Source of the DNA: Octopus bimaculoides
Lineage: Eukaryota
Direction: 5' to 3'
NCBI RefSeq assembly: GCF_001194135.2
Contig: NC_068986.1
Span: 16,935,193-16,980,430 of the forward strand
Length of the DNA stretch: 45,238 nucleotides
Shown here: positions 1 through 45,238 of the stretch, piece by piece
Layout: every line of letters starts with the position of its first letter
How positions within the stretch are numbered: the stretch's first letter is position 1
Translations under genes and position numbers: made by a program
Notes under the pieces: model-generated
What the model was told of the DNA's origin: nothing
The model's input: the letters and a program-made list of their open reading frames with translations, nothing else
Database searches by the model: none

Positions 1-149
1 TATATCTTCATCCACATGTACATATAGATACATAACTGGGTACATGATGTGGCAAAAAAACATGGACAAAATGGTAAACAAGGTGCAACAAACAAGCAGG
101 CCACATAGAAACATCCCCTTCATCAGCTGCCAGCATTAAAACCCCGGAA

Positions 150-191
<42 letters not shown>

Positions 192-229
192 CACATGCAG
201 ATATATACATACACATTTACATACATGCA

Positions 230-464
230 CAGAGGGTTGGCGAAAGATACCTGACAGTAAATCAAAATTCCATAAATATTGATATTCAATTACATTTATT
301 CATTCCAGTACTGAATGTTTAATAATTGCATGCTGTGAGATAAAATCACCGTTTGTTTTTCAAGATTTGTGGATTTATTAGCGAAGTCTCAGGTAAAATA
401 ATTTCTTTTAATCTTGGAATTAAATGGTTTCGATATACTGTCAGGTGACTTTTGACCAGCCCTG
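230..464. mobile_element. Tc1/mariner-type MITE (~235 bp)
   Basis: Imperfect TIRs: left CAGAGGGTTGGCGAAAGATACCTGACAGTAAATC vs reverse complement of the right end CAGGGCTGGTCAAAAGTCACCTGACAGTATATC. The right end is followed by TA. No coding capacity. Confidence 0.6.
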
Positions 465-510
<46 letters not shown>

Positions 511-655
511 CATACATACATACACAAACACACAGACTGTGTTGAATAAAGTGTTGTCTAAATTACACCAAAATGAAACTAACTCTGACATGTCATTTTA
601 AAAGATATATTTACCAAAATTACATAAAAATATCTTGTAATACTGAAGAGTAAAT

Positions 656-1135
656 TTATTCAATAAAATCGCCATTCACTTCAACCACAGTCTCCAGACA
701 ACTGGAATCTCCTGCAACTCTTCTGGATGGTCTCTTTTTGTCTAAGTTGGTGATTGCTGCTTTAATCCTCGCCTCCAGTTCATCTTTGGTGTTACAAGGA
801 GTTTTGTTGGTCTCTCGCTCAGCTGCACCCCACACATAATAATCAAGGGGTTTTCAATCTGGGGAGTTAGGTAGCCAGATGTTAGGGGTGACGTGGTTGT
901 AGAAGTTGTCTGACAGCCATGACTGGGTCCTCCTGTTTGTGTGGAATAGTGCAGAGTCTTGCTGCTATACATAGGGTCTTCCAGCAGCCAACCTCTTAAC
1001 CAGGCAGTTGGTGAAGGTTTTGGTGTTCAGTCTGAGGCCATGTGGGAAGATTAATGGAGGCATAGCATTGCCATTGCTAGTGATCATGCCAAACAACAAT
1101 GTTGACAGGATGTTTGATTTTTATCACTCTCAGGA
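656..1135 (-). pseudogene. Degenerate Tc1/mariner transposase C-terminal half, DD37D (maT/mori-type)
   Basis: Manual translation: ...MPPLIFPHGLRLNTKTF...RPYV*QQDSALFHTNRRTQSWLSDNFYNHVTPNIWLPNSPD*KPLDYYVWGAAERETNKTPCNTKDELEARIK...TVVEVNGDFIE*. There are 37 positions between the D of QQD and the D of PLD. In-frame stops are present and the first catalytic D is not visible. Confidence 0.85.
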
Positions 1136-1253
1136 CAATTCTTCACATTGACACCCAGGCACTATGAAATGTTCATATTGGAGTTTCTGGCATGAAAGCC
1201 AAGCAGTACAGCACGTCGTTTCCATCCATCCATACATACATACGTACATACAT

Positions 1254-2032
1254 GATGATGATGGCTGTCCACTCGTTATCTAGGAAGACCATTGCTGACC
1301 TTCAGGAACATTGTGTGCTCTAGGACTAACTTATATTTAGCATTTGTGGCTCCGTTGGTGGCTAATGAGCCCTTATCTTGACAAGCATACATGACTGCAA
1401 ACATTACAGACCAAGCTTTCCCCATTCACTATACGAGCCGTGCACTTTCGCGCAGCTCGCTTAAGTTCTTCATGCTGGATACGTGCTCTGAAAATTGTCG
1501 ATCCCCTCCTTAACCTGCTTCCTCCATCTGTGGCGATGACAGGCATTGTTCTCCCAGTCAGTGTCCTGCATATCACAGGCCCTTAATGAGGACTTGACAC
1601 AGTCCTTAAATCGCAGCCTTGGTTTCTGCCGGAGTCTCCTTCAATTCAGAAGTTCTCCATATAGCATTTGCTTAGGAATCCTGCTATCCTTCATTCTAAT
1701 AAGGTGTCCTGTCCAATGTAACCATGGCTTGTGCACCATTGCCTCAATACTCAAGATATCAGCTGTCCTCAGGACCTGTGTGTCTGGAATTTTTGAGGTC
1801 CAGCCAACATTGAGAATGTGTCTGAGACATCTCTGATGAAAGCGTTCAAGGACCCTTACCTGACGTTTGTACAGAGTCCATGTCTCACATGAGTAGAGGA
1901 TTGATGTCAGTACACATGCATGGTACACAGCAACTTTTGTTTGCCTTGCGATGCCATGCTGGGACCAGACACGAGACAGAAGAGACCAGAATGAATTAGT
2001 TGCTCTCTGCAGCGTGAAAGATATTTCCTCAT
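1254..2032 (-). mobile_element. 5'-truncated RTE-clade LINE (3' end of ORF, 3' UTR, (CAT)n tail)
   Basis: ORF 1641..2096 reads TKVAVYHACVLTSILYSCETWTLYKRQVRVLERFHQRCLRHIL...WTGHLIRMKDSRIPKQMLYGEL. It continues RFKDCVKSSL...WRKQVKEG and reaches a C-terminal CNVCSHVCLSR motif, typical of RTE/BovB-like ORF ends. It terminates in CATCATCAT on the element strand. Confidence 0.9.
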
Positions 2033-2339
2033 CCACCCATCCATAAATACATACATACATGTGTGTGTGTGTTTTAATTTTGTCTACTGGAGTCAATCAT
2101 TACACACCTATTCGATATATAAATGCTTCGAACATATGACTCATTACTGTAAACAATTTTGTAGAGAATAGATTTTATTTAAATATGTATGCTGGTATAC
2201 ATTTAAATACACGGAGGAAACATTCTAATCTATATTATTAAATGTCTAGTAATATCGAACGTGTTGTTCTAAAGTATATTTCAATGAATCACTACATCCA
2301 CATGCATACATACATATTAATGTTCATACACACTTGCAT

Positions 2340-2371
2340 TATTTCAATGACATATATAAATATCTCACATG

Positions 2372-2463
<92 letters not shown>

Positions 2464-2561
2464 TATTCTTATCAATTCAGTCACATTAACATATTCCCCT
2501 CCACTCACACATCCAATTAATACATATGTACACACATATACAAACAAGTGTGCATGCACAA

Positions 2562-2604
<43 letters not shown>

Positions 2605-2930
2605 TGCACACAATCACACACACACACATGAATACAATCTCACACATGCACACATATACAACCAAATATATGTACACACACACAATTACACATACCTGTA
2701 TACATATATACACATACATATACACACACATGCAATTACATATATACACACATACATTTACATGTATATATATATACACATATACACAAGTGTATATACA
2801 TGCATACATACATATACACACATACACTCATATACACACACATATAAACACACAAATACACACATATACGCACACACACACACACACATATATGCATACC
2901 TATCGATACACATATCTTCACATATATGTT
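2340..2930. repeat. Compound (CA)n/(TA)n microsatellite and low-complexity tract
   Basis: Long pure (CA)n at ~2373-2460 followed by degenerate CA/TA repeats. This is the source of the HT/CV-rich ORFs. Confidence 0.95.
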
Positions 2931-3462
2931 ATGTAGTTTCCAGCATAACTTAATGTTTAATGACACACACATTTTAATTAGCGTTCGCTAACGATATCGA
3001 CCACCATTGAAGCATTAACATTCATACATATAAATACTATGACATAATATGGTACATACTGCAAAATTTAATTTAATAGTTATCCTCCTCTTAATGAAGT
3101 AGAACACAGCGTTAATTCATTTCTATTTATTCTCCAAGAGATGATGTGATGAAGCATATATTTTATTTTTGGTCATCTCCTGAGTTCTTTTGAATTTCAT
3201 TTACAAAAGATACATAACTCAATGAATAACTATGATTAGAAGTTCTCTTTTTCTCCAATGATGATTATAAATGTACCACATGAAACTTTGATATGTCAAA
3301 GTTTGAAGTCGCATACAAATTTTTCTATTTTACTTTTTCTTATCTATTGCGTATACAGATTATATGGTGCACAGACATTTAATCATAAATATGTGTTGAC
3401 TTGACCTGAAGATATATATCACAATTGTGACATTAAGATACATTTATATAAATAAGATAGGG

Positions 3463-3498
<36 letters not shown>

Positions 3499-3692
3499 TG
3501 CAAGACTTAAAGCTGTTGTTATTAGAAATGACATCCAGCTGTTGAGACCATGGTAAAGCAGACACTGAAGTATGAGCTCATCCCCCTACTAATCAGATCC
3601 TCTTGAATCATCCGATCCATACTGACCACCACAGAAAACAGACACAAGCCAATACTGACAAGACAATTACTCACATATACATTATGTAAATA

Positions 3693-4005
3693 CTAGCTGG
3701 ACCCGTGCCGTCAAAAATGACGGTTAATTGTAGTATTTTATATATAAATATGGATGGTAAATCAAATTAATACACTCGTCAACGTTATCTGGTGGTTGTC
3801 TTTTGAGATGGGACATCAATCATCGTTAAGTACTGAAAGGACGCTGGTTCACTCATACAAACATTCACATACCTTCCCTTGTACACGCACAGACAAACAT
3901 GCTGACTCAGAGTTGAAACGCTGCTTGAATTCCCCCCCCTCCTTCCTTATTCCTCCTTTCTCATTCATATGTTGTGACGAAGAAAAACACTAGTGTATCA
4001 TTATA
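3693..4005 (-). mobile_element. Probable non-autonomous Helitron, 3' terminus (5' end not resolved)
   Basis: Minus strand reads CCGTC-ATTTTT-GACGG hairpin (3708-3723), then CACGGGTCCAG-CTAG|T. A subterminal hairpin, terminal CTAG and following T are the Helitron 3' hallmark. The 4005 boundary is a guess. Confidence 0.5.
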
Positions 4006-4014
4006 GTTCATATC

Positions 4015-4046
<32 letters not shown>

Positions 4047-4236
4047 TTACTTTTTTCAGTCATGTGTCTGTGGCCATGCTGGAGCACCGCTTTTAGTCGA
4101 GCAAATCGACCCAAGGACTTATTCTTTGGAAGCTTAGTACTTATTCTATTGGTCTTTATTGCCAAACCGCTAAGTTACAGGGATGTAAATACACCAGCAT
4201 AGGTCGTCAAGCGATGTTGGGGGGACAAACGCAGAT

Positions 4237-4275
<39 letters not shown>

Positions 4276-4438
4276 AATATACAATGTGCTTCTTTCAGTT
4301 TCTGTCTACCAAATCCACTCACAAGGCTTTGGTCGGCTCGAGGCTATGGTAGAAGACACTTGCCCAAGGTGCCACGCAGTGGGACTGAACCCGGAACTAT
4401 GTGGTTGGTAAGGATGCTACTTACCACACAGCCACTCC
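4047..4438 (-). mobile_element. SINE family A (tRNA-derived, CORE-like, internal microsatellite), full length
   Basis: Head GGAGTGGCTGTGTGGTAAG with A-box-like TGGCTGTGTGG and B-box-like GGTTCAGTCCC. CACCTTGGGCAAG is a CORE-like motif. Internal (CA)n, and 3' end GCTCCAGCATGGCCACAGACACATGACTGAAA. About 16 copies or fragments occur in the window. Confidence 0.85.
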
Positions 4439-4475
<37 letters not shown>

Positions 4476-4609
4476 AGGATAATAATCCAAGTTGTGTTAT
4501 CTTCAAGCCCACCTGCTTATTCTAGTTCTGCAAGGTCACATGTGGATGTTATATTTACATGAGTTATGGCTAAGATATGAAAAATACTGGAAAATATTTT
4601 TGAGTGAGT

Positions 4610-4947
4610 GAGGAGACCCCCATCGGTCATGAATGACCATGGGATTGCACCTAGAAAGTTACCCTCCGAGGCACAAGTCCAGGCAAGGTTGTATATGGAA
4701 GACCAGCAGTCGCCCCTGCATATCAGCCTCCCCTCTCCACGCCACAGATATTATCCAAGGGAAAGGCAAAGGGGCCGATACAACTTGGCACCAGTGATGT
4801 CGCAACTCATTTCTACAGCTGAGTTAACTGGAGCAACGGGAAACAAAGTGTCTTGCTCAAGAACAGAACACGCAGCGCAGTCCGGGAATCAAACTCAGAC
4901 CCTCACAATCGTAAGCTCGGCGCTCTAACCACTGAGCCATGCACCTT
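4610..4947 (-). mobile_element. SINE family D (tRNA head, CTTGAGCAAGACACTT body, tail T1)
   Basis: Head GGCTCAGTGGTTAGAGCG...GAGTTTGATTCCCGG. Homologous along its length to 14998-15310 (shared CAACCTTGCCTGGACTTGTGCCTCGGAG). Confidence 0.75.
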
Positions 4948-5048
4948 GGTAATTACATATCAAAACAGTAGATTGAAAAACAGAATACCAAATCAATAAC
5001 ACCAAAAAATTTTGAACCTAGGTTCTCATTCCTAAGGTATGTTTTGAA

Positions 5049-5150
5049 AATTATTATCATTATTATTATTATTCAGGTCACTGCCTGGAATCGAACTCAG
5101 AATCTTGGGGTTAGTAGCCCGCGCCCTTAATCACTACAACATATGCCCGT
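5049..5150 (-). mobile_element. Short tRNA-derived retroposon / tRNA-like pseudogene with (AAT)n tail
   Basis: ACGGGCATATGTTGTAGTGATTAAGGGCGCGGGCTACTAACCCCAAGATTCTGAGTTCGATTCCAGGCAGTGACCTG followed by (AAT)n. B-box GAGTTCGATTCC is intact, the A-box is decayed and the acceptor stem does not pair. Confidence 0.55.
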
Positions 5151-5505
5151 AGAACTGTTTAATATATACTATTTAAATTTTCTTCATATATGAATTATTT
5201 TGGAAATTATAAATATTTGGAAAAGTCCCAAATTGGGATCGCTGAAAAAATGTATATTTATCTTTTCCTATTCAATACCAATAATAAACATTTTAGTTTA
5301 TTTGAAACTATAGTATAAAATGCGAATGTGTATGAAATAGATATAGATGGGAAATGCAAAAAAAAAAAAAACGTTTTCAAAACTGAATATTTTTATATTG
5401 AAAAATTGCAGTTTATGCCATAAAATGTCCTCTAGAATTAACCAGAGCTAATAATGACACTAAGTATTAAATATTGTTAAACACACCTCTGTAAATGCAA
5501 TGTGC

Positions 5506-5733
5506 TATTTCTTTACTACCCACAAGGGGCTACACACAGAGGGGACAAACAAGGACAGACAAACGGATTAAGTCGATTATACCGACCCCAGTGCATAACT
5601 GGTACATATTTGATCGACCCCGAAAGGATGAAAGGCAAAGTCGACCTTGGTGGAATTTGAACTCAGAACGTAGCGGCAGACGAAATACCGCTAAGCATTT
5701 CGCCCGGCGTGCTAACGTTTCTGGCAGCTCGCC
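5506..5733 (-). mobile_element. SINE family B, full length with 9-bp TSD
   Basis: Head GGCGAGCTGCCAGAAACGTTAGCAC...GAGTTCAAATTCC and body GTCGACTTTGCCTTTCATCCTTTCGGGGTCGAT. Flanked by the direct repeat GCAATGTGC at 5497-5505 and 5734-5742. Confidence 0.85.
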
Positions 5734-6020
5734 GCAATGTGCATAAGCAATTCATTTTAAATAAAACAAACAACTGGCAGTGAGATTGTTTTTAACAGAT
5801 CCCCAAATGGGGCTCGTGGAAGGCAATGGGTTAGACATTTGAAATAAAGCATTAGGACTGGCGAACATCAATAACATTATTCCTTATTATCGTAAGCAGT
5901 TTCCATTGTACGTACATACAGATATAATTCATTTATTTATTTCATTATTGCAGTGTTTTCTCTCATTTTTTCACACATCCATATCAAATGGCAAAATATA
6001 TGAGAAAATGTATATCTTAC

Positions 6021-6101
6021 CAGTAAAGCAAGCATGTTAACTTCAAACCTCAATAAAGATGGTACTTACCTAAATGAAAAGTAAAAAGAAAGTATGTTAG
6101 C
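6021..6101 (-). other. Candidate splice signals: branch point + pyrimidine tract + AG|GTAAGT, 49-nt exon, second donor
   Basis: Minus strand: TGCTAAC-ATACTTTCTTTTTACTTTTCATTTAG|GTAAGT...(49 nt)...CTG|GTAAGA. Motif evidence only, no transcript data. Confidence 0.4.
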
Positions 6102-6279
6102 ATAATAATGATAATAATAATAATAATTAATTCGTTTTATTGGCCACAAGGGCTAATATCAATTAAAACATAAGGACAAAGACAGGATGAAGGTTACAAA
6201 AGGTTTTGTCCGAAAAGGTAGGAAAGTTCGTCTAAACAGAGGAAGAAAACGGAGAAAGATATAAATAAATAGATAAATA

Positions 6280-6321
<42 letters not shown>

Positions 6322-7180
6322 TATTGGCACTTGTACCGGTAGCACGTTAGAAAACATTCGAGCGANNNNNNNNNNNNNNNNNNNNNNNNNNNNNNNNNNN
6401 NNNNNNNNNNNNNNNNNNNNNNNNNNNNNNNNNNNNNNNNNNNNNNNNNNNNNNNNNNNNNNNNNNNNNNNNNNNNNNNNNNNNNNNNNNNNNNNNNNNN
6501 NNNNNNNNNNNNNNNNNNNNNNNNNNNNNNNNNNNNNNNNNNNNNNNNNNNNNNNNNNNNNNNNNNNNNNNNNNNNNNNNNNNNNNNNNNNNNNNNNNNN
6601 NNNNNNNNNNNNNNNNNNNNNNNNNNNNNNNNNNNNNNNNNNNNNNNNNNNNNNNNNNNNNNNNNNNNNNNNNNNNNNNNNNNNNNNNNNNNNNNNNNNN
6701 NNNNNNNNNNNNNNNNNNNNNNNNNNNNNNNNNNNNNNNNNNNNNNNNNNNNNNNNNNNNNNNNNNNNNNNNNNNNNNNNNNNNNNNNNNNNNNNNNNNN
6801 NNNNNNNNNNNNNNNNNNNNNNNNNNNNNNNNNNNNNNNNNNNNNNNNNNNNNNNNNNNNNNNNNNNNNNNNNNNNNNNNNNNNNNNNNNNNNNNNNNNN
6901 NNNNNNNNNNNNNNNNNNNNNNNNNNNNNNNNNNNNNNNNNNNNNNNNNNNNNNNNNNNNNNNNNNNNNNNNNNNNNNNNNNNNNNNNNNNNNNNNNNNN
7001 NNNNNNNNNNNGACATACACAAACACACAACGGATATGAAGAGTTCATGAAGCACAAAAGCAGCAAGAAAAGTCTTGGGAGTCTTAGTTTGATGTGAAGA
7101 CACTTGAGAAAGTGCAGAGAATGAAAATAAAGACTACAGCATGTGGACTTCATATGCCATCTGTTTTACTTTCTACTGCT

Positions 7181-7219
<39 letters not shown>

Positions 7220-7370
7220 TTTCTAATTTTGGTACAAGATCACAGAATTCCATAGGAAGTATAAGTGTGTTTGCATATACGTGGAGAGAGAGATAGTGTG
7301 TTTCAGTATTGAATATTTTGTTTTTCCATCTAACCTAAAATTGTTACAATACTACGTTTGCATTTTATTT

Positions 7371-7754
7371 GGAGTGGCTGTGTGGTAAGTAGCTTGCTTA
7401 CCAACCACATCGTTCCAGGTTCAGTCCCACTGCATGGCACCTTGGGCAAGTGTCTTCTACTATAGCCTCGGGCCGACCAAAGCCTTGTGAGTGGATTTGG
7501 TAGACGGAAACTGAAAGAAGCCCGTCGTATATATGTATGTGCGTTTGTGTGTCTGTGTTTGTCCCCCCACAATTGCTTGACAATCGATGCTGGTGTATTT
7601 ACACCTCCATAACTTAGCGGTTCGGCAAAAAGAGACCGATAGAATAAGTACTAGGCTTACAAAGAATAAGTGCTGGGGTCGATTTGCTCAACTAAAGGCA
7701 GTGCTCCAGCATGGCTGCAGTCAAATGACTGAAACAAGTAAAAGAATAAAAGAG
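7371..7754 (+). mobile_element. SINE family A, full length
   Basis: GGAGTGGCTGTGTGGTAAG...GGTTCAGTCCCACTGCATGGCACCTTGGGCAAG..., then an internal TA/GT tract, ending GACTGAAACAAGTAAAAGAATAAAAGAG. Confidence 0.88.
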
Positions 7755-7770
7755 TATATATGTGTGTATG

Positions 7771-8082
7771 TGAAGATGGGAAGTGTAGTGGTTAGGGTAT
7801 TTGGCTCATGATTCTAAGGTCATGAGTTCAATTCCTGACCTCATGTTTCCTTGAGCAAGACACTTTGTTTCATACTGCTCCAGTCGAGCTGGCAAGAATG
7901 AGTTATACCTGTAATTTAAAGGGACCAGCCTTGTCACATTGTGTGTGTCACAGAATCTCCCTGAGAACTATGTTAAGGCTGTGTGCATTTGAGGTGTGCT
8001 CAGGCACTGGCGTATTAATTTCACGAGCAGGTTGTTCTGTTGATTGAATCAACGGGAACCCTCATCGCAGTAACCAATGGAG
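7771..8082 (+). mobile_element. SINE family E (tRNA head, D-type body, tail T2)
   Basis: GTGTAGTGGTTAGGGT...GAGTTCAATTCC, then CCTTGAGCAAGACACTTTG. The 3' half (TTAATTTCACGAGCAGG...GGAACCCTC) is shared with 43331-43720. Confidence 0.7.
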
Positions 8083-8300
8083 GGAGTACGGTGAGTACCA
8101 GTTGAGCAGTGGGGGTTGAAATAACCAGTTTAACTCCTCTCCTAAAATTTCAGACCCTGTGTTTATATCAGAAAGGATAATTAATTAGTACTGAGGTGGT
8201 GAGCTGGCAAAATTGTTAAGGTGCCAGGTAAAATGCTGAGCAGTATTTTGTCTGTCTTCGTGTTCTGAGTTCAAATTCCACTGAGACCAACTTTAGCCCT

Positions 8301-8697
8301 CATCATCATTTAATGTCCACTTTCCATGCTCACATGGGTGGAAATGGTTTGACTGAGAAATGGCAAGCCGGGAGACTGTGCCAAGCTCCAATCTGATTTG
8401 GAAAAGTTTCTACAGCTGGATGCCCTTAACAACATCAACTATTCCAAGAGTGTAGCGAGAGCTTTTACGTGGCACTGTTACAGGAGCCAGTCAGGTGGTA
8501 CTGGCATCAGCCTTGCTCAAATTGTGCTTTTTATGTCACTGGCACGGGTGCCACTCAGGTGGCACAGACATCGGTCATGCTCGAATGGTGCTTTTTACAT
8601 GCCACTGGCATGGGTGTCACTCAGGTGGCATAGACATCGGTCACGCTCGAATGATGCTTTTTACTTGCCACTGACGGCACAGGTACCAGTCAGGCAT
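8301..8697 (-). mobile_element. SINE-like family C ((GAT)n tail) with four ~65-bp internal repeat units
   Basis: Plus strand CATCATCATTTAATGTCCACTTTCCATGC...TTTCTACAGCTGGATGCCCTT. GCTTTT(T)A unit starts fall at 8461, 8526, 8590 and 8656. Confidence 0.7.
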
Positions 8698-9045
8698 TCA
8701 GGGTCAATAAAAATAAGTACCAGCCAAACATTAGGGTCACTATAACCAAATTGCTTCATCCCTTGAAATTACTGGCCTTGAGCCAAAATTAGAAACAATT
8801 ATTATTATTATTATTATTATTAATTTTATTATTAACTACATAGACATGAAACCAGAAATTAGTAAACAGAAAAGGAAATATTTTATTCTAAGTACCAGTA
8901 CTTGACAGGAACTTTGGAAGGATTTGAACACTAAATGTAAACAATTATAATTAAATACCACAAGGTAATTTGCTCCGCTAAGGCAGGGGTAATAATCATC
9001 ACTAAGCATACATCTCTAAATATACATTAGTACAAAGACATCTGT

Positions 9046-9082
<37 letters not shown>

Positions 9083-9707
9083 CATAAATTACATTATAAA
9101 CATACAGTCACATATTTTGGATGATGTATACTCGACATCTGGTTGACGAGCAGAGATTCACACTGTGAATTGAGGACATTTCTTTAGCTGGAAGCACTCA
9201 AAAAGCAAGGTATGCAAGTGTATATGCATGTGTGAGTGCGTGTGTGTGTAGGTGACAGAGTAGGATGGACAGATACCATGGTGGGAACGTAAGCATTTTT
9301 AGTAACCCTCATACCTTTACAAGACCGCATGCTCTTATCAATATTTTGGTAACCTTTCTTAAGCAGAAAAAGCAAAGAAAAAAAGTTGAGTCTATAGCTG
9401 ACCTTATCATTGATTATATTTTTAGACTCACACCATTTTTTTTTCAAGGTTCTTGATCCCTATAAACCGTAACTAAAGGCAAGGAACACAATACTTTCTT
9501 AAGAAGCACACATCTGTAATGGAGGTTTATAGTGCCGTACATTTATCCCCTCTCTGCTTGACTTTTATTTACTGTTTTCAACCGCAACTTCTGCTTTAAA
9601 TTTAAAAAGATATAAGCACATCAACAGTAGTTCAGTTCTATATTTGAGAGATGAGGAATTATGTACATAATTTACATATGATGGATATTTGTCATCTTGT
9701 TAGTGGG

Positions 9708-9972
9708 ATCATCATCATCATCATCATCATCGTTTACCATCCGCTTTCCATGTTAGCATGGGTTGGACGATTTGATTGAAGACTGGTGAAACCAGATGGC
9801 TACACCAGGCTCCAATTTGATTTTGCAGAGTTTCTACAGCTGGATGCACTTCCTAACGCCAACCACTCAGAGAGTGTAGAGGGTGCTTTTACGTGTCACC
9901 CGCACGAAGGCCAGTCAGGCGGTACTGGCAACGGCCACGCTCAAAATGGTGCATTCCATGTGCCACCCGCAC
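9708..9972 (-). mobile_element. SINE-like family C copy
   Basis: (CAT)n tail. Highly similar to 41525-41742 (shared CGTGTCACCCGCACGAAGGCCAGTCAGGCGGTACTGGCAACG). Confidence 0.75.
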
Positions 9973-9984
9973 AAAAAAAAAAAA

Positions 9985-10047
9985 GTTAAAATAATAGACA
10001 GAGAACACCACTGGAAAATACGGAAACTAATAGAAGCAGCACATATT
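9985..10047 (+). pseudogene. Possible Penelope-like element GIY-YIG C-terminal remnant
   Basis: Translates as VKIIDREHHWKIRKLIEAAHI, resembling the (I/L)D.E..W..RK..EA..I motif at the end of PLE endonucleases. Only 21 codons. Confidence 0.35.
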
Positions 10048-10484
10048 TCCACCGTATGCCAGCATGGAAGATGAATGTTGAACGGTGAAAATTTTATCAA
10101 CCCCACCAAAAAACAATTGAGTTGACCCCAGTGGAATTTGAACACTGAAGAACAAAACTCTGCTAAGCATTTTGCCCAGTATACTAAGATCTCTGCCAGT
10201 GCATCACCTTATAATATTTCCTAATAATAAAAATAGTTGCTTCTAACTTGAAACAACATGGTTGTGAAATGAACTTCATAATCACATCATAGACCCGTGA
10301 CTGGCTCAAGCCACAAATTTTGGTGATAAAGAATACAGTTAATTCCTAAAATCAGTGAGATGAAAGGGGAAGTTAGAAGCTAACACATCTCAACTGGCTA
10401 GAAATAACAGCTAAATTTCTTTGAAAACCCATATTTCTATGTTAAATACAGTGAGCAACATGACAAGATAATCAAAGGTGGTGA

Positions 10485-10700
10485 TCTGATAGAATCATTA
10501 GAACACCATGGAAAATGCTTATGGGGGTGCATTTTGTGCATTTTCATGTTCCAAGTTCGAATTCTGCCGAGGTCGACTTTGTCTTTCATCATTTTTTTTG
10601 GGGGGTGGCGATAAATAAGTACTAGTGATACACTGGGGTCGATGTAATCAACTTACCCCCCCCCCCCACGCCTGAAACTTCGTGCCAAATTTTGAAATAT
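10485..10700 (+). mobile_element. SINE family B, decayed
   Basis: CAAGTTCGAATTCTGCCGAGGTCGACTTTGTCTTTCATC...ATAAGTACTAG...GGGGTCGATGTAATCAAC. Confidence 0.65.
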
Positions 10701-11088
10701 GGCAAGACGATCACAGCTGCAATGCTTTTGATCATAGATGTGTTCAATCGAGACTGACCCTGGGTTAAATAAGAAATAAGAAAAAAAAAAAAACACAATA
10801 GCAACCAAGTGAATGATGTAAACCACAGTGGAATAGAAACTCAGAAGACGAAGGGAGATAACATAATTACACAACAAGGGAATTGATAGAAGCTAATACC
10901 TATACTGCCCACTCACGGCACTGGTTCCCAGGAGATGCTGATGAAGACTTCACAAAGATATTCCTGTCAGTTTGATAAATTATGTCTAGTCTCAATGACA
11001 AACATTATTGGTTTTAAAGCTTATAACTAATTCTTAGATGGCTTACGAATTTCTTAGTTAATCTTAAACACACACAAGACAACCACCC

Positions 11089-11121
<33 letters not shown>

Positions 11122-11127
11122 GTTGAT

Positions 11128-11377
11128 TCTCTTATTTGTTCCAGTCATTTGACTGCGGCCATGCTGGAGCATTGCCTTTAGTCGAACAAACTGCCCCCAG
11201 TAATTATTCTTTGTAAGCCTAGTATTTATTCTATCGGTCTTTGCCAAACCGTTAAATTACGGGGCGCGAACACTCCAGCATCGGTTGTCAAGTGATGGTG
11301 GGGGAACAAACACATATATATAGGCTTCTTTCAGTTTCCATCTACCAAATCCACTCACAAGGCTTTGGTCGGCCTGA
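11128..11377 (-). mobile_element. SINE family A, head lost in assembly gap
   Basis: Tail and body match the other A copies and run into the N-gap at 11378. Confidence 0.75.
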
Positions 11378-12536
11378 NNNNNNNNNNNNNNNNNNNNNNN
11401 NNNNNNNNNNNNNNNNNNNNNNNNNNNNNNNNNNNNNNNNNNNNNNNNNNNNNNNNNNNNNNNNNNNNNNNNNNNNNNNNNNNNNNNNNNNNNNNNNNNN
11501 NNNNNNNNNNNNNACGTACATACATATTTACATATATGAATTCCTGAGACAAACATACAAGCATGCACAAAAGTACATATACTCACACATACACCCACGC
11601 ACATACGCACACACGCATGCACCCACGCACCTTCCGTTCCCGCTCATATACACCGACACGTGAGCACTTATACACACTTGCTCAAAAAGCACAGCCACCA
11701 TATTAACTTATATATATATATATATAAACACACAATGGTATACTATATTATGGTTTTCTTTTGTAAGCTGTTTTTGGTTCACATAGATGAAAATCATTCT
11801 TGAATTGACAGCAACACTTTTTTGATTTCACTCACCTCGCTCTTAGTAGAATGGCAAACACACCAGCAACTTATCATGGAATGCTTTTACCTCTAATAAT
11901 GGAATTCATTCTGAGTATCTGATCTAGCAGGACATCTATCTTATCTCAATACTTCAGGCCATCACATAAAAACCAAAATCAAAGGAGCTTGTTCAGAAAA
12001 CACTTAACAGAGAATTTATAAAAAGAAGAAAAAAAAAACAAAAAAAAACACTCAGACAAGCTCTCTATCTCTCTCTCGCTCACAGGCGTACACAGGTGCT
12101 ACCTTGAACAGACACTGACTATGTACCCGAGTACATGAAGCATATACATACTATTACATACTGAAACCAATATAGATCATAGTTACAGACATAGGCCTAG
12201 AGACAAACAAAAAGACATATTGTGACATATAGCTACACAGAAAGAGACACAGACAAACTGATACTTTCTCTCTTTCTCCCTCTGACACACACACAGTTTC
12301 AATTGTATGAAATTTAAAAGCTTATGTGAAGTAGAAAAGCCTTTATCAAAAGCAAGTAATGCAATGAAAAGTTAGACGATAAAAGGGTCGTACAGGCAAT
12401 GATTCTTCCGTACATGAGAAACAGACTAAATGGTGAACAGGACACATCGTGAACACATGTTAAATAGGCTAGAGAGTGAATTTTGTAGATTTAAGCTGAT
12501 GAGGTGGTGAACAAACTTGTAAGGAAAACAGACTAG

Positions 12537-13075
12537 ACAATGATCAGACTGAGTGATGAACATATATGGTTGGTAAATAGACACAGACAGTAAACAGACA
12601 TAGGCAGAGAACAGATACAGATGGAGAACAGATAGTAAAAAGGTAAATGTGGTGAAAGGACACAGATAATGAACAGACCAGATGGTGAACAGACCAGATG
12701 GTGAACAGATGTGTAGAGTGAACAGGTATTACAAATGAACAGAGGTTGCAAGTGAACAAGTATGAATGATGAACAGAGATGGAATGTGGACAGACATGGG
12801 TAATGAACGGACACAGGCATGAACGAACACGGGCAATGAACAGACATGGACCATAAAGAGACATGAACGATGAACAGACTAGGTGATGAACAGATATGGA
12901 TGATGAGATAAGGATGATGAAGAGACATGGATGATGAACTGACTAAGTGATGAACAGACTAGATGATGAACTGACTAAGTGATGAACAGACTAGATGATG
13001 AACAGACTGGATGATGAACAGACTGGATGATGAACAAACCAAATGAACTAAATGTAAAATATCTAGATGATGAAT
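12537..13075. repeat. Minisatellite, 16-bp unit GATGATGAACAGACT(A/G), degenerate leftwards
   Basis: Exact 32-mer twice (12930-12993), exact 16-mer twice (12994-13025), and many decayed GATGAACAG units upstream. Confidence 0.85.
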
Positions 13076-13869
13076 AAGCTAAATGAAAAGGAAACTAGAA
13101 AATAAACATAGCAGATGAGAAGCAGACTAGTCCTCAAACATTGAAGATGCTACAAAAAAAATTGGGAGATCATTGTAAAATGTGTTGGGCACAGGAAGAG
13201 CCTGGAGGAGTAGAAATAGCTCACAAGAAGACATAATTGTAAAGTATTTGATCAATTTTGTAGAAATGAGGAGTCTGAGTTGGAATTAGATGAAGTATTA
13301 GTGTCATTGTTTAGTACCAGATCAACTGGCATTCCAGTTGAAAAGCATTCCAGCAATGGCAATCACATTTATTTTCAGGCATATTCTACCAAAGAGTACA
13401 CTATCTAATGTGATGTCGTTTTTGTATGCTCAGCAGGCATGATTCACGGGAGCTTAACTGCTGTTTCTAGCAGGTCAAATTAGACTTCTTTACTGTTGAT
13501 GTTTATCTCCAACACAGTGCTGGTAATATAGAATGAATAACAAATACCTCAGGGGTCAAACCCTATCAAATTTTCAAGCATAATGTACCCTGAACCACAT
13601 TATTTCATGTGCCATCTTTTTTTTAAAGACAGCATATAATTTAAGGGAAAATTGGCAGACACTCAGTGAGAGCAAAGATGGAGGTAGTAGTGGCAATGGT
13701 CATAATAATAGTAGTAGTAGTAGTAGTAGTACAGATAGGACTTTTATTTTTGCTTTATTTCTTGTTTAATTCTAATAATAGCTTTTCAAATGCGACACCA
13801 TTTTATAAATGACCTCCAACCCATAAAACCGGAGAAACAGAATGTTAAAAGGATGATCGCTGAGTTCTA

Positions 13870-14060
13870 TAATCTAGCAAAAATATTCTACTTGGTTTAT
13901 GATCAAACTGGCCAGATCTGGTCTCTCACACCTACCCTATAATGTCATTCTACAGATAAACAATCACATTATCAAACTCACAAAGCTATGAGATAATACA
14001 CGATTAATCCAAAACAATGTGAATAAATGAGGATTACATTAGACAGAGTACTCTGAATAT
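13870..14060. mobile_element. Dispersed ~200-bp MITE-like repeat, inverted copy of 19769-19973
   Basis: Collinear shared blocks AAATATTCTACTTG, CCAGATC, AATGTCATTCTACA, CAAAGCT and ATTACATT.GACAG. Confidence 0.6.
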
Positions 14061-14755
14061 ATTAGAAACTTTATAATTATANNNNNNNNNNNNNNNNNNN
14101 NNNNNNNNNNNNNNNNNNNNNNNNNNNNNNNNNNNNNNNNNNNNNNNNNNNNNNNNNNNNNNNNNNNNNNNNNNNNNNNNNNNNNNNNNNNNNNNNNNNN
14201 NNNNNNNNNNNNNNNNNNNNNNNNNNNNNNNNNNNNNNNNNNNNNNNNNNNNNNNNNNNNNNNNNNNNNNNNNNNNNNNNNNNNNNNNNNNNNNNNNNNN
14301 NNNNNNNNNNNNNNNNNNNNNNNNNNNNNNNNNNNNNNNNNNNNNNNNNNNNNNNNNNNNNNNNNNNNNNNNNNNNNNNNNNNNNNNNNNNNNNNNNNNN
14401 NNNNNNNNNNNNNNNNNNNNNNNNNNNNNNNNNNNNNNNNNNNNNNNNNNNNNNNNNNNNNNNNNNNNNNNNNNNNNNNNNNNNNNNNNNNNNNNNNNNN
14501 NNNNNNNNNNNNNNNNNNNNNNNNNNNNNNNNNNNNNNNNNNNNNNNNNNNNNNNNNNNNNNNNNNNNNNNNNNNNNNNNNNNNNNNNNNNNNNNNNNNN
14601 NNNNNNNNNNNNNNNNNNNNNNNNNNNNNNNNNNNNNNNNNNNNNNNNNNNNNNNNNNNNNNNNNNNNNNNNNNNNNNNNNNNNNNNNNNNNNNNNNNNN
14701 NNNNNNNNNNNNNNNNNNNNNNNNNNNNNNNNNNNNNNNNNNNNNNNNNNNNNNN

Positions 14756-14793
<38 letters not shown>

Positions 14794-14804
14794 TGAGGCT
14801 AAAC

Positions 14805-14985
14805 ATGCATCATGACAAATATGAAAAAATCCCAGACCAACCTCCTGCACCCGGATATGTGTCCAACAATAATAACTCTTTGCTAGAGTGGGCCATGGTG
14901 CTCAATATATGATGAAAAAACTTCACCAGGTGGTGTTATTGAGTTAAACATGGCCTGGGCATATACAGGGCGAAACCTAACAAAG
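14805..14985 (+). pseudogene. Possible CR1-group LINE 3' remnant
   Basis: HDKYEKIPDQPPAPGYVSNNNNSLLEW resembles the LDK.L..IPD(Q/E)P..PGY...N..L motif I recall at the ORF2 C-terminus of CR1/Crack-like LINEs. It is followed by GGTGGTG...CATGGCC...GAAAC, similar to the SINE A tail. Recognition from memory only. Confidence 0.35.
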
Positions 14986-14997
14986 TTATATTATGAA

Positions 14998-15310
14998 GGA
15001 GCATGGCTCATTGGTTAGAGCACTGGGCTCACAATCATGAGGTAGTGAGTTCAATTTCTCGACCTAGTTGAAGACACTTTATTTCATGTTGCTCCAGTTC
15101 ACTCAGCTGTAGAAATAAGTTGCGATGTCACAGGTGCCAAGCTGTAATTGGCCTCTTTGCCATTCCCTTGGATAACATTGGTGACATGGATGGGGGAGGC
15201 TGGTAAGCATGGGCAACTGCTGGTCTGCCCCAAACAACCTTGCCTGGACTTGTGCCTCGGAGGTGCAATCCCATGGTCATCTATGATTGAAGGAGGTCGT
15301 TACCCTTTAC
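14998..15310 (+). mobile_element. SINE family D
   Basis: GCATGGCTCATTGGTTAGAGCAC...GAGTTCAATTTC...GCTCCAGTTCACTCAGCTGTAGAAAT...CAACCTTGCCTGGACTTGTGCCTCGG. Confidence 0.72.
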
Positions 15311-15802
15311 TTTTTTTATCTTTATATGATGAGCTTGTCACAGTTTCTGTAAATAAAATCCACTCTTAAGAATTTTGGTCAGCCCAAGGATATGGTAGAA
15401 GAAACTTGCCCAAGGTGCCAAGCTGTGGGTCTGAATCCAGAACAGTGTGATTGCAAAGCAAACTTCTTTACTACACCGTTATGCCTGTGCTTTACAGATG
15501 ACAATGTTTTAACATACGTCATGGAAACAGCTGTAGAGCTGAATAAAACTTTTAGAAAATCACTCAGATTGTTTTCTATTTTTCCAAACACAGACACACA
15601 GGCATTTATAGATACACACAGACACCCACGCATTTTTATCGCAGTGTTTGTAAGAAACAAAAAGGGTAATTTGACTTAGAAAATTTAAGTGACCCATGCT
15701 ACTATGATGACATTAAGGATTGTGGTGATGATGGGTAAGATTACATAGTCCCTTATCTCCTTCCGAGTTTTTTTTTTCCATTTTTCTTAGATGGCATTTT
15801 TT

Positions 15803-16050
15803 TTCTTACTGGTTTCAGTCATTTGACTGTGGCCATGCTGAAGCACCACCTTTAGTCGAATGAATCGTCCCCAGGACTTGTTCTTGGTAAGCCTAGTACT
15901 TATTCTATCAGTCTCTTTTGCCAAACCATTAAGTTACGGGAAAGGGGGCGTCCGGTTGTCAAGCGATGGTGGGGATACAAAGACAGACACAAAAACCCAT
16001 ACATACATCTGCATACATACATATATATACATACATCTACATACATACAC

Positions 16051-16092
<42 letters not shown>

Positions 16093-16246
16093 CAGGCTTC
16101 TTCAGTTTCCGTCAACCAAATCCGCTCACAAGGCTTTAGTTGGCCCAAGGCTACAATAGAAGACATTTGCCAAGGTGCAATGCAGTAAGACTGAACCAGG
16201 AACCATATGGTTGGGAAGCAAGCTCCTCACCACAAAGACATGCCTC
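15803..16246 (-). mobile_element. SINE family A, full length with expanded internal (TA)n
   Basis: Both halves match family A. Internal ATAC/TA tract at ~15995-16090. Confidence 0.8.
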
Positions 16247-16984
16247 CACCTAAGGTACAAATATTTCAAAGAGATTTGGCTGCTATTTCTTGTAAGAGGG
16301 TCCTTAACTTGGCTGTTTGGTGGCTGTGTGACTAGTTTGCTGTTTTATGTTTTGATGACAAATTGTGGTGGTGATGGTGGTATAGGTGGTGATGTTATAC
16401 TTAATGGTGGAGTGTTTCAATGACAGCTCATAAACCAGACAAGCACTAACATTTATAGAAGCTCTTAAATATTATTTTTATCTGGAGGGTAGTGTTTTAT
16501 AAAGAAAGGTTAACCAGAAGAGAAGATAAGGGTACATTATATTGTGTGTATATGTATGTGAGTTCCTTCAAGACAGCAGAATTTGATTTAAGGAACATTC
16601 TTAGCTGCTATTTCTTTGTAGAGGTCAAACTGTAACGCTCAGATGGTGGTAAAATGGTGCTGGTCTTGGAGATGATTTTGGTGGTGGTGGTGGTGGTGGT
16701 GGAGGAGAAGATACAAGTGATGATGAAGACAGTACTATACTGCTGGTGGTGGTGGTTGTGTTTGATGTTGGTATCCTTGATTCAGTATCTTATGTTCTGA
16801 TGACAGCCACATAAACCAGACCAGCAATCTAACCTTTACAGCATTTTTGTTTGTTTAGTTTCATAGGTGGAAGAGATTAAGATAGTGTAGTTAGGGAGTT
16901 AGCAGGAAAATAACTGAGAGGATCAAGCTTTTTAAGGTAGAGGGAGAGGGGTGGGGAAACTGAATTGGACTTCTTAGGCTGGGG

Positions 16985-16999
16985 GCATTTCTTTAACAT

Positions 17000-17042
<43 letters not shown>

Positions 17043-18390
17043 TTTATACATATGCAGATATATATATACACAAACACACATATACATACACATATATACA
17101 TATACACATATATACATATACACATACAGACGCATATATACATATACAGATGCATATATATATACACACACACAGTTACAGACACACATTTACTTATGTT
17201 CATATATATGAAGATACACAAACATGGACACACATATACACACACACATATATATGCACACAAGCAAACATATATACATAAACAGATATTTACATATGCA
17301 AACACATATATACACACACACATATATAAATACACACACACACACATGCATTCATACATAGATATACACATACACATTCATACATAGAAATATTGACAAA
17401 TCTATACACACATATATACACACACATACAGACATGAACATATATATCCCTTATCTTTACTCCTTACTTTGCATTAACAGCACACACACACACACTTTCT
17501 CCCTCAAACCGCTATCACAACAAAAATAAAGCAGCACCAAATATACTTACGACCACCCCCACCCAGCCACGTCTCCCTTCACCCCTTTCTCTCTCCACCC
17601 CCACAGCATCTGTATAAGAAAAGATAGAGTGCCTTACTACAAGCCCCACCACCACCACCACCACCTCTTTNNNNNNNNNNNNNNNNNNNNNNNNNNNNNN
17701 NNNNNNNNNNNNNNNNNNNNNNNNNNNNNNNNNNNNNNNNNNNNNNNNNNNNNNNNNNNNNNNNNNNNNNNNNNNNNNNNNNNNNNNNNNNNNNNNNNNN
17801 NNNNNNNNNNNNNNNNNNNNNNNNNNNNNNNNNNNNNNNNNNNNNNNNNNNNNNNNNNNNNNNNNNNNNNNNNNNNNNNNNNNNNNNNNNNNNNNNNNNN
17901 NNNNNNNNNNNNNNNNNNNNNNNNNNNNNNNNNNNNNNNNNNNNNNNNNNNNNNNNNNNNNNNNNNNNNNNNNNNNNNNNNNNNNNNNNNNNNNNNNNNN
18001 NNNNNNNNNNNNNNNNNNNNNNNNNNNNNNNNNNNNNNNNNNNNNNNNNNNNNNNNNNNNNNNNNNNNNNNNNNNNNNNNNNNNNNNNNNNNNNNNNNNN
18101 NNNNNNNNNNNNNNNNNNNNNNNNNNNNNNNNNNNNNNNNNNNNNNNNNNNNNNNNNNNNNNNNNNNNNNNNNNNNNNNNNNNNNNNNNNNNNNNNNNNN
18201 NNNNNNNNNNNNNNNNNNNNNNNNNNNNNNNNNNNNNNNNNNNNNNNNNNNNNNNNNNNNNNNNNNNNNNNNNNNNNNNNNNNNNNNNNNNNNNNNNNNN
18301 NNNNNNNNNNNNNNNNNNNNNNNNNNNNNNNNNNNNNNNNNNNNNNNNNNNNNNNNNNNNNNNNNNNNNNNNNNNNNNNNNNNNNNNNNN

Positions 18391-18421
<31 letters not shown>

Positions 18422-18507
18422 TATAAACATACACACACACACAGACACACACACACACATATAGACACATTTACCTATATTCATATATATGAAGCCACAC
18501 ACATATA

Positions 18508-18553
<46 letters not shown>

Positions 18554-18770
18554 GATGCACATTTATATACACATTTACAGACACACATTTACCTATATTC
18601 ATATATAGGAAGCCACATACACATACATATATTCATACATATACACACACATATATACACAAACACAAATACCTACACACACAAATACTTAGACACACAC
18701 ACAAACACACAACTACTTACACACACACGCAGACACACATACAAACACACACATGCAAATACATATTGCC
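16985..18770. repeat. CA/TA low-complexity region spanning a 720-N gap
   Basis: Degenerate CA/TA repeats with the recurring motif ACACATTTAC(C/T)TAT(A/G)TTCATATATA at ~17185, ~18466 and ~18584. Confidence 0.85.
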
Positions 18771-18990
18771 CTGATAATAAAACTCAGTTATTTATTTACT
18801 TTGATTGAAAGAGGGAGAGAGAAATTTATATTTTAAAACTATTCTCTCCTGGAACTGTTCATCACCCTGTCCATCCCAACCCCTACACAAATACACAGTG
18901 GCCACACCCAGCAAGCAATACCTAAAGTTCAAATCTTTTCAGAAGCCTCTTAAAAAAAACGTTTGGGTGAGTGTCTTGGATTTCGTAGAT

Positions 18991-19023
<33 letters not shown>

Positions 19024-19092
19024 AACATGTGTATGTGTGTTTGAAAGGGGAAAAGAGTTGAAAGTGTAAAAAGCAAGATTGCAAATGTCTAT

Positions 19093-19139
<47 letters not shown>

Positions 19140-19253
19140 CAACTTTAAGAAAACAGAAAGTACATGCAAATGTAAGTCCATATACCTTATTTGTGTATAT
19201 GCATGTATAGGTGTGACTATGTATATATACACAAAAACATACATATGTGTGTG

Positions 19254-19299
<46 letters not shown>

Positions 19300-19307
19300 T
19301 ATATATA

Positions 19308-19537
19308 CAGATAGGCCCAAAAGTAAGTTTACGGTTATAACATTGGCACTCTTTAAATTTCTTTTAAAACTTTATTACATTGAAATTTCTCTCTTACAAA
19401 CTGAAAAGAGAAAATTTCACTAAATTAGAATAGAACAATGGTTTTATATATTTTTTTATAATTAAGATATAAACTATTAATATATGAATGCAAAAGAGAT
19501 AGTTGAATAACTGTAAACCTACTTTTGGGCCACCTTG
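19308..19537. mobile_element. Tc1/mariner-type MITE (230 bp) with TA flanks
   Basis: TA|CAGATAGGCCCAAAAGTAAGTTTACGGTTAT ... ATAACTGTAAACCTACTTTTGGGCCACCTTG|TA: ~31-bp imperfect TIRs. Confidence 0.8.
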
Positions 19538-19768
19538 TATATTTATATATATATATTTCATGCTTACACTATGAATAATCAACAGAGGAATGTTAAAACA
19601 AATGGTTAACTAATACAGGAATTATACAAGAGTGACATTTGATGTGCACCTGCACTTCTTGCATTTCATTGCAACAGAGATGAAAAATATTGGAATCAAT
19701 AATTTAACTCATTTAAAAACAAAGCCCCTGCGGCCACCCCTAGTGCTATGAAATTAACTTGTTTTGAT

Positions 19769-19973
19769 CCTTTAGCACTCGGATTACTGTCAAATGTAAT
19801 GCTTATTTATTGACATTTCTTTGAATTAATTGTGCATTATTTTGCAGCTTTGAGACGTGATTGCTTATTTGTAGAATGACATTCCTGGATAAATGTGGAA
19901 GATTGGATCTGGTCGATTTTGTACTGAAGACAAGTAGAATATTTGGGCCAGATAAGGTCAGTTCAAATGCTAA
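19769..19973. mobile_element. MITE-like dispersed repeat (possibly piggyBac-type ends)
   Basis: Homologous to 13870-14060. Ends CCTTTAGCA...TGCTAA retain a short inverted repeat. Superfamily assignment is inference. Confidence 0.55.
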
Positions 19974-20157
19974 CTAAAATAGTGATCGTTGTAAGGATTT
20001 AATTTGAAACCTTTTATGAAAATTCCATGTTTTGAGCTTAAATAATGACAAAGATTTTTTAATAATAAATTTTTTGTTATTTTTCAAAATTAATTGAAAC
20101 AAAAGCAGTATATTTTAACAGAAATATGATAACAAAATGGCTAAAAGTTAACAAATG

Positions 20158-20662
20158 CAGTTCTATATTTAAGAGATGAGGAATTATGTACATTATTTAC
20201 ATTAAGTAATGAAGATAACCTCTCTTTGATTTTGTTATTTAGTTGATGTTTTTTCCAACAGTTGTAATGGATCCTCTCATGGATGAGGGCATGTCCTGCC
20301 CTTTCCGCTACTCTTCTAGCTTTATATGAATCCACTGGTGTTGTTATATTCAAGCCAGGTGGAATGAGCTTTGAGTTTCTACATCTACACAGGAAAGTTA
20401 GATGGTTTCAAAGACGAGCTAGTTTTTGATGGAGTTTCTCTATATGGCTCCATTGAAGTCTAATATCAGCTCTGTACCAATTAGATAATACAGTTCTATA
20501 TTTAAGAGATGAGGAATTATGTACATTATTTACATTAAGTAATTAAGATAACCTCTCTATGATTTCATTATTTAGTTGATGTTTCTTTCCAATGGTTGTA
20601 ATGGATCCTCTCACAGACAAGGGCATGTCCTGCCCTTTCTGCTACTCTTCTAGCTTTATATG
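20158..20662. repeat. Local direct duplication of ~171 bp (20158-20328 and 20491-20662)
   Basis: Manual alignment gives 12 differences. The first ~45 bp also occur at ~9634-9677. Confidence 0.92.
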
Positions 20663-21756
20663 TAAATAATGTAAATAAGTTAACAAATAGACGCAAAATA
20701 TATTTTCACTGACAACTGTGATATGTGAATGCATTTCGTACTAGAAACTATTATAATCACACCGATATCTAAAAGAGATTCTGTTGCTATGTACTGATGG
20801 TGTGAACATTAAACTTCACATTTGTGGTCAAAATTTGAGTATAGTGTGTATTAAGAACATCTGAAAGAAACTCAGTCGCTATGTACCTGTGTCAATAAAT
20901 ATAATTCTATCGATGTGCTGTAATATTTTAATATAGTTTATTTTATTATTAACTATTACAGCTGGCAATCTCTGAGAAGTTATTGTGTTGCTCTCTCTAT
21001 AACTATATGAATGAAGTTGTTTCTTTTTATGTATACAGCTAATATTTGAATATATTTTGTACTACAAACTATTATAGTCATTAATATCTGAAAGATATTG
21101 TGTAAATATGTACACATCAGTGTGAAGGACTTTATATACACCTTATTTGTTCGTGTATAATGTGAGAAATTTCATACAAAAGATCAAGAGTTAAAATTTG
21201 TGAAGAGAATGGTGTTACGATCTAGCAAAAAAATAAAGTGTGGATAAAATACNNNNNNNNNNGAGTTAAAATTTGTGAAGAGAATGGTGTTACGATCTAG
21301 CAAAAAAATAAATAGTGTGGATAAAATACGTTATTGCTTTTTAGATGCAAATAGTGGGGGTGGGGAGGGAGGGTCATTTATATTTGAGATCACACTGTAC
21401 TTGGAACTGGAACTATCACATCCTGTCAAGAGAAGGAAATGGACATGCACACATACAAGCAAACATGACGGACTCTCCTGTCGAAGACGATATACGAGCG
21501 TTCAGCAAATGATTCGTTTATAGTAATCAAATACCTGTACCACACATCAGCTCACTCTCTCCATCAAATTGACATCACCTGAACAGATATACTGTGTAAC
21601 CATAGGTCAGGTGACAAAATGATCGCAGAGCAACGCAAAATGAAGTGTTTTGCTCGAGAGCAACACATCACCCAGCCTAGAAATTGAAATCACACATGGT
21701 AGATCACCTGAGCAACACCCTAACCACTAAGCCACGTGGTGGTATGCATGTGTGTG

Positions 21757-21800
<44 letters not shown>

Positions 21801-21966
21801 TACACTTCTTATCACCGTTCACTTCGGGACTGGTGACCACTCTAAGTTGTGGTTCATGACCGATCAGACGCATAGTTTAATTGAAAACTGTGAGTGCGTG
21901 CGCGTGTGCGTGTGTGTGTGTGTGTGTGTGTATCTTTGCCTTAACATCACACTAAATGTAAACGAA

Positions 21967-22200
21967 CATCATCATCATTTAACGCCTGTTGTCCATGCTG
22001 GCACAGGCTGGCATGCTGGAAGTTTGTGCCAATCTCCAGTCTGATTTGGAATGGTTTTCTATGGCTGGATGCCCATCCTAATACCACCCATTCCAAGAGT
22101 CTTATGGGTGGCTTTTACATGCTGCTGGCATGGGTGCCAATTTGCATGACACCGTATCCGTCACGACTGCGATTTTGCTTGGCTTGAGGGGGTCTTCTTC
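21967..22200 (-). mobile_element. SINE-like family C, decayed
   Basis: CATCATCATCATTTAACGCC...TTTCTATGGCTGGATGCCCATCCTAAT. Confidence 0.6.
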
Positions 22201-22344
22201 TCAAGCAGAACATAATGCCAAAGGTCTTGGTCATCGCTTCCATTATAGAAATGGTGTCATCCATTTGCAACTATGAAAACAAGGGTTAGCAACAGGAAGA
22301 GCATCCAGCCATAGATAATCTGTTGTGTTCCTAGGTCATGGGGA

Positions 22345-22845
22345 AATATTCTTTTCTACTCTAGGCACAAGGCCTGAAATTTTGGGGAGCAGGGCCAGTC
22401 AATTAGATCGACAGCAGTATGTAACTGGTACTTAATATATCGACCCCAAAAGGGTGAAAGGCAAAGTCGACCTCAGTGAAATTTGAACTCAGAACAAAGA
22501 CAGACAAAATACCACTAACCATTTCGCCCTGCATGCTAATGTTTCTTATTTTTTATTGCCCACAAGGGGCTAAACATAGAGGGGACAAAGAAGGACAGAC
22601 AATGGGATTAAATCGATTGCATTGACCCCAGTGCATAACTGGTACTTATTTAATTGACCCCGAAAGGATGAAAGGCAAAGTCGACCTCGGCGGAATTGGA
22701 ACTCAGAACATAATGGCAGACGAAATACCGCTAAGCATTTCGTCCGGCGTGCTAACGTTTCTGCCAACATGCAGCCTTTAAATTATCTTTTCTACTCTAG
22801 GCACAAGGCCCAAAATTTTCCTAACGTTTCTGCCAGCTCACCACC
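22345..22845 (-). mobile_element. Cluster of tandem SINE B copies with two alternative tails
   Basis: Two near-complete copies plus fragments. Tails are TCTACTCTAGGCACAAGGCC and TTATTGCCCACAAGGGGCTAAACATAGAGGGG (plus-strand reading). Confidence 0.75.
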
Positions 22846-23227
22846 TGGGAAAATATTACCTTGCTTGCAAGTAGGTGAGGGTTAGTGACAGGAAGAGCAT
22901 CTAGGCATAGAAAATCTGTTTCAACACTTTTCATCTGATGCATTAATGCATGCAAAAAGGATGTTAAAATGACAGAAAGCAATCGGGATATTGTGTTGCT
23001 ATGTAAATATGGGTGTTAACCTAATTCTTTCTCTACACATGTGGTCAGTGCTACTTTTGTCCTTTATTTATTCAGCCATTAGGCTGTGCCTTGCAGAATT
23101 TTAATCGAATCAATCAATCCCAGTACTTGATACTTTACTTGTCAAGTGATGGTGAGGGAACAGAGTGATTGGGGGCAAAAACAGACAAAGACATACACGC
23201 ATGCGTGCACATACAGACATAGGTGAA

Positions 23228-23621
23228 TATGTAGCTGTGTGGTAAGAAGCTTGATTGCCAACCACATAGTTCCGGGTACAGTCTCGCTGCATGGCACCTT
23301 CGGCAAGTGTCTATTGTAGCCTCAGGCCGACCAAAGCCTTGTGAGTGGATTTGGTAGATGGAAACTGAAAGAAGCCAGTCGTATCTATGTATATATATAT
23401 ATGTGTGTGTGTATATGTTTGTGTGTCTGATTTTGTCCCCCTAACATGGCTTGACAACCGATGCTGGTGTGTTTATGTTCCTGTAACTTGGCAGTTCAGC
23501 AAAGGAGACTGATAGGATAAGTACTGGGCTTACAAAGAATAAGTCATGGGGTCGATTTGCGCAACTAAAGGCAGTGCTCCAGCATGGCCACAGTCAAATG
23601 ACTGAAACAAGTAAAAGAGTA
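23228..23621 (+). mobile_element. SINE family A, full length
   Basis: GTAGCTGTGTGGTAAG...GCACCTTCGGCAAG...GACTGAAACAAGTAAAAGAG. A further head-only copy follows at ~23645-23800. Confidence 0.82.
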
Positions 23622-35835: not shown

Positions 35836-36402
35836 ACTCTTTTACTTGTTTCAGTCATTTGACTGCGACCATACTGGAGCACCGCCTTTAGTCGAGCTAA
35901 TCGACCCCAGGACTTATTCTTTGTAAGTCTAGTACTTATTCTATCGGTCTCTTTTTACCAAACTGCTAAGTTATGGGGACGTAAACACCCCAGCATCGGT
36001 TGTCAAGCAATGATGGGGGGACAAACAGACACACAAACACGCATACACACGCATACACACACACACACACACACACACGCATCTATATATACATATATAT
36101 ATGTATANNNNNNNNNNNNNNNNNNNNNNNNNNNNNNNNNNNNNNNNNNNNNNNNNNNNNNNNNNNNNNNNNNNNNNNNNNNNNNNNNNNNNNNNNNNNN
36201 NNNNNNNNNNNNNNNNNNNNNNNNNNNNNNNNNNNNNNNNNNNNNNNNNNNNNNNNNNNNNNNNNNNNNNNNNNNNNNNNNNNNNNNNNNNNNNNNNNNN
36301 NNNNNNNNNATAGTAGAAGACACCCGCCCAAGATGCCACACAGTGGGACTGAACCCAGAACCATGTGGTTGGTAAGCAAGCTACTTATCACACAGCCACT
36401 CC
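35836..36402 (-). mobile_element. SINE family A spanning a gap; a second tail half follows at ~36425-36600
   Basis: Tail at 35836, internal microsatellite running into Ns, head resuming at 36311. Confidence 0.8.
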
Positions 36403-36600
36403 TGTGCCTATATATATTTTTTTTTTTTACTCTTATTTGTTTGTCATTTGAATGCAGCCATGCTGGAGCACCACCTTTAGTCAAACAAATCAACCCCAGT
36501 ATTTATTCTATCAGTTATCTTTGCTGAACTGCTAAGTTACAGGGACGTAAACACACCAGCATCGGTTGTTAAGCAATGGTGGGGCGACAAACAGACACAC

Positions 36601-36631
<31 letters not shown>

Positions 36632-36659
36632 TGTAGCATGCTGGATATAATATATATAT

Positions 36660-37080
36660 TAGCATGCTGGACAAAATGCTTAGTAGCATTTCACCCATCA
36701 CTGTTCAGAGTTCAAATTCTGCCGAGGTTGACTTAGCTGTTTATTCTTTGGAGGTCAATGAAATAAGTACCAGTTGAACACTGAAATTAATGAAATCAAC
36801 TCATACACCTCCTCTAAAATCGCTGCCTCTGGGGCAAAATTTGAAACCTTTACTATCATTATTAAGGTGACGAACTGGCCGATTCATTAGCACACTGGAT
36901 GAAATGTTTAGCAGTATTTCACCCATTGCTATGTTCTGAGTTCAAATTCAGCCGAGGTTGACTTTGCTGTTCATCCTTTTGTGGTCGACGAAGTAATTAC
37001 CTGTTGACCACTGAGGTTAATGTAATCGTCTATCCTCCTCCTGCAAAATTTCAGGCCTTGTTCCTTTAGTAGAAAGGATT
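36660..37080 (+). mobile_element. Two tandem SINE B copies
   Basis: GAGTTCAAATTC(T/A)GCCGAGGTTGACTT occurs twice (~36709 and ~36939). The second copy ends AAATTTCAGGCCTTGTTCCTTTAGTAGAAAGGATTATT. Confidence 0.75.
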
Positions 37081-37447
37081 ATTAACTCTGCCTTAGCGAA
37101 GGCGGAGGTATTGTTTTCAGTCACGTTTGTTTATTTGTTTATCCGTGGACAACATATCTCAAGAACCGCTAGATGGATTCGGATGAAACTTTCAGAGATG
37201 TTTGGCTTCATGACTGGGACAAACATTAGATTTTTTGATCGATCAAGTACTTGACACGGATTCTGGATTATTTTTCCCGTTTTTTTTTACTTAATTTTTG
37301 AGAGTGGCCTAGTTCATTTTTAGTATTCTTGTTTGTGAGAGCAATTGAGTTTATTTCAGATTTACTCATTTTAAAAATCATCTTCGGCTAATCATTGAGA
37401 GGATGTTGGTGTTGCCTTGGCAGAGGTTTGCACTCTCTGGGTGTTGT
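37081..37447 (+). mobile_element. Helentron-associated (HINE/DINE-1-like) non-autonomous element
   Basis: 5' stem-loop CTCTGCCTT-AGCG-AAGGCGGAG, GTTTGTTTATTTGTTT tract, and GATGGATTCGGATGAAACTTTCAG core. 3' subterminal GGCAGAG is inverted to the 5' CTCTGCC. Terminal hairpin GCACTC-TCT-GGGTGT with T-rich flanks. Confidence 0.7.
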
Positions 37448-37461
37448 TATTATTTTCTTTT

Positions 37462-37854
37462 ACTCTCTTTTACTTGTTTCAGTCATTTGACTGCGGCCAT
37501 GCTGGAGCACCACCTTTAGTCGAGCAAATCAACCCCAGGACTTATTCTTTGGAAGCCTAGTGCTTATTCTATCGGTCTCTTATGCCGAACCGCTTAGTTG
37601 TGGGAACATAAATACACCACCACCGGTTGTCAAGCGATGTTGGGGGGACAANNNNNNNNNNTATACACACACATACACATATATATATACATATATACGA
37701 CGAGCTTCTTTCAGTTTCCATCTACCATAGCCACTCACAAGGCTTTGGTCGGCCCAAAGTTATAGTAGAAAACATTTGCACAAGGTGCCATGCAGTGGGA
37801 ATGAACCCAGAACCATGTGGTTGGTAAGCAAGCTACTTACCACACAGCCACTCC
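37462..37854 (-). mobile_element. SINE family A, full length
   Basis: Matches the family consensus, with a 10-N gap in the internal microsatellite. Confidence 0.85.
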
Positions 37855-37868
37855 TGCACCTATGAGTA

Positions 37869-37903
<35 letters not shown>

Positions 37904-38016
37904 ATACTCAATAAAATAAATTAATTCAATTCTTGTTTATCTTCAAAAGCCTACTGACACCTGATAGTTAAGTTAACAACGCCTACCTTTACGTACCATA
38001 AATAAAGTCTATAATT

Positions 38017-38047
<31 letters not shown>

Positions 38048-38369
38048 TACAAATATATATCTATATATATCTACATTTTTATGCATAAATATATATATAT
38101 ATAATTATTATAACAATGTCTACAGACTAATGATTAAAGATATGTCATTGCCCTTGGGAAACCTATCCAGACTCAAATACCAACAATGATTTATTAACCT
38201 GATTTTTGTTTAGTTTGTTTGTTGTTTTTTTAAAGTTTTCTTTTTGGTTAATCGAATAACCATTTCATCTCCCTAACCTTTTCTCAATACCCAACATTAG
38301 AGATTAAATAAAATTAATACCAAGTTAATAAGATTCCAAACAAAACAAAACTGTTAAATCCCTCAAAAT

Positions 38370-38935
38370 GAATATGCACACATATATGCATGTCTATATG
38401 TGTGTGTGTATATATAGACACACACATCTACATATATATAGATAAACACATACACATACGCACACACACATCTGCATACATATACACACACATCTGCATA
38501 AAAACACACATCTGCATACAAACACACATCTGCATACAAACACACACACACACACACATCTGCATACATACATACACACACACATCCGCATACATACACA
38601 CACACATCCACATACATANNNNNNNNNNTGTGTGTGTATGTATGCGGATGTGTGTGCGTGTGTATGTATGTATGCAGATGTGTGTGTGTGTGTTTGTATG
38701 CAGATGTGTGTGTGTTTTTATGCTGATGTGTGTGTATATGTATGCAGATGTATGCACACATCTGCATACATATACACACACATCAGCATAAAAACACACA
38801 CACATCTGCATACAAACACACACACACACATCTGCATACATACATACACACGCACACACATCCGCATACATACACACACACACATCCACATACACACCTA
38901 CATACATGCATACATACACACATCTACATACATAC

Positions 38936-38972
<37 letters not shown>

Positions 38973-38995
38973 TGCACAAATATACATGCATGCAT
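38370..38995. repeat. (CA)-rich minisatellite with CATCTGCATACA units, including a ~126-bp-arm palindrome
   Basis: 38629-38754 is the near-exact reverse complement of 38755-38880. Confidence 0.85.
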
Positions 38996-39358
38996 GTACC
39001 CCTGACTCTTTCTCTCTCTCTAATTATATAAACTGTAATAATGAAGCCAAATTAAATAGCGATATTTCGAAATCATTTCACGTGCCTGTACCTTTCAAGT
39101 CTGCATAATAAAGAACAGAAAATGATTGACAGGTCTTATATAACGATTGCTTTTCACATTAGATATTAAGCAGACCTGAGACAAACGATTTCAAAATATC
39201 ACAATTTGGTTGGACTTCATTATAACAACTCACATGATTTGATGCCAGTACAAACTAGCCACTCCACACTTCACTTTTGCTAACACTAACAACAAATGAG
39301 TAGAAAATAACTATTTTTAAATCTCACAATGAGAGATATTCAACAACAGCACTTTGGA

Positions 39359-39605
39359 GTAAAGATTGTTTGCCAGCATAACATGGCAGTCCTAGTTTAG
39401 GACGAATGTTGCTGTAATTTATCCCCCAAGGAGACATTGTCTCCAGCTGGCTATATGACAGGATTTGCTAGATTCTTCTGTTTGAAAATGTAAGGACACA
39501 GATCGTGTCGTACAGCCAGCTGGAGACGATGTCTCCTGGGGTGAAATTACAGCAACATTAGTCCTAAACCCGGACTGCCATGTTATGTTGGCAAACAATC
39601 TTTAC
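39359..39605. mobile_element. Foldback element / MITE with ~105-bp inverted arms
   Basis: GTAAAGATTGTTTGCCAGCATAACATGGCAGTCC... (39359-39464) vs ...GGACTGCCATGTTATGTTGGCAAACAATCTTTAC (39502-39605), with a ~37-nt spacer. Confidence 0.8.
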
Positions 39606-40079
39606 TACAAATGAGTAGTTCGTTAAATTTGACTAAAGTCAAAAATTCTCGTACCATGCACCACTTCTTAGCATAACACAACATATATATATACATATAG
39701 TGATACCTTGCAGTAAAAGTTTAATTTGTTCCATGACCAAGCTCGTCTTATGATTTACTTGTTTTACAAATCAATTTTCCCCATTGAAATTAGCCAAAAT
39801 ATAATGAATCCGTTCCAGCCCCACCAAAACCACTCAACAATAAATTTTTTAAGGGTTTTAAAACAGAAATGGTGTAGTTACAAGTAAAACAACAATTATA
39901 AAAATGAGAATGCAAAAGAAATATGTAAACTGGTTTTATTAACTGAATTACCTTAAAGATGGGACGATTTGTGTCCTTGTACTGCAGATTTCTGCTTGTA
40001 CTTCATGACAAAAATTCACATGTGCCTTGGCTTGTACAGTAAATTACTAGTACAATGGTGCATTTCTGCTGTATATATA

Positions 40080-40310
40080 TCTATTTCTTTATTGCCCACA
40101 GGGGGCTAAACATAGAGAAGACAAGGAAGGACAGAAAAAGAGATTAAGTCGATTACATCGACCCAGTGTGTAACTGGTACTTAATCTATCGACCCCGAAA
40201 GTATGAAGGGTAAAGTCGACCTCGGAGGATTTTGAACTCAGAACGTAACAGCATACGAAATACCGCTCACCGTTTCGCCCAATGTGCTAACAATTCTGCC
40301 AGATCACCTA
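40080..40310 (-). mobile_element. SINE family B, full length
   Basis: Matches 5506-5733. CTGTATAT on both flanks (40069, 40311) may be a TSD. Confidence 0.82.
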
Positions 40311-41143
40311 CTGTATATGTATATATATCATCAACATTTGTTGGTCAGTTTGACCAGATCAGGCAAGCTGGGGAGCTGCACCAGACTTCCGTCTGATTTG
40401 GCATGATTTCTACAGCTGGCTACCCTTCCTAATGCCAACCACTTTATAGAGTGTGCAAGGGCTTTCAAGTCGGTGTTGGGGTAAGGCTTACAGCTGTAAA
40501 TTCATTTCGATTCTCAGGATTTTGCCATTGCAACAGTGTACCACATTTTATTACAATATAACATGTGATAATGATGGAATTAAATGAGATTTTGTTTACA
40601 CTAATATTTCTAATGAGATTAAAGTTGAATTTGATTTCATAATGATTATAACAAGAGGATTAATATATAGAAGCACACACACACATGCTTCTGCATTTGT
40701 GTTTATGCATGTATACACACACACACACTCAGTAATCCACTTCTGTATTTTTAATTCGTTCTGAAATAGCAAAATTTCTTTTATTTGTTTCAGTCATTTG
40801 ATTCTGGCCATGCTGGAGCACCACATTTAGTTGAACAAATCAACCCTAGGACTTAATTTCTTGTAACCCTAGTACTTATCCTACTGGTCTTTTTTGCCAA
40901 ACTGCTAAGTTACAGGTACATAAACATACCAACATTGGTTGTCAAGCAATGGTGGCTGGGTGGGGAGACAAAAAAGACACACATACAAATATATACACAG
41001 ACATGCAGGAAGTAAATAGACATTTAATTTTCAAAATTTCTGATCTAAGTGTCTTAATATGTTTTCAGTGGTGTAGAATTTGCAATGTAATTATTTTTTT
41101 GCATTCCAGGCGCCATTGTATTAAACGTTTGCGAAGAGTAACC

Positions 41144-41524
41144 ATGCTTCGCACAAAAAATTCAACAGAACTGTCAGATTTTCAAAGAGGTTGTATTGTT
41201 GGGCAATCTGAGGCTGGTCTTAGCCAGCAAAAAATTGTCGAAAATCTTCAAATTCCTCTTGCTACTGTTAATAGAATTATAGTGCAATTGAAAAGCCAAG
41301 GAAAAGAATCAACAGATTCTTGTCCCAGTCGACTTGGGTACTCGGAAAGAAAGCTTTGCTGTTTAAAGAGAATAGTGGAAAACGAACCCCCGTTTGAAGG
41401 CTTCTGACATTGCAAAACAGCTAGAAGTTAGTCCAAGAATGCGTGTTACATCTCTGCATAAGCTTGAGTATTATGGACGAGCAGCTAGAAGAAAACCTCT
41501 CCTAGAACCAATTAATATCAAATA
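41144..41524 (+). pseudogene. Tc1-family transposase N-terminal (paired-like HTH) fragment
   Basis: ACCATG start; MLRTKNSTELSDFQRGCIVGQSEAGLSQQKIVENLQIPLATVNRII... then a frameshift near 41390 to LKASDIAKQLEVSPR...LHKLEYYGRAARRKPLL. The ELSDF.RG.IVG and GR.ARRKP motifs are typical of Tc1. Truncated before the DDE domain. Confidence 0.85.
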
Positions 41525-41742
41525 AATCATCGTCATCATCGTTTAACGTCCGCCTTCCATGCTAGCATAGGTTGGACGATTTGACTGAGGACTGGTGAAA
41601 TCGGATGGCAACACCAGGCTCCAATCTGATTTGGCAGAGTTTCTACAGCTGGATGCCCTTCCTAACGCCAACCACTCAGAGAGTGTAGTGGATGCTTTTA
41701 CGTGTCACCCGCACGAAGGCCAGTCAGGCGGTACTGGCAACG
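41525..41742 (-). mobile_element. SINE-like family C, one internal unit, abutting the Tc1 remnant
   Basis: ATCATCGTCATCATCGTTTAACGTCCGCCTTCCATGCTAGC...GGCGGTACTGGCAACG. Confidence 0.78.
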
Positions 41743-41766
41743 TACTTCCTGCATATCTGTGTACAT

Positions 41767-41805
<39 letters not shown>

Positions 41806-42919
41806 CACACATACACACACGATGGGCTTCTTTTGGTTTCCATCTACCAAATCCACTCACAAGGCTTTGGTCAGCTCGAGGCTATAGAAGACACTTGCCC
41901 AAGGTGCCATGCAGTGGAGACTACATCCAGAACCATGTGGTTGGGAAGCAAGCTTCTTACCTCACATCCCCACCTGCACCTGTGTGCAAGTATTTTATAC
42001 ATCATCATCATCATCATCAACAACATTTAATGCCCTTGCTCCATACGAGCATGGACAGCATGGTCTGACATGATGCAACAGGTCCAAAGACTGCATTGTA
42101 CTCCAATGCCTTCTTTGGATTGGCATTTTCAGTTGGATGCTCTACCGGACACCAACCACTTTACAGCATGCGCTGGGTGCTTTCTATGTGCCACCACTTA
42201 CCAGTGTGATTGCCATACAGCTTGCAAAACTACAAGCTTTCATATCGTTTCCATCTACCAAATTCATTCACAAAGCATTGGTTAGTTCAGGCCCGTAGTA
42301 GAAGACACTTGCTCAAGGTGCTGCACAGTGGAGCTGAACCTGAAATCGTTTGGTCACAAGACTAGCTTTGTAACTAATTAAAAACAAAGTGAAGGAGAAA
42401 ATCAATTTTCTTAAAAGACAATTTTCTCAAATAACATTGTCATTTAAAAAGATTGCCGAAATACTGTAGGATCAGGTGTGTAACACTTTGAGGTAACCTA
42501 AGTAATTAGCAGACCAAATCTTCCACTGAGGGAATTTAAAATCTAAAAATAAAGCGATGATTCTAATTCAGATGATTGTAATTTTTGAACAAACTCATTA
42601 AAATGATAAGTATTAATTGGTGTAGATATATATGTGACCGAAAGCATAATCAGCTGTAACCATCCTCCAAAGCTAATTAACCACTAACAAATTTCTGTTG
42701 ATATCACCTATTTTTGTTTCAATTAATTTTGAACATATTTCAAGTATTTAGTAAAATTTCTGCCATTAAACTTGTGTTTAGAACTTAATTCAACATGAAA
42801 GTTTGATGGAAGGTTTTAATTTAGATCACTTTATGACAGAAAATTTGTGTTAACAGAACCGAGGGTAGTTTAGTATAAAAAGTCTCGTGTGAAACTAATA
42901 GTTTCGATTACTAGTAAAT

Positions 42920-43135
42920 ATCCTTTCTACTATAGGCACATGGCCTGAAATTTGGTGGGAATGGACCAGTCGATACAGTGACCCCAGTGTTTCACTGAGA
43001 GTTATTTTATTGACCCCAAAAGGATGAAAATGCAAAGGCGACCAGGGTGGAATTTGAACTCAGAAAGTGCAGGCAAGTGAAGTGCTGCAAAGCACACCCC
43101 ACCCCGGCGTCCTCAGGATTCTGGCAGCTCACCTC
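42920..43135 (-). mobile_element. SINE family B, decayed
   Basis: TCTTTCTACTATAGGCACATGGCCTGAAATTT...GGAATTTGAACTCAGA...CTGGCAGCTCACC. Confidence 0.7.
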
Positions 43136-43330
43136 TTTCATTATTAGTAAATATGAACAAAACTGTTCGGATGTTTTATTGTCGTCTGATGCATTCTCGT
43201 TCCATTTTAGAGATCTATATTTACATATGGCGTTCCACGTACACTTTTGCTCACCTTGTAAGTATACACACACACACACACACATAAATGAATGCCAGAA
43301 ATTATGCAGTTGGTGCTTAGTTTCTCCACT

Positions 43331-43720
43331 GTTGTTGGCGTCCGTCGCTTAAGACATCGAGGGTTCCAGTTGATCTGATCAATGGAACAGCCTGCTCGTG
43401 AAATTAACGTGCAAGTGGCTGAGCTCTCCACAGACACGTCAGACACGTGTACCCTTAACGTAGTTCTCGGGGATATTCAGTGACACAGTGTGACAATGCT
43501 GAACCTTAGAATTACAGGCACAACAGAAACAGGAAGTAAAAGTGAGAGAAAGCTGTGGTGGAAGAGTAGAGCAGGATTCGCCACCATCCCCTGCCGGAGC
43601 CTCGTCGAACTTTAGGTGTTTTCGCTCAATAAACACTCACAACGCCCGGTCTGGGAATCGAAACCGCGCTTCTATGACCGCGAGTCCGCTGCCCTAACCA
43701 CTGGGCCATTGCGCCTCCAC
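43331..43720 (-). mobile_element. SINE family E variant, full length with 12-bp TSD
   Basis: Head GTGGAGGCGCAATGGCCCAGTGGTTAGGGC...GGTTTCGATTCCC; 3' end GCGACGGACGCCAACAAC. AGTTTCTCCACT is repeated at 43319-43330 and 43721-43732. Confidence 0.9.
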
Positions 43721-43929
43721 AGTTTCTCCACTACTATAAAGAATACAGACAAAGCAGGCTGGAATGGATGTGGTTTTTAAAAGACAACTGATGAAAACAG
43801 CCGACATATTTTGGTATTTCCAGACTTCCTCGTAGAAGCATATTCTCCACATTTGGCAAGTTAAACAGTGATATGATCAATATTTATAGAAATAGGTGTC
43901 ATGCTGATTATGAATATTAATGATGCGGT

Positions 43930-44222
43930 TCCGACAAAACACCTCGAAGGAATCTGCGTGAAGGCATCACATACCTGACGTAGAGTGGTTGAAAAACGTC
44001 AAACGATTGAGTTTATCCGAGGCATAAAGAAAACGCGAATTAAGGAAGTCCAAAGTCAGCTCTTTGCTTTTCAGTCCAACAGACACCCACCACCAGTGCC
44101 CGACCTGCAGCAGAGCCTTCCGGGCATGCATGGGACACATTGGCAACAGCCAGACATATTGTGCCCCGTCTTCTTCTCCCGTGTAATATTCTTTATCATC
44201 GTCTATGACGACGGACGAAGTG
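43930..44222 (+). mobile_element. RTE-clade LINE 3' end remnant (second subfamily)
   Basis: EA*RKRELRKSKVS...HQCPTCSRAFRACMGHIG resembles the RTE C-terminal CPTCGRAFRARIGLISH knuckle. 3' UTR-like ATCATCGTCTATGACGACGGACG. Confidence 0.7.
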
Positions 44223-44816
44223 ATAAAAATAATAAAAATAATCTTCGCCCCCGAAAACCTGTCTCAGCAAAATTTCATTTAATATGCATTTATCATTTTA
44301 TTAGCAGAAAGTCAGGAAGGAACAATGTTGACATTATTATTTTTGTTCACTATAATGTTATTACCTATATATTTGAAAGAATTTCGCATCCTAGTTTTTC
44401 CCATCTCGACTTAATTTTCTTATAACTCTCTTCAAAGCAGATCTTTTTTTTTTTTATGACATTTTGCAGAAATAAGCTTTTGAGAAAGTAGATTTAGCAA
44501 TGTTGATATTTAGAAACTGAGAACTATGGAGGAAAAAAAAATATTCAAAGACAAAAAAAAAAAAAAACAAGTTAAGAAGAATTAGTAAGAACAACATCTC
44601 AGGCGAGGGAGGAATTGAACAATCTGAAACATTCGTGTTACTAAATATTTTACCGATATAATTGTTATTTTACACCACCGGAAACGAATCTGAGCAAAAG
44701 TTCATTAACAAACTATGCGTATTTCAGAAAGCTATGAGGAAACCATTTCGCGAACAGGGCACCAAATTGCCATTTATTATGAATGAGTATATAAATAGAA
44801 TAAAAATCATCGGAAT

Positions 44817-44848
<32 letters not shown>

Positions 44849-45188
44849 ACACACACATATATATCCTGTCGTGTCTGGGGTCATTCTCTTTTGATGCCTT
44901 ATAATTTAACACTCGCCGGTAAAATTTCCTCTCTCCAGACAGAACAGAATATGCTTCAACACACAAACTCATATAAAGAATCTTGCAAACCAAATCCCAA
45001 AACGAAATACATATATATTATATATCACACACATACAGTATTTGAAGAGGCACTCACTCTCCCTGTTCGAGATTAGCATCTATCTATCTATATGTAAAAT
45101 ATATATATAAATAAAGAGGGGAAACAAAAATTAAGGCACGACACTTTTAATTAATGTAAACGTGAATCGAAGCAAGGAAGGGTAAAAG

Positions 45189-45227
<39 letters not shown>

Positions 45228-45238
45228 TATATATATGT

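What the first reader, a model, noticed from the sequence alone, without database searches (positions are those of the whole stretch)
6014..6101. Candidate recursive splice site (ratchet point) with a 49-nt stop-containing RS-exon
Seen on the minus strand: consensus branch point TGCTAAC (branch A at 6097, 27 nt before the acceptor G), then an AG-free pyrimidine tract, then TAG immediately followed by a perfect donor GTAAGT (6069-6064). A second strong donor CTG|GTAAGA lies 49 nt on. The 49-nt segment has stops in all three frames. Established: this AG|GT plus cryptic stop-containing exon layout defines recursive splicing in long Drosophila and vertebrate introns. Inference: the window may be intron of a very long minus-strand gene spliced stepwise. 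I know of no cephalopod report, but I cannot search. It could instead be a non-coding or poison exon, or chance.
Basis: partly seen in the sequence, partly recalled or inferred. Interest (0 to 1): 0.7.

Follow-up and report, generated by a model that had tools for sequence, protein, structure and literature searches.

The report
Unverified recursive-splice motif, cephalopod DNA
The sequence really does contain a textbook "acceptor fused to donor" motif followed by a 49-base stop-filled mini-exon, but it lies in repeat-rich non-coding DNA of an octopus-like genome, and nothing available here shows that it is transcribed, spliced or conserved, so it remains an untested candidate of a known kind.

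Summary
TGCTAAC has its branch A at 6097. An AG-free pyrimidine tract follows, then TAG|GTAAGT at 6072-6064, then CTG|GTAAGA 49 nt further on, with stops in all three frames.

The AGGTAAGT core alone is at chance level: 1 seen, 1.27 expected per shuffled window. Core plus a strong pyrimidine tract is uncommon, about 0.003-0.009 expected per window. The full layout is expected about 0.0004 times per window. For an assumed 2.7 Gb genome, that still gives roughly 580 and 23 chance sites.

The layout matches the Drosophila and vertebrate recursive-site plus RS-exon architecture, with one exception. Position -6 is A, whereas 99.5% of fly ratchet points have TT at -5/-6.

The site sits in about 350 bp with no second copy in the window, between two same-orientation SINE copies, and the branch motif abuts a SINE (ATT)n tail. 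I found no host exon, no evidence of transcription and no orthologous sequence. The collections hold almost none of this organism's DNA.

Verdict: observation confirmed, interpretation cannot be judged. My estimates are about 0.5 for an unused chance motif, 0.25 for a true recursive site and 0.15 for another kind of non-coding exon. If real, it is a new member of a known kind.

The parts
6096..6102 (-). Branch-point-like heptamer TGCTAAC, branch A at 6097 (27 nt before the acceptor G).
   Evidence: Read directly. The window holds 4 TGCTAAC on the minus strand and 6 on the plus strand; I noticed that the aligned SINE A copies carry TGCTAAC on the plus strand. Its first T is the last base of the (ATT)n SINE tail.
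6072..6096 (-). Pyrimidine tract, 21/25 Y and AG-free. Position -6 relative to the acceptor is A (6075).
   Evidence: It is one of only 27 tracts of this quality that end in YAG in the window.
6070..6071 (-). Candidate acceptor AG (in TAG).
6064..6069 (-). Candidate ratchet-point donor GTAAGT directly after the AG. TAG|GTAAGT matches 8/9 positions of CAG|GTAAGT.
   Evidence: It is the only AGGTAAGT in the window.
6021..6069 (-). Putative 49-nt RS-exon. Its length is not a multiple of 3 and it has stops in all three frames.
6015..6023 (-). Second donor CTG|GTAAGA (GT at 6020-6019), matching 7/9 of the consensus.
6103..6192 (-). Context: diverged 3' end of a SINE-A-type element (6192-6131) with its (ATT)n tail (6130-6103), ending exactly where the branch motif begins.
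   Evidence: Alignment to three SINE A copies, direct repeat D5 and the match to 8763-8822.
5506..5745 (-). Context: SINE A copy in the same (minus) orientation, about 270 nt downstream of the second donor. The matched stretch is 5506-5733; the outer edge near 5745 is read by eye.
   Evidence: Self-BLAST finds at least 12 copies in the window; alignment.

Best explanation
The most likely reading is a fortuitous but splice-competent motif in repeat-rich, AT-rich non-coding DNA of an octopod-like genome. A T-rich stretch lies just beyond the (ATT)n tail of a decayed SINE. It happens to end in TAG and to be followed by GTAAGT, and a second GTAAG lies 49 nt on. As far as can be shown, it has no dedicated function.

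By inference only: if this DNA is transcribed from the minus strand inside a long intron, the spliceosome would probably see it as a cryptic exon. Because the 5' donor is the stronger of the two, the exon would then be removed, so the motif would behave like a recursive site without having been selected for that role.
For: - The core octamer is at chance frequency (1 seen, 1.27 expected).
- The stricter layouts are rare per window: 0.009 for core plus tract and 0.00036 for all features. For an assumed 2.7 Gb genome (size from memory), these correspond to about 580 and 23 chance sites. A scan of many windows will therefore meet them.
- The thresholds were chosen after the fact.
- The surroundings look like neutral DNA. 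41% of the non-N bases are repeated inside the window, and there are 11 assembly gaps.
- SINE, LINE and Tc1 remnants are the only coding-like sequences.
- No exon is recognisable on either strand.
- The branch motif directly abuts a SINE microsatellite tail.
- Position -6 is A, whereas 196 of 197 fly ratchet points have TT at -5/-6.
- Well-defined intronic recursive sites are few in large vertebrate genomes. Only nine fully suppressed sites were noted definitively in mammals, and lungfish use is no higher than in humans.
Against: - Three near-consensus signals at the right spacing are about 100 to 3000 times rarer than one per window.
- The 49-nt, frame-shifting, stop-filled segment matches the published RS-exon description of about 50 nt, out of frame, with the RP donor stronger than the exon donor.
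- The segment is not repeated within the window.
- The unmasked sequence has a 3.7% excess of T over A on the minus strand in 11 of 15 blocks. That is the direction seen on the sense strand of introns in other animals (from memory), so it is a weak hint that the minus strand is transcribed.
Confidence: 0.5

Rival explanations
1. It is a genuine intronic recursive splice site. The window would lie in a long intron of a minus-strand gene. The upstream exon is first joined at 6070|6069 after exon definition through the donor at 6020. The regenerated donor (exon|GTAAGT) then outcompetes CTG|GTAAGA, so the 49-nt RS-exon leaves with the rest of the intron. If the exon is included instead, its stops send the mRNA to nonsense-mediated decay.
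For: - All sequence-level features of the published architecture are present (compared).
- The branch A at -27 falls inside the -36 to -21 window of mapped fly recursive branch points.
- The combination is rare by chance.
- The site is not a repeat within the window.
- There is a weak T>A skew on the minus strand.
Against: - There is no evidence that the window is intronic or transcribed, and no exon was found.
- Conservation could not be tested.
- TT at -5/-6 is not met.
- A SINE tail lies 32 nt from the acceptor.
- Chance sites of this quality may equal or outnumber true ones in a genome of this size.
- No report of recursive splicing in cephalopods or molluscs exists in the searched library, so there is no clade-specific prior.
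Confidence: 0.25
2. It is an ordinary expressed non-coding exon on the minus strand: a UTR exon, an lncRNA exon or a poison cassette. It would span 6069-6021, and its start with GTAAGT would be incidental, or it would be an 'expressed RS-exon'.
For: - A strong acceptor and a strong donor lie 49 nt apart.
- Stops in every frame fit a non-coding or NMD-inducing exon.
- Mammals may harbour thousands of expressed RS-exons but few fully suppressed sites.
Against: - No transcript evidence was available.
- With GTAAGT at its 5' end stronger than its own donor, donor competition predicts skipping rather than inclusion.
- No neighbouring exons were recognised.
Confidence: 0.15
3. It is part of a mobile element or a by-product of one. 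In one version, the pyrimidine tract is the antisense of a decayed A-rich retroposon tail: on the plus strand, AATAAA at 6052-6057 is followed by an A-rich run at 6072-6092 and then (AAT)n. In another version, the whole about 350-bp segment is a repeat family that has no second copy in this window.
For: - The plus-strand reading can be seen.
- The site lies between two SINE copies.
- Antisense A-tails are a known source of 3' splice sites in primate Alu exonisation (from memory).
Against: - Sensitive self-BLAST finds no second copy of 5746-6273 in the window.
- No terminal inverted repeats are present.
- The (ATT)n run belongs to the minus-strand SINE tail.
- There are no Rfam matches.
Confidence: 0.08

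Closest known systems
Drosophila intronic ratchet points with cryptic RS-exons (Ubx, kuz, Bx; Duff et al. preprint 10.1101/006163; Joseph & Lai, PMC8605326)
   Same: Juxtaposed acceptor and donor AG|GTAAGT behind a strong pyrimidine tract. The branch A lies within -36 to -21. The downstream cryptic exon is short (about 50 nt), out of frame and closed by a second, weaker donor.
   Different: Position -6 is A rather than the near-invariant TT at -5/-6. No long host intron, no RNA evidence and no conservation has been shown. The site directly abuts a SINE tail.
Vertebrate recursive sites with RS-exons (Sibley et al. 2015, as summarised in PMC8605326)
   Same: A stop-containing RS-exon defined by a downstream donor, with a competing donor regenerated at its 5' end.
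   Different: Those sites lie in very long, conserved, mostly neuronal genes and are backed by junction reads and sawtooth profiles. None of that could be checked here.
Pseudoexons and transposon-associated cryptic exons in long introns (for example DMD pseudoexons, PMC7175933; Alu exonisation, from memory)
   Same: Consensus-like acceptor and donor pairs arise by chance in repeat-rich, T-rich intronic DNA and are normally unused.
   Different: Typical pseudoexons do not begin with a perfect donor, and this one has three near-consensus signals.

Membership tests
Intronic recursive splice site (ratchet point), Drosophila type | [quoted passage not shown] | tested here: met
   TAG|GTAAGT at 6072-6064 on the minus strand.
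Intronic recursive splice site (ratchet point), Drosophila type | Prominent pyrimidine tract with TT at -5/-6 (196/197 fly sites) | tested here: not met
   The tract is 21/25 Y and AG-free, but -6 is A and only -5 is T (one search read). The rule is known only for flies.
Intronic recursive splice site (ratchet point), Drosophila type | Branch point about 21-36 nt upstream of the acceptor | tested here: inconclusive
   A CTAAC motif has its A at -27 (range). Whether it is used as a branch point cannot be tested.
Intronic recursive splice site (ratchet point), Drosophila type | Short cryptic RS-exon (about 50 nt, out of frame) closed by a donor weaker than the ratchet-point donor | tested here: met
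   The segment is 49 nt with stops in all frames. The donors match the consensus at 8/9 and 7/9 positions (definition). This holds at the sequence level only.
Intronic recursive splice site (ratchet point), Drosophila type | Lies on the sense strand of a long (>10 kb) intron of an expressed gene | tested here: inconclusive
   No exon is recognisable in 45 kb on either strand. Only a weak T>A skew favours the minus strand.
Intronic recursive splice site (ratchet point), Drosophila type | Exon-to-ratchet junction reads, sawtooth coverage, recursive lariats | not testable with these tools
   No RNA-seq data are available.
Intronic recursive splice site (ratchet point), Drosophila type | The AG|GT motif is more conserved than its flanks in related species | not testable with these tools
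   A 24-mer spanning the junction has 0 hits in the metagenome contigs. The SINE control found only about 32-nt matches. ORF look-ups found nothing. The best relative of a 151-aa window ORF is 69% identical.
Vertebrate RS-exon site | Stop-containing RS-exon whose inclusion is suppressed by the regenerated donor | tested here: inconclusive
   The sequence layout is compatible. Inclusion or skipping cannot be observed.
   No other copy of 5746-6273 exists in the window. The genome-wide test was not possible.

The most novel reading that the evidence does not exclude
This is a working recursive splice site, with exon-defined RS-exon logic, in a cephalopod. It would be the first in any lophotrochozoan. 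That would imply that stepwise removal of long introns through cryptic RS-exons dates back to the bilaterian ancestor, and that it is used in the very long, repeat-laden introns of octopod genes.
Probability: 0.2. Interest if true: 0.5.

Novelty: new member of a known kind. Interest (0 to 1): 0.25.

Why it matters
If it were real, it would extend recursive splicing beyond insects and vertebrates to a third major animal lineage with very large, transposon-filled introns. It would also give a concrete site for testing whether cephalopods rely on defined ratchet points. The mechanism itself is well described, a single unvalidated motif adds little, and there is about an even chance that it is nothing. 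The more useful outcome is the class-level test it suggests: count such motifs on the sense and antisense strands of long cephalopod introns.

Tried and rejected
- **Repeat membership.** Sensitive self-BLAST of 5750-6365 and of the whole window matched only the (AAT)n runs. The site region has no second copy in the window. No terminal inverted repeats were found.
- **U1 snRNA pseudogene.** The plus-strand complement ACTTACCT resembles the 5' end of U1 snRNA. Rfam found nothing at gathering threshold for the whole window, and nothing relevant at E<=1 locally. ARAGORN found no tRNA. Rejected.
- **Host-exon search.** I took 139 stop-to-stop segments of at least 45 aa outside repeats and scanned them against Pfam as two concatenates, with no hits. 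Individual ORFs gave only sub-threshold Tc1/Sleeping Beauty HTH matches. Concatenation lowers sensitivity, and shorter exons would be missed.
- **Another exon-like pair.** A strong acceptor at 42374 with GGTAAGT at 42202 on the minus strand lies inside a SINE copy. Rejected as a host exon.
- **Orthologue and paralogue search.**
  - A 24-mer spanning the junction has 0 hits in the metagenome contigs.
  - A SINE 22-mer control found 4 contigs that share only about 32 nt.
  - Exact-product look-ups of four window ORFs found nothing.
  - The best hits of the LINE-ORF homology search were 52-69% identical. These included two Logan contigs of unknown species.
  - I therefore did not spend the last protein search on the short ORFs over the site.
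- **Taxon.** A SINE-derived ORF hit a 'hypothetical protein' of Argonauta hians at 61% identity. This supports an octopod origin but does not identify the species.
- **Stops in all frames as a signature.** Rejected, because 16% of all 49-mers in the window have them.

Full report
**Observation**

On the minus strand the window reads ...attattatG CTAACatactttctttttacttttcatttAG|GTAAGTaccatctttattgaggtttgaagttaacatgcttgctttaCTG|GTAAGAtat.
- TGCTAAC is at 6102-6096, with the branch A at 6097, 27 nt before the acceptor G at 6070.
- The pyrimidine tract 6096-6072 is 21/25 Y and AG-free. The nearest upstream AG is at 6154-6153.
- AG is at 6071-6070 and GTAAGT at 6069-6064.
- The second donor has its GT at 6020-6019.
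- The intervening segment 6069-6021 is 49 nt and has stops in all three frames.

**Is it more than chance?**

- The octamer AGGTAAGT occurs once on the two strands together. 3000 dinucleotide-preserving block shuffles give 1.27 on average, so the core alone means nothing.
- Adding the tract (at least 80% pyrimidine over 25 nt, AG-free) lowers the expectation to 0.0033 per shuffled window.
- Real DNA has more asymmetric tracts than shuffles do, so I also used the real sequence as the background. The window holds 27 such tracts ending in YAG (9 on plus, 18 on minus). The expected number followed by GTAAGT is 0.007-0.009.
- Of those 27, 8 have a YTRAY motif at 18-40 nt. A strong donor lies 25-150 nt downstream of 13.5% of random positions. 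The full layout is therefore expected about 0.00036 times per window.
- Scaled to a genome of about 2.7 Gb (an octopus-sized figure from memory), chance alone gives about 580 core-plus-tract sites and about 23 full-layout sites.
- The thresholds were set after seeing the site, so these figures flatter it.
- Stops in all three frames are found in 16% of all 49-mers here. GTAAGT itself supplies one of the three stops.

**Surroundings**

- The window is a eukaryotic scaffold with 11 runs of N and many microsatellites. 41% of its non-N bases are repeated within the window itself.
- A tRNA-derived-looking SINE has at least 12 copies. A second SINE family is also abundant.
- The only protein-like remnants I identified are a LINE reverse-transcriptase C-terminus at 1376-2096 (-) and Tc1/Sleeping-Beauty HTH pieces at 40850-41522 (+).
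- An ORF through a copy of the second SINE matches a 'hypothetical protein' of the octopod Argonauta hians at 61% identity.
- The candidate lies in a stretch (5746-6101) of about 350 bp that has no other copy in the window.
- Upstream in the minus-strand sense, a diverged SINE 3' end (6192-6131) runs into an (ATT)n tail (6130-6103) that stops exactly where TGCTAAC begins.
- Downstream, a SINE A copy in the same orientation spans roughly 5745-5506.
- An assembly gap begins 265 nt upstream, at 6366.

**Host gene**

- I found no exon. None of the 139 non-repeat stop-to-stop segments of at least 45 aa hit Pfam, and by eye nothing looks like host coding sequence.
- The only other pair of a strong acceptor and a GGTAAGT donor on the minus strand lies inside a SINE.
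- After masking repeats, the plus strand has 3.7% more A than T, in 11 of 15 blocks. T>A on the sense strand is typical of introns in other animals (from memory). This is a weak hint for minus-strand transcription and has not been established for cephalopods.

**Comparison with what is known**

- Fly ratchet points are juxtaposed 3'/5' splice sites with a prominent pyrimidine tract and branch points at -36 to -21. TT at -5/-6 is present in 196 of 197 sites. They lie in introns of 11-133 kb and are much better conserved than other AG|GT sites in the same introns.
- Fly ratchet points need a cryptic RS-exon. It is short (about 50 nt), poorly conserved and out of frame, and it is closed by a donor usually weaker than the ratchet-point donor.
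- The candidate meets the juxtaposition, the tract, the branch distance, the RS-exon length and frame, and the donor ranking (8/9 against 7/9 consensus matches). It fails the TT rule, because -6 is A.
- Location in a long sense-strand intron, RNA evidence and conservation could not be tested.
- In large vertebrate genomes, well-defined fully suppressed intronic sites are few. Lungfish do not use more of them than humans do.
- The searched library contains no report of recursive splicing in cephalopods or molluscs.

**Related sequences**

- A 24-mer spanning the junction is absent from the metagenome contigs.
- A SINE 22-mer used as a positive control found four contigs that share only about 32 nt. 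The collection therefore holds essentially no DNA of this organism.
- Exact-product look-ups of four window ORFs found nothing.
- The best relative of a 151-aa window ORF is 69% identical. The protein route to the orthologous locus is therefore closed as well.

**Weighing**

- Suppose true recursive sites in such a genome number tens to a few hundred, and only a minority carry all the strict features. Then true and chance sites of this quality are of the same order.
- I put the recursive-site reading at about 0.25, another kind of real non-coding or poison exon at about 0.15, a transposon by-product at under 0.1, and an unused chance motif at about 0.5.
- By inference from the donor-competition results: if the minus strand is transcribed here, a site this close to consensus would probably be used at some level and the 49-nt exon skipped.

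**Verdict**

The interpretation can be neither supported nor refuted with the data at hand. At most this is a new instance of a known mechanism in a new clade.

Noticed in passing
window 5506-5733, 22547-22766, 25100-25324, 30181-30408, 40081-40308 and at least 7 partial copies: A SINE of about 230 bp that looks tRNA-derived. Copies are 72-89% identical, and 8 of the 12 BLAST matches (the query's own copy included) are in the same orientation. A 32-nt core also occurs in four unrelated metagenome contigs, which may reflect a conserved SINE core domain.
   Followed up: partly
window 7333-7650 (-) and many other copies (e.g. 4097-4470, 32199-32674, 37491-37862, 41589-42065): A second abundant SINE-like family. 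An ORF read through one copy matches an NCBI 'hypothetical protein' of Argonauta hians at 61% identity, so a repeat has been annotated as a protein there. The match also supports an octopod origin for the window.
   Followed up: partly
window 1376-2096 (-): C-terminal remnant of a LINE reverse transcriptase. The best database relatives are only 52-69% identical: two Logan contigs of unknown species and an Anolis protein.
   Followed up: partly
window 40850-41522 (+) and 659-1120 (-): Tc1/Sleeping-Beauty-type transposase HTH remnants with sub-threshold Pfam matches. A mariner-like transposase C-terminus was recognised by eye only and has no Pfam hit.
   Followed up: partly
window 25797-26274; 8463-8694; 12764-13036: A 148-bp tandem repeat (3.2 copies, 91% matches), a 66-bp tandem repeat and a 16-bp minisatellite.
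   Followed up: no
whole window: (AC)n-type microsatellites are almost all oriented with AC on the plus strand. After masking repeats, A still exceeds T by 3.7% on the plus strand (11 of 15 blocks). This could be a transcription-associated strand asymmetry or a transposon-orientation effect.
   Followed up: partly
window 38410-38618 and 38629-38751, either side of a 10-N gap: Mirror-image (ACAC... against GTGT...) compound microsatellite blocks flank a short gap. This may be an assembly artefact or a real palindromic repeat.
   Followed up: no
window 6052-6130 (+): Read on the plus strand, AATAAA (6052-6057) is followed by an A-rich run (6072-6092) and then (AAT)n. The candidate's pyrimidine tract may therefore be the antisense of a decayed A-rich tail.
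   Followed up: no
window 42202-42374 (-): A strong acceptor-like site with a branch motif, followed 172 nt later by GGTAAGT. It lies inside a SINE copy, which shows that exon-like signal pairs arise within repeats here.
   Followed up: yes
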